Below, one piece after another: positions 1 to 64,000 of a stretch of DNA of 64,000 bases. Below the pieces are notes generated by a model. It worked only from the letters and a program-made list of their open reading frames with translations. It was not told the origin of the DNA and ran no database searches. This stretch comes from Thecamonas trahens ATCC 50062 (lineage: Eukaryota; Protista; Apusomonadida): NCBI RefSeq assembly GCF_000142905.1, contig NW_013657650.1, positions 268,420-332,419 of the forward strand, in the 5' to 3' direction. The position numbers and the translations under genes were made by a program. The stretch's first letter is position 1. The number at the start of each line of letters is the position of its first letter.

Positions 1-3000
1 AGTGCGAGCCGGCTGTGGACCATAGCTGTTGCGACTGGTCCCGGCCCAGCAAGTGTCCAGCTCACAGTTGGCCTCGACGTCGACATTCGTCTTGGCAGCT
101 GTCCAGTCCTCCCGGCTGCCATCTCGGTCCTTGTTGCCTCGCCGCCAAACGCGACGGTCCCGACCGCGTCGCCGCTGCCGCTGCCTCCGCTGCCGCTTCT
201 GGCGAGCCGAGTTGCGGTCGATCCGTGCCACACCTCGATGTTGGCTCTTGTCTCCAGCTCTTCACTATTTGTCTCATTTGACTTTGGCACCTCGTGGCTG
301 GCTGCCGCGAGTATTGGCGTGCCGGGCACATTCCTTGCTGCCGCCGACGTCACCGTTCGGCTGGTCGACGGGTTTGTGGTGCTCGCAAGCGGCGGAAGCG
401 TTCATATCTCCCGCGACCGGCTCGGTAGCCTGTCGTTTAACGCCTCTGTTTTTGTCGATCTCGGCGCCGCGGGTTCCTCGCTACTCTCGACTCCCTCCGA
501 GTGCTTGCCGACCCGACTCCTGGCCCCTGCTGCATCCGCGCCTCCGTTCCCGTACCATGGCATTGTGGCTTCGCCTTCGGCGCTAGTTGAGCTATCACAC
601 GACGTTCGGGTCAATGCGCTTCATCCCTCGGTTCTTGCCGGACCGGTCAGTGACGTTGCAGTCTCGCCGGGTCATCGGGCGGTGGCTGTACTCGTTGCCC
701 CGCGCATGCTTCGGCTCTGCAGCACTACCTCGGGAACCAACAGCTCGTTGTGCAGCATCGGCACGCTGCCACGGGCTGCGTCCAAGCTTGACTACTTTCC
801 GTCGGGCGGAGCGCTGCTGGCCTACGGCGCGAGCTCGCTGCTTGTCTCGCGCGACCTCGGGCGCTCGTGGCGGGTCATGTTTGAAACGAGCTTGCCCGAC
901 AGCTGCGTGGCTGCCGTAATTGTATCGGATGTGCGGACGCCCGAGTATGTGGCGCTTGTCTCGGCTTCGTGCTCCTCACCTCGCGCGGTGGTTTCACTCT
1001 ACTATGGATCGATGCTGTCAGAGACTCTTGCGTCAGCAGGTACGCTGCCGCCGTCTGCTCTTGCGGTGCACTTTAACGGCCCCGGCTCGCTACGCTACCT
1101 GATGGCCAGCGCGTCAGGCTCGCTCTCGGCCGCCTACGTGCCGCTGCTTGCGCTCACTGCTACCAACGTGAGTAGTCTTAGTGGCGAGCTGCCGCCGGCG
1201 TCTCTTGTTGCCAACGTCTCGACCGCGGGCCTGCCACTGGCTCGTGATGCAGGGCTTGTTGTTCTAACGCTGCCTGGCTCGGCCGACGCGCTGGCACTTG
1301 TCGGCCCCGTCGGCTTGCCGCAACCTGCGCTGCCAGGCCTCGTGGCCGGACTGGCTGGTGCTGAGGTCGATGCCCTTGGCACTGGGCGCTACAGCATCGA
1401 GGTTGGCTCTGTCCACGAGGCGCTTGGCCTGCTTGTGGCACCTGCGCGCTGGCTCACACCGCCGGGCGGTGTGAGCATGGGTGACGGCCTGGCATGCTCT
1501 TTGCTCAGTCTCTCATTATCCGCATCTAGCTCTATTAGCTCCACGCCACTCGACGGGCTCTCGGGTGTCTGGGCCGGACGCAATCTGTACTCTGTCGACG
1601 CGACGGTCGAGCTGAGTGGATGCGCGAGTGCAACTCCGGCGCTTGCGCCTGGCGAGAGCCTCTGGCTCGATGGCGGAGCACGGGTGTTCCGCATCGAGCG
1701 GTTAGTCTCGTCGAATCGGGCCACCGGTAGGCTGGTGGGTACCAGCCCGACAGCTGTCAGTCTGGCGCTGGCCAACCAAACAGTCTCGGCCAGTGTTGTC
1801 CGTCACGTCAAGACTCCAGCCTGGCGGAAAGCGCCTGACGTGGCTGGCGAGACGAGCGCGGCAGTGACGCTTGCTTGCCTCGCTGAGAACGAGGTCGGCA
1901 GTGTTCTTTCGGTTGCGCCGTCGCTGCCAACACTCGCAGCGTCGCGGCGCGGGATGCTCTTCGCCAACGCGGTCGGGGTCCTGCTGGCGGCTGACCGCGT
2001 GGCGGTGGCAGGCAGAGGCGGATGCGGGCGTGTTCAGACTGGGACGCCACTGGCGGCAGGAACGGACTGGACGGCTGTTGACATTGAGGCTGGTGTTCTC
2101 GCTGCAGCTGCGCCGCGGTTTCCTACCCGCGCTGCAGCCGAGTGTACAGCGACGACTGGCCGGCGTGCGGTGGTGCTGGGCGGGCAGGATGTCGAGTTGC
2201 ACACACCGCGGGCCAAGGCTGTGGTACTGGACCGGGCCGACTCGATGGACATCAACACGACGACAAGCGCCGTCAGCCGCGGCTGCTGGTCGGTGGCCGG
2301 TGGGTTGTGGACAGCGAGCCTGAGTGTGACGGCGCGTCAAGCCGGAGCCTTTGCAGCTGCACCGCTGTCGACAGGCGTCGAGGGCCTCGTTCTCCTGCGG
2401 GCTGGCGGCGGGCCGCAGCTGGCGTGTGGGACGACCAGCGGCGGAACGTGGATTGTTACTGGATGCTCGATCTCAAAGCGGTTGGAAATGCGGCTGAGCG
2501 AGTCTGCAGAGGCCATGATGGCCGGCACCGTTGATGTGCACACTTTGCCGGTCAACTATCGGCCGCCGTCGCGGCTTGGCAAGGGCATCCCGATTTCGGC
2601 CTACATTTACCACGGCGACCCGAGCGCACCACGGCATCGGAACGAGTTTGGCGTCTCGAAGCGCAGCGGGCGGTATCAGCGATGTGCCGGCGCGAGTTCG
2701 CGGTCTGGGTGCCGGTGCAGTCGCCGGGAGCTGTTTGCGCCAGCTGCCGACGCCACCGACTGCCTCGCGGTCGCGCCGACGGTGCTTTTTGCAAACCGGT
2801 TTATCCCGGCGTTTGGCCTCGTTCAAGAGGGCCTCGCCGAGGTGAGCTATCTTGGGCGGTACGAGATCCGCGAGCTCAACAACCGGAGCGACTGGTGCAC
2901 GAACTCATCGGCGTGTGACGACCGCTCGGTATACCAGATGACCGCAGGTGCACTCGACGCGCTAGTGTGGGGCGGCGACGAGCTGTTCCATTTTGAGGTC

Positions 3001-3168
3001 CGCGCCCTTGACCCCTCGTTCTGCTCGCTCACAGCCGAGTTTACGCTTTGGGTGGACAAGCCGCCGATCCAGTTCCTCGAACTGTGGGCGGTCATCACGC
3101 TTACGCTCGTGGCGATGGCCCTTGGCCTCCTGGGTCTCTACGGTCTGCACAAGTGGCGGCTGGGATAG
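1..3168 (+). CDS. CATSPERB: CatSper channel auxiliary subunit beta-like protein (5' end outside window)
   Basis: Frame 1 is open from base 1. C-terminal motifs LPVNYRPPSRLGKGIP..IYHGDPS..SKRSGRYQRC..C.C, EIRELNNR.DW and ELFHFEV....FC.L..EF.LWVD..P, followed by one terminal TM helix, match the CATSPERB C-terminal region as I recall it. Confidence 0.8.
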   Translation, partial: SASRLWTIAVATGPGPASVQLTVGLDVDIRLGSCPVLPAAISVLVASPPNATVPTASPLPLPPLPLLASRVAVDPCHTSMLALVSSSSLFVSFDFGTSWLAAASIGVPGTFLAAADVTVRLVDGFVVLASGGSVHISRDRLGSLSFNASVFVDLGAAGSSLLSTPSECLPTRLLAPAASAPPFPYHGIVASPSALVELSHDVRVNALHPSVLAGPVSDVAVSPGHRAVAVLVAPRMLRLCSTTSGTNSSLCSIGTLPRAASKLDYFPSGGALLAYGASSLLVSRDLGRSWRVMFETSLPDSCVAAVIVSDVRTPEYVALVSASCSSPRAVVSLYYGSMLSETLASAGTLPPSALAVHFNGPGSLRYLMASASGSLSAAYVPLLALTATNVSSLSGELPPASLVANVSTAGLPLARDAGLVVLTLPGSADALALVGPVGLPQPALPGLVAGLAGAEVDALGTGRYSIEVGSVHEALGLLVAPARWLTPPGGVSMGDGLACSLLSLSLSASSSISSTPLDGLSGVWAGRNLYSVDATVELSGCASATPALAPGESLWLDGGARVFRIERLVSSNRATGRLVGTSPTAVSLALANQTVSASVVRHVKTPAWRKAPDVAGETSAAVTLACLAENEVGSVLSVAPSLPTLAASRRGMLFANAVGVLLAADRVAVAGRGGCGRVQTGTPLAAGTDWTAVDIEAGVLAAAAPRFPTRAAAECTATTGRRAVVLGGQDVELHTPRAKAVVLDRADSMDINTTTSAVSRGCWSVAGGLWTASLSVTARQAGAFAAAPLSTGVEGLVLLRAGGGPQLACGTTSGGTWIVTGCSISKRLEMRLSESAEAMMAGTVDVHTLPVNYRPPSRLGKGIPISAYIYHGDPSAPRHRNEFGVSKRSGRYQRCAGASSRSGCRCSRRELFAPAADATDCLAVAPTVLFANRFIPAFGLVQEGLAEVSYLGRYEIRELNNRSDWCTNSSACDDRSVYQMTAGALDALVWGGDELFHFEVRALDPSFCSLTAEFTLWVDKPPIQFLELWAVITLTLVAMALGLLGLYGLHKWRLG

Positions 3169-3223
3169 GTGCTCCCGCTTGCCATGCTCGGCTCACGCTC
3201 AGCTCACGCTCGCTTGCCATTCC

Positions 3224-3868
3224 TCACGTAAAGATCCGCATCATTCGCTCTATCGGCGTCCGGCAGACCGGACACGTCCCGAGCTCCGCCGTCGCGCACG
3301 CGCCGCACAGCGCCTGGTGGCCGCACGGCACGCAGGCAAAGGCCCGCTCCGCATCGAGGCAGATGACGCACAGCGCCGAGTCCTCGTCGCCACTGCCGCC
3401 GCTGGCGCCGCTCCCGCTGGCTGCCTGCTGCCTGCTCGCCTGCGCCCGTGCCCGCAGCGTGTCGACCGTCACCGGCGCGCCGGCCTTGCGCATGGCGACG
3501 AGGGCAGCCATGCCCTCGCCGATAGAGACCTCGCCCTCGGCCGCCAGCTGCGCCACCAGCTGAGCATCATCGCGGCGAATGCCGCCGAGATTGGCCGGCG
3601 GCGGCGACGGGGGCCGTGCAGCAGCAGCAGCGCTCCCGGCGGCAGCACCGGTGGCCAGGAGGCAGACCTCGGCCTCAAGACAGGCGCACAGAATGCGCCT
3701 GCGCTGCGGGCTCCCGACGTCGTGGCCGGCATGGCAGGCAGCGGCACACGCCATACACAGCGCCAGCTCGCCTTCCAGCCCACACGTGGCACACTCCACC
3801 GCCTTCTGTAACGCATACTCACAGCCTGCGCCTCGAGTGCACAAGCTTCCTCCCGCATCCCCGTCCAT
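3224..3868 (-). CDS. Small UBR-type zinc finger plus C-terminal RING (C3HC4_3-type) protein, putative E3 ligase
   Basis: N-terminal CT..Y..Q...C.TC......C..CA..CH.GH.V......C.C pattern; C-terminal CVICLD......VPCGH..LC..C......CPVCR..I. Confidence 0.75.
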   Translation of the reverse strand: MDGDAGGSLCTRGAGCEYALQKAVECATCGLEGELALCMACAAACHAGHDVGSPQRRRILCACLEAEVCLLATGAAAGSAAAAARPPSPPPANLGGIRRDDAQLVAQLAAEGEVSIGEGMAALVAMRKAGAPVTVDTLRARAQASRQQAASGSGASGGSGDEDSALCVICLDAERAFACVPCGHQALCGACATAELGTCPVCRTPIERMMRIFT

Positions 3869-4488
3869 CGCTCTCGGGTCGGCTGCCTGGCTTTGCTAGC
3901 TTGCGCCAAGTGCCGACTCTCCGTGGCCGACCCGACCAGTCACCGGCCGGCGATCACGCCACCGCCACCGGCCCACTCCACCTCTCCCGCCCCACTCCAC
4001 CTCCCCCGCCCAACCTCCCCCATCCCTGCACATAGTCATCCCGCCGCGGCACAACTCACCGAGGACTAACCAAAAAGATCATGGGGAGACAACCCCACAT
4101 GATGCTTGCAAACGCGCGTAACTAATTCCGGTTCGAACTGTTTTANNNNNNNNNNNNNNNNNNNNNNNNNNNNNNNNNNNNNNNNNNNNNNNNNNNNNNN
4201 NNNNNNNNNNNNNNNNNNNNNNNNNNNNNNNNNNNNNNNNNNNNNNNNNNNNNNNNNNNNNNNNNNNNNNNNNNNNNNNNNNNNNNNNNNNNNNNNNNNN
4301 NNNNNNNNNNNNNNNNNNNNNNNNNNNNNNNNNNNNNNNNNNNNNNNNNNNNNNNNNNNNNNNNNNNNNNNNNNNNNNNNNNNNNNNNNNNNNNNNNNNN
4401 NNNNNNNNNNNNNNNNNNNNNNNNNNNNNNNNNNNNNNNNNNNNNNNNNNNNNTTTCCCCCCCCCCCCACCCACACACACAAGCACTC

Positions 4489-6174
4489 ATGGCAGACGAA
4501 TCACAGCCGTCGACGCCGCCCACCCCAGAGGGCTACTACTCGGTCCTCGTCCCGCCGCAGCCGTTCTCGCCGGCGCTCCCAGGCGAGGCAACGGCTCTCA
4601 CCGCCGACTTCCCCGGCCCGGCCTCTGCCACACCGCGGTCGCCGGCCTCCAGCTCCCGGCCGTCAAGCAGCTCGAGCAGCTCGAGCAGCTCGAGCTCGAG
4701 CTCCAGCAGCGGGAGTTCTGCTGAAGGCCCGGGCTCGGACGCGGGGGATGAGGCCGGGCTCCTGGGCCTGGACGGCGCGGTGGCGGTGGCGGTCCCGCCG
4801 GCGGACGCCATGTCGGTCTCCTCGGTGGCGTCGTCTGCTGTGACGAATCCTGCATCCGAGCTTGCACTGACGACGCGGCTGTCACGGTCGCGGTCGCAGT
4901 CGCCGCCGCTTGTGCTGCCGCCGCTGGCACTGCCGTCGCTCTCGCCGGGCTCGCCCAACGGGTCGGGCGCCGACACAACGGGCCGGTCGTTTGGGTCGGA
5001 CCCGTCGACTGAGCCGTCGATGCGGGCATGGTCCGAGATGGCGTCTTCCGATGGCGAGGAGGTGGCTGCTGCCAACAGCGCGCTTGTTCTACACGGCGTG
5101 CGCGGGTCGCGGTCCGAGGCCGAGGCGTCGGACGCTGGCGAGCTCGACGTCTTTGCCATTTATTCACGCAAGCACCTTGTCGAACTGCTCCACGGAGCGC
5201 TTGTGGAGCAAGCCGAGCTCGAGGCCGAGTCTGTCAAACTCCAGCACAACGTGGCCATGTACTACCGCGAGAACGAGTCTGCCGAGAAGATCAACCAGGA
5301 GGCGTCGTCGATTGTCTCGACCTCTGACCACGAGCAGACGTACCAGTCGGCCATGGAGTCGCTGAAGCAGGTCCGCGAGCAGATGGAGCGCGAACAGGCG
5401 GCGTACGACGCGCAGATCGAGGAGATTGAGGCCGAGCTGGCCGCCAAGCGCGCCGACGAGGCGCGGCTCCGCCGGCAGTTTGACGAGAACAAGCGCGAGA
5501 TCGCCCGCGCCTCGCAGCACTCGCGCAAGGGCACCCACATGCCGAGTAAGCTCATCCAGTTTTACGAGCGGCGGCAGCTGGCCAAGAACAAGGACGTCTC
5601 CTCAGTCCGCCTCGTCAACATCAAGCTCTCGCACAAGAAAGACGCGCTGCAGGCGCAGATCGAGGCCATGGAGAAGGAGAACGGTCTGCACCTCATCGAC
5701 TTTGAGCAGAAGAAGATCGAGAACCAGACGTACAACGACAAGCTTGACGAGCGCGCCTCGGAGCTTTCGCGCCTCCACCGGAAGCAGACGACCACCGTCC
5801 AGATTCTGACTCACATCAAGGAAAAGTTGGCGTACGTGGTCTCGGAAAACGCGCTCCTCCGCGAGGAGGTCACCCGTGTCGGCAAGGAGGTTGCCGCCTC
5901 GCGGGCGCGGCTCTCCAAGCTCAAGTCGCGCCGCGACACCCTGCGGACCGCACACACCCATCTCAAGGACAAGGCCGGCCTAGTCGGCGACTATGCTCTG
6001 CTGCGTGACTTTGAGAAGCGCGCAGCGTCGGCGGCCGACCTGCAGAACCAGCTCGCCGACCTCAAGGAGCGCCACCAGGCGCTGCAGCGCGCCACCGCTC
6101 GCTGCAAGGCCAAGCAAAAGGCCTTCCTCGCCCAAATGCAGGCCGAAATGATCGGGGCGCACCCGCGTCGCTGA
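4489..6174 (+). CDS. CCDC96: Coiled-coil ciliary protein CCDC96/CFAP184-like (DUF4201)
   Basis: GLHLIDFEQKKIENQTYNDKLDER...L..L..K.TTTVQILTHIKEKL and GL.....LLRDFE motifs; Ser/Pro-rich N-terminus. Confidence 0.85.
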   Translation: MADESQPSTPPTPEGYYSVLVPPQPFSPALPGEATALTADFPGPASATPRSPASSSRPSSSSSSSSSSSSSSSSGSSAEGPGSDAGDEAGLLGLDGAVAVAVPPADAMSVSSVASSAVTNPASELALTTRLSRSRSQSPPLVLPPLALPSLSPGSPNGSGADTTGRSFGSDPSTEPSMRAWSEMASSDGEEVAAANSALVLHGVRGSRSEAEASDAGELDVFAIYSRKHLVELLHGALVEQAELEAESVKLQHNVAMYYRENESAEKINQEASSIVSTSDHEQTYQSAMESLKQVREQMEREQAAYDAQIEEIEAELAAKRADEARLRRQFDENKREIARASQHSRKGTHMPSKLIQFYERRQLAKNKDVSSVRLVNIKLSHKKDALQAQIEAMEKENGLHLIDFEQKKIENQTYNDKLDERASELSRLHRKQTTTVQILTHIKEKLAYVVSENALLREEVTRVGKEVAASRARLSKLKSRRDTLRTAHTHLKDKAGLVGDYALLRDFEKRAASAADLQNQLADLKERHQALQRATARCKAKQKAFLAQMQAEMIGAHPRR

Positions 6175-6202
6175 GAACAACAGCACCGCAGTAAAAGGAT
6201 GA

Positions 6203-7354
6203 TCAGTTGCCGCCGTTGCCTACGGCCGGCGCGTACACGGCGGCAGCAAAGACAAAGTTGCCGACGTTGATCGGCGTCGTAGCCACTTCGGTTCCGGTCG
6301 CGGCGTCGAGATCAAACATGACGCCCTTGGAGAGGACGTGAATCGTCGACGACTCGGGGCCCACACACGCCATCGACGGCACCAGCGGAATCGCCGGCGA
6401 GCTCAGCGGCGTCTGGATCTCGAGCGTGTACGGGTCGACAATGGCGAGCGTCGGCGGGAGCGACGATCCATTGCGTGCCAGGTAGCCGACAAACGTTTCG
6501 AGCTTAGGCACGTGCACAACCCACAGCGGGTGGAGCTCGCGAGCTGCTTTGCGCTCGTCGACGTGGAGCGTCCGACTTGTCACGTTGCCTGCCGACGTAA
6601 CATCGACCGCCCAGTACACATACAGGTCAGGGGAGAGAACGAGGCCAAAGGCGACTGTCCCGTTGCCCGGCGCCGCCACCACCGCTGCTGCACCGCGCGG
6701 ATCAGCCACGCCGTGCGGCAGCGGCGCGGCCTTCAGCTCGACCTCGAGCGCCGTGCCAAACTTGGGTGCATCGCCGGCCGAGGTCACAATCCGCAGCCGC
6801 GGCGGGGCGTCTGGCCGCGTGTCGACCGCCACCCCGACCAGCACGCCCGACGCCGGCTCGACCGCGAGCGCCAGAAGCAGCTCGTGCGCCGTGTTGAGAA
6901 AGGCAACGCCGACGTCAGTATTGGCATACCCGACCACCACCGTAAAGTTGCTGGTGGCAGGGAGAAAGCCGCCAAGCAGCGCGTACGAGTTGAGCGTCAG
7001 CGAGTTGACCGCCAGCGAGTACGTCCGCAGCTGCGAGAAGAGGCCCGGATACGCCGCCGCCTGCGCCACCGCCCCAGTCGCCGGATTCACCCGCGCCAGC
7101 GCATTGTCGTACCACCGCACATGCTTGCTCAGCGAGTGCTCCGCATATCCGGCCGCGTAGATATGCGCCGCCTTGCTCTCGTCCGGCCCTCCACCCACCG
7201 CCTCCACCGACCCGTCCGCCGCTGTCGCTGCCACGCCCACCACGCCCACCACGCCCACCGCCACCGCCACCGTGCCCACCACCACCGCCCACCACCATGC
7301 CACGCTCGCCCGTCGACTCTGCCGCCCCATCCACAGCCCACTATCCATCGCCAT
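6203..7354 (-). CDS. Hypothetical secreted or membrane-anchored beta-rich protein
   Basis: Hydrophobic stretch WWWAVVVGTVAVAVGVVGVVGVA after the likely ATG at 7354; ~380 aa with coding-like GC pattern; no family recognised. Confidence 0.55.
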   Translation of the reverse strand: MAMDSGLWMGRQSRRASVAWWWAVVVGTVAVAVGVVGVVGVAATAADGSVEAVGGGPDESKAAHIYAAGYAEHSLSKHVRWYDNALARVNPATGAVAQAAAYPGLFSQLRTYSLAVNSLTLNSYALLGGFLPATSNFTVVVGYANTDVGVAFLNTAHELLLALAVEPASGVLVGVAVDTRPDAPPRLRIVTSAGDAPKFGTALEVELKAAPLPHGVADPRGAAAVVAAPGNGTVAFGLVLSPDLYVYWAVDVTSAGNVTSRTLHVDERKAARELHPLWVVHVPKLETFVGYLARNGSSLPPTLAIVDPYTLEIQTPLSSPAIPLVPSMACVGPESSTIHVLSKGVMFDLDAATGTEVATTPINVGNFVFAAAVYAPAVGNGGN

Positions 7355-7900
7355 TGACCTCGCAGACGAGACGGAAGCTGCTGCTGACGAGCCAAGTGTG
7401 ACTTGTGGGCCAGGGGGGGCCACGGCGCCCGTGTGACCTGAGGGCGAGATGGCCACCCCTGGCCGGCTCCGGGCCCACCACCCAGCCGGCACGCCGCCGC
7501 CAGTGGCAGCTGGCACCGCTTCTGCTGTCACTCTCTGACCGAACACTGGCCGAACACCGCCGCCACCCCGGCACGGCTGCCCTACCGTCTGCTGCTGGCT
7601 ATCCTCCCCTCCGGCATGTCCCATGCCCTCTGGCCTTGCTTCTGCCTTTCTCACTCCTACTGCCGGCCCCGCATCCCCTATTCCAGGCGTGTACAGCCGC
7701 TGCGCCCCACGGATTCCCCCGCTGTCGGCGTGGCACTGCTTCAGAAGAATCTTCCGCAACCGGTTTTTGCGCGCCAAACTGGCGGGCTCACGTCCCGGGC
7801 GGGCAGGCACCGCACTCGGCCTGCCACCTCTCCTCACATCCCTCATTTCCCACTCCCCGCGTGCCCCACATTGTCTGCCCCCGCTCGGTTGTTGTTGCTC

Positions 7901-9769
7901 ATGCGAAAGTCCCCCGTCGCTGGAGTTGCGCGCTCGCGGGTGGCCCTCTCGCCGCCGCCCTCGCCCTGCGCCGAGCCGGCGCCGCGCCAGTCGCCTGCCC
8001 GCTCACCGCCGCCGCCGCCAGCACTCGCTCCTGTTGACACGCCACCAGTTGCGCTGGTGCCCAAGCCGCAGCGTGCGCCGCGTCCAATGCCCGTGCCACC
8101 GCTGGGCGTGGTGGGGCAGCGCGGAACCCGGCTGCCCGGGAGACCCCGCCCGCGGCCGACTCGGACGGCGCGCGCGCTGCCCAAGCCGGATCCGGCCGGC
8201 TTTGATGCCTCTGCTGGCGCTGGCTCGGGACCCGGCTCGGTGACAGGCACGCCACGGCGGGCAACTGGGTCGTCATTTGGCGCTCGCTCGCGACCGCGGC
8301 CCGATCCGTCGGGCCTCGGCAACCCGTCGCTTGTCTCGCCGAACATGAGCTCGCCCTCGTTCTCACCGCGCATTCGCAAGCATCCGCACTCGGCGCCGCC
8401 GTCGTCCAAGGCCTGCCCGCCGTCCCCGCTTCGCAAGGTTTCGCCGTACGTCCGGCGGCGGCGCGACTCGTCCATCAAGGTCTACTACATGCGCCCGGCG
8501 CACCGACGGCCGCTCGCCTCGCCGCTGCCAATCGTTTCGCGACGGAAGGTATTTCCCGGCGAGCAGGCCGCGCACCCGCCGATGTCGTCGTCTTTGCGGT
8601 ATGAACTCGCGTCCACAGCGCCGTACTCGCTGCCGTCGTCGACAACGGCGTCGCCAAGCAGGAAGCGGGTGGCGCGAGCCTCGCTCGCGCGCCGCCACGA
8701 ACGGACGCAGTCGTCTGTCGAAGCCCGGTTGTACGCCTCGCTCTCTGGTGGCCTGCCGCCTGCGATGCCGTCGGCCACCAAGAGCGCGCTCGGCTTTCAT
8801 GCCGAGTTTGATTCGGTGGCAGTTGTCTCCAAAGGCAAGTTTACCGAGGTTCTCAGAGTCCATTCGGCGGCGATCGACAAGTTTTTCGTGGTCAAGAAGG
8901 AGATTGACGACGTCCACCTGCCGGGCCTCTCGCTCAAACACGAGGTCGAGGTCATTCGCAAGCTCGGTGTCCCGCCGCACAACCACGTGGTGCTCTACGA
9001 AAAGGCGTGGGAGGAGGCCGGCGTGATGCACATTCAGATGGAGGACTGCGCCCGCGGCTCGCTCGAGCACTACCTCGAGACACAGTTCAAGGACACGATG
9101 GCGCTCCCGCTCGAGTTTGTGCTCTCCACCCTTCATGACCTCGGCAAAGGGCTGGACTATACGGCGTCGCGCGGCGTCGTCCACCTTGATCTCAAGCCGG
9201 AGAACGTTTTTGTTGACGGCGATGGCAATCTCAAGCTCGGCGACTTTGGCATCTCGCACATCCTCCCGTCTGCGGGTGCTGACTCGGACTCATCGTCGGA
9301 CGACGACGACGACGGCACGGCGCCGCATCTGCGTCTGCTTCAGCCGTTCCGCCCGCCGGCGCTGGTGCGGTCGTCGTCGATGCTCGAGGACGGTGACCCC
9401 AAGTACATGTCACAAGAGCTCCTCAAGTCGGACTCGTCGTTGGTTGGCCCGTGGTGCGACGTCTTCTCACTCGGCATCATGTGCCTCTCTCTCCTTCTCG
9501 GCATTGACTTGCCGTCGCGAGGCGAAATGTGGCATGTGCTCCGCTCTGGCTCGCTCGGACCGGTCCTGGAGGTCTCTGAGGCCCACGGCCGGTATGTCGC
9601 GCTCGACGCGCCACAGGCGGAAGCTGCCACCTACAATGCTCTCCTCGACATTATTGGCCGCATGATGGCGCCCGATCCCAAGGACCGCCCAGAGGCTGCA
9701 GAAGTCGTTGTCGTAGCTGATGCGCTGCTCGAGCGCCTGCGGAGCGAGGCGACGGCCATGCAAGAATGA
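7901..9769 (+). CDS. Wee1/Myt1-family protein kinase
   Basis: GKFTEV, VVKK, HLDLKPENVF, KLGDFG, EDGDPKYMSQELL, DVFSLG, DLPSRGEMWHVLRSG; long S/P/R-rich N-terminus with many SP sites. Start uncertain (frame open from 7616). Confidence 0.85.
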   Translation: MRKSPVAGVARSRVALSPPPSPCAEPAPRQSPARSPPPPPALAPVDTPPVALVPKPQRAPRPMPVPPLGVVGQRGTRLPGRPRPRPTRTARALPKPDPAGFDASAGAGSGPGSVTGTPRRATGSSFGARSRPRPDPSGLGNPSLVSPNMSSPSFSPRIRKHPHSAPPSSKACPPSPLRKVSPYVRRRRDSSIKVYYMRPAHRRPLASPLPIVSRRKVFPGEQAAHPPMSSSLRYELASTAPYSLPSSTTASPSRKRVARASLARRHERTQSSVEARLYASLSGGLPPAMPSATKSALGFHAEFDSVAVVSKGKFTEVLRVHSAAIDKFFVVKKEIDDVHLPGLSLKHEVEVIRKLGVPPHNHVVLYEKAWEEAGVMHIQMEDCARGSLEHYLETQFKDTMALPLEFVLSTLHDLGKGLDYTASRGVVHLDLKPENVFVDGDGNLKLGDFGISHILPSAGADSDSSSDDDDDGTAPHLRLLQPFRPPALVRSSSMLEDGDPKYMSQELLKSDSSLVGPWCDVFSLGIMCLSLLLGIDLPSRGEMWHVLRSGSLGPVLEVSEAHGRYVALDAPQAEAATYNALLDIIGRMMAPDPKDRPEAAEVVVVADALLERLRSEATAMQE

Positions 9770-9891
9770 GACAAACTTGCACAACTTGCATAAAAAGAAG
9801 TGAACAAACCTCGGAACTTGAGAGAGCGACAAGAGGCAGAAGGAGAGAGCACAAAATCGTTGTTCATTTATCAGATGTGCCCACGCAAGCC

Positions 9892-12800
9892 TTAGGACGA
9901 GAGCGAGTACGGGACCTGCGACGGGCGCAGGAAGAGATACGGGTCCTCGGCGGCGGCGTTCCGGGCCAGGATGCTGGCCTCGATCTCCTTGCAGCGCTCC
10001 TGGAACGGCAGGTACGCCGGCTTGAACATATCGGCGACCGGAACTTGGAGGAGCGACGAGTACGAGCCGCCGGGGCCGAGAGTCGGGGTGGAGAGGAGGC
10101 GGACGAGGCCGAGCGAGTGGGTGACGGTGCGGGCGTCGGGAAGCGAGTCCATGATGTAGCGGAGGGTGACCTCGCTCTTGTTGATGGGCATCGGCTTGCG
10201 CATGAGGGTCGGGCGCGACGGGGCAAAAGCGTAGTAGTCGTACTGCGAGAGCGAGACTGCAGCGTGCTGGGCAGTGACGGTGAAGAGAAAGCGGGTGAGG
10301 AAGCGAGCGAGCTCGGGGCGGGTCTTCACATCCGGAATGGACGTGATGTTAGCACCGTGCGGCGAGCGGAGCTCGGCCATAAAGCCGTTGAACTGGTCAT
10401 CGGCGACAAGGTCGGCGTCGGATGCGTACATGATGTCGACGGCGCGGTTGGCGTAGTTCTCGATGGCGTCCCAGAGGACAAAGCCGTCGTCGCGGTAGTA
10501 GTAGCCCGGCAGCGGGTCGTCGGGCGAGCCCGGGGTAACCTTGGTGAAGCCGCGATCGGCGAGCTCCTGCGGAAAGGCAAAGCCCTCCCAGGTCCAGTAG
10601 TCGTTGTAGTTGCGCTCCATGAGCTCGAGGACGCCGTCGAGACCAATCGAGTTGAGGTTCTCGAACTGGGCGCCCTTGCGAGCGACAAGCGAGTAGCGAC
10701 CCATGTTGTTGACGGCAAAAGTGTCGTAGGTGTGCGGCTTGAGGAAGACGTACATGGGATGGTCCTTGGCAAAGGAGCGGAAGAAGGCGATGAGGAACGG
10801 CTCCATGGTGAGGTGGATGGGCCCGAGGTGGGCGCCGGCCTCGTGCCATTGGACGTCGGACGACGCGACGTGCATCTTGGCAAAGAGCCACGACTCGGCC
10901 GGGTCTGACGGGAGGTGCCAGACATGCGGGCCGGCCTCTGCGGCGCGGGTGCCGCGGGTGAGCTGGATGGCGAGCGGCATGAGCTTGGCGTAAGAGCCAG
11001 GCGCCACGTTGACGGTGTCGAGGTAGAAGACAACGACGGGTGCGTACATGATAAAGTCATCCTTGGTGATGGCGTCAGCGAGGAGCTCGTAGTCGGCAAA
11101 GTAGAGCTGGCCGGCCTCGCTCAGCTCGTCCATGGGCGGAAGACCCTTTGAGGCGAGGAAGGCGTTGGCGGCGGCAACCGAGGAGGGAGCCATGTCGAGG
11201 GCAGCAGGCAGCGGGTTGGTCGGGAGCACGCGCTGGAGAATGACCGGGTTGGTGCCAGTCAGGTACGTCCGCGCCCACACCATGTCATCGGTCCAATTGT
11301 GGTAGCCGTACGGGATGGGAAGGGTGAAGAGGTTGGCGTGAAGAGCCTCGACGGACGAGTTGGTGTCACCGGCGTCAAAGACGACGGCCCACTCGTCGGG
11401 CGACTCCCACTCGGAGATGGGCCGCGGCGCGTCCTTGACGCGGAGGAGCGACTTGGCGAGAGCGCCGGCAAAGACGGCACCGTGCGACGAATAGAACTTA
11501 AACTCGTACTGCTGCGACTGCGGGATGTCGCGAATGAAGCGCGGGAGGTAAGAGAAGGGGACGGGCATGGTGGCGTAGTCGAAGATGTCGGGCTGGCCAG
11601 CGAGCTGGCCGACGCGGCGGCCGGAGAAGGTCTCGGTACACGTCGGCTGCGCGACGACAGCCGAGTTAAGAGTGCGGCGGAGGGTGGCGGTGGCGTTGTA
11701 CACGAACTTGCGCGCCTTGGCGATCGAGCCGAGCGGGCGGTGCGAGACCGGCGTGTGCCAGATGTTGAACGAGAGGTCGCGGCAAAAGTCAAACTGATCG
11801 ACGTAGTCAAAGGTCTGCTGCGGGATGGTGAGGCGGGCAACAGGAACGTACACGACGTCGTTGTAGCCGGTCTTGTCGGTCCAGCGGACGGCGATGTCCT
11901 CGAGCGGGTTCTTGCAAGCGTCAAGACCCTGCTCCGCAATGCCAAACTCAAAGCAGGCCTCGCCGGCGTCGAGCCAGCGGGTCATGGCCTCGCGGAGAAA
12001 GTCGGGCGAGGAGCCCCAGGCGATCTCGTCGTCGGCGACGGCGGCCGAGTTGACGGCGCACGGGCGCACGCCGTACTTGACGGCGAGCGGGAGGTCGTAG
12101 AGCGAGTCGACCGGCGGCGCTGAGCCCAGGGCGTACGGCGTGACCGAAAAGTACTCGGTGGTGAGCGGATTCGACATGACAAAGCCCGAGTAGAACATGG
12201 GGCCGAGCTGGAAACGGAAAAGTCCCACTCGGCCGGGTTGAACGAGTTAAAGGTGTGGGTGAAGACGGTGAAGAGGGTGCGGAGGCCGCCAGCAACGATG
12301 GCCTTGAGCAGCTTGGGGTAGGCCGAGATCGAGTTGGCGAAGAAGGTCTTGGAGGAGACAAGGACAAAGTCTGCTGTGTTCGGCTCGGCAAACGGCTCAA
12401 AGGTGGCGGCCTTCTCGCCGGCGACGCCGCAGAGCTTGATGGCCATGCCGCGGACGTCGGGGCGGGCGTCGTTGCGGACCTTACGCATGCCGTTGGAGAA
12501 GCGGACCCAGGCCGGCCATGACTCGCCGGGGTTGGCAAAGAGGCCGACCTTGAGGTGCTCGGGAACCCAGTCGTTGACGCGGAACTCGCCACGGACGCAG
12601 CCGTGCATCTTGCGGTGGACGTCGCGGTAGGCGGTGTTGAGGTCAAGCTCCTTGACAATCGATGTCGTCGTGTCGATGAGCTCGGCAATGGACTGGGCCT
12701 CGTTGGCCTCCGGGTACACCTCGCCGGGCACGAGCGAGCACTGGTCAGTGTAGCGGGTGAGGGCGTGGAGGAAGAGGAGTGCAGCCGGGATGAGGATGAG

Positions 12801-14090
12801 GAGGCGGAGCCACGACTTGAGAGCGCGGGCCTTGTAGACGGCCATGGCGGCCCAGATGGTGCCGCCGCCGACAGCGACCTTGAAGGTCAGGGCGACGAGC
12901 TTGAAGACGTTGTTGGAGACAAAGAGCTCTGAAAAGAGCTCGACCTCCCAGGGAACAAGGCCCCAGTGGGTAAAGGCGGCAAAGACGAGAGCCACCGCGC
13001 CGGCCGCGAGGGCGGCGGTCTGGAGCCAGTGGTCGAGAATCCACTTGCCGAGAACCTCGGGGTGCGGGGCGTTGCCGTACGGCGCAAGGTAGAGGATGGC
13101 GAGGAGGAAGCCGAGGACGGCGAGCGCCTCGACCTGGGTGAGGTTGAGGGCAAACCAGGCAGTGGTAGCCGTGGAGAAGGCAGCCGCGGTGGCAGCGATG
13201 CGCCCGAGGGCGGCGGTGGCCGAGAACGAGACCTGCTGCGAGGCGTGGGCCGAGACGTAAGCGTCGGATGACGAACGCTTGACAATGTCAGCAGTGATAA
13301 AGACCATGGCGAGGCCAATCGCCGAGTGCTGGTAGGCAAAGACGACGTGGATGGCGTAGAGCGCAGTGGAGTGGGTGGAGAGCGGGAGCTCGACGTCGAG
13401 GAGGACGGTGAGGGCCAGAATCTTGACCAGGATGACGTTGTAGAGGACGTGCAGCTGGAGCGGGTTGAGGAGGAGGCGGAAGTGCAGCGGGTAGGTGATG
13501 CACGTCGCCGGCGAGACCGTCCAGTAGTACATGCGGATGGCCCAGATGAGGTAGCAGACGGTGGCAAACGAGACCGCGATCTGCGATGCCCACCAGCGCG
13601 CCCACATGCCGGGCTGCTTGCCCTCGGCCGCCAGCTTGCGGAAGAGGGTGAGCGCACGGCCAAGGCCAGCTGCCGGCGCCGCCAGAGTCAGGCCGGCCAG
13701 CAGCGCAATCTCGCCTGGGTTGTCCTTGTGGACGTCGAAGCGGACGGCGTAGACGAGGACGACGACGGCGGCCACAATGGCGACCGGGATGTAGGCGTCG
13801 ACCCAGGAGAAGCGGAGAGTGACAAAGGCGTCGGTAGCGTCAGCCACAAGCGAGTTGGTGGCGTCAGCGTAGTGCAGAATGGACCACAGGAGCCAGAACG
13901 GGAGAAGGTAGAGCCCAGCGCCGGCGCCCTGGTAGACCCAGTTGGACCAGCCACGGCTGCGCGAGACAACCACAAAGAGCGGACCAAAGTAGAGGAGGGC
14001 AAACGAAGCAACAACAGTAGCAAGGGCAAACGGCGAGCATCCCACGAGGAGCCGCGTAGCGGTGTACACCCCATGCAGGAGATCCACCAT
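9892..14090 (-). CDS. Fusion: multi-pass membrane domain + catalase-related (AOS-like) heme domain + lipoxygenase; one apparent frameshift at ~12218-12221
   Basis: ORF 11982-14279 has many TM segments, then RDVHRKMHGCVRGEF, VRFSNG, PDVRGMAIKL. ORF 9892-12228 has HRPLGSIAKARKFVY, then LOX motifs GTNP, WLFAK, HEAGAHLGPIHLTMEPF, HPMYVFLKPH, YYYRDDG, AQHAAVS. Adding one base to the A4 run joins them (..EWDFFRFQLG..), ~1399 aa. Confidence 0.85.
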
Positions 14091-14329
14091 AGTACTTGTA
14101 GTGGAGGGGGGAGAGAGAGAGGGGTAAGGGTGTTGGGTGTAGGGGGGAGGGGGGGAAGGGGGGGGGGGGCGGGGGAAGACGGCGATGTTTTGGCGCTCCC
14201 ACACGCGTGGGCTTTCTTCTTTATTTTTTTGGCGCCAAGGCCAGCGCAATGCGTTGTTGGTGTGGCTCTGCGAGTGCATTCATTCCATCATTACCATCAG
14301 GTACGGGTGTAGGAGGGCGGAGGGTTTAG

Positions 14330-15937
14330 TTAGTGTGCAAAGAACATCTTGACTGCGCGCACAATGTTGGCCCGACACATAGGGCACTCATCGAGCGAGT
14401 CGGCACACTCGCTGCAGGCGCAGACGTGACCGCATTCGAGGAGGATGACGTCGATGCGGTTGTCCATGCAGACAACGCAGAGGTTGGCATCCTCGTCGGC
14501 AGCGATTGGAGCAGGCATCTTGGCCGCGGCTTTGGCAGGGGCGGGAATCGACGGCGCGGGTGCTTGGGCGGTCGGTGCGATTGACGGCGAGCCGAGCGGG
14601 CGGCCGTCAGGGCGCACATCGACAAAGGACGCAGGCGGGACGGTGAGCGGCGGAAGTGAGGCGGGGTTCGGCAGCGGCGCCATAAATGACGGAGTCGGCG
14701 CGACGTGCGGTGGGGTGATGCGACCGGACGGAACGGGCGCGGCTGGCGATCCGCCGTCCGACTCGTCCGAGGCGCGCAGGATGGCAGAGGCAAACGAGGT
14801 ACGGAGAGAGGCAACGGGCGAGGCGATCGGCGAGGCAACATGCGGTAAGACTGGCTCACAGACGCTCCTGGTGGGCGTGGTGTGAAGGCCTGCAGCAGTT
14901 AGCCCGGAACCAAAAGAAGCCTCGGTTCGCTCCAACGTCATCAGGGACTGCGAGAGCACGCCGGCCTCCGTCTTGGATGACAGGAACTCGGCCAGCGACT
15001 GGTATCGGTGGCCGTCATACAGTAAAAAGCCCGAGGCCAGACACGAGAGCCGCGAGTGTGTGATGGTGCCGTTCGAGTTGGCGAGCGAGATGGTGTAGTC
15101 GCCCGGGACCGATGACGAGTAGCGGACAACATACGTCCCGGCGGCATGATGCGCGAGCCGAGCCTCGATCTCTTCGCGAGTAGCGCTTCCATCGAAACAT
15201 GACGACGACTCGACCGACTGGCGTACCATCTTGTACCGCGAAACGTCGTCGGGCGCCGTGGCGGACGCTTGCGTTTGCGAGTGTGCCGGTGACTCGGGCG
15301 CGTCCAGGCCATGCGCAGTGTACAGCAAGGCGCCCGCGCCGGCGGTCCCGGCCTGTTCGGCAGCCTCAAGCTCCAGAAGCGAGACAGTGTAGACGTGCGG
15401 CCAGAGAGCAACAATGTCCTCAATCGACGAGAAGCCGCGCGGCGAGGCCTTGTCGATGCAGATGCGGACCGAGCCATCGGGCTCGCGATGGAGCAGATAC
15501 AGGACGTGGATGAAGCACTCGAGGCATCCACATACGACAGCGCTAGCCCACCGTTCTGCCGCGACAACCGCCATATAAAGGTGCCCGGCGAGCGGCCCGC
15601 CAGCCGGCCCGGCACTACCTCGCCGTCCGAGGTGACAAAGCCCTCGAGGCCGACCCTATCTGCGCCTGGGTCAAACATGCCCGACGCCTCCAGCGCCGCC
15701 AGGAACTCGGGCGTAGCTATCCAACACCATGCCCATGCCCATACCACACGTGAGTTTCTCCCTCTTCTCCCTCCTCCCCCCCTTCTCCTCCTCTTCCTTC
15801 CAAAACGTACGGTCCGTCGGACAGAAAGGCACTCCGCCCCCGCCTGCAGCAGCAGTCTGTCCCGAGCAGGCAGAGATGGGCGTGTACTCGCACGGCTGCC
15901 TGTCTCTGCCATCCTCCCGGTACCGTTCCGCCGCCAT
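14330..15937 (-). CDS. Tandem SH2 + Pro-rich + C-terminal RING protein; probable intron 15717-15810 and frameshift at ~15510-15530
   Basis: SH2-1: RLAGRSPGTFIWRLSRQNGGLALSYV / FIHVL..FSSIEDIV. SH2-2: TREEIEARL....GTYVVRYSSSVPGDYTIS. RING: CVVCMD..LECGHVCAC..C...CPMCR. Intron GTACGT..ACTCAC..TAG is phase-compatible with ATG 15937. Confidence 0.7.
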
Positions 15938-16398
15938 TCCTCGTACTAGAGATAGTGGTGGGGGTTCGGGGGGTGGGGGTGGGGGTGGGGGGTGCGACCG
16001 GGTTGGGGAGGGGTAAAGAGGGGGGCGGCGCGGTGAGTGGCTCTGCCCACTGATCAGAAAAAGGCTGCGGAGAAGAGAGGGCCGATGGCCCAAAGTTGAT
16101 GGCCCAGGGCGGATGGCCCAAGACGGATGGCTCAAGGCGACAGATGGCAAGAGAGAGAGAGAGGAGAGGCATGGATTGAATGACATCTCTAATCGTGTGG
16201 TACGATTGGTTGAGGGCACAGTGGTATGTGTGGTGAGTTTGTGGGGAGATTTGTCATCTGTGATGGATGGACATGGTGGTGGTCACAGTGGTCGGTGGTG
16301 GACGTGAGCTGTCTCGCCGTCAACCTGCCCGACTTGACCAACCTGCCTGCGCCTGCCATTACTCTCTCTCCGCCCGATCCATCTCCCTTGATTTTGCC

Positions 16399-18189
16399 AT
16401 GATCAGGCCGCGGCATGGGGTGGCGCCGTCACCATCGCTATCGCCACCGTCTCCACCTCCGCCATTCCCTCTGCCGCCTGCTGCGACAGCCTCGACCCGC
16501 TCGCCGACTGCAGCGACAGCTGCCCGCCGCAGGCCGGGCCAAGCCCGCTCTGCCGTTCCGGCCTCGCCGTCGCCGAGTCCCAGCCCGCCACCGCGGCTGC
16601 GTCCTCTTTCGGCATCGCTCTCTGGTGCCTTGTCCTCGGCTGTCTCCTCCGCGGCGCCCTCGCTAGCCTTTTCAGGCCTCTCTTCGGCAGCTGGGTCGGC
16701 GGCCGGTTCGGCAGCTGGCTCGCCACGCATCGTGGCTACCGCGTTGGTCCGCCCGCGGCTCCGTGGGCGACACACCACAGTCATCATTCCATCGCCGTCG
16801 CTCTCACCGTCTTCGCACGGCTCACGATCAAGGTCACGATCAAGGTCGCGGTCGCGGTCGCGGTCGCGGTCTCCGCGTCGGCCGTCGGGTGGTGGTGCTG
16901 GCGACGGCGGTCGTGGGCGTGCCGTGCGGCGGCAGGTTACGCTTGATGTACTGCCGCCTACGTGGGATACAGCGTTGGCAGGCGACGGATCCGAGATTGG
17001 CGAAGAGGTGCTTGCAGAGATGGTGAGCGGGGCGTCGCGCGATGAGCTCGTGCAGGCCGCCGACGTGACGACGCTCGCGGTCGGCCTGGCGGCGTTCCTC
17101 AAGCCGCCTGAAGAGCGGCAGGCTGGTGGTGAAAATGCCGGCACCTTGAAGCTGCTGCGCGAGTTGGCGGGCGTGTATCTCATTCTAGGTGATAGGCAGC
17201 GGCACCGGGCGTACTCGCTGGCTGCCATTGCTCTGGCGTCGGCGCCGGAGCCGGTGACTACCGCCGCGCAGGCGCGCGCGCTCCCCGGCATCGGCCCTTC
17301 GATTGCTGCCAAGATTGAGGCGTTTGTGAAGACCGACCGGTGCGCGGTCCTGGATCGAATTTACCTCTCACGCAAGTGGGAGGTCATGTCGCGGCTGGTC
17401 GGCATCTGGGGCGTGGGTCCGTCAACTGCCGCGCACTGGATGGCACGCGGCATCGAGTCGGTCGAGGCCTTGCGCGAGTCGGGCACCCTGCTCTCGGACC
17501 GCCAGGCCATGGGTGTCAAGTTCTACGATGACTTTCAGGCACGCATGCCGCGTGACGAGATCGACGTCCACATTGGCGTCGTCGCCAAGGTCGTCGACGA
17601 GCTGCCGGACGCCAGAGATCTCGGCCTTGTCACCGTGCCGGCCGGCTCGTGGCGCCGCGGCAAGAGCTCGGCCCACGACGTGGACATTCTAGTTACCACC
17701 CGTGAACTGCAGCCCATGGCTGCCCTCGTCGGCATCCTCGACAAAATCGTCGACGCTCTGTACGAGCTTGACTACGTCGAGGCCACACTGCGGAAGAGCT
17801 ACGGCATCGGAACTCGCAAGCACCCGTCTCGGAACTCGCTCTCGCTTGCGGTTGAGCATGAAGACTTTGACGTTTTCTTTGGCGTTGTCAGCCTCCCCTC
17901 GCCGCTCTCGCACCTCCAGCCCCCGCTCGCCCGGCGCCTCGATCTCATCGTTGTCCCGCGCACCCGCTTTGCCGTCACCTCGCTCTACTTTACCGGCTCG
18001 GCCATGTTCAACCGGCTGCTTCGGATCCACGCTCTGGCGCTCGGCTACAAGCTCGGCAACGACAAGATCTTCCCGGTCGACGACCTTGGTCTCCCTGCTG
18101 GCCCGCCCGTCGCAGTATTAACCGAAGCCGACGTCTTTGACCTCCTCGGCCTCCCCTTTGTCCCGCCGACCTGGCGCAACAACAGCTGA
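16399..18189 (+). CDS. X-family DNA polymerase (pol lambda/beta-like)
   Basis: LPGIGPSIAAKI (HhH/lyase), IWGVGPSTA, GSWRRGKSSAHDVDIL, RRLDL, YFTGSAMFNR, TEADVFDLLGLPFVPP..R. Start uncertain. Confidence 0.88.
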   Translation: MIRPRHGVAPSPSLSPPSPPPPFPLPPAATASTRSPTAATAARRRPGQARSAVPASPSPSPSPPPRLRPLSASLSGALSSAVSSAAPSLAFSGLSSAAGSAAGSAAGSPRIVATALVRPRLRGRHTTVIIPSPSLSPSSHGSRSRSRSRSRSRSRSRSPRRPSGGGAGDGGRGRAVRRQVTLDVLPPTWDTALAGDGSEIGEEVLAEMVSGASRDELVQAADVTTLAVGLAAFLKPPEERQAGGENAGTLKLLRELAGVYLILGDRQRHRAYSLAAIALASAPEPVTTAAQARALPGIGPSIAAKIEAFVKTDRCAVLDRIYLSRKWEVMSRLVGIWGVGPSTAAHWMARGIESVEALRESGTLLSDRQAMGVKFYDDFQARMPRDEIDVHIGVVAKVVDELPDARDLGLVTVPAGSWRRGKSSAHDVDILVTTRELQPMAALVGILDKIVDALYELDYVEATLRKSYGIGTRKHPSRNSLSLAVEHEDFDVFFGVVSLPSPLSHLQPPLARRLDLIVVPRTRFAVTSLYFTGSAMFNRLLRIHALALGYKLGNDKIFPVDDLGLPAGPPVAVLTEADVFDLLGLPFVPPTWRNNS

Positions 18190-18552
18190 CCGATGTGCCT
18201 GGCTACGCGCGTCTCGCTCGCAACATCGAGACATTGAACAGAGCATGTCTCCGCCAGCCAGTAAACCCTCACACGCCCTCGCCGGCGCGTCGGCTGCCAT
18301 CACTGGATACACCGGATCCCAAGGCGCCAAGTACGACGGCGGTTGTGCACGTTGCACGTTGGCCTCAACTGCAACTCCGGGGAGGCAGGCTGCTGCTGAA
18401 GTGATGGCGGTGGTGGCGGTGGTGGATCTTGCGGGTACGGTAGTTACGGCGTCATCAGCCGCCAAGAGTGCGGCGTGTTTGGGCGGCGGATTGCGGCGTT
18501 CGGCGGCTCGGCGCGCCCCGCGCTCACGGTCATTGATTGGCACTTGACTCAC

Positions 18553-19779
18553 ATGTTCCGGCTGCGGTGCGTGACGCGTTCGACCGGCCTCGCAGCATTC
18601 GGACAGAAGCTGGCACAGATCAGCAGGGCGAGCATCGGGAACAGTGCTGTCCGTACCATGAGCTCAGAAGTCGGAGGAGCTGGCGGTGCTGCAGAGGCCG
18701 TCGAGGCAGTGCCGTTTGAGGCCAGCCTCCCGTGGGCTCTCACCATTGCCGGCAAGGAGTGGCGCCGGCCCGGATGCGACGAGCCGCGCAGCAGGGTCCT
18801 CGCCCTGCACGGCTGGTGCGATTCGGCGGCATCGTACGACAAGCTCGCGCCGCTTCTGGTCACCGCGCCCGGCGGGCCAGACTCGGTCTTGGCCATCGAT
18901 CTGCCTGGTCACGGGCTCTCTTCCTGGCGCGCACCCGATGCCAACTACCACTACGTCGACTACGTCCACGACGTCATGGGCCTCATGGTCCAGGAGGGCC
19001 TCCTTCACGATCCGCACACCGCCCGCGTCTCGCCTGCTGCCGGCGATGCCGATGGCACCGACAAGCCGCCCCACATCACTCTGATGGGCCACTCGATGGG
19101 TGGCGGTATCGCCGTCATGCTCGCCGGCGCATGGCCGCACGCCATCGACCGACTCGTCCTCATCGAGGGCGCAGGCACGCTGCCCGCAACCACCGATGCC
19201 GACCAGGTCGATGTCGTCGCCTCATTTGTTGCCTCCAAGCTCAAGTACGCCTCTGCCAAGTCGGCGCCGCGCCCACATCCGCGGCGCGATGCCATGGCCG
19301 AGCGCCTCGTCCAGGCCCTCCGTGGCAAGGGTGCAATGGACCTCGACGCCGCTCGCACCCTCGTTGCTCGCGGCACCCGCCAGCTCCCATCCGGCGAGTT
19401 TACCTGGCGCTCCGATCCTCGGCTCCGCATGGCCGCCCCCTACCGCATCTCCGAGCCCTCGCTCCGCGCCTTTCTCGGCAACATCGCCGCGCCAGCCGTC
19501 CTCGTCATGGCCTCGCGCGGCTGGCCCATTCCCGATGAGCTTGTCGCCGAGCGCCTGGCTGCCGTCCCACATCTGCAGGCCGTCCGCCTCGACGGCTCGC
19601 ACCACCTTCATCTCGAGGTCGCTGAGACTTTGGCTGACCTCTTTGTGCCGTTCATTGCCGAGGACTCGGGCGTCGAAGAACCGCAGGTGGCGGCACAGGT
19701 CATCGCCGACGCCATGGCCACACCCCGCCTGGCCGCATCTGCGGCTACCGCGGCTGCTGCCGCTGCATCCAGTGACTGA
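18553..19779 (+). CDS. Alpha/beta hydrolase, serine hydrolase-like (SERHL-type), possible mitochondrial presequence
   Basis: LHGWCDSAASYDKLAP, AIDLPGHGLS, GHSMGG nucleophile elbow, WRSDPRL, GSHHLHL; Arg-rich N-terminus. Confidence 0.85.
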   Translation: MFRLRCVTRSTGLAAFGQKLAQISRASIGNSAVRTMSSEVGGAGGAAEAVEAVPFEASLPWALTIAGKEWRRPGCDEPRSRVLALHGWCDSAASYDKLAPLLVTAPGGPDSVLAIDLPGHGLSSWRAPDANYHYVDYVHDVMGLMVQEGLLHDPHTARVSPAAGDADGTDKPPHITLMGHSMGGGIAVMLAGAWPHAIDRLVLIEGAGTLPATTDADQVDVVASFVASKLKYASAKSAPRPHPRRDAMAERLVQALRGKGAMDLDAARTLVARGTRQLPSGEFTWRSDPRLRMAAPYRISEPSLRAFLGNIAAPAVLVMASRGWPIPDELVAERLAAVPHLQAVRLDGSHHLHLEVAETLADLFVPFIAEDSGVEEPQVAAQVIADAMATPRLAASAATAAAAAASSD

Positions 19780-19821
19780 TGCGAAAGCTCGCCTGCGGCG
19801 AGCATGGCAGCTGGATGCAGA

Positions 19822-21726
19822 CTAGCTTTGGGAGTCGTCGCTTGCGCGCTCGGCCCCTGACCCATGCTCGACGTCGCTTCTCTCATCACTTGCGCTCGCC
19901 CGTGTCATCTCAACCTCTCCGCTCTCGCTCTCGTGCGCCGGCCCGACCTTGGCCGTCCGTTTCGACGCTGCGCCGGCGATTCCACCGGCTGCGAGCAGCC
20001 ACGCCACCGACCACATGTGCCGTTCGCCCCAAGCGATAAATTTGAGAGCGATAAACGCAGGCTCAGAGACAAGGTACGTGGAGACCCAAGTAGCACCGAT
20101 CTGGCCGAGGATGGCGCCGACGTCGATGTTGTGAGAGTCGCCCACAACCTCCGGCCCGGCGACCAGAAAGAATGCTGCGCCGCCGGCACCCACCACCGCC
20201 AGCCCTACGCCGATCGCCATGGCCACAGCCCGCGGGACCTTAGGCCCGTCTGCAAGGAACGGGCCGTCCTGCACTGTCGTCCGGAACAGCTCCACACCCA
20301 GCACCGTCGACAGGATGGTGCCCACCACAAATGAGAGCAGGAACGACGAGCCGATGTTCTCGATCGATCCGCCGGGCTCCGCCAGGTTGTCGAGATTGAG
20401 CGCAGCCACAACCGCCACAGACAAGACCTGCAGCAGCAGCGAGAGCGTCAGGCCTATGATTCGCGGAATGAACGAGTACGGATCGCCGACCGGGTGGGCG
20501 AAAATGCCGATGATTGACGACTCGCGCATGATCTTGGTCACAATGTTGACCGAGACCAGGCGGTCCTGGTTGGCGAGAGCAAACGACGAGGCCTTGGACC
20601 GCTTGAAAGCAGCGACAATGAGAAAAGCAACTGCGGCAGCGACAATGAGGTAGACCGAGATCGAGGTCGACGACGACGGCGACGAAAAGTGGTCCGGCGA
20701 CGCCTGGAAGCCTTCGCCGCCCGAGTTGGCGAAGCCAAAGCAGCGCGGGTAGACCCATTCGTTGTCGTCAAAGCCTCGCTTGCATCCAGGCGAGACGGTA
20801 AAGTCGACCGGCGGAAAGCCGGCGTCGTTACAGTTGGCCCGATCACAGTCGGGGGTGGAGCAAAGGAGGCCACCCGGCACGCCCGACCGACACTCCATGG
20901 TGAGGAATCCCGAATCCATGGGAATGCATGCTCCAACCTCGGCGTAAAACACCGCATCGGGCGGAGAGTGCAGGCTCGAGCATGTCTCGTTGGACGGCGG
21001 CGTCGGTCCGAACCACGTATGGAACTCGATTCCCTGTACAAACCGCTCCGGCGGCGTGGGGAACCTGTCCAGACACTCGAACTTGCGAAAGCCCTTCTCC
21101 TCATCATGGGAGCGGATGTCCTTATTCGAGTAACATTCGCCTGGTGTGAGGATCTTGGTCAAGGTGAGGTTGTTGACCGGCGGATCGAGCTGGTGCGGAC
21201 AGACGGTGCCGTGCCACACCTCGATCCGGCCGTCCGCCGTGCAGATGATGGCCTCAACCTCATTTGTACAATCATTGCAACTCTGCGAACATGCCCCATC
21301 CACCCCATGCGGTGGATGCGCAAACTCGACCAGCGCCTTGTCCCGTGAGCTGATGACCATCGCCCATTCCGTCCATTCCGCCCGCCACCCGGCCACACAC
21401 GGCCGCCTCGACCCAAGTGAGTCCCCCTTTCTCCCTCCTCCGTCCGCCTAACATGCGCTCTCCATTGCCACGCGTACCATCGCACAGTCGGATCATCGCC
21501 ATAGAGCTGCTCGAGCACATGCTTGAACCCATTAAGTGGAGGCCCAACTGGCCCAGGTGGTACGGGACCTGGCCCAGGTGGTACGGGACCTGGCCCAGGT
21601 GGTACGTGTTGCTCGTCAGGGCCACCAAGAGCAGCACGACGAGGACCAAACTCATGCACCTCCGCATGACGGTGGCGTATATAAGGGAACTCATGCACCT
21701 CCGCATGACGGTGGCGTATATAAGGG
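19822..21726 (-). CDS. Multi-pass membrane protein with Cys-rich extracellular region; intron 21350-21477; true 5' end unresolved
   Basis: ORF 19822-21396 has many Cys followed by ~6 hydrophobic helices. Intron GTACGC..ACTCAC..CAG joins in phase to an upstream PPGPGPV-repeat exon (..GDDPTVRC|SRDK..). Confidence 0.55.
21649..21726. repeat. Perfect 39-bp tandem duplication; a 21-bp x3 repeat lies nearby at ~21549-21606
   Basis: aactcatgcacctccgcatgacggtggcgtatataaggg occurs twice head-to-tail; tggcccaggtggtacg occurs three times with 21-bp period. Confidence 0.85.
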
Positions 21727-22452
21727 GGGGGGGGTAGTTGGGTGCGGGTTTGTACGAGTAACCTCACCCTTGCTTGCCTCTTTCCTGGCGTCGAGTGTCT
21801 GCCTCTAGGTACCAATCAGTCTCTCTGCTATCCTGTTGGTCGTTGTCTTCGTGTCGTCTTGGTCGTCGTCCCCGTTCTCCACACTTTTCCGCCAATATGG
21901 GCGGCGTTGTGTCACGCCCTTCCCGCCTTTTCTTTTTGAAGGAGCACCGAGGGAATGCGCGCAAGCTGTGGAAATGCGACGAGCTCAGCCCGCTGTGTCA
22001 CGCCATCATGCTCGATGTCGAGTCGGAGTGAGTGAGCAACCAGCGTGGTGGTGATGGTGATCTTGGCGCTATTCCCAGCCGTGATGTCGTCCCACACTGA
22101 CAGAAGCATTCCGTGACGGAACAAGCCGCCTCCAAGCGAGATAACAATGGAGGCAATACTACCACCCCAGCTCCGCAAGCCGTTGATGGCATTACTCAGA
22201 GTTGTCACGATCGCCTTGAGGCTCCTGAACGTGCTCCTCGACGGCTACTTCTTCGCCGTCGTTCGCTTTTACTCCCAATTGCGCCGCGGCTATGATGTTT
22301 GGCCTAATTCGGCGTTCGGCCGATCCTGTGGGCCATCCACGGCGAGGCACCGACCCTCCCTCCCCTCCCTCCCCCTCCCTCCCTCGCACCGGCGCTCTGA
22401 CCAGGAATCACGTTCGTTCTCTCGCCACACCTCTCTCGAGAGCACGCCACAC

Positions 22453-23969
22453 ATGAAGGCAGGAGTAGTTGCGGCTGTAGGCGCGGCGGTGGCAGCGACG
22501 GCTGCGACTGCATTCTACGCCGGGGCACGCTACGCGGCGGGCAGCCGGAGCGAGTCGACGGCTTCGACGAGGACGGACACCAAGACAGGGGCAGGGGCAG
22601 GGGCAGGGGCTGGAGCTGAGAGCGTGGGCGATGGAGGGATCGGCGGAGGATGTGATGCGGACGATGAGCTCCTTCATGCGCAGCAGTTCAAGCGTTGCGT
22701 GGCGTTCCTGGGCGAGGAGGGCTTTGGCCGGCTGCGTGGGGCGACGGTGGTGGTGGTGGGATGCGGCGGCGTCGGCTCGCACTGCGCGCACATGCTCGCG
22801 CGATCAGGGGTGGGTACGCTTGTGCTGATTGACTTTGACCAAGTGACACTCTCGTCGCTCAACCGCCACGCGACGGCGACGTGGGCGGACGTGGGCAAGC
22901 CCAAGGTGACGGCGATGGCGGCGGCGTTTGCGGCGTCGGCGCCGGCTGTCAAGGTTGTGGCCAAGCCACTGATGTTCACAGGCGAGGCCGCAGCCGAGCT
23001 GCTGCTGGGCGCGGGCGGTGAGGCGCCGGACTTTGTCATCGACTGCATCGACAACCGCAAGACCAAGGTCGACCTGCTCATGTACTGCACCGACAACGAC
23101 ATTCCAGTGGTGTCGTCGATGGGCGCCGGCGCGCGGGCGGACCCGTCGCGCATCCGGGTGGCAGACATCATGGAGACGTCGGCTGACGCGTTTGCACGGC
23201 GGCTCCGTGCCGATCTGCGCAAGCGCGGCCTGACCAAGCCTATCCCGTGCGTGTACTCGACTGAGCCGGCCGGCTCGACGCTCGCGCCACTGCCGGCCGA
23301 GGTCGCGGCGGCACCCGACGAGTACACCCTCTTCCCGGACCTGCACTTTCGGGTCTCGATCATTCCGGTCCTCGGCATGGTGCCGGCCATGTTTGGCAAC
23401 GCGCTCGCGGCATTTGTCGTCATGGAGATCAGCCGCCCCGTCGAGCCGGTGCCGGACGAGGTTGCGCTCGACCCGGATGCGCCGGCGTCCAAGACCCGCG
23501 TTGCGCCGTCCAAGGTGGTGAACCACGCCCAGGGCGCGCCGAACCGCAACGAGCGTTTTTTGCCAACCTTGCCGGCGATGCACGCCAACACAAGGAGACC
23601 GAGGCGGAGCGGTCGCCGCTCGGGGCCGAGCTCGACGCCGCCTTTCCGGGCTGGACCTTTTCCAAGGCCGACGCCAAGTATGTGGCCATCGAAATGTGGC
23701 ACAATGTGTCGGCCCGGCGTGGGCACGCCTCGCGCCGGCTCACACTTGTTCGGTGGGATCCGGCGGCGCCATCGGTCCCGGCCAACCTCGTGCTTGTCAC
23801 CCGGAAAGAGGCCAAGGCCATGAGCGCCGTCCCGCTGGCCGAGCGCGCCGCCCGCTATGGCACCGACTGGGTCGCCTGGGTCGAGTCGCGCCTCGCCATG
23901 GGCCGCGCCTACATGGAGCGCGTCCGCGACGAAGCCGCCGCCATGGCCAGTGCCGATGCCGACGCGTAG
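22453..23969 (+). CDS. ThiF-family tRNA threonylcarbamoyladenosine dehydratase (TcdA/TCD1-2-like); frameshift at T6 run 23556-23561
   Basis: VVVGCGGVGSH, LIDFDQVTLSSLNRHA, DCIDN..TKVDL, SSMGAG...DP, IIPVLG.VPAMFG; N-terminal anchor; the C-terminal LTLVRWD....NLVLVTRKEA block lies in a shifted frame. Confidence 0.88.
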
Positions 23970-24649
23970 AGCCTGCTCCAGTATATCCCAGCAAATGCGC
24001 CACCAGCATGTGCGCCATCAGCATGTGCGCCATCAGCTTGTGCGCCCTGAGCATGTTCGACCGGACATGCCATGTCGCACAAGCCAAGCTGTAAACCGGC
24101 ACACCGGCACACCTGTGCATGGTCTGTAGTAGAGGCACTGCCATCCCAGCGTGTGCCTGGGAAGGTGATGATGGGGAAGATGTTATGATGGATGAGCGGG
24201 AGCTTGTGCAGCAGACCTTGAACTTGCATGTGATTCATTCGACGACAACCAATGAATGCGTAAGGAGGTCGAGGGAGGGAAAGGAAGAGGAGGAGGGAGG
24301 GGGGGGGAAGGGGGGGGGGAGGGGGGAGGGGAGGGGGGAGGGGAGGGGGAGCCATTTGAACTAATATGGAAGCCATCTCGGAAATAGTCAGACTGTTTGG
24401 AGTATTCCGAATTGGCGCTGACTGTGGACCACACCGCACTCAACCAGCCCACACCCGACCAATCTAACAGTCCTCACCCCTTCCTCACTCCCCCACCCCC
24501 CCCCCACCCCACCCTCCACCCCCCACCACGCCACATACTACGACACACTCTGGTGTACCTCTGGTTGTACCCTTCTCCATCCCCCCCCTTGCTGGCTATC
24601 CAAGTGGTGAACAAGAAGCATACCCGCACGTGCGAGCTGACTACCAACC

Positions 24650-25513
24650 ATGTCGTCCATGGTCTCTCTGGTCCGCAAGGCACTCCGTCGGCCACCGTCA
24701 CCACCACCGTCATCTCCAGTTGCAGGCTATTCTCCGTCAAAACGATTTGGTGATAATGGTCCGGCGTCGGCTTCGTCTGCCCATGCCGCGCCCAACTCGT
24801 CGCCTCATCATCATCCTCCTCATCATCACGCCCTCAAGCCAAGGGCTCTTGCTACCAAGCTTGCCGCATGTATGGTTGTCCCTGATGCCGATGACTGTGC
24901 CCTTGGCCAGGCAGACATGGATGGTCTGGCTGCGGCTGCGGCGGGCGAAGATGCTGATCTTTATCCGCCGCGCCACATGCGGGCGCTCAGTGACGACGAT
25001 GACGGCGACGACGACGATGGCCTGCTGATCGGCCACGCCCAGTTTGGCGCTTTCCAGGACAGCGATGAAGACGTCGATGACGACGATGAGTGGGTCCTGG
25101 TCGAGTTTGATGACCTCAACTCGCTGCTCATCACAGACGCGCTGGCCGCAGGAGCAGCCGCCGACACTGCAGCCGCTGAAGACGCCGACGCAGGCCTTGC
25201 CGGCCTAGCGTCGATGGACGTCGCAGGCGGCATGGCCCACGTGCCGGGCCTCCCCACTGCGCTCAGCAGACGCAAGCGCCGCCGCGACGCGCTCGAGCTC
25301 GCGTCTCAAGCGCCGGGCGTCTTCCCGGCCTTCTCTATGCTCCCCAAGATCGACGACGACTTTGTCGGCGACGTCGACGCCGACTATCACACAATCCCTT
25401 TCCGCTCGCACCCGACCGGGCGCACAGGCTCCTCATTCTCATCACTGCCGGAGATGGGCTCGTCTCGCGGTTTGGTCCGGCCGCGCAAGCGGCGCAAGTC
25501 GCTGCAGGACTGA
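24650..25513 (+). CDS. Hypothetical low-complexity protein with acidic tracts and NLS-like basic motifs
   Basis: 287-aa ORF with coding-like codon pattern; SRRKRRR and PRKRRKS; no family recognised. Confidence 0.6.
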   Translation: MSSMVSLVRKALRRPPSPPPSSPVAGYSPSKRFGDNGPASASSAHAAPNSSPHHHPPHHHALKPRALATKLAACMVVPDADDCALGQADMDGLAAAAAGEDADLYPPRHMRALSDDDDGDDDDGLLIGHAQFGAFQDSDEDVDDDDEWVLVEFDDLNSLLITDALAAGAAADTAAAEDADAGLAGLASMDVAGGMAHVPGLPTALSRRKRRRDALELASQAPGVFPAFSMLPKIDDDFVGDVDADYHTIPFRSHPTGRTGSSFSSLPEMGSSRGLVRPRKRRKSLQD

Positions 25514-25648
25514 TCTTAGTGAACAACAGAGTACATCATTCCTTGTGGCCGCCACGAGGGTCGGGCAGCACTTGGTGCACATGTCATCATTCCACGTGGG
25601 CACCATGGGAGCTTGGCCGATAAGATGTAAAACGAAGGGTTGACGGCT

Positions 25649-26044
25649 CTAGCCACCATCGCCACGCGCCGCGACCAGGCCTGCACAGTACCCGGCGTGG
25701 TACCAGGCGTGGAGCAGGTCTACCAGGACCGGGTCGTCTGCAATCCTCTGCGGCAGCGGAAGCGATGGGGCAATGGTCTCGACTACGTGTGGAGCTTGTT
25801 CGCCATCCGATGCCGATGCCGATGCCGATGCCGATACCTCCTCCCAGGCCCCCGGCAGCAGGTCCGAGCCAACCGAGTCAGCTGAGCCGACCGAGTTGGC
25901 CGACTCATCGACCATGTTGTCGCCTGTTGGTGCACAATCAGGCGGAGGACCAGGGAGAGGAGTCTGAATGTGCTGGTATGTAGCAGATGATGCGAGAGTG
26001 GTGAATGCAGCTGCTAGGGCGTCGTCGTCGATGGGGGCTGCCAT
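25649..26044 (-). CDS. SMN: Minimal SMN (survival motor neuron)-like protein lacking a Tudor domain
   Basis: N-terminal IDDDALAAAF resembles the Gemin2-binding WDD.ALI.A motif; C-terminal LLHAWYHAGYCAG resembles the YG box. Confidence 0.65.
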   Translation of the reverse strand: MAAPIDDDALAAAFTTLASSATYQHIQTPLPGPPPDCAPTGDNMVDESANSVGSADSVGSDLLPGAWEEVSASASASASDGEQAPHVVETIAPSLPLPQRIADDPVLVDLLHAWYHAGYCAGLVAARGDGG

Positions 26045-26182
26045 GGCGGGAGTGAGGTGGTGGCCGGAGCTGAAAGGGGGGGAGGCGGGCAGCGACAGGA
26101 GGGAGAAGGCGAGTGATCGCGACAAGGTGAATGGGCACGTGTTTGCGTGTGAGGACAGACAGGGGCAATATGGGCGGAGAAT

Positions 26183-27545
26183 CTACAGCTCCTTGGGCGG
26201 CGGCGGCGGCGGCGGCTTGGAGATGACCGGCGGCTTGGAGGTCTTGGCAGCCTTTGCTTCGGCGGCGAGAGCAGCGGCGGTGGCGGCGTCGGTGATGACG
26301 GGCGTGGGCGGCGGCGGCGGGATCTTCTCGGCAATGACGACTTCGGAGGCGACGCCCCACTTGGAGATGACGTTGTGGTGGGTGATCTTCCACTGCGAGT
26401 CGGGAAGGTAGTCGCGGGTCCGGATGGGCCGCGAGCCGGCAAGGAGCGGCGGGTAGATGGCGTAGAGCGAGGACCACATCGAGGTGACAAAGGTGGAGAT
26501 CAACGAGTTGCCACGGGTCTGCGAGACGAGGCAGACCCGGCCGTAGTCGTCGCGGACCTCTTTGTGGGCGTAGCTGATGATGGCCTCGATGTCCGAGGGC
26601 GGAATCTTGTCGAGGACGTAGGTGGCGATGACGGCGTCAAAGCCCTTCCAGTTGAGACGCGACGAGCCGTGCTTCGAGTTGCGAGTCCGGCCGACGGCGA
26701 GGTCGTTGCGCGGATCGTCGTCGCGCTTCCAGCGGATGCAAGCACGGCCAGTGTCGAGGTGCTTGGAGACGCGATGGACGGTGGTGTGGAACATCTTCTC
26801 AGAGACCTCAAAGCCCTCGTAGGTGGCGTTGGCCGGCATTCGCTTGTCGAGGAGGAACTGAGCAAGACCACCATTCCCCGGACCAAACTCAAGCACGCCC
26901 CACACATCCTTGAGCTGGCACTTGCGGATCATCTCGTTCATGGCCGGGCCTGCGTACCAGTGGTACAACGTCTCATGCATGTCACCGAGGCTGTGCACGC
27001 CAAAGCAGAGGTGTGCGTGTGTGAGTGATAGGTGATCAGAGGTCGCAGAGTGTGGGGAAGAAAAGGGACCAGAAAAAAGGACTGCCCGACAAAGGGGGGG
27101 GGGTGCTCCAGCAGCAGCCAGCCACAGGTGCCAGGCGAGCCGGGGAAGGGGGCGGGGGGGAGAAGGAATGACGGGGGCGTGGGCATGGGTATGAGTATGG
27201 GGCGTACAAGTCAAAGGCGGAGACCAGTTCGTGCTTAGGAAGGGCGTCGAGTGGCTTCTCTGTGCCAAGCAGCAGCATCTGGCCATGGAGGAAGAGAGCG
27301 AGGAAGGGGAGGGCGAGGAGGAGGAGGCAGATGTACCAGGGGAAGAAGCAGACAGGCGGAGGGAGAGGACGACGCCGCACCACTCTCTTCTTCTTCTTCT
27401 TCCTCTTGCTCCTCACATCATCTGCTCCTCTTCCTCCATCTCCTTCTCCTTCATTGCCATGGCTAGCTGAACCGGGCTGGTGGTCGGCCTTGCGCTGCCG
27501 CAGCTCAGACTGCGTGCTGACCTCAGTTGCCTCTTGGCTGGACAT
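26183..27545 (-). CDS. Class I SAM-dependent methyltransferase with N-terminal TM anchor; intron 26991-27207
   Basis: VLEFGPGNG (motif I), YEGFEVSEKM, FDAVIATYVLD, GRVCLVS; exon 1 has TM WYICLLLLALPFLALFL; GTACGC..ACTCAC..CAG intron is phase-2 compatible. Confidence 0.8.
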
Positions 27546-27624
27546 GACCTTTTCTGGAGTCGAATGTCGGTCGGGCCCGTAGTCACTGCCGACTGTGCTC
27601 GCTGTGGCTGCTGCCCATCACGGT

Positions 27625-28510
27625 CGGCTGTGGGCGGCTGCTTGCCATCACGGTGGACTAAGGACGGCTGCTTGCCATCGCTATTGACTAAGGACGGCTG
27701 CCATCGCTATCGACTGCGGACGGCTGCTTGCCATCACGATTGACTAAGGACGGCTGCCATCGCTATCGACTGCGGGCGGCTGCTGGCCATCACGATTGAC
27801 TAAGGACGGCTGCTTGTCATCACGATTGACTAAGGACGGCTGCTTGTCATCACAATTGACTAAGGACGGCTGCGATCGCTATCGACTGCGTGCGGCTGTT
27901 TGCCATCACGATTGACTAAGGACGGCTGCTTGTCATCACGATGGACTAAGGACGGCTGCTTGTCATCACAATTGACTAAGGACGGCTGCCATCGCTATCG
28001 ACTGCGTGCGGCTGTTTGCCATCACGATTGACTAAGGACGGCTGCTTGTCATCACGATTGACTAAGGACGGCTGCCATCGCTATCGACTGCGGACGGCTG
28101 CTTGCCATCACGATTGACTAAGGACGGCTGCCATCGCTATCGACTGCGGGCGGCTGCTGGCCATCACGATTGACTAAGGACGGCTGCTTGTCATCACAAT
28201 TGACTAAGGACGGCTGCCATCGCTATCGACTGCGGACGGCTGCTTGCCATCACGATTGACTAAGGACGGCTGCTTGTCATCACAATTGACTAAGGACGGC
28301 TGCCATCGCTATCGACTGCGGACGGCTGCTTGCCATCACGATTGACTAAGGACGGCTGCCATCGCTATCGACTGCGTGCGGCTGTTTGCCATCACGATTG
28401 ACTAAGGACGGCTGCTTGTCATCACGATGGACTAAGGACGGCTGCTTGTCATCACAATTGACTAAGGACGGCTGCCATCGCTATCGACTGCACGATTGAC
28501 TCTTGCCATC
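27625..28510. repeat. Non-coding higher-order minisatellite, ~30 units of 26/30 bp
   Basis: Units A GACTAAGGACGGCTGCTTGTCATCAC(G/A)ATT (30 bp), B GACTAAGGACGGCTGCCATCGCTATC (26 bp), C GACTGCG(G/T)(A/G)CGGCTG..TGCCATCACGATT (30 bp); no long ORF across it. Confidence 0.95.
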
Positions 28511-28700
28511 GCTTGGACAAGGGCCATCTACAGGTTGCTTGCCTAGACATTAGATGCTGAGGAGATTAATTAGAGCCTAGTGACTGGTGCAGCTAGGGCA
28601 GCCAGTCAGACGGGTGAGCCGAGCCGATCAGCTGCGGGCAAAGTGTGAGCTGGCGAACAGCTGAGAGGCATTCAGACTGCACTTGGACGAGGCGTGAAGG

Positions 28701-31700
28701 ATGGCAGCGTCCGAGGAGATGGACCCACGGACAGTGATGCAGTTGAAGGTATGTTTGTTTGTCTTGACCTTCCATGTCTCCGCCTTTGTCTCTCTGTACT
28801 GGCTCTCTCTCTCTCTGTCTGTCTGTCTTGTGTCGCTGCGGGTGGTCGACCGCCGAGGTGCCAAGGCGGACCACCGTTGGGGCAGAGAGTCACGGCGAGC
28901 TGAAAGAGGCCAGACCGGAGCGGAAGACGGGTGCGGGGCGAGGGATAGGGAGGAGGAGGAGGAGGACCATGGAAACTTATATAGGGTGGTATCGGGTTTG
29001 GATGACGTGGGTAGACCTTCACCGGATGGGCCAACTTCCATCTGGCGCCACTGAAGAAGGAGTTTGTGTGGGACAAGATTGATGGCGTTGAGCTCTGCCA
29101 GCTGCTGGAGACCATCTCGGGCGATGAGCTGTCCGGGTACAACAAGAATCCTCGGATGGGCTTTATGAAAAACGGCAACGTCCACATGATCCTCGAGTGG
29201 CTGGAGAAACACGAGATTCCGGTCCACGGCCTCGACTCGGACTCGATCGTCTCGGGGCACATCAAGTCGGTCCTGGGCCTACTGTGGGTCATCATTCTCC
29301 GCGTCGACATTGCTCAGTATCTCAACGACGATAATCTGGCGTACGACGAGAACGGGAAGAAGTTGACACCCAAGCGCGCTCTCCTCCAGTGGGTCCGACG
29401 AGCCATGCCCGAAGGCTTTGATACTGACATCACCAACTTTAAGGGCTCTTTCCGCGACGGCAAGGTCTTTTGTCACCTCATCAATGACGTCGTAGCCGGC
29501 GGAGTGCCCGAAGAAGTGCTCAACTCGGGCGACGCAGCCCTGACACTCAAGACCGCTTTTGACGTTGCCCACACTGAGCTGGGCATTCCCAAGCTTCTCG
29601 ATGTCGAGCAGTTTCTAGACGAGGACGTGCCGCTCGACGACCTCTCGGTCATCACCTACGTCTCGTACTTTCGCAAGGCCGAAGCTAAGGCGAAGGAAGG
29701 CCTTTCGCTCAAGACTGACCGCGAGCCCGAGCCTGAGCCCGAGCCCGAGCCTGAGCCCGAGCCCGAGCCCGAGCTCGGGACACAGCCTGAGCCCGAGCCC
29801 GAGGCACAGCCTGACGAGAGCGATGCGCTCCGGTCTCGTGTCGCTGAGCTGGAGGCACAGGTGGCGTCGCTGACGTCGGAAGCCGAGGCGGCTGCATTGT
29901 CACAGGCTGAGAAGGACGCGATTTCTGCGCGGGCGCTGCAGGCAGCGACCGAATCGGATGCCGATCTGCGTGGACGATTGCCGAGCTTGAGTCACGAGTC
30001 CATGAGTTGGACGGAAGCGTGCGAGACGCCGATGCCGACAAAGCAGTGCTGCAGGCCAAGGTGGAGAGCCTCGAGGCAGCCGAAAGCGACATGCAACACT
30101 CACTCCAGACGGCTATAGCCGGCATCCACGAGGCCAGCAAAGCATCGATGACACCTGCGGTGCTGGGCGAGATCCAAGGCCATGCCGCGACGATCGATGG
30201 AGTGGCCGGGATCCCGTCGGCAGAGTCACTCGAGGCAACACTAGAGATGCTGGGCATGACTCTCATGGAGGCTCAGGTGCAGGCTGCGACTGCATCGGAC
30301 GCAGACAATACCATTGCCGAGCTGCACACCAAGCTGCGCGACCTGAAGGCCAAGTCGGCGACACATGCCGCCTTGCTTGGGTCGATCGAGGAGACGATGG
30401 CTGCACACGGGGCCGAGGCAGTCGACTCGGACGACGAGGCAGTACGGGCCGATGCTGCGGCGCGGCTGCAGCAGCTGTTGCAAGCTTCGGCCGACACAAA
30501 GGCCGGTCTCGAGTCACAGGTTGCAGAGTCAGCAGCTCGCACGTCCGAGCTGGAGAACACCGTGGCGGGTACAAAGCTACGATCGCGATGCTCAAGAGCG
30601 CGGGCTCTGAGCGCGATTCCGCGATTGCCGACGATGAGGCCCAGATTGCCAAGTTGGAGCAGGTAGTTGCAAAGCACGAGGCTTCCATTGCCGAGCTGGA
30701 GGCCGTAGTGGGCAAGCGAGATGTGGCCGTGGCCGAGAAGGAGAGCAAGATATCCGAGCTGGAAGCAGCCATTGCGTCACTCGAAAGCATCGGAGCCAAC
30801 CGCGACACGGCTGCGAGTGAGCGGGCTGCCAAGATCACTGAGCTGGAAGCCGCAGTGAGCGAGCGCGACGCGACTGTGGCTGCTCGAGATGCAACGGTAG
30901 TTGAGCTCGAGGCCGCCATGGGTGCACGAGACGCCATGATCGCCGAGAAGGATACCATTATCACTGAGCTCGAGGCAGCGGCGCTCGAACGTGTGGCTGC
31001 CATGGAGAAGAAGGACACCCAAGTCGCCGAGTTGGAGAGTGTAGTGGCCGAGAGGGACGCAGCCATCGCGTCACTGAAGAGCATCGGCGCCGACCAAGAT
31101 ACTGCACTTTGCGAGCGCGATGTCGCACTTGCAGACAGCAAGGCCAAGGTCTCACAGCTGGAATCAACGGTTTCAGACAAGGAGGACAAGATCTCTCAGC
31201 TCGAGTCCACGGTGGCACGGAGCGAGGCAGAGCTCACCAAGAAGGAGAGAAGGATTTCGGAGTTGGAGTCTGCCGTGGCGGACAACGGAAGCACGCTTGC
31301 CAGCAGGGAGAGCACGGTCGCGGAGCTTGAGTCTGCAGTGGCCGACAAGGAGGCCGTGATTGTTGACCGGGAGACCAAGATATCTGATCTTGAGTCGACT
31401 GTGGTCGACAAGGAGGCCATCATCGCCGACAACGAGACCAAGATCTCTGAGCTCGAGTCCGCCGCGGTCGAGAATGAGACCAAGATCTCTGAGCTCGAGT
31501 CGACGGTGGCTGACAACGAGACCAAGATCACTGAGCTTGAGTCGACTGTGGCTGACAACGAGACCAAGATCACTGAGCTCGAATCCGCCGCGGTCGAGAA
31601 TGAGACCAAGATCACTGAGCTTGAGTCGACTGTGGTAGAGAATGAGACCAAGATCTCTGAGCTCGAGTCCGCCGCGGTCGAAACGAGACCAAGATCACTG

Positions 31701-34700
31701 AGCTCGAGTCGACTGTGGTCGACAAGGAGGCCATCATCGCCGACAACGAGACCAAGATCACTGAGCTTGAGTCGACGCGGTCGAGAATGAGACCAAGATC
31801 TCCGAGCTCGAGTTGACAGTGGCTGACAAGGAGACCAAGATCACTGAGCTTGAGTCGACGGTGGCCGACAAGGAGACCAAGATCTCCGAGCTTGAGTCGA
31901 CGGTGGCCGACAACGAGACCAAGATCTCTGAGCTCGAGTCTACCGCGGTCGAGAATGAGACCAAGATCTCCGAGCTAGAGTCCAATGTTGCACACCGCGA
32001 CGCTACCATTGCGTCGCTGGAGGCTTCGAGTGCGAGTCGTGACGAGGCTCTGAACGCGCGTGACGCCACCATTACCCAGAAGGATGCTAGGGTCTCCGAG
32101 CTCGAATCACTTGTTATCGAGCACGAGGCCAAGATATCCGAGCTAGACGCCACCGCCGCCGAGCTGGAAGACGCCGTCGTCGCGCTCAACAACGCATCCA
32201 CCGGGCTACAAGAGACGCTCAACGAGACAAGCTTGGAGCGCGACGCCGCGGCTGCCACCGTCGCCGCTCTCTCCGACGTCGTCGCCCACCACACCGATAC
32301 TCCGTTGCCCGACGACCCAGCTCGTCTGGCAGCCTGGGTTGAGGACGTCCTGCGCAGCACAGAGGACGCACTGACAGCGCTTGAGCGCGAGCACGATGAC
32401 CAGGTCCGCGAGCTAGCCCAGGCTCTCGAGGACGCCTCGGCCGCCTCCACTGACATCTATCGTGCTCTTCTCCAGCTCCTAACAGACACCAAGCTCGATC
32501 CGGCACTCGCTCCCCTGGTCCTCTCGCGCATGCTCAAGGATGCGTCAGTTGTTGACGCCCGCGTTGTCGACATCACCCCGCCGGCCACCGTCTCGCTCAA
32601 CGACCCTCTCGAGGCCACCATTAACCTCCTCGGCACTGCCCTCCTCGCTGCCCAGGAGGCGAACGCTGCCTCAGCCACCGCTGCCGTCGAGGCTGCCGAG
32701 TACCTCGCAAAGATCAATGCGCTCGAGGCTACCTTAAGCGCGGCTGCCAGGTCGACGGCCTCGCTCCGCACTGACGCCTCCGTCGTTGCCACTTCGTCCG
32801 ACGCCGCAGACCTTCCCGCTGAGTTCTCCGCCCTCTGCGCCACCCTCGACGACCTCACGTCCTCCGTCCTCGCAGACCGCATTGACCCTGATGTCCTCGC
32901 CCTCCCGCTCACCACCGCAACCGAGCTCAACCGCGAGGCCGGCTCTGCGCTTCAGCGCCTAGCCGCAGCCAACGCCGCGCTGACCGAGGACAATGTACAG
33001 CTCCACGAGGAGCTCGCCGAGGCCGCAGCCGATCTCGCCGCTCTCCAGAAGAAGCTCGACAAGGCCCATGCCGAGCTTACGTCGGAGCGCGCATCCATCC
33101 AGACTCTCGAGGCCGAGCTTTCTGCCGCCGCCTCGGCGACCCGAGACGCTCTCAACAAGGCCGCCACTTCCGCCACTGCCGCTAACAATGCCGCCGACGC
33201 GCGCGCCGCTGTCGAGGCCAAGATCGAGACGCTTCAGGCCGAACTCGAAGAGGCCCATGCCGCTTCGAACACCTTGCTGCTCGACAACGCAAAAGTTAAG
33301 CGCGAGGCCATCGAACATCAGCAGAAGCTTGCCTCGTTACACGAGGATGCCAAGGCTCGCATGGACGAGATCACCCGCGAGCAGCTGCGCAAGGAGGAGC
33401 TGCGTGCCAACAGGCTCCGCGACGAGCTTGCTGCCGCCAAGGATGCCCTCGTCACCGCAGAGAACGCCGCTGCCGACTCGGCTGCTCGCGAGGCTATGCT
33501 CGAGCAGCAACTCGCCAACGACCGCGCCTCGCTCGACGACATCTCATCGTCGCTCGACGCCCTCCGCACAGCCAACGCCGCCCTCCTCGAACAGCGCGAC
33601 GACGCCCTTGCAAAGCTCAATGCACTCGATGCCGAGCATGCCGCCGTCGTCGCAACCGCAACAAGCACTGCCAAGGAGCTCGCTGACGAAAAGACTCGCC
33701 ACGCCGTCGCCCGCGACATGATTGCCGTTCTTGAGGCCCAGACCGATGCCGCCACCTCCGACGCTGCAACTGCCATCGCCGCCGCTGAGGCCGCCTCCGC
33801 CGATGCCGCCCTGGCCTCGTCCCGCATCATCGAGCTGGAGGCCGAGCGCGAGGCATCTGCCCGCACAGCCGCCGCCACCGAGCAGCAGCTGCATCTGGCC
33901 GAAGGCGTCAGCGCCGAGCTCAAAGCCGAGCGCAAAAAGAGCGCCCAGCTTGCCGCCGAGCTTGAGACGACACAGACTGCTCTCGAGGCCCGCAAGAAGC
34001 TACACGCATCGTCGCTGGAAGTCCTTGATGCCCTCAACGACCGTGTCGAGTCGATGGAGGCCCACAACGGGTCGCTGCAGGATCAGCTGCAAGTCATCGC
34101 CAAGTGTGCGACCGGCAAGGAGCTCGACCTTGTAGAGAAGGATCGCCAGGAGTGGCTTCGCGCCGACGCCGAGTTTATGGGCGAGCTCCGCTCGCTGCTC
34201 GGTGATCTGCACGCTGTCAACCACCAGCTCGGTGTGCCTATTGATGATGAGTACGGCGTCCTCGCCTCGCCTCCGGTGGTACAGGGGCTCCTCGTTCCCG
34301 GTGGCTCATCGCCAACGATGCGCCGTTCGGGCTCGTCGGCCGTTCTTGGCCGCCCGCTCACCACGCCGTCGCCAGCAGAGCTGCCAGAAATGGCCGACTA
34401 TCTAGCCAAGCTCAAGGCTTTTGAGCGCGAGCTCGACACCCAGGCTGCCGCCTCGGCCGAGGCGGTTGCCCACGCCCACACCCTGCTCGCACCGGCTGCC
34501 GACGCCGAGCTCGTGCCTCGGTCGCAGACAACTGCGCTCGTCTCCAGTTCGGGCTCGGCTGCCGGCATGTCGTCGCACTATATCGAGGTCGACCCCGAGC
34601 TGCTCGCCGAGCTTGCCTCGCAAGGCTTCTCGCTGCCAGACACCAAGGACGGCCGGCTGACCTCATACGGCTTTACCAAGCTATCGACCGCTTTTGTCTC

Positions 34701-37533
34701 GCTTCGAGCCGCGCTCGATACTGCCAACTCTCGCCTCGCTGAGAGCCAGGCGCAGCTCTCGGCTTCACTCCAGACGCAAGCGGAGCTTGAGGTCGCGGCG
34801 CAAGATGCCGAGGCGCGGGCGGCTGCAGCAGCTCCAGCCACGCCTCCATCACGAGCGCTGGCCGAGAGTCAGACGGCATGGCGAAGCGAGACGGCGTCTG
34901 CAGTGTCGCGCCTCGAGCAGGCACTCAAGGCCAAGGACGACGCCGAGTCGACCTGGCTCCGCGAGCTACAGGCAAAGCGGGTTGCCGACGCGTCTGCGGC
35001 AGCCCGACTGGAGGACTCGCTCAGCGCGGCGCTGGACGAGAACTCGCGACTGCAACGAGCGCTTGCAACGGAGCGCGCTGCTGCGGTCTCGGCTCGCGAC
35101 GAGGCCGATGCAGCCGCCGCCGAGCGGCAGCATCTCAGCGCCCGGCTCCGCACACTCGAGAACGAGCTCGCGGAGGCACGTGATGCATTCCGCGCCGCGT
35201 CGGGTGCCGTCGATCAGGCTGAGAGCCTCGCGGCGCAGCTGGCAGCGAGTCGGGAAGCGACCGAGCACGCAGAGGCCGATGCCAATGCTGCCCGTGCGGC
35301 GGCGGCAGCTGCCGAGCTGCTGATCGCCTCGCTCCGCGACCAGATTGCGCAGTACCAGCAGCGTGTTGCCGAGCTCACGGCTCAGCACAAGGTGAGCCTG
35401 GAGGCGGCGGCAGAGGCGGCGAACCCGACCGCTTCGTCGGCGCTTGCGGCGCTTGGCCCGCTCATGACCGAGCTGGGCGAGCTTGTGGTGGCTGTGCAGG
35501 ATGCGCGCGACCGTCAGGCACCGGACCTCCTCGCGCTCGAGCGTGCCCTTTCCGGGCAGTATGACGACTTGCTTTCGGAGCTGCTTGTGGCGATGAATAC
35601 CGCCGACGCGCAGCACGAGACTGAGGTCAACTCGCTGCGGGCGACGGCGCAGGACATGGTACACCAGCTCGAGGCCATGGCCGCCGACCGCGAGTCGCTG
35701 CTGCTCGAAGTCGACACTGCCAACAAGGCCGCGCTTGCCGCCAAAGCGACCCGAGGCGGAGGTGGAGGCGGAGGCGAGCACACGGGCTCGAATGGCGCCG
35801 AGTCGGCGTCGCGGCAGGCTTCGCTTGGCGCGGCCGAGCGCATGGCTCGAACGGATCTTGTTCGCGAGCGTGCGCGCGCCGAGGAGGCTGAGAAGAGCGC
35901 ACGAAGCCTGCGCAGCGAGCTGACCACGCTCCGTGGCAAGCTTGCCGAGAGCCAGACCGCGGCGACCGAAGCTGCACGAAACAGCACCCGGCTGCAGGCC
36001 GAACTCGAGCGTTTGATGGCGCATGCGCGCTCGGCCGAGACGGATGCGGCGGCAGCACGGGCTGATGCCGCGGCGGCAGCCGAGGCTGTGGCGGCAGCCA
36101 GCGCGCGGGCCGATGCCTTTGCCGGCATCCATGCCGAGCTGGAGGCTGAGCTGGAGAACTCGCGTACTGCAGCAGAACAGGCGGTGGCCCAGCTCGCGCA
36201 GTCGAGCGCTTCTGAGCAGACAGCCCGGGTCCGGGTGGCGTATTTGGAGAAGGAGCTTGAAGCAGCGCGCGAAGCGACCGAGGCAGCGGCAAGTGACGCG
36301 GCCGAGGTTCGTGATGCACTCGCACGTGCCGAGCGTGCGGCCCAGGACGCAGGTGCACTGGAGGCTGAGCTCCGTTCGCGGCTTGTGGTGGGCTCGCCAG
36401 ACGACCTCGCCGACGCGTTTGAGGGTGTACTGGCCAAGACTCAGGCGGAAGAGGCGACGGCACGACGCGCGTTGGAGCTGCACATCGAGTATGCAGTGGC
36501 TGCAGTGACCAGCTCTGTGCTCATGAAGCAGACCCGCGACGTGGAGGAGCAGCTCCGGGAGCTGGAGCGCAAGATCGCCCGGCGCGAGCGGCGGCTGAGC
36601 GCACTCCGTGACATTGATGCCATCGAGCGCGACTTGTCGCAGATGCGCACTCGCAACGGCGAGCTGTTCACACAGCTTCAGGAGGCACTCAATGAGATGG
36701 ATGCCTCGCACGAGCGTGAGCGTGAGCTGCGCGAGCAGCTTGCCGTGGCTGAGGTGGATCGTGCGGCGATGTCTCCAGCGCGGGCTGTCTACGAGCGAAA
36801 TGGGGTCAAGAACGAGGCACGTGGCACGCCGCACGCGGGTGCCCTGGACGTACTCGCCGAGTATGAGATGCTCAAGCGGCGTCAGGTGGCTGACGAGGTC
36901 AACGCGTCTCGGCTGGAGATCCGGGCCGAACTCGAAGCGTCGATCAACTCGTCGCTGGCGGTGCTAGGCGAGTCGCGGAGTGAGGAGCAGCCCACGCGTG
37001 TGGGCGATGCCTCTTACCGTGAGCTCTACCACAAGCTGGAGATGACGCACGACGAGCTACGCGCAGCATACGATGCGTTGGTTGCGGAGCACGATACGTT
37101 GCAGATTAAGCTCCGGGCCAAGTCACACGAAGCGGTGGTTCTGAGCCGCGCGGCGACGCAGTACACCGAGGCACGGTTCTCGCGGTGCCCCCGGTGCGCT
37201 TATGCGGTCGACGCGGCGGGGGCGGTGTCGTCGCCGGCCAAGCCGACCGGTCTTCGTCAGCGCGCGCAGTTTACGGCGTCGGTTGGGGTGGCACTGACGG
37301 TGCATCTGCGGTCGGAGCAGTTCCGCGCGCCACATGTTGTGACTGCGCGGCTGGGTATCCACGCAGCAGAGGTTCAGCGGGTGCGCGGCGAGCCAAATGC
37401 AGTGTCTGTGACGTTTGTGGCGCGCCGGGCCGGGCTGAGCAAGTTGTACGTGTTCTCGGACGCGACGGAGATTCGCGAGTCGCCGCTGCTTGTGCGGGCG
37501 GTGGACGAGGTGCTGGAGGGATTGGCTGGGTAA
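28701..37533 (+). CDS. Giant (~2850 aa) tandem calponin-homology actin-binding protein with long coiled coil and C-terminal filamin-like Ig domain; intron 28749-29014; four apparent frameshifts (~29972, ~30568, ~31681, ~31777)
   Basis: Spliced MQLK|TFTGWANFHL, DGVELCQLLE, IVSGHIKSVLGLLWVII (CH1); ALLQWV, ITNFKGSFRDGKVFCHLI, LGIPKLLD, DDLSVITYVSYF (CH2); heptad repeats; C-terminal VTFVARRAG...L.V.....IRESPL.V. Confidence 0.8.
31340..31985 (+). repeat. 42-bp (14-aa) coding tandem repeat ETKI(S/T)ELES(T/A)(V/A)(A/V)(D/E)(N/K)
   Basis: gagaccaagatc(t/a)ctgagct(c/t)gagtc.. recurs every 42 bp; degenerate copies extend from ~30610 to ~32150. Confidence 0.9.
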
Positions 37534-37545
37534 CTTTAGCGGCGG

Positions 37546-38263
37546 CTAGTTGGCAAAGCAGGTGTTGCACATGGGCTGGCCGTTCTTCTCGTAAAACGAA
37601 AGATCCGGCAGCGCCGAGGCGCAACCTTGGCACTTGAGGCAGGACGAGTGCCACTTCTTGCCGCAGGCGTTGAGAAAGTCGCCCGAGATGGGCTGGACGC
37701 AGCCGGCGCACTTGACGCCAAACTGGGCGTGGAAGCAAGAGGTGCAGTACGGGTCGGAGCCTCGCGGAATGAACTCTCCGGAAGGGAACGGGTTGCCACA
37801 CGAGGTGCAGGCAAAGCATCCCTCGTGCCACGACTTGCCAAGCGCCTCAAGGCACGAGCCAGAGATGACCTGGTTGCACCGGCCACACATCTTGGCAAAC
37901 GAGGTGTGGTAGCATGAGGAGCAGTACGGGCGGCCGTCCTTGGGGTGGAACGGGACCGTGCCGAGCGCCGTCGAGCACTTGGCGCACTTGAAGCATGCCT
38001 GATGGAAGGTCGTGTCCATAGCCTCGAGGAAGGTGCCCTCGATCTGCTGGCGGCAGGTTGAGCAAGTCTTGGGGCCCGACGACGCTGCCGGGGCGGGCGC
38101 CGGGGCGGGCGCCGGGGCGGGCGTAGAGGCGGGCGCCGACGACGCTGCCGGAGCCGGAGCCGGAGCTGGGGCTGCGGCCGAGTCTGCAGCCGACGAGTCG
38201 TCGTTGAGATCGTTGAGCAGATCATCGAGATCATCCTGGTCGTTGTCTGCTGCAGGCGTGACA

Positions 38264-38301
<38 letters not shown>

Positions 38302-38594
38302 TGGGGTAGCGGCCTCAGCGGGAGCGGGGCCGGGGTAGCGGCCTGAGTGTGAGCTGCGGGCTCGGGCGAAGCATCCTCGAGCTCACCAAGCAGATCCTCC
38401 AGCATATCCTCATCGTAGTCGGGAGCATCGTTGGTAGCGGCGGCCGGAGCAGGAGCCGGCGTCACCACCGTAGCGGTCTGTGGAGCCGAGTCAAAGTTAT
38501 CGAGAGAGTCGACATCGGCAGAAATGTCAGCCAGCAGCGAGTCGAGCTCGTCCATCCTGTCCTCCATCGGTTCCCCAAACGAGGTGAGTGCCAT
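37546..38594 (-). CDS. Paxillin-family protein (LD motifs + 3 LIM domains); frameshift at G-run ~38326-38329
   Basis: MDELDSLLADIS, LEDLLGELE and LDDLLNDLN LD motifs; three LIM domains CxxC...HxxCFxCxxC...PYCxxC. An upstream exon may lie in the adjacent gap. Confidence 0.82.
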
Positions 38595-39188
38595 GTCGTG
38601 CCTGTGAACGAAAGGAGAGTGTGGGTGGGGAGGGGGGAGGGGGGGTAGGGGGGGGGAGGGGGGGGTAGGGGGGGTAGGGGGTAGGGACGGCCTCAAAATN
38701 NNNNNNNNNNNNNNNNNNNNNNNNNNNNNNNNNNNNNNNNNNNNNNNNNNNNNNNNNNNNNNNNNNNNNNNNNNNNNNNNNNNNNNNNNNNNNNNNNNNN
38801 NNNNNNNNNNNNNNNNNNNNNNNNNNNNNNNNNNNNNNNNNNNNNNNNNNNNNNNNNNNNNNNNNNNNNNNNNNNNNNNNNNNNNCTAATCCCCCCCTTC
38901 CGGGTTACAACAAGAAATACGCACCTGTCGCTGGTTCCAGAGAAAAGTGACCGGTGGCTCGGGCGCACGCGAGCACTTTTTTTGGAGGAAGGGAAAAAGG
39001 AGAGGGGGGACGGGGTGAGGGGGGGGGCACGGGAACGAATGCAGGGATGATGCAGATCATCATCGTAGATGTCGTTGTATGTTGTATGGATGTAGGGGTC
39101 AGGAAGCTGGGTGTGTGTGGGGGGGTAGGGTGGGGGCACAGGAGCGAATGCAGCCGGGAGCGGGATTTGTTCATGGGCTCGGTCACCA

Positions 39189-40641
39189 TCAGTTGAAGAC
39201 GATCCAGGTGAGGATGTACTCGACGATGGTGAACGGCAGGAGGAGGATGTTGATAGGGAAGGGGAGGCCACCAAACCAGGACGATGCCTGAAAGTAGAAG
39301 CCGAGGGCGGCAACGGCCAGAGCCATGCCGGTAAAGGCCGGCGAGCCCTCCTCGACCTTGGAAGCGGCGGCAAAGCCGCGGCGCTCGGCGTAGTGCAGGA
39401 CACCCTTGGTGAAGAGGAAGCCACCCTTGACGGCGGCGTGGAAGGTGGCGATGATACGGTGGAGCGTGTAGGCGATGGAGATGCCAATGGTCTGGCAGGC
39501 GTACTGGATGACCGGGTCGATCCACTTGTGGTACTCGGGCTCGACAATGCGCTGCAGCGACGGCTTGAGCGTCTTGTTGGAGGCGCGGACGAGCGTGGAG
39601 GCGATAGAGGTGCCGAGGGTGATGGCCTCAGCAAAGTGGATCTTGAGGGTGGCGACAACTGCGATGACGCCAGCGTTGATGCCGGCGATTGCGTGCTGGA
39701 TCTTGACCGGGTTGCATGCCCGAAGAATGACCCGGACCTTGCGCGAGGCCAGCTCCTTCTTGGTGATCTGGTCAACATCGGCAATGCCGTCATTGTTCTC
39801 GTCCAGGAGCGAGTCCTTGCGGTAAGCCTCACGCACAATTTTGTAGTCCTCGTACAGCGAGAGGATGCAGTCGCGGGTCGTCTCCCACCCGCAGAGGCGG
39901 AAGGCTTCTACAGCAGCGATCGAGACCATGAACGACGAGCCAAAGAAGCAGACAATGAACCCAAGGCCGGCCACCGCAAACTCCTCTGGGTGGTACGGCT
40001 GGATGGCAGCCCAAAACGCAACCGCTGCAGCAGCGACGTTCTCCACGTGCGGGCCAACAACGTCGATGATCGTACCGAGCACCGCCAGCGCGGGGGCAAC
40101 CTTGGCGATATAAGGCAGGAGAAACGGCGGCGCCGAGTCTTCTGCAATTTCCATGACCTCCTCCTTGCTCATGTTGTCCATCTGGACGTCTTCAGCCACC
40201 ATCATCGGCGGCGGCACTATCCATCCGAAAGCACAGCCGGAATACCCAGTCGATCACCCGGCCGAGCAGTCCAGCCCCCACCAGCCACCAGCCGATCCCG
40301 ATCCCAGCCCCACCCAGCCGATCCCAGCCACGCCAGCCGCCATAGCCCCCACCAGCCACCAGCCGATCCCGATCCCAGCCCCACCAGCCGATCCCAGCCC
40401 CACCAGCCGCCATAGCCCCCACCAGCCGATCCCAGCCCCACCAGCCGCCACAGCCCCACCAGCCGATCCCAGCCCCACCAGCCGCCACAGCCCCACCAGC
40501 CGATCCCAGCCACGCCAGCCGCCGTCGGTCACACCCCAACACATGGTGAGTACAGGGCATTTCCCCCTTCCTCCTCTCCCCTCCTCCCCCCTCCATATAC
40601 CTACCCTCACCACCCTTCCGCTCACGGAGTTCCGTTGCCAT
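39189..40641 (-). CDS. Uncharacterised multi-pass membrane protein with EF-hand-like loop; probable intron 40217-40625
   Basis: 342-aa ORF with strong coding bias, several TM segments and DENNDGIADVDQI; a phase-1 intron joins MATEL|LPPP. Confidence 0.7.
40270..40520. repeat. C-rich 17-19-bp degenerate tandem repeat inside the predicted intron
   Basis: Repeated ccccaccagccg followed by atcccag, ccacag or ccatag. Confidence 0.85.
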
Positions 40642-40807
40642 AGCTGTTTCAGAGTGAGCTGTGTCGCCTTGACCGTCTCGTCAGCCTGCGCGCGTTTGTT
40701 CGGCGGCGGCTGCCGGTCGACGCGCGTTTGGCCGGTCACCGCACCACCATATTGACGGGCCATTTTGGGGGTTTAAGAGGGGATCACGACTAGTTCTTGG
40801 CTGCCGC

Positions 40808-42835
40808 TCAAAAACATTCGAGATCATGGCCATCGTAAGGTGCAAGGAGCGCATCGAGGTCCGAGTACACCGCATCCACTTGGGTGGTGGCCTTGCGGAG
40901 GCTGGTAAGATCGGTGGCTGAGAGGCAGTCGCTGTGAGCTGCCACAGCGACACGGATGCTCGGCACAGCGGCACCTTCGTCACCAAACAGATTCTCTGCG
41001 AGGGTGATGATCTCAGAAGCGACCAGTCGGACTTCGTCGCGGACGCCAGCGAGGAGCTTCGCCGCCATCTCGCCGAGGCGCGGACAGAGGTGCTCGATGG
41101 CCCAGCTGGTGTGCTCGGGGTGCCGGACCAGCGCGTCCAGGACTCGCAGTGCCTGGGCGCGAGTCTCCCAGTCGCCACCGCCGCCGTCGGCTGCTGCTAG
41201 CAGCGCGGCCGCATACTCGCTGTGGGTGGTCGGCTCCATCGCCACCAGCGCGGTGCAGTCGAGGACCTGCCAGCCGGCGAGGCGCACGCCGTCATCACCA
41301 TCAGCGGCGGCGACGTGCAGGACGTTGCCGATGAGGTGGCTTGCCTGTTCTGGCGCAGCCCGCCACAGTGCAGCGGCGGTGTGGATTGCTGCAGCGCGGA
41401 CGTAGCCGTCGTCATCATCAAGTCGTGCGCGGACAAGCGCGGCTACGATGCCGTCGTTCCAGCTTGCAAGCTCTGGCGATGCAACCCGGGCTACCAACGC
41501 CAACCCGCCATCGCGCGCCTCCCATCGCGGCGATGAGAGGGCAAGGACGGCAGCGTTACCAACAACTGCGGCGTTGGTGCCAGATGATGCCGCCATGGCG
41601 CCAAGCGTAGCATACAGCGCCGCCACCCTCGCCGGGCGGAGCGAGGCAACAACAACGACATGCTCGCGGACAGCTTCAAGCAAGCTGCACGCAGCAGCAG
41701 CAACATCAACGCCTCTTTCGGCTAGCATCGCGCCTAGCTCGGCAGCCGCCACCAAGCGGTTACCGGATGATTGGACACCGATGGCCAGTGCGTCTGCCAG
41801 GACGGCGCCAGCCGCGTCTGTGCCCAGCACCATGACCCCGGCCGCCCCCGCATCGAGCATGGCTAAGGCGACATCGCGTTCGGCTGTGACATGCGATGCC
41901 AGCGCCGCCACTGCTGCCTCGCCACCGCAAGCGCCGGTCACCCGGACTGCAGCTGTGAGGACTCGCGGCGCTGACGCAGCCAGCGTTCGCAAGCCCGCTG
42001 CAGTGTCGAGGGCCAGCGCGCCGACGATCGCGACTGCCAGCTCGTCAAGGCCGTCGAGCTCGCAGCGCGAGAGCGCGACGAGCAGCGCCAGCTGCTCCCT
42101 TGCTCGTTTGCCTACTAGCGCAGCAGCTGCCTCATCAGCCAGTGCAGTCCGCAGCGCCAGACTGCCCAGGAGCGCTTCACGGGCAGCTCGGGTGCCGGCA
42201 TCAGCGCCGCTTGCCAGCGCCCTCATCCAGACCGGTAGCACGAGCACCGGGGCAAGAGCGACGACTGCGCCTGCGGCCACATCCCGCGCCACCAGCGCCA
42301 GCGAACACACAGCCACTGCATGACGAACATATGCCGAGGCCGAGGCCTCCATCCATACCGCCAGCTCGCCCAACGTCGCGTGTGCAGAGCTGATGAGGCG
42401 GGGACAAGCAACTACAGCGGCGAGGACCTCAAGCAGCACAACCTGGAGCGAGGCCGACGCAGTACCTGCAGCATGTTCAGCAACAAGGCGATCTACAGCA
42501 TTTTCCAGAGCCCGTGCTACGTCATTGCTAGCGACGGTATGGCGGACGAGGGCGAGCGCCATCCGCACAGCGGCACCAGCAACTAGCGGGCGGGCGGCCG
42601 GATCAGCAGCCAGGGCTCCAACGAGAGCGCTTTGTGCGCGATTGTCGAGCGCAGTATCGACGCCGCCAGCCACACGGGCCACAACAACGCGTGTGGCGTG
42701 AGCAAAGTAGTTTGCATCAGGATCGTCGGCATGCAGAACCAGCGCGGCATGGATCAGCGCCGCCGTCTCTCCGCCTTCGGACCAACTTTGACGCACCGAT
42801 GATGTGGACGACTCAGCGGCCTCGTTCTCGTCCAT
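40808..42835 (-). CDS. BRAT1: BRAT1-like ARM/HEAT-repeat protein
   Basis: RWEARDGGL, DDDGYVRAAAI, DWETRAQAL and the terminal DLECF* correspond to recalled BRAT1 motifs WEVRDS, ESYVRASA, DWEVRAQ and terminal DCY*. Confidence 0.72.
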   Translation of the reverse strand: MDENEAAESSTSSVRQSWSEGGETAALIHAALVLHADDPDANYFAHATRVVVARVAGGVDTALDNRAQSALVGALAADPAARPLVAGAAVRMALALVRHTVASNDVARALENAVDRLVAEHAAGTASASLQVVLLEVLAAVVACPRLISSAHATLGELAVWMEASASAYVRHAVAVCSLALVARDVAAGAVVALAPVLVLPVWMRALASGADAGTRAAREALLGSLALRTALADEAAAALVGKRAREQLALLVALSRCELDGLDELAVAIVGALALDTAAGLRTLAASAPRVLTAAVRVTGACGGEAAVAALASHVTAERDVALAMLDAGAAGVMVLGTDAAGAVLADALAIGVQSSGNRLVAAAELGAMLAERGVDVAAAACSLLEAVREHVVVVASLRPARVAALYATLGAMAASSGTNAAVVGNAAVLALSSPRWEARDGGLALVARVASPELASWNDGIVAALVRARLDDDDGYVRAAAIHTAAALWRAAPEQASHLIGNVLHVAAADGDDGVRLAGWQVLDCTALVAMEPTTHSEYAAALLAAADGGGGDWETRAQALRVLDALVRHPEHTSWAIEHLCPRLGEMAAKLLAGVRDEVRLVASEIITLAENLFGDEGAAVPSIRVAVAAHSDCLSATDLTSLRKATTQVDAVYSDLDALLAPYDGHDLECF

Positions 42836-43058
42836 GGCGTCACTCCTGTCCTTGCTGTCACTATCTCTGTACGCAGACAATACACACGGCCTCAGCCAAT
42901 GCTCTCTGGTCCTCCTGTGCCTTCCCTGTCCCAATTCCGAGCGGTGTATGTGAGCGGTTTGTGCGGTGGCTGGTAGCGTCGAGTGGAGTCGCCGTGTTCA
43001 GGCCGCATGGGTCAGACGAAGCCCCCCGTTCCGTCCCGATCGTGCACCCGATGCAACC

Positions 43059-43196
43059 ACATCATCACCCTCTCCACCCCGAACACCATCACCCCCCACC
43101 CGATCACCATCTCCCCCCACCCGATCACCATCACCCTCCACCCGATCACCATCACCCCCCACCCGATCACCATCACCCTCCCCCACCCGATCACCA
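43059..43196. repeat. ~21-bp C-rich tandem repeat abutting an assembly gap
   Basis: cccgatcaccatcacccccca-like unit repeated ~6 times. Confidence 0.8.
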
Positions 43197-43413
43197 NNNN
43201 NNNNNNNNNNNNNNNNNNNNNNNNNNNNNNNNNNNNNNNNNNNNNNNNNNNNNNNNNNNNNNNNNNNNNNNNNNNNNNNNNNNNNNNNNNNNNNNNCCCT
43301 GCCACCCGATCCAACCAATCCATCACCACCCCACCCCGCCCCCACCCTCCCTCATGCTCCGGCTCCCTATCCCCATCCCACATGCCCATCCCATCCTCGC
43401 CTTGGGCATCCGA

Positions 43414-44442
43414 ATGCTATGGGCGTCTCCTGGGCTTGCTGCCCGGCGCAATACCCGTAATGTCACCCGTCTGCTTGACCTGTACACACGACCTGAAGAC
43501 GGAACACGGAGAGAGGCCGACGACGACCTGGCATCACCTCGGACAGACATGGCTCGGCGGAAGACTCGGAAGATCGCACTCAAGTCAAAGAAGCTGAGGG
43601 CAAAGGCTCTGCTCTCGGCGGAAGAAGCGGCTCATTTGGCTGGAGAATCGCCAGAGTGGGCTGAGATCATCGCGCCCTCGGCGAGCGGCCGGAAGGGCGG
43701 CCAGGATGGTCATCTCGCTGGCGCTCGCTTCCGGGCAAAGTGGGCTGATACTCGCGGTGGTCATGGTGATCATGACTCTGCTGCTGACCGCCAGAAGAAG
43801 AGCGCAGTGCGCCATGCGCCGCGTGATGGTGTGCCGCTCTCCAACAGGCAGATTGTGTTTATGCATCACATGCAGCGCCGGCTGAGCGCTCTTCTCGGCG
43901 ACGGATCGGTCAAGGACGCCGATCTCCGCGACGCACGTGTCGACGTGCTCGATGTTGAAGTGACTCGGGACCGCCGCCGGGCTCGTGTTCTTTGGGACTA
44001 TGCGCCTGATCCGGGCGCAGATGATGCTCCCAGCCGCGAAACGGTGGAGACTGCCCTCCTCCGCGCCGCGCCCTACATCCGCTCACTCCTCTCCGAGAGC
44101 CTCACCACCCGCCACGTTCCCGAGCTCGTCTTTGTTCACGACACCCGCCCTGCCGAGGAGGACGAGGTCGATGCCCTGGCTGCCGCCGGTCTCCCTACCG
44201 ATCTCGCTGCCGAGCTGACAACCGCTATGCCGACCCTCGAGTCGCTGCTCGCCGACGACGAGGACGCGTCGCAGGCCGCCGACATGGCCCATGCCATGGC
44301 CGCCGACCCGTGGATGTTCGAGGGCGCGCCCACCGGTGGTGCGGCAGAGCTTGCGCCTGCTGACGACGACGCCGGCAACGCCGTCGACACAGCCGACAGC
44401 ACACCTGCCCCCGGCCCAACGCCAACGCAGCGCTGGGAGTGA
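43414..44442 (+). CDS. RBFA: Ribosome-binding factor A-like protein (probably mitochondrial); start uncertain
   Basis: VLDVEVTRDRRRARVLW...ALLRAAPYIRSLL...L..RHVPELVFVHD matches the RbfA signature. Confidence 0.8.
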   Translation: MLWASPGLAARRNTRNVTRLLDLYTRPEDGTRREADDDLASPRTDMARRKTRKIALKSKKLRAKALLSAEEAAHLAGESPEWAEIIAPSASGRKGGQDGHLAGARFRAKWADTRGGHGDHDSAADRQKKSAVRHAPRDGVPLSNRQIVFMHHMQRRLSALLGDGSVKDADLRDARVDVLDVEVTRDRRRARVLWDYAPDPGADDAPSRETVETALLRAAPYIRSLLSESLTTRHVPELVFVHDTRPAEEDEVDALAAAGLPTDLAAELTTAMPTLESLLADDEDASQAADMAHAMAADPWMFEGAPTGGAAELAPADDDAGNAVDTADSTPAPGPTPTQRWE

Positions 44443-44450
44443 CTGTTGCC

Positions 44451-45371
44451 TCAGAGCGCGAGACCGAGGCGCGTGGCCCGCTCAGGATCGGCCCGAAGAC
44501 CGGCGTAGGCGTCGGCGGTGTGGCGGACGATGTCGAGGGCGGCAGCGGCATCACGGATAGTGCCGTCCCACAGCAGCTCGTTGACCGGCTTGCCCTCGGC
44601 GGTCTTGTAGTTGCGGTACCAGTCGATGATGTCGGCCTGAACCTCTGCTGGTACGTCGTCGATGTCGGACCATCCGCGCCGGGCAGCCTCGCTCGCCCGG
44701 AGGGTGATGACCTTGTAGTCGAGCTCACCCTCGTCAACCAGACCGAGGACGCCGAGGACCCGGGCCGGAACCACCGCGCCCAGGGGAAGGGCGCCATCCG
44801 AGAGCTCAACCACATCGAGCGGGTCGTTATCGCCGGCGTAGCCATGGTACGACACCTCGGGATCCTCCCAGGTCCGTGGAATGGCACCGTAGTTAAAGCC
44901 CATGACACCGTTCTTGTACTTCAAATGGCGGACCGAACCATCGCTGTTGGTGTCGGGGCTAATGGGATTGCCGGCCACATCAGTCGCCACCTCCATCTTG
45001 ACGGTCAGACCACGAGGGATCTCCACCACCACGTTGACCACACCATCATCGAGTTGGCCAAGAGAAGGGCCATGCCACCATGATCCGTCGCAACCAACTT
45101 CCGATCTGTTCTTCTCCAACTCAAATCCATCGCTTCCAGCTCCTGCTGTCCCCGCCCGACGCACCGCATACTCCTTGTCCACCACAGCGGCCGGTTGATG
45201 CGGTGCGGCCAGCGGCGAGTGCCATACGGGTACACCCACCGGAGCATGCTCACGCTTCACACGCCCTGGTGAGCCAGCAGGGTGACTGTCGCTTGCTACG
45301 TTGCGGCTGCCACAGAGCGCAATGGTCGGACGAATGGTCCGGAGGACGGCAATTCGAGCTGTTGTCAGCAT
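44451..45371 (-). CDS. Family I inorganic pyrophosphatase, probably mitochondrial
   Basis: VVEIPRG..KMEV....NPI.PD, NYGAIPRTWEDP, GDNDPLDVVE, DEGELDYKVI, WYRNYKTAEGKP; Arg-rich presequence. Confidence 0.92.
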   Translation of the reverse strand: MLTTARIAVLRTIRPTIALCGSRNVASDSHPAGSPGRVKREHAPVGVPVWHSPLAAPHQPAAVVDKEYAVRRAGTAGAGSDGFELEKNRSEVGCDGSWWHGPSLGQLDDGVVNVVVEIPRGLTVKMEVATDVAGNPISPDTNSDGSVRHLKYKNGVMGFNYGAIPRTWEDPEVSYHGYAGDNDPLDVVELSDGALPLGAVVPARVLGVLGLVDEGELDYKVITLRASEAARRGWSDIDDVPAEVQADIIDWYRNYKTAEGKPVNELLWDGTIRDAAAALDIVRHTADAYAGLRADPERATRLGLAL

Positions 45372-45535
45372 GCGGGGCGATGGGGAGGGAGGGGGGAGTT
45401 GGGTCTGTCGGTCTGTCGCGTTGCCGGCGGGCTGCGGGCGGCGATGACCAGAGGCAGGCGCGGGCGGCCGGACGAACCAGTGGTTGTGACCCTTGTATGT
45501 TATTCTCTCATGGCACAATTGAAACGTTTCGGCTT

Positions 45536-48500
45536 CTATTGGAGGAGGAACGCGCCTTGGCCCTCCTCGATGGCGTAGAGAACCTTTTCGCGGAGCTGGT
45601 CGTAGGAGCGGTACTGCGGGAGGTCAATGCGAAGGAAGCAGGTGTGGCCGATGGGGAGAGCGTCGGTCGGCCCACGCTTGTGGTCGATGGTGAACTTGGC
45701 CTTGCCGTTTGAGCCGTACATCTCGCCAAAGCCACCGAGCGGGACTTTGGTGGTGCCGGTGGCAAACTGGAGCAGGCGTGCCCGCTGCTCGTTATCGAAC
45801 GAGTACACGGCTTGCCAGAACCACTGGATGACCTGGTGGTCGGCCGAGTACGGCGAGCGGTAGTCGGTGTTGCGCCGCCAGTCGCCGACGTCGAGCTCGC
45901 AGAGGCCTGAGATGAGGAACTCGACCTCGTTCTCGTCAAAGACCTGGAGGAGTGACGGGTCAAAGACGTGCGAGATGCCTTCGCGAAGGGCGGTCATCTG
46001 CTCGTCGACGCAGCCAGAGAGTTTCCAGTGGGTAACGAGGCGGATGTACTCGGCCTTGTTCTCGTCGGTCACGTCGATGTTGCGTCCGTTGGGGATGAGG
46101 TCGACGACCTCCTTGGCACCAAAGTTGTCCATTTCCACTGAGAACGTCTCGTACAGGATGTACTCGATCTCGTTCTCGGACATCCACTTGAGCGACTGAT
46201 AGAACTCGGGATCGTACGCCTGCATGTCCTGCAGCGTGATCGGCCGCTGCAGAAGGTGCTTGTAGAACGCCCGCGTGAAGAACGCGTCCATGAGCTTCGA
46301 GTTAAGGATGGCGAGCGCAATCATCCGCCCCACAAACGTGTAGTACTCGAGGTGGTTGCCCACCACCACTGCCGAGTTCTTGTTGATTTGCAGCGTGTAC
46401 GCATCGTTCGCCGAGTATTCAAACAGTCCGTAGTACGGGTTGAACATGTCCACAGACAAGTCCACAAAGTACTCGCGCGAGAGCCCACCGTAGTCGAGCC
46501 CGGCCTCGCCGTCGTACGTGACCCGGAACCTCTTGGTCAGTTGCGAAGCCGGCTTCTTCATCACCTCCACGAACGAGTCCTCGAACAGGTGCCCACGCCG
46601 GACCTTGATCATCACCTCGCCCGACGTCGACCGCAGCTGCGCCCGGAACGTGTCGACCTTGCGTGCAAAGTCGCGCGCGTACCGCGGCGTCGGCTTCTTC
46701 GACTTGGATCCCGACGCCACACGCGGATCGTCCCAAGTCGTTGTCCGCGTGTTGTGGTCGATGAAAAAGACCACACCCTCGGGTGTCCGACGCGCCTCCC
46801 ACCCAGCCGGCAGCGGCCGCTGCGCGCGGTAGCCCGGCAGCGCAGGCGCCTCAACCCGCTCGAACCGCGATGAGCCGCCGCTGCTGCCCGCTCTCCCATC
46901 GTCGTCTGCGGCGCCGCTTCGCTGCGCACGCCTTGCTGCCACTGCCGCGCGCACCACTTCGCGCGGAAGCGTCCAGTGCGTCGTGCGCCCCGCGTGGTTG
47001 ATGTAGAATCGCCGGCCTTCGGCAGTCTGGCCAACCTCCCACTCGCCGGCCGGCAGAAAGTCGTCGAGGCACGCCATGGCTTCGGCGCCGCCCTGCATGA
47101 TGGCGTCGACCTCGTCGCGCTCGCTCTGTGCCGGATCGTCATCGGCCTCGATAGCCGGGAACGCAGGTCCCGAGCCGTCGTCAGCCAGCCCTCGTGGGTC
47201 TTCCCACGTCGTTGTCCGTGTGTTGTGGTCAATAAAGAAGATACGCCCGTCGGCGGTTGACGCTTGCTCCCAACCTGCCGGCAGTGGCCGGCCCTGAGCC
47301 GACGGCGTCGGCAGCGACGATGTCGACAGAGCTCCGCCGGCCGCCCCGCCGGCCAACGACCCGCCTCCCGACTCGGGCATCGAGAGGTAGAGCCCATGCG
47401 GCGGGCCACTCGAGTCGGCATCGCCTCGTGTGCTCGCACCATCCGCAGACGCCGCTCCGTCGCCGTCACCGTCGTCGCCAGCCGCGCTAGTGTCATCGGT
47501 CGCTGCAGAGCCGTCGCCGTCGACAGCGGCAGCGAGGTCAGTGATAGGCCCATCAAACGAGAATGAGTCGGCCGGGTCGAGCGCCGGATGTGCGGTCGGA
47601 ACTGCCAGCCGGCGCGAGAGGAACTGCGCCCTCCGGCGCTCACGCTCTGTCTCCCGAGTCTCGCCGTCAGCATCGGCTGGCAGAACGGGGCGAGTCCAAG
47701 TTGTGGCCCGAGTTGTGTGGTTGATGTAGTACGCACGGCCCGAGCCGTCGACCCGGCGGCCCCAGCCCGGCGGCAGCTCAGCCTCAACATCGGCCTCGGC
47801 AGCTCGCAAGTTCAGCCGCGCTTCGAGCATCTCCATCAATGCCCGTTCGCGAATGTTGAGCATCGGCGGCGTCGAGTCAATCGACGACGTCATGGACTCG
47901 ACCACATGCGACACGTCCAGCACCAGCCGCCCGGCCTCCTGTCGGACCGGCACCGGCGTGGACACGCCCAGCTGCGAGTGCTCACGCGGCTCGCCGCGTC
48001 CCGGAACCACCAACTGGGCTGGGCCACTGGCGGCGGCACTCTCGCCGACGTCACCTTCGTCGGAAGCCATCGCGCGGACTTCGATGTCGTTGCCGTCGTC
48101 GTCGCCACCGCCGTCGGACCACGACCCACCGTCGGCCTCGGACGTCACGTCGGCGCCGTCGACGCTGACTGGTGGGATACGCAGACTCGCGCCAGCAACA
48201 GGTGTTGCGGGCGGGGTGGCATAGTTGGCGTTCGAGTCCGAGTCCGAGTCCGAGTCAGAGTCCGAGTCCGAGTCAGACGTCGAGGAGGAGGAAGACGACG
48301 ACGACGATGTTGATGACGACAAAGGTCCGGTGCGAGTCGGCGGCACCGACACGCCCAGCGCCGGCGCAGTCGGCCGCTCAAACTGACTCTCGCGGCTCAC
48401 AGTGTTGACATAGAATGGGTGGCCATCGGCAGAGCTGGCCAGCTCCCAGCCGGCAGGCAAGGCGTCGCCGGCGTCGGCCAGAACAGTCTCGGCCGGATGG

Positions 48501-49757
48501 AGCCATTGGAAAGTGCGCGAGTCCTCATGGATGTAGTAGACTTCACCAGTTGTGACATGAATGCGGCGGACCCAGCCCGGCGGAAGAGGGGTGTCGGAGA
48601 CGTCGCCGGCCGGCGGCGACGAGGCGGCTGCGGCGCGCTCGGCGGCGCGCTCCTCGGCAATAATCGGATTGGCGAGGAGCGCGGCCGAGTGGGCGGCGTC
48701 GGGTGCAGCCATGAGGGCCGAGACCTTGCCCGAGGTGGTACCGAGCGCAAGGGCGGCAAGGCTTGGGTCGGCACGCGAGGCGGCGGCGGACGACGAGGCG
48801 CTGGTCGAAGCCATCGACGCGGCGCCAATACCGTCGAGCGCCTCGAGGTCGACAAAGCAAAACTGGAGGTGGACGGCGCCACGGATACGGGCGGCGGGTG
48901 TGGAGGTATCTGTAGGGTCGTGCTCGAGGTTGAACCAAGCGTCCCAGGCCGGGGTGACGCCGGCCTCGAGCGAGGAGATGGCGAGCATGACGTCGCGGAC
49001 CGGGACGTTGACGCGGCCCATAAAGTCGTCCTTGCGGCCGCGATCTTTGTCGTACATGCGCAACGAGAGGACGGACGAGGCCTCGACTGAGAAGAGAAAC
49101 GTCTCGTTCCACACCGGATCGAGGGTCTTCTTGCACACTCGGGTCTTGACTCGCTCAAAGCCTGTAGAGAGGATGCAGTACGGGTCCGATGCGCCAAAAA
49201 AGTCCATCTTTGCCAGCTCGCGGCCGGCGAGGACTTTGACGCCCATGACCATAGAAGCAGACATGAAAGCAGCCGAAGCCAGCGAGGACGGGCCTGCCGA
49301 GCCCACGGAAGCATAGTCGGCATCGAGCGAGACAGCAGCATCCGCATCAGCAGCAGCGGCTGGGGCAAAGAACAGCTCTTCCGGCCCATCTCTCTGCCAA
49401 TGCTTGGTGACATCCATGACGAGCTCCTCATGGTTGATGCGTCGACAGAGAGCCTTTGTGGCGGCATCCCGAACAAACAGTCCATAATCACTGGCATGTG
49501 CTTCCGTCAGTGAGCACTTCCACGCAAGCAGTCGCACGAGCTCGGCGGCAGACGTCGTCGACTTGATCGGCAGCGTCTTGAACGTCTCATTGGGAAGGTA
49601 GACCTTGACCAATGACTAAGGTGAGGCGGGGGGGGGGGGGGGTGAGTGGTGACGAGGGTGACGAGGGTCCTTTTCCCTTTCCCTGGGTATGCATGTGTGT
49701 GTAGGGGGAGTATGTGCTGCTGCTGGGGGGCTGGAGTGTACGTACCCGTGTTGCCAT
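45536..49757 (-). CDS. NEDD4-family HECT E3 ligase with extra N-terminal RA/ubiquitin-like domain (RA-C2-6xWW-HECT); intron 49616-49745
   Basis: C2 ([30 protein letters not shown]), six WW domains, HECT ([37 protein letters not shown]); phase-0 intron gives MATR|SLVKVYLP. Confidence 0.92.
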
Positions 49758-50365
49758 GCTCTGCCTCCTCGCCACAGACGAATGTTGTTGTGTGGTTTGT
49801 GTCACAATCAGTCGGCGGATGGGTGTCCTTGTGGTGGTTGTGTCCGGCACATGATATCCCCCCTCGCGGCATCTTCTATCACACTCCTCACATTGTCTAG
49901 CGCAAGAATGCTCCATCCTCCAGGTGGCTCCGATAGATGAGCATTTGACGAGGGTTACACAGTCCAGACGCCGGCTCGCCGCCTCTGGTAAAGACGATGT
50001 CGAAAAGGCGATCGCTGATCAAAAACACAGCGTACTTCTGTTCTGTTACTTCTTAGCTGATCAACTCGCTCTCCCCATCCTTCGTCCCCCTGCTATCCAG
50101 CGACGGGGATCTGGATCTTGTCCGCTACCACGTGGCGTCGGACAACCTTCACATGGCCGAGCATATCGACAAGACGACCGGCGCCCAGATCTCGGCCACA
50201 ACCCCTCGTGGTCATACGCGGCGACGATGGCGGCCGTGGCACACCGGCCGGCATTCACAACGGCGAACGACGACAAGGCGATGTGGTGTCGGCTTGGCTG
50301 GGCACGTATGGGGCTGGGGGAGCATTTTTGTTTTAACACCAGACGCCAGCTCAACGGCCGGCCGC

Positions 50366-53300
50366 CTACCCGTCGCTCTCGTCGAGATCGACGACCTGGC
50401 CAGGCTTGGACATGTCGATAAACTTGGACATCTCAAAATCAGCGCCGAAGCGCTGGCGAAGGCGGGCCTCGGCCTCCTTGAGCTCGAGGTTCTGCAGCTC
50501 GATCTCGTCGACGTCGTCAAACTCGTCAAACTCGTCGTAGAGGTCGAGGTCGTTGGCGGAGATGTAGTCCTGAACGACGCGCTGGGCAAAGGTGTGCGAC
50601 CAGAGAGAAACGCAGTCGACCGAGTGGGCGCGAGTGAAGATGCCGTGGCCGCGACGGCAGGAAAAGTAGACCTGGTCGTCGACTGAGCCGTTGTTGTGGC
50701 CGTGCGGCTCGTCGAGCTCGACACCGATCCAGTTGCCGGCCTCAAAGTGAGTCGGCCCGATGTAGCGGACGCGGCCAAGGTGGCCCTCCCAGTCGACCAT
50801 GTCGCCAAAGCCGAGCGGCTTGTCAAACTCGGCGTCGTTGAAGAGGTCTGAGCGCTGAGCCGGGTCGCGGGAGAGGACATGGACCATGTCGGCGCGGACA
50901 AAGAGGCCGTGGCCCTGGGTGCACTCAAAGAAGCGCTCGCCCATGCACCAGCCGGAAGAGCCGGGGGTGTCGCCGACGACGACGTCGGCCTCGATGCCGA
51001 GCCACTCGCCCGAGGCGTAGAACGGGAGCGGACCAACGTACTTGACGGTGGCCTTGATGTCGCCAAACTTGACGCGGATGCCGGTGAGGGCGGCGGTGGG
51101 CGCCTTTGCGAGTGCCTCTGCAGCCGCGTTCTCGGCCTCGAGCACGGCCTTCTCCTCGGCCTCGAGCTGCTCGAGGTCCTCGAGCTCCTTGCGCTTCATC
51201 TGCTCCTCAAACTCGCGCTGCTCGGCCTCGATCTTCTCGACCTTTTCGCGCTCAACGCGCTTGAGACGCGCGGCCTGGCGGCGCTCCTCGGCGCGCTCGC
51301 GCTTGTGCATGATCTGCGAGCGGCGGGCCTCCTTCTTGGCATCGACTTCGGCCTGGAGCTCGGCCATCTTGCGCTCGAGCTCGAGGCGGCGGGCGGCCTC
51401 CTCCTCCTCGAGCTTGCGCTGGCGGGCGCGGGCGGCCTCCTCTTTCTTGCGGCGCTTGGCCTCGGCCTTTTCCCGGGCAACGCGGCGGCGTTCTTCCTCC
51501 TCGAGGCGCTTCTTCTCCTTGACCCAGTCAGTGACGCGCTTGGCGCGGTCGATCTTCTCCTGCGAGAGGGTGGCGAGGTTTGCGGCGATGGCAGCGGCGA
51601 GGATGTCAGCCTTGTCCTTGACCACGTCTGCGAGAGAGAGATCGTAGTCGTCGAGCGAGGGCTTGAGCGAGGCAAACTCGGCGTGCAGGGCGCGGGTGGC
51701 CTCCTCCATTTCCATCTCGGCCTGCTCGAGCTCGTGGATGCGGCCGCGCATGTTGGCAAGCTGATCGGCGGACCAGCCGGGCTCGCGGGTGTCATCGAGG
51801 AGCTCGGAGATGCGGGCCTTGACGGTCTCGACGGGCTCGGCAGCGACCTTGACGATCGAATCGGCCTTGCCACAGACCTTGGCCTTGAGGTCGAGGTGCT
51901 TCTTCTCCTCGGCGACGCGACGCTCCTCCTCCATCTCGGCCTGGATCTCGTCGGCAGACTTGCCGGTGGCTTGCATGCGGCGGAGCTTCTCCTCGTTCCA
52001 CAGGCGGACGTTCTCGTACTTTTCCTCGAGCTTGGGAATGGCCTGGACCATGAGGGTGGTTCGGTAGAGCGACTGGACGAGGAGCGCGGCGCGCTGCTTC
52101 ATCTTGAGAATCTCCTTGAGGCGGGCCTCGCGGGCGGCCTCTAGCTGGCCAAAGGCATAGTCCTTGAGAAAGATCATGGTGGTGCCCATGCGGTAGGGGA
52201 CACCATTGTTGGCGACCATCTCATCGTCGGCGTCGATGAACTTGTCGCAGAGGTAGACGGCCTGGGCCTCAAAGTCCATGCCGGCAAGCTCGTCGAGTGG
52301 GACGCAAATCTTGTAGCGCTCGACAAAGTCGCGCGGGCGGTTCTTGCGCGGATAGCCCATCTTGCGGATCTTGATGGTCTCGAGCATGCCGGCGCAGCGG
52401 AGCTGCTCGAGCGTCATGTCGTCCTCGAAAAACTTGGGCTTCTTCCGGCCGTTCGGCTTGATGGTCCGCACAAACAGCGCATCAGTGGCGGTGAGCTTAC
52501 CGATGAGCTCCTGCAGCGAGGACTGGAAGCGGCGGGCAACGGTCGGGTTGCGGTCGTCCGACTGCGGGGCGTAGTCAAGGATGGAGGCAATGAGCGGATT
52601 TGCACTCTTCTTGATGAGCTGGATGAGGTCGTCGGAGAGCTTGTCCTTGTTCTTGGCAAGCCAGTCCTGCGGGGCGTCGGGATCGTCCGATCCGATGGTG
52701 TACTGGACGGGGCCGGCGTAGTGGTGGAGGATGATGTCGGTCATGTCGGTCTTCCACTTGTCTTGCTTGGTGATCTTGTCGAGGTACTCGGAGCGATTCT
52801 CCCGAAAGTCGTAGTCCTTGTTGGGGTTGGGTTCCCAGTTTGCGCCCGAGCAGTGGGCCTGGAGTAGGCGGTCGCGGAACTGCTGCCAGGTTGTCGGCGG
52901 GCGCGGCTTGGAGCAGTCGTTCATGATGTCGATGATGCCGTCCTTCTCCTGAACGAGGGCAATGCAGAGGTCGTTGTTCTGGAAGCGGATGTCGTCGAGC
53001 GGGATGTTCTCGGCCTGGTAGATGGCCTTTTCCTGCTCAAAGATGTTGATGTTGAAAAAGTTTTGCAGCATCTCGTTGGCAAAGTTGATGCAAAACTGCT
53101 CAAAGTGGTTGTTGGGCAGCATGACCTTGGGCGCCTTGGGCGGGAGCGGGCGCGGCTTGTTGGTAAAGTGCTCAAAGCCAAAGATGTCGAGCACGCCGAT
53201 AAAGGCCGCGGGCTCCTCATCCGAGGCGATGGTCTCGTTGATGTGGGCGACGATCCAGTCAAACATGGCCGAGTACACGGCCTTGGCGAGCGCGTTGCGA

Positions 53301-54877
53301 TTGTTGATGGCGTCCTTGTAGTTGAAGAACGAGGTCGTCGCATTGCCGCCCATCATCAGCACCCGCTCGCGGAGCGCCTTGTCGAGGTCGTCCGGGTCGA
53401 TTTCGAGGCAATGCGAGGCGCCGGCGATGGCCTCGGGCGTGGTCACAGTCACTGAGTCCTCACCCTCAAACTGGACGTTGCCGATGTGGAGGACGGCGGC
53501 GCAGATCTTCCAGATAGTCTCCTGCGTCTCGGCGTCAAAGTTGAGCGTAGTCATGTGCTTCATGGTGATCTGGAAGACCTCGGCGTCGTCCATGATCTTC
53601 TTCATAAATGTCACGCCCGACTGGGCCAGGTAAAAGTAATCCTCGGGCACGGCGCTCAGCTTCCACTTGGCCATCCGCTCGTCCTCGGTGGTGCCGGCAA
53701 AGAGCTGGTAAAAGCAGTGGTAGTTGCGTTCTTCCTTGGACTGGGTCACCACGCGCGACTTTTCGAGCAGGTAGTGCTTGATCGATGCGCCCATGATCAT
53801 GCCCTCGTCGTCAAAGAGGACCTCGACAAACTTGCCGAACCGTGACGAGTTATGGTTGCGCATGGTCTTGGCGTTGCCAAACGTTTCGAGCATCTCGCCC
53901 GACGCCAGGATCTGGTTCTGCACCTCGGACTCGCGCCCGGTCACAAACGTAAGGTACTCGAGAATGTGGCCGGTCGTACGGTTTTGCCAGCGCCAGACTC
54001 ACCCGAGATGACCACAGACTGGTTGATGTGCTTGCCCTCGGCGCACCCGTCGCGGAGGTTGGCCACCATCGAGTTATACACGTGGTCCGCCGACGCAAAC
54101 GGGTGCGGCGGCATCGATGGGTCCAAGTCCTTGCCCTTGTACGCCTTCTTCTGCTGGAGCGTGGTGTACCCGAGGTCGCGGTACGGGTTGATGGCCACCA
54201 GAATGGTGCCCACAAAGGTGTAGATGAGATCGGCCTTGAACCGCATGCGCAGGTTGTGCAGCAGCGCGCCCTCGTGCAGATCCGACAGCTCAATCATGTT
54301 CTCCACGCCACTCACGCAGTTCTCCGCCATCTTCACCGCCTTGTACTTTGACGAGTCTGAGCAGACAACCTCCGTAACCTTGTGGCTCTCACCCGCAGGC
54401 GGGTCACCCAGCGCCAACCGAATCTTGACCTCGTCGTCGGTCACCACAGCGCATTCTCCTCCGAGGTACACCTCCTTGGAGTGCGGGTCCCGTGGCACGA
54501 CCCACACCCACTCACCCTGTATGTCTCCACCACAACCACCGTACGTACATGGCGCGTGTGAGTGTACATGGTGGGTCCGTGGGGGCAAAATTTGCCTCAA
54601 ACTCTCGTTGCCTCGCCCCTCCAACGGCAATGATGGTTGAGCTTCAATTGGGGGTGGGGAATAATCGTTGTGGCATTGATTAATGTTGTGTTGTTCAGGG
54701 GGGTTGCCATTGGCGATCGATCAACCTGGCGGAAGGGGGAGGAGGGGAGGGGGGGGGGGGGGGGGGGGACGGGTAGGCAGTATGGAAGGGGGGGAGGGGG
54801 AAAGGGGGGAAGGTGATGGGTGTGTGGGGGTAGAGCGTGGTGGGGGTGCGTACCTTGGAGAAGTCTCCAAAGGGCAT
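50366..54877 (-). CDS. Unconventional myosin: motor, IQ, coiled-coil/SAH, two CAP-Gly domains; intron 54517-54853; frameshift ~53977
   Basis: SGESGAGKT, LETFGNAKTMRNHNSSRFGKF, LDIFGFE, FEQFCINFANE, HYAG.V.Y, FVRTIKPN; tail has ATVKYVG..WLGIE..FFEC..GHGLFVR and GRVRYIG..WIGVELDEPHGHNNGSV...YFSC..GHGIF. Confidence 0.9.
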
Positions 54878-55327
54878 GTTGGTAGTGTGTAGAGTTGGGT
54901 GTGGGGGCGGTTGCGGGTGGGTGGCGGTGGGCGACGGTGGGTGGCGGTGGGTGGCGGTGGGTGGCAGGCAGGTGGCGGGGTAGCAGCGGGCGATGATGAA
55001 CGGTATTTGTTGAGTGTGGGGAGCTGATGGAGTGATGGATGCTCTGGTTAGATGCATATTGTGAAATGGAGGAGGTGGTGGGGGGTGCGAGCAGGAGGGG
55101 AGATTGCGGGGAAAATGCGAGCTAAGTTGGTAGAGCGCGGGCACGGGGAGGTGGCGGGTGCCTTCACGATGACGGCCAGTGCAGTGCAGAGAAGCAGAGA
55201 GCTGCTCATGGCCCATTGGGCAGGTTTGCCACGTGGATTCGGCATGGGATCAACGGTCGAGACAGAGCAAGCGCGGTAGAGACAAAAAAGTAAAGAGAGA
55301 GGAAGAGGCGTGCAAGCGAGAGCGCGA

Positions 55328-57655
55328 TTAGACCTTGGGTGCCGACCGGTCGTTGGTGACGGTCTTCTTGAGCTTGGCGCCCTTGTGAATAGAGGAGAGG
55401 AGAGCGCCACGGCCACCACCACCGCCGGCGCCGCCCTTCTTCTTGTTCTTGTTCTTGTTCTTGCCCGACGATGGAGGCGGGGCTGGCGGAGGCGGCGGGC
55501 CACCACCGGACGGTGGCGGAGGCNNNNNNNNNNNNNNNNNNNNNNNNNNNNNNNNNNNNNNNNNNNNNNNNNNNNNNNNNNNNNNNNNNNNNNNNNNNNN
55601 NNNNNNNNNNNNNNNNNNNNNNNNNNNNNNNNNNNNNNNNNNNNNNNNNNNNNNNNNNNNNNNNNNNNNNNNNNNNNNNNNNNNNNNNNNNNNNNNNNNN
55701 NNNNNNNNNNNNNNNNNNNNNNNNNNNNNNNNNNNNNNNNNNNNNNNNNNNNNNNNNNNNNNNNNNNNNNNNNNNNNNNNNNNNNNNNNNNNNNNNNNNN
55801 NNNNNNNNNNNNNNNNNNNNNNNNNNNNNNNNNNNNNNNNNNNNNNNNNNNNNNNNNNNNNNNNNNNNNNNNNNNNNNNNNNNNNNNNNNNNNNNNNNNN
55901 NNNNNNNNNNNNNNNNNNNNNNNNNNNNNNNNNNNNNNNNNNNNNNNNNNNNNNNNNNNNNNNNNNNNNNNNNNNNNNNNNNNNNNNNNNNNNNNNNNNN
56001 NNNNNNNNNNNNNNNNNNNNNNNNNNNNNNNNNNNNNNNNNNNNNNNNNNNNNNNNNNNNNNNNNNNNNNNNNNNNNNNNNNNNNNNNNNNNNNNNNNNN
56101 NNNNNNNNNNNNNNNNNNNNNNNNNNNNNNNNNCCCGAGGCCATCTTCTCCACGTACGACTCGGGGAACCAGCCCTCGCGGCCGGAAGAGTCGCGGCCCT
56201 TGACCCAGCCGTCGTCAAACTCGTTGAGCGAGGTGATGACGTCACCCTCGCGGAGCGGGAGTGACTCGGCGTCCCCATCGTTAAAGTCGTACAGCACCAT
56301 GTAGCGGACAGCCTGAGTGTCGGCGTTCGAGGCGCGGCGGACAGGGGGTGGCGGGGCCATGGAGAGCGACGGCGGGCGGGCGCCGGTGGTGGCGTAGCCG
56401 CCGCCGCCGCCACCGCCACCACCGCCGTAGCCGTAGTCATTGGTCTCGTACGCGACGCTGCCGCCGCCGCCACCGCCGACAAAGGCGGCGTCAGCGGCAG
56501 AGCGGTCCTCCTGGATGGCGACGTACGTCCGCTCAACCTTGTCAACAATGTTGGCGGTGGCCTCCGGCAGGTCGTCGGGCGAGAGCGAGAGATTGATCCA
56601 GTGGCCGAGGCGCTCCTTGAGCTTGACGGCCGATGCCTCGTGAGCTTCGACCTCGCACTTTGTGAGCGTCGAGTAGTGCATGAGGAGGAAGCAGAAGCGG
56701 CGGCGCTCCTCAACCAGCGCCTTGCGCAGGCAATCAGCGCGCATGTCATCACGAGCAGTGACCGAGTCGGTCACGCCTTGCAGCGCCTGCATCAGGTGGT
56801 CAGTCGTCGTCTTCTTGGACTTTTTCATCGTCGCCTTGGACACCTTGGCTGACGTCTTCTCGGCCTGCGCCACGTTCTTTTCCTCGGCCTTGTTCCGTGA
56901 CTTGTACTCCTTCTCCAGCGCCACAGCCCGGTCCTTGTACGTTTGCACCGACTCGGCAAGCGGCGCAATGACGTCGTTGAACAACGAGTCGATCACCGCG
57001 CCGCGCTTGATCTCGGCCAGCTCGTGCGCCTCGACCACCTCGGTCAGTCCCTGGCCCAGATCCGCGGTCGATCCACGGGCCTCACACGCCTCGCGTGCCA
57101 GAAACGAGAACTGGTGCAGGAACTCCTGCGCTGCCGACGAGGCGGCCACCAGCGACGAGTGGTACTTTTGGGAGGCTTTGAGGAACTGCCCACGCCAGCA
57201 CCGAATCGCCCAACCGTCGCCACCCATTTGTTCGCCATAGTGAGTGAGTCAGCCAATGAACCACGAGCCGAGAGAGAGAGGGATCAGCCTGGCTTCGGCC
57301 TTGGCGCTTGCTTGGCGCTTGCCTAGCCCTCATCACCTCGACAACTTCTTCCCGTCTCCAAGCGGCATGAGGAGGAGCGGTGGGGCTGTGACGATAAATT
57401 GAGGGAGAAATAATCGTTAAGCGCAAGTGGGGGGGGGGCGGGGAGGAATAGGGAGGTAACGATTAATTCAAGGAGAAATTATGGTTGACCAGGGGCCAGA
57501 AGCGAGGGGGTGGAGGGAGGGGAGGGGGCACAGAGTCATTGGTCGTTGAACCAGGATAAACAACAACGTACGTTCTCCCAGAGTGGAACCGTCTTCTTGA
57601 GCTTGTGGGTGACGGCGAGAATGCTCTCATGCATAGCCTCGGTCTTGGTTGCCAT
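55328..57655 (-). CDS. I-BAR (IMD)-SH3-polyproline-WH2 protein (IRSp53/MIM-like); intron 57186-57571; spans an N-gap
   Basis: Spliced PLWEN|FLKASQKYHSSL and ALVEERRRFCFL (IMD); VLYDF....LPLREGDVI....DGW.KG....GWFPESYVE (SH3); GRGALLSSIHKGAKLKKTVTNDRSAP (WH2) after the gap. Confidence 0.85.
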
Positions 57656-57667
57656 GGTGAGGTTGAG

Positions 57668-57900
<233 letters not shown>

Positions 57901-58777
57901 AAAGGACGAGAAACAAGGTTGTCCAAGGTAGGTAGGTACACGCGTTAGCTGGCCTCTTGGTCTCGAGGTGCAAGCAGGTGGAGGTCAGGGCGCGAGTGGA
58001 ATGGCCCTCGTCGTCGTTCAATTGGCCAACAACAGCAGCGTGGCTGGGGAACGGTTGAGGCGGTGACTACGCCATGAAAAAAGCGTTGCCAGGCAACAAG
58101 CCTGCCTTCTTTGCTCTGCCTTGCTGAGCTCGCATTAGCAATTTGTTCTGCATATCAGCTCGAAACCACCATCTGCCACGGTCTTCTACCTCTTGTGCTC
58201 GTTTTCCTCTTCCTCCTCCCTAGCCTCGGCCCGCTTTGGACGTCGTCATCACCTGCGGGGGTTGCAACTGCGGCTGGTTTCCGCCGTGTCGCTTCGGCAA
58301 AATTTTGCCTAGCACACCGCAACCAGCCGCACCAGCGGGAGCACCCAGCACTGCAGTGACCGCGGGCACCCCCCACAAGCTCAGAAGCGACGGTAGTGCA
58401 TTAGAGGTGGTGGCGAGCTGATTTGGCTTGGGTGTGGGTGTGACCTTCCGTCGACAGCCACCGGCCTGGTCCACCCAAACGAGGCGACCCAGTGGCAAAC
58501 ACGTGGCTAGCCAACCGACCGCCGCCGGCAGCAACAACATGGGCTGTGGAGGGGAAGGGCATCCATGGCCATGGTTCAACTCTGTCGAAATCGCTCCCAC
58601 GGGGGGTAGTAGTTGTCAAAGGGCATGCCGGTAGTCATGGGCTCCTCGGCAGAACGAGTTGTTCTGCTGTGGCATGGATATGATGGCGACTTGAGGCCGC
58701 AGCCGTCTGCTGCTCTGCTACACCACCGCACATCACAAACCGCATTTGTCTCGAGCCATCGATCCAAGCGGTCGTAC

Positions 58778-60693
58778 ATGCATCAGGGCATGTGGTGCAC
58801 TTTGCGGTGGGCGAGTGTGGTGCAGATGGTGGCGAGCGTGTATCTCTGTGCCATGCTCTCGTTGCTGCTCCAGTGGGAGCCACTATTGTCGGCCATCGGT
58901 GCTGCGCCTGCGAGCCGTCTGCCTGCGAGCTCATGGCCGCATCTCATCACCTTCCTCACCTCGAGCCATGTCGGTCTCTCGGTCGACGACGCGTGTACTA
59001 GCCTGCTTGTCCTTGGTCTGGCGTGTGCCGCCGTTGCAGCGGTGGCTGCACCTAGGCTGGGGAGCTTGGCTATTGCGGTGGCCATGGGTGCGGCGTGGAC
59101 GGCGTACGCGGCGGTGGTGGCCATGGGCGGCGTCTTTCTCTCCTTTCAGTGGGATCTGCTGCTGCTGGAGACTGGCGGCATTGTGGCGGGCGTGAGTCTG
59201 GCCGGGCGGAGCGGGGTGCGGCTCGGGCGGATGCTCCTCACGCTCCTCGCCATCAAGCTGATGCTCGGCTCGGGCGCAGCCAAGATGACGGCCGAGTGCT
59301 GGACATGGACCGAGCTCCGTGCGCTCTCGTTTCACTTTGCCACGCAGTGCATCCCGACGCCGCTAGCACCGTGGTTTGCGGCTCTTCCGCGCTGGCTCCT
59401 TGCTGCGGGGTGACCGGCACCTTTGCTGCCCAGATCTGGGCGCCCATCGTTTGGCTCCTCTTCCTCCCGTTTGGCGCCGCCGTCCACGCCGTCAAGCTTG
59501 TCTCGGCCGGCCATCTGCTATTCCAAGCCACCATCATGGCCTCGGGCAACTACACGTTCTTCAACCTTCTGGCGATGATTCTTTGCGCGGCGCCGGCGAT
59601 CGACACCCCTGACATTGTCCCGCTCCTGCCCTCGTTCAACTACGGCGCGTCGGCGGTGGCGGGAGCAAGCGTCGCTGCTGCTGCCGCCTCGTGGTTTACC
59701 TGGGCCCCGGCCGACGGCCTGGCGCTGGGCGTCTCGTCGGGCGCGGTCTCGTCGCAGCTCGCCACCCTGGTGGTCCTTGTCATCTGCGTCGGCCTAGTCT
59801 ATGGCGTCCTCGAAGTGGCGCTGATGGTGTACCGGGCGCGGTCGGTGGCGAGCGTGGTTGTTGCGGGCCTAGCGCTCACCTGGCTCGCGCTGTTTGTTGT
59901 GACCATGGCAGTGGCGTCGCCCGAGGCCAACATGGCGCTGCAGGGCGGGCTCTCGCGCGAGTTGTATGCGACGCTGCGGTGGGCGGCCTACGCATCGCGG
60001 ACGGCATCGTCGTACGGGCTCTTCCGGCGGATGACCGGAATGGATCCGGCGGCGTCGCCCGACGTCCCGCTGGTGGCGCGGCCTGAGATCGAGCTCGAGT
60101 ACTCGCTGGATGGCGGCGGGACGTGGGCGGTCCTCCCCTGGCGATACAAACCGAGCTCGCTTGACGGGCCGCTCCGCTTCGTCGCGCCGCACCAGCCGCG
60201 GCTCGACTGGCAGATGTGGTTTGCGGCGCTCGGCTCGTACCAGCACGCGCCGTGGCTTGTCCGCCTCGCGCTGCTCCCGCTGGCCGCGCCGGAGCGGGTA
60301 GTTCCGACCCTGCTTCCGATCCTGGGCGACGGCGCTGACGCCGTCCTCAACGCCACCGCCATCGCTGCGGCGCTGCCGCGCTCTCGACTTGTCCGCGCCA
60401 CCCTCTTCCACTATGCCTTCACTGGATCACGCGCGGCAGCGGCGGCCGGCTCCAAGATCAGCCCCGCACCCTGGACGGCCGGGAGCGTGTGGGAGCGCGC
60501 CACCGCGGCCTCGTACTTTCCACCGATCTCGCCTGCCCAGCCGCAGGTCGCCGCCTTTATCGGTGAGCTGACTCCGAGCAAGGCGACACTCTTGGGCGAG
60601 CTCCGGCGACTTGCCACCGTCCATCTCGCGCCGCATGCTTTTGGTCTCTGTTGCGCCATGTGCTTGGCTCCTCTCCTCGGCTGGGTTTGGTGA
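58778..60693 (+). CDS. Lipase maturation factor (LMF2-like); frameshift at G4 run 59407-59410; start uncertain
   Basis: FLSFQWDLLLLETG, KLMLGSG..K, HFATQCIPTPLA, SGNYTFFNLL, SYGLFRRMTG, RPEI, YKP, PHQPRLDWQMWFAAL. Confidence 0.9.
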
Positions 60694-60874
60694 GGTGGTG
60701 AGAGCAGAGCAATGAGTTTTACCTCTGATTCGATGTTGATCTGTGATGGGGCGAGTGTGTGATGATGGGGCGAGTGTGTGGTATGGGGCAGCGGGCGGCT
60801 GTGACGGGGTAGGGCGGGCGCTCACGGAGCAACCAACCAACCAACCGCAGCAAACCTCTCTCGGTACCTCTACC

Positions 60875-60928
60875 ATGGCGGACAACCCGAACAGCATGCC
60901 CAAGTTCTTCCAGTTCCGCCCGCCGCAT
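60875..60928 (+). CDS. Probable exon 1 of the NDUFB2-like complex I subunit (MADNPNSMPKFFQFRPPH)
   Basis: ATG followed after 18 codons by the donor GTACGT; phase 0 matches the exon at 63465. Confidence 0.55.
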
Positions 60929-61989
60929 GTACGTGTTGAATACACTCGTTATTGTCCCTCTACTTCTGGACGAACACCCGTAATTGGGATGGTAGTGGGT
61001 TTGGGAAGGGGTGAGGAGGCGGGGAAGGGGGGGCGGGAGGATGGCGACCACGAATTTGTAGCCTAGCGGGGCTTGGATGAGGAGGTGCTTAGTCATGCGT
61101 ACAGAGAGGAAGAAGGAGAGGAGGGCATGGGAAAGTAGACACGGAAGAAGAGAAGGCAAAGAAGTATGCGTGTGTAGAGTATGGATGATGTCTTGGATCC
61201 CTACCGGTTGTAGGAGGTGCTCCCGTACCCCCCCCCCCCCCCCNNNNNNNNNNNNNNNNNNNNNNNNNNNNNNNNNNNNNNNNNNNNNNNNNNNNNNNNN
61301 NNNNNNNNNNNNNNNNNNNNNNNNNNNNNNNNNNNNNNNNNNNNNNNNNNNNNNNNNNNNNNNNNNNNNNNNNNNNNNNNNNNNNNNNNNNNNNNNNNNN
61401 NNNNNNNNNNNNNNNNNNNNNNNNNNNNNNNNNNNNNNNNNNNNNNNNNNNNNNNNNNNNNNNNNNNNNNNNNNNNNNNNNNNNNNNNNNNNNNNNNNNN
61501 NNNNNNNNNNNNNNNNNNNNNNNNNNNNNNNNNNNNNNNNNNNNNNNNNNNNNNNNNNNNNNNNNNNNNNNNNNNNNNNNNNNNNNNNNNNNNNNNNNNN
61601 NNNNNNNNNNNNNNNNNNNNNNNNNNNNNNNNNNNNNNNNNNNNNNNNNNNNNNNNNNNNNNNNNNNNNNNNNNNNNNNNNNNNNNNNNNNNNNNNNNNN
61701 NNNNNNNNNNNNNNNNNNNNNNNNNNNNNNNNNNNNNNNNNNNNNNNNNNNNNNNNNNNNNNNNNNNNNNNNNNNNNNNNNNNNNNNNNNNNNNNNNNNN
61801 NNNNNNNNNNNNNNNNNNNNNNNNNNNNNNNNNNNNNNNNNNNNNNNNNNNNNNNNNNNNNNNNNNNNNNNNNNNNNNNNNNNNNNNNNNNNNNNNNNNN
61901 NNNNNNNNNNNNNNNNNNNNNNNNNACACACACACACACACACACACACACTCTCTCTCTCTCTCTCTCATACACACCCTTGTGCTATC

Positions 61990-63135
61990 ATGTTTGTCCG
62001 CCGTGCACTCCCCACCCTCTACCGACCCATGATGGCGCATGGTCTTCGTAGTGTGGCATCGATGGTGCAGTACAGTGAGTACGGCTCGCCCAAGGAAGTG
62101 CTTGGTCATGGACCAGCGGCGCCACCACCACCGCCAGCTGATGATGAAGTTGTGGTAGAGGTCCTGGCGGCACCAGTGAACCCGGCAGATATCAACACAA
62201 TTCAAGGTGTCTATCCTCGGAAGCCTGCCCAGTTGCCGGCAGTGGGCGGCAATGAAGGCGTGGCAGTGGTTCGCCAAGTCGGCGCAAAGGCGACCAACCG
62301 CTTTGTGCCCGGTCAGTGGGTCATTCCGGCTGCACCCATGCTCGGCTGGTGGCGGACGGAAATGACGGTCCCTGCCGATGCACTCATTGCTCTGGATCCG
62401 TTGGTGCCCGATGGTTGTCCAGCAGCAGAAGCCCTTGATCTGGCACAGGCAGCGACGCTGACGGTCAACCCGACGTCGGCCATGCGCATGCTCGCAGACT
62501 ATGTGGATCTCGACCAGGCCGGCATGTTTGTGCAGAATGGGGCTAACTCGGGAGTGGGCCGGGCAGCCATCCAGATTGCCAAGGCTCGCGGCATTGCCTC
62601 GATCAACGTGGTGCGTAAGCGGGCAAGTCCCGAGGCGGACGCGGCGCTGGCGGACGAGCTGTACGCGCTTGGCGCGTCGCTGGTGGTGACCGATGAGGAG
62701 GCTGCGGACGCGCGGGGCATGGCGTCCAAGCTTCGGAAGGTGGCCGGCAACGAGGCGGAGGCCAAGCCCCAGCTCGGGCTCAACTGCGTCGGCGGGCGGT
62801 CATCAGTGAGCCTGGCCAAGATGCTCGCACATCGCGGGGTGCTCGTCACCTACGGCGGCATGTCCAAGCGACCGGTAACGCTCCCGACAGGCCTTCTCAT
62901 CTTTAACGACATCGAGGCGCGTGGTTTCTGGATGACTCGCTGGATCGAGAGCGCGAGCTCCGAGGCCAAGCACGCCATGTACGCCCAGCTTGTGGCGTGG
63001 ATGGCGAGTCGCGAGCTCACGGTCGAGGCGCAGGCGTATCCGTTTGACACCGATGGCCTCGCAGCTGCGCTGGCTGCGCTCGACGGACCGTACACTCCGG
63101 CCAAACCGCTGTTTGTCATGCCCGCGGCACTGTGA
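61990..63135 (+). CDS. MECR: Mitochondrial trans-2-enoyl-CoA/ACP reductase
   Basis: APVNPADINTIQGVY, GGNEGV, ATLTVNPTSA, QNGANSGVG, LNCVGG, TYGGMS, LIFNDI..RGFW; presequence-like start. Confidence 0.92.
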   Translation: MFVRRALPTLYRPMMAHGLRSVASMVQYSEYGSPKEVLGHGPAAPPPPPADDEVVVEVLAAPVNPADINTIQGVYPRKPAQLPAVGGNEGVAVVRQVGAKATNRFVPGQWVIPAAPMLGWWRTEMTVPADALIALDPLVPDGCPAAEALDLAQAATLTVNPTSAMRMLADYVDLDQAGMFVQNGANSGVGRAAIQIAKARGIASINVVRKRASPEADAALADELYALGASLVVTDEEAADARGMASKLRKVAGNEAEAKPQLGLNCVGGRSSVSLAKMLAHRGVLVTYGGMSKRPVTLPTGLLIFNDIEARGFWMTRWIESASSEAKHAMYAQLVAWMASRELTVEAQAYPFDTDGLAAALAALDGPYTPAKPLFVMPAAL

Positions 63136-63152
63136 AGCGGCTTGAGGCGGAC

Positions 63153-63305
63153 CTAGATCTCTTCGGCAAAGAGCTCCATCTGCTGCATGTGAGCGGCCAT
63201 GGCCTCAACAGTGGCGACGGACGAGTCGTCCGAGACCGTCGACGGCGGGTGTGATGCGGCGGAGGATGATGCGGGCGGCGGCGGGCGACGGCGGCGACGG
63301 CTTAG
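63153..63305 (-). other. Possible orphan 3' end of a coding sequence (..SRRRRRPPPP..AMAAHMQQMELFAEEI*)
   Basis: Coding-like frame ending in TAG 17 bp from the MECR stop, convergent as for other gene pairs here; it runs into a C/G homopolymer with no clear 5' part. Confidence 0.3.
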
Positions 63306-63464
63306 CCCCCCCCCCCCTCCCCCTTTGCCTCGTCAGTCGACAGAATCCAGGCGTGTCGGCTCACTCGGCTTGGCATGGGGAACCGCACTTGCCGCCCGCC
63401 CGCTCCTTTGCACGCTGATTTGGTTTCCGGGAGAGACTCACATATTGTTGGTTGGTTGGAACAG

Positions 63465-63635
63465 GTTGCTGGCTGGCATCGCAAGGCTGCCGTGGCTGCT
63501 GGAGCCGTCTGCTGGTTCTGGATCATGTACCGGGCCAAGCAGGATCTGCCGGTCATGCTCGGCATGCGCCACCCGTGGGAGGGCCACGGCCACGGCGACG
63601 GCCATGGCGATGATCACGCCCACGGCGAGCACTGA
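63465..63635 (+). CDS. NDUFB2: NADH dehydrogenase subunit NDUFB2 (AGGG)-like, last exon
   Basis: WHRKAAVAAGAVCWFWIMYRAKQDLPVMLGMRHPWEGHGH matches the plant/fungal-type WFW..YRAKQD.PV..G.RHPW motif; preceded by ACTCAC..CAG. Confidence 0.8.
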   Translation, partial: VAGWHRKAAVAAGAVCWFWIMYRAKQDLPVMLGMRHPWEGHGHGDGHGDDHAHGEH

Positions 63636-64000
63636 ACATCGCTCTCCAATCTTTGCCTGAATGGTCCGTCATTGATCCGTTCTCCGCTGCAGGCGAGGCG
63701 GGGCAGCCGGCCGGACTCGGCCATCGGCTCACCCTGCCTCTCCCTTCCACCCTCCGCCTTTCACACCACCCTTCCACAACATCCTCCCCTCACACATGCC
63801 ACTGCGCATCCATTCGCGTCACACCCTGTGTTGTGGTCGCAAGCCTAACCCCGCGCACTGAAGCCCAGGCCCCAAGGCCCAGGGCGGTCTCTTTCAAACA
63901 CCCCCTCCCCTCCAAGTTCTACCTCACCACATGCATTCCCCATGTCCTACCATGTAGCTACTGCCATAGTCCTTCCCCCTCCCCTCTTCTCCCCCCCCCC

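What the first reader, a model, noticed from the sequence alone, without database searches (positions are those of the whole stretch)
9892..14090. Candidate membrane-embedded oxylipin synthase: polytopic TM domain + catalase-related heme domain + lipoxygenase in one chain
Seen: ~440 aa with roughly 10-12 hydrophobic helices (14090 to ~12750), a catalase-fold heme domain (~12700-11670; distal His at 12615-12617, proximal Tyr in RKFVY at 11698-11700) and a full LOX catalytic domain (~11560-9892). The heme domain is split between two ORFs that join with one added base at the A4 run 12218-12221, so the fusion does not depend on guessing a linker. Established: catalase-related AOS/HPL-LOX fusions occur in corals (Plexaura AOS-8R-LOX) and cyanobacteria as soluble proteins, the heme domain converting the LOX hydroperoxide. 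Inference: this protist version adds an integral membrane domain, which I do not know from any described fusion. It would place both catalytic steps at a membrane, with the TM part as anchor, substrate conduit or sensor.
Basis: partly seen in the sequence, partly recalled or inferred. Interest (0 to 1): 0.9.

Follow-up and report, generated by a model that had tools for sequence, protein, structure and literature searches.

The report
Membrane-anchored heme–lipoxygenase fusion enzyme
One intact gene of the marine flagellate Thecamonas trahens encodes a lipoxygenase fused to a catalase-like heme domain and, unusually, to a twelve-helix membrane domain; the apparent break is an assembly error, and the same three-part design occurs in a choanoflagellate and an amoeba, although none of the papers I searched describes it.

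Summary
On the minus strand, 14090..9892 encodes about 12 hydrophobic helices, then a catalase-fold heme domain (distal His 12615-12617, proximal Tyr 11698-11700), then a lipoxygenase (LOX) with no PLAT domain.

- **Frame break:** it is an assembly error. With it the ORF is 1399 aa with no stop.
- **Public record:** the organism is Thecamonas trahens. XP_013756774.1 ("arachidonate 12-lipoxygenase", 1379 aa) is this gene. It bridges the missing base with a false 59-nt intron (12208-12266) that removes 20 conserved residues.
- **Distribution:** the same TM + heme + LOX design occurs in transcripts of Savillea parva and Luapelamoeba hula and in two environmental sequences. No paper I searched describes it.
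- **Heme domain:** it belongs to a clade nearer Mycobacterium MAP_2744c than coral allene oxide synthase. It has Val-His, not the Thr-His typical of fatty-acid-hydroperoxide enzymes, so its chemistry is open.
- **Topology:** cysteine pattern, charges and signal-peptide-bearing relatives suggest the catalytic domains face outside the cytoplasm.

This is a new variant of a known kind.

The parts
9892..14090 (-). Whole coding sequence. It is 1399 aa plus stop once the base missing from the assembly is counted. Start is at ATG 14090, as in the public model. An in-frame ATG at 14279 would add 63 Pro-rich, basic residues and is not excluded.
   Evidence: ORFs. The corrected translation has no internal stop. 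It is 99-100% identical to XP_013756774.1 outside the false intron.
12753..14090 (-). N-terminal polytopic membrane region, aa 1-446, with about 12 hydrophobic helices. It matches no known family.
   Evidence: Hydropathy and loop charges. AF2 models it as helices throughout but at pLDDT 38.7. No Pfam hit, no Atlas hit and no paralog in the genome. Only aa 246-443 align weakly with Savillea P0022 (z 6.8).
11662..12752 (-). Catalase-related heme domain, aa 447-810. Distal Val-His has H492 at 12615-12617. Proximal R794 is at 11710-11712 and Y798 at 11698-11700. Ser stands at the catalase distal-Asn position. Six cysteines are conserved among the eukaryotic fusions.
   Evidence: Alignment A2 and its profile search of the PDB. 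Motif positions. Cysteine analysis.
12212..12214 (.). A3 run where the assembly lacks one A. This causes the apparent frameshift between the two ORFs.
   Evidence: read-laying table 4 reports 'put in behind 12211: A' in contig 22 of X2 (spans 11962-13491) and contig 26 of X6 (spans 12036-12448). Spacing relative to homologs is 23 versus 24 residues.
12208..12266 (-). False 59-nt GT..AG intron in the public gene model. It deletes 20 residues of the heme domain, including the conserved FNSxNPxxW motif.
   Evidence: Removing 12208-12266 from the window sequence reproduces P0003 (XP_013756774.1) exactly. The motif is conserved in homologs. No joints appear in any run.
11512..11661 (-). Linker with no predicted structure, aa about 811-860, between the heme and LOX domains. 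There is no PLAT/C2-like beta-sandwich.
   Evidence: In the AF2 model of ORF2, residues 183-233 are coil with pLDDT under 50, followed by helices only. No PLAT Pfam hit in this protein or its homologs.
9895..11511 (-). Lipoxygenase, aa about 861-1399: a helical N-terminal extension plus the catalytic domain. The iron ligands are H1083 and H1088 (WHEAGAH, 10848-10828), H1276 with Ser in place of Asn (AQHAAVS, 10272-10252), and a C-terminal Ser in place of Ile. The Coffa site is Gly (NNMGRY, 10710-10693).
   Evidence: Pfam match. PDB alignments. AF2 gives pLDDT 70-95 over the core. Foldseek top hit is CspLOX2 5med, TM-score 0.80 normalised to the target. Coordinates.

Best explanation
This is one intact, single-exon gene of Thecamonas trahens. 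It encodes a 1399-aa integral-membrane, two-catalyst lipid oxidase. The frameshift in the window is a one-base assembly error.

An N-terminal bundle of about 12 poorly conserved helices holds two catalytic domains at a membrane. The first is a catalase-fold heme domain of the MAP_2744c-like clade. The second is a PLAT-less, predicted R-type lipoxygenase.

Inferred mechanism: the LOX domain oxygenates a polyunsaturated fatty acid to a hydroperoxide. The adjacent heme domain then converts or reduces that hydroperoxide. The built-in membrane domain replaces the Ca2+/PLAT membrane targeting of the coral fusion.

The catalytic domains most likely face the non-cytoplasmic side, meaning the lumen of the secretory or endocytic system or the cell surface.

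Shown: gene integrity, domain order, conservation of the heme and iron ligands, and recurrence of the architecture. Inferred: the coupling of the two reactions, the product type and the topology.
For: **Integrity**
- An extra A in contigs from two independent runs of the organism restores the frame.
- The corrected ORF has no stop in 4.2 kb.
- Four differences in an estuary-metagenome strain are three synonymous changes and one Asp-to-Glu change.
- A metatranscriptome holds three identical contigs, lying over the TM part and the linker region.

**Architecture**
- Pfam LOX E 1.7e-54.
- Heme-domain profile against 3e4w, catalases and 1u5u.
- The distal His and the proximal Arg and Tyr are present.
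- 12 hydrophobic segments.
- No PLAT domain.

**Recurrence**
- Savillea parva P0022 (1352 aa), Luapelamoeba hula P0064/P0153, environmental P0150 (on a 4.9-kb contig almost filled by the gene) and P0005 all carry TM + Catalase + LOX.

**Coupling**
- This heme clade is fused again and again to lipid-active partners: LOX, patatin, RoxA-like cytochrome c and DyP.
- Catalase-LOX fusions of corals and cyanobacteria are known to work in two steps (PMC5617202, PMC11719350).

**Topology**
- The loop before the last helix has 3 Lys/Arg and no acidic residue. The segment after it is acidic.
- The soluble relative P0001 has an N-terminal signal-like helix that aligns with this last helix.
- The Thecamonas paralog in L002 also has a signal-like N-terminus.
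- Cys at C678, C713 and C770 is present in 28-33 of 35 small homologs with a signal-like N-terminus, against 7-13 of 38 without one (Fisher p about 1e-7). All eukaryotic fusions have these plus two more conserved Cys.
Against: - No activity, product or localisation data exist.
- The heme domain has Val-His, not Thr-His. The title of Mashhadi et al. 2016 (ref. [quoted passage not shown] Only 1 of about 130 fetched relatives has Thr at that position.
- Two of the five LOX iron-ligand positions are atypical: Ser for Asn, and C-terminal Ser for Ile. Homologs keep Asn and Ile. The LOX domain may therefore be weakened or altered.
- The number of helices is uncertain, because three segments are only weakly hydrophobic. 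The loop between helices 4 and 5 carries 4 positive charges, which conflicts with a simple 12-helix model with the C-terminus outside.
- The cysteine/signal-peptide correlation ignores phylogenetic relatedness and uses a crude signal detector.
- Read support for the extra A is shallow, at contig depths 3.67 and 2. X2 may be the data set the assembly came from.
- No RNA run of the cultured organism was laid on the gene.
Confidence: 0.6

Rival explanations
1. The heme domain is a catalase or peroxidase partner rather than an AOS/HPL-type isomerase. It would reduce lipid hydroperoxides to alcohols, or remove H2O2, so the protein would be a membrane lipid-peroxide handling enzyme and not a synthase of special oxylipins.
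For: It has Val-His as true catalases do. The closest solved relative is 3e4w (MAP_2744c), which from my own knowledge was reported as a peroxidase toward organic hydroperoxides. From memory, the coral AOS T66V mutant gains catalase activity (Tosha et al.). I saw only a truncated title of that paper in the reference list of PMC5617202 and did not read it.
Against: Ser replaces the catalase distal Asn, a position that varies (S/T/N) across the clade. Stable fusion to a LOX in at least five lineages argues that the substrate is the LOX product. A peroxidase needs a reductant, and nothing here suggests one.
Confidence: 0.3
2. The architecture is the same, but the heme and LOX domains face the cytosol. 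The TM bundle would simply tether them to the ER or plasma membrane, where phospholipase-released PUFA appears.
For: All well-studied animal and plant LOXs act in the cytosol (my own knowledge). If the upstream ATG at 14279 is used, the basic N-terminal tail would sit in the cytosol, and an even number of helices would put the C-terminus there too. About half of the small homologs lack a signal sequence.
Against: The charge bias at the last helix, signal-like N-termini in P0001 and the L002 paralog, and the exported-type cysteine set.
Confidence: 0.3
3. The TM region has a function of its own, such as lipid or fatty-acid conduit, scramblase or sensor, rather than acting as an anchor.
For: Twelve helices are far more than anchoring needs. 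A polytopic region is kept in all five relatives. The last four or five helices are weakly conserved and collinear.
Against: No charged or polar residue inside a helix is invariant. The only invariant residue in that part is a loop Trp. The N-terminal 250 aa or so do not align at all between lineages. There is no Pfam, Atlas or paralog match. P0005 gets by with about 3-5 helices.
Confidence: 0.15
4. It is a pseudogene. The single-base deletion is real in the genome, and only truncated TM + half-heme and half-heme + LOX products could be made.
For: The assembly shows A3, and the public annotation had to invent an intron. Read depth at the site is low.
Against: Two runs made ten years apart show the extra A. 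There is no other stop or frameshift in 4.2 kb. Variation in the environmental strain is mostly synonymous. The assembly also differs from all three DNA data sets at 10555, so it contains local errors.
Confidence: 0.04
5. A real short intron bridges the two frames, as in the public model, so the protein is 1379 aa.
For: The 59-nt stretch 12208-12266 has GT..AG ends and restores the frame in the assembly.
Against: The stretch encodes the motif FNSxNPxxW, which is conserved in homologs and collinear with them. With the true 60-nt length it is in frame and need not be removed. No run shows a joint.
Confidence: 0.03

Closest known systems
Coral allene oxide synthase-8R-lipoxygenase fusion (Plexaura homomalla; PDB 3dy5, 1u5u, 2fnq) and the Capnella cHPL-LOX fusion
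   Same: An N-terminal catalase-fold heme domain is followed by a C-terminal LOX in one chain. The LOX has Gly at the Coffa site, as in the 8R-LOX. LOX sequence match is E about 1e-53. The fusion serves to bring both catalysts to a membrane (Gilbert et al. 2008, title only, cited as ref. 32 in PMC5617202).
   Different: The coral protein is soluble and, from my own knowledge, binds membranes through a Ca2+-dependent PLAT/C2-like domain. Here there is no PLAT, and about 12 TM helices are built in. The heme domains are only distantly related (profile E 6.8e-7 against 2.8e-17 for 3e4w). From my own knowledge the coral enzyme has Thr-His; this one has Val-His.
Cyanobacterial catalase-LOX fusions (Anabaena PCC 7120, Acaryochloris marina)
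   Same: A catalase-related domain is fused to a PLAT-less 'mini' R-LOX, and hydroperoxide transformation is two-step (PMC11719350, sections 5.2 and 6.1.3).
   Different: As far as I know they are described without a polytopic membrane domain. No sequence of theirs was compared here, so the degree of kinship is untested.
MAP_2744c, the 33-kDa catalase-related protein of Mycobacterium avium ssp. paratuberculosis (PDB 3e4w)
   Same: It is the closest solved relative of the heme domain (profile E 2.8e-17, aligned over positions 92-350 of 363).
   Different: It is a stand-alone small protein with no LOX and no membrane domain. The alignment shows no Cys triad in it.
Cyanothece sp. lipoxygenase 2 (CspLOX2, PDB 5med)
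   Same: It is the best structural match of the LOX model (E 1.5e-23, TM-score 0.80 on the target). It too has a helical N-terminal extension instead of PLAT.
   Different: It is a stand-alone soluble LOX, with canonical Asn and C-terminal Ile ligands from my own knowledge.
Uncharacterised eukaryotic relatives: Savillea parva EP00038_P002296, Luapelamoeba hula EP01087_P006965/6, environmental P0150 and P0005, and the signal-peptide form P0001
   Same: Domain order is the same and identity over heme + LOX is 30-36%. The six heme-domain cysteines are conserved.
   Different: These relatives keep Asn and a C-terminal Ile (Leu in P0001) in the LOX domain. Thecamonas has Ser at both positions. Their TM regions differ in length (about 3 to 10 or more helices) and hardly align.

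Membership tests
Lipoxygenase (PF00305) | Sequence match above the curated threshold | tested here: met
   185.9 bits against a cutoff of 23.6, E 1.7e-54. PDB 5-LOX E 2.9e-56.
Lipoxygenase (PF00305) | Three His iron ligands (HxxxxH and a third His) | tested here: met
   WHEAGAH and AQHAAV align to the His ligands of 5-LOX and 8R-LOX.
Lipoxygenase (PF00305) | Fourth side-chain ligand Asn or His, four residues after the third His | tested here: not met
   Ser stands there (HAAVS) where 5-LOX, 8R-LOX and all five homologs have Asn. From my own knowledge, Ser also occurs in human 15-LOX-2, so it need not abolish activity.
Lipoxygenase (PF00305) | C-terminal Ile (or Val) whose carboxylate binds the iron | tested here: not met
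   The protein ends ..YSLSS. The length matches ..GSIAI of the homologs, but the last residue is Ser. Contigs of X1 and X6 agree with the window over the last codons from 9800, and X2 from 9904. The carboxylate itself is still available.
Animal/plant-type LOX and the coral AOS-LOX fusion | N-terminal PLAT/C2-like beta-sandwich before the catalytic domain | tested here: not met
   No PF01477 hit. The AF2 model shows coil and then helices before the core. The best fold match is the PLAT-less CspLOX2.
Catalase-fold hemoproteins | Sequence or profile similarity to the catalase core | tested here: met
   A single sequence falls below the Pfam cutoff (20.6 against 25 bits). The subfamily profile hits 75 PDB chains, all catalases or catalase-related.
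Catalase-fold hemoproteins | Distal His, and proximal Tyr with its Arg partner (RxxxY) | tested here: met
   H492 in RDVHRK aligns to the catalase distal His. R794 and Y798 in RKFVY align to the nearly invariant R and Y of the family.
Catalase-fold hemoproteins | Distal Asn (the NxPxFF motif of true catalases) | tested here: not met
   The window has SSKTFF, with Ser at the Asn position. The clade varies here between N, S and T.
Fatty-acid-hydroperoxide-metabolising catalase-related enzymes (cAOS, cHPL and relatives) | Thr immediately before the distal His. I know this hallmark from the title of Mashhadi, Newcomer and Brash 2016, cited as ref. 158 in PMC10813956; the paper itself could not be read. 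| tested here: not met
   The window has Val-His. Among fetched relatives the residue is A 61, V 29, Q 26 and T 1. The other fusions have L, Q, V, V and Q.
Fatty-acid-hydroperoxide-metabolising catalase-related enzymes (cAOS, cHPL and relatives) | Conversion of the partner LOX's hydroperoxide to an allene oxide, aldehyde or epoxide | not testable with these tools
   This needs expression and product analysis.
Integral membrane protein | Several hydrophobic helices of TM length, encoded in the same ORF as the catalytic domains | tested here: met
   12 segments have a 19-residue Kyte-Doolittle mean of 1.25-2.29. The ORF is continuous. Homologs show the same. Membrane insertion itself was not tested.

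The most novel reading that the evidence does not exclude
This would be the first family of integral-membrane lipoxygenases. A lumen- or surface-facing two-step lipid oxidase would be shared by bacterivorous protists on both sides of the animal-amoeba split (apusomonad, choanoflagellate, amoebozoan). Its heme partner would come from a non-Thr-His catalase clade and carry out a hydroperoxide transformation not yet described. The enzyme might act on outer-leaflet or phagosomal (prey) lipids rather than on cytosolic free fatty acids.
Probability: 0.3. Interest if true: 0.75.

Novelty: new variant of a known kind. Interest (0 to 1): 0.6.

Why it matters
Every lipoxygenase studied so far is, to my knowledge, a soluble or peripherally bound enzyme. 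How it finds membrane-derived substrate and hands its unstable hydroperoxide to the next enzyme are central questions in oxylipin biology. In this protein a polytopic membrane domain, a heme domain and a LOX are hard-wired together, and the design is kept in three distant protist lineages close to the origin of animals.

- It gives a natural system to test substrate channelling at a membrane.
- It lets us ask whether oxylipin synthesis can take place outside the cytosol.
- It offers a way to find the chemistry of a large, uncharacterised clade of catalase-related proteins that is fused again and again to lipid enzymes.

There is also a practical point. The public protein record for this gene lacks 20 conserved residues of the heme domain because of a one-base assembly error.

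Tried and rejected
- **Structure of the TM region.** An AF2 model of the TM region plus half the heme domain, from a 5-sequence alignment, reached only pLDDT 38.7. It was unusable, so no fold search was run on it.
- **ESM Atlas.** No usable hit for the TM region. For the whole public protein it gave only a cnidarian LOX/PLAT cluster at 0.76.
- **Word-index protein searches.** Three searches returned almost nothing beyond the query. This says nothing about absence. The index-free search found the relatives.
- **Pairwise phmmer on isolated TM regions.** Nothing significant. Only shuffle-tested Smith-Waterman scores showed weak kinship (z 6.8, 4.6, 3.6, 3.4).
- **Tree.** A maximum-likelihood tree of heme + LOX for 9 proteins was star-like (support 67/51, long branches). 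It cannot say whether the TM-bearing forms share one origin.
- **TM region of the catalase-patatin fusions (P0048, P0102).** No relation to this TM region.
- **Small-intron explanation.** Rejected.
Rejected in favour of the A3 run.
- **X1 estuary metagenome.** It has a hole over 11730-12272 and cannot speak to the site.
- **Papers.** Two papers I wanted (PMC5267355, PMC2755933) are not held.
- **Handling of the corrected protein.** The corrected full-length protein was built only inside local scripts, for alignment and counting. It was never sent to a search or fold tool. Those tools received the two pieces, or public protein ids.


Full report
**What is in the sequence.** Two long minus-strand ORFs cover the finding: 14279..11982 (765 aa) and 12228..9892 (778 aa). 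They overlap in different frames. The first carries a long hydrophobic region and a weak Pfam Catalase match (E 2.6e-4, below the cutoff). The second carries a strong Lipoxygenase match (E 1.7e-54). Hydropathy finds 12 hydrophobic segments between aa 24 and 445, counted from the ATG at 14090. The LOX part matches solved 5-LOX (E 2.9e-56), coral 8R-LOX and Cyanothece LOX2.

**The frame break is an assembly error, at a slightly different place.** The relative P0001 (1003 aa) aligns collinearly across the break. Its residues 6-170 match the first frame and residues 214-897 the second. The gap is 43 residues in P0001 and about 44.7 codons in the window, which leaves no room for an intron.

I laid the contigs of four public runs on 9800-14300. 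Two runs of the organism itself each have a contig that bridges the site and carries one extra A behind 12211. These are X2 from 2010 (record 22, 11962-13491) and X6 from 2020 (record 26, 12036-12448). The extra A therefore falls in the A3 run 12212-12214.

With that base the gene is one ORF of 1399 aa with no stop, reading ..NPAEWDFSVFQLGPMFY... The spacing between two conserved motifs is then 23 residues, against 24 in the homologs.

Further points from the same runs:
- The assembly differs from all three DNA data sets at 10555. The change is synonymous, so local assembly errors exist.
- The estuary-metagenome strain X1 differs at four sites: three synonymous and one Asp-to-Glu.
- X1 does not cover the site.
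- Depths are low (3.67 and 2), and X2 may be the assembly's own source. Deep accurate reads are still desirable.
- A metatranscriptome (X14) holds three identical contigs, two over the TM part and one over the heme-LOX linker region. This hints at expression but does not prove it.

**Identity and the public record.** An index-free HMMER search with the TM + N-terminal heme piece found a 1379-aa protein at 99% identity. It is KNC50819.1 / XP_013756774.1, named 'arachidonate 12-lipoxygenase', from Thecamonas trahens ATCC 50062. Removing 12208-12266 (59 nt, GT..AG) from the window reproduces that protein exactly. The annotation therefore bridged the missing base with an invented intron. The removed 20 residues include the motif FNSxNPxxW, which is conserved in all homologs. 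The record is thus short by 20 real residues. A search of the 28.7-Mb genome found no other LOX. It found one other catalase-related gene (L002) and no paralog of the TM region.

**The architecture recurs.** The same search returned four more proteins with a polytopic N-terminus, a Catalase-type domain and a LOX:
- Savillea parva (choanoflagellate), 1352 aa.
- Luapelamoeba hula (Amoebozoa), 1430 and 1502 aa.
- Environmental P0150, 1560 aa.
- Environmental P0005, 1141 aa.

The two named ones are single Trinity transcripts. P0150 almost fills a 4.9-kb contig. This argues strongly against the TM part being a separate gene or transcript. P0001 sits on a eukaryote-like 102-kb contig that also carries a linker histone, kinases and a RING protein. 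It has only a signal-like helix before the heme domain, and that helix aligns with the last TM helix of the Thecamonas protein. These counts are lower bounds, because only the best 150 of 2115 hits were listed.

**The membrane region.**
- It has no Pfam, Atlas or paralog match.
- Its AF2 model is all-helical but unreliable.
- With the heme domain cut away, only weak, collinear similarity remains over the last 200 residues or so. The scores are Thecamonas-Savillea z 6.8, Luapelamoeba-P0005 z 4.6, Savillea-Luapelamoeba z 3.6 and Luapelamoeba-P0150 z 3.4.
- No charged residue within a helix is invariant.

I read this as a conserved core of four or five helices next to the heme domain, plus a free-evolving extension. 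That fits an anchor or scaffold better than a transporter or sensor. A function of its own is not excluded.

**The heme domain.** Both window pieces align along the full length of a family of proteins of about 350 aa, at 37-39% identity to P0007. The family profile hits MAP_2744c (3e4w, E 2.8e-17), true catalases (about 1e-11) and coral AOS (1u5u, 6.8e-7).

Ser stands at the catalase distal-Asn position, a site that varies in this clade. The residue before the distal His is Val. Among fetched relatives it is A 61, V 29, Q 26 and T 1.

The enzymes known to transform fatty acid hydroperoxides are said to be marked by Thr-His. I know this only from the title of Mashhadi et al. 2016, cited in PMC10813956, because the paper could not be read. 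This domain is therefore not a member of the cAOS/cHPL group by that criterion, and its chemistry is open.

The same clade is fused elsewhere to LOX without a TM region (P0094), to patatin plus 8-9 helices (P0048, P0102), to RoxA-like cytochrome c (P0131, P0132) and to a DyP peroxidase (P0091). This supports a role with lipid peroxides in general.

**The LOX domain.** The AF2 model of the second ORF (pLDDT 65.7, and 70-95 over the core) shows a stretch of about 50 residues with no predicted structure after the heme domain. Helices follow, and there is no beta-sandwich. The best fold match is the PLAT-less Cyanothece LOX2 (TM-score 0.80 on the target).

The three His ligands are present. The Asn ligand is Ser, and the C-terminal residue is Ser rather than Ile. 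The homologs keep Asn and Ile. The Coffa position aligns with the Gly of coral 8R-LOX and the Ala of 5-LOX. By the Coffa-Brash rule (my own knowledge) this predicts R-stereochemistry, as in the known catalase-LOX fusions (PMC11719350).

**Which side of the membrane.** Four observations point to the non-cytoplasmic side.
1. The loop before the last helix has three Lys/Arg and no acidic residue. The segment after the helix is acidic.
2. P0001 and the Thecamonas paralog in L002 carry signal-like N-termini.
3. In 73 small homologs, Cys at the positions of C678, C713 and C770 occurs in 28-33 of the 35 with a signal-like N-terminus, against 7-13 of the 38 without one (Fisher p about 1e-7).
4. All eukaryotic fusions have these cysteines plus two further conserved ones.

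This suggests disulfides and an exported domain. There are caveats:
- The relatedness of the sequences inflates the test.
- The signal detector is crude.
- The helix count is uncertain.
- The loop between helices 4 and 5 is strongly positive.
- A start at 14279 would add a basic tail.

I put the exoplasmic orientation at roughly 60-65%.

**Comparison with what is known.** Catalase-related heme-LOX fusions are established in soft corals and cyanobacteria (PMC5617202, PMC5793058, PMC10813956, PMC11719350). The coral literature stresses that the fusion lets the PLAT domain carry both catalysts to the membrane (Gilbert et al. 2008, title only, cited in PMC5617202). The protist proteins solve the same problem differently, with no PLAT and a built-in polytopic domain.

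Full-text searches found nothing on the following topics:
- Thecamonas together with lipoxygenase.
- Catalase-related LOX fusions with transmembrane domains.
- Protist AOS-LOX fusions.

The one LOX survey that tabulated TM helices found none (PMC5712309). The protein is public and machine-named, but its architecture appears undescribed.

**Verdict.** The three-part single chain is real and conserved. 'Oxylipin synthase' is a reasonable inference from the fusion, but the heme active site does not carry the signature that would support it, and the TM domain looks more like an anchor than a conduit. I rate it a new variant of a known kind, interest 0.6.

Noticed in passing
L002:1444-2766 (-) = G000:C51, about 50547-53978: Thecamonas has a second, stand-alone catalase-related gene. 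From an internal Met it shows a signal-like N-terminus (MHNIALAFVALFALALASAVAA..) followed by the same heme-domain motifs (HGC, RFSNG, RPC, FC..MSFNPW). It is probably secreted.
   Followed up: partly
window 12208-12266; public record XP_013756774.1 / KNC50819.1: The public gene model contains a false 59-nt intron that compensates for a one-base assembly deletion. The deposited protein lacks 20 conserved residues of the heme domain.
   Followed up: yes
window 10555: The assembly has A where contigs of all three DNA data sets (X1, X2, X6) have G. The change is synonymous (GAT to GAC, Asp) and is probably another assembly error.
   Followed up: yes
P0048 (1403 aa) and P0102 (1701 aa), environmental (Logan): These show another undescribed fusion of the same heme clade: an N-terminal catalase-related domain, then a patatin-like phospholipase, then 8-9 TM helices. 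Their TM region is unrelated to the Thecamonas one.
   Followed up: partly
P0131, P0132 (949-991 aa) and P0091 (940 aa): The same catalase-related clade is also fused to RoxA-like and other cytochrome c domains, and to a DyP-type peroxidase. The heme domain appears to be a widely reused module.
   Followed up: no
window 14142-14175: A C-rich tract on the sense strand (G-rich on +) lies just upstream of the start codon. It attracts tens of thousands of depth units of unrelated metagenome and metatranscriptome contigs. It is low-complexity sequence and no evidence of expression. In frame it would encode PPPPSPPPP if the ATG at 14279 were used.
   Followed up: partly
window 7616-9769 (+) and 14330-15574 (-): The neighbours are a protein-kinase gene convergent with the LOX gene, with only 122 nt between the stop codons, and an SH2 + RING gene upstream on the same strand. 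There is no obvious functional link to the LOX gene.
   Followed up: no
P0152 (647 aa), Luapelamoeba hula isoform i1: A shorter Trinity isoform of the Luapelamoeba gene encodes the 10-helix TM region and ends early in the heme domain. It is either an incomplete transcript or an alternative product.
   Followed up: no
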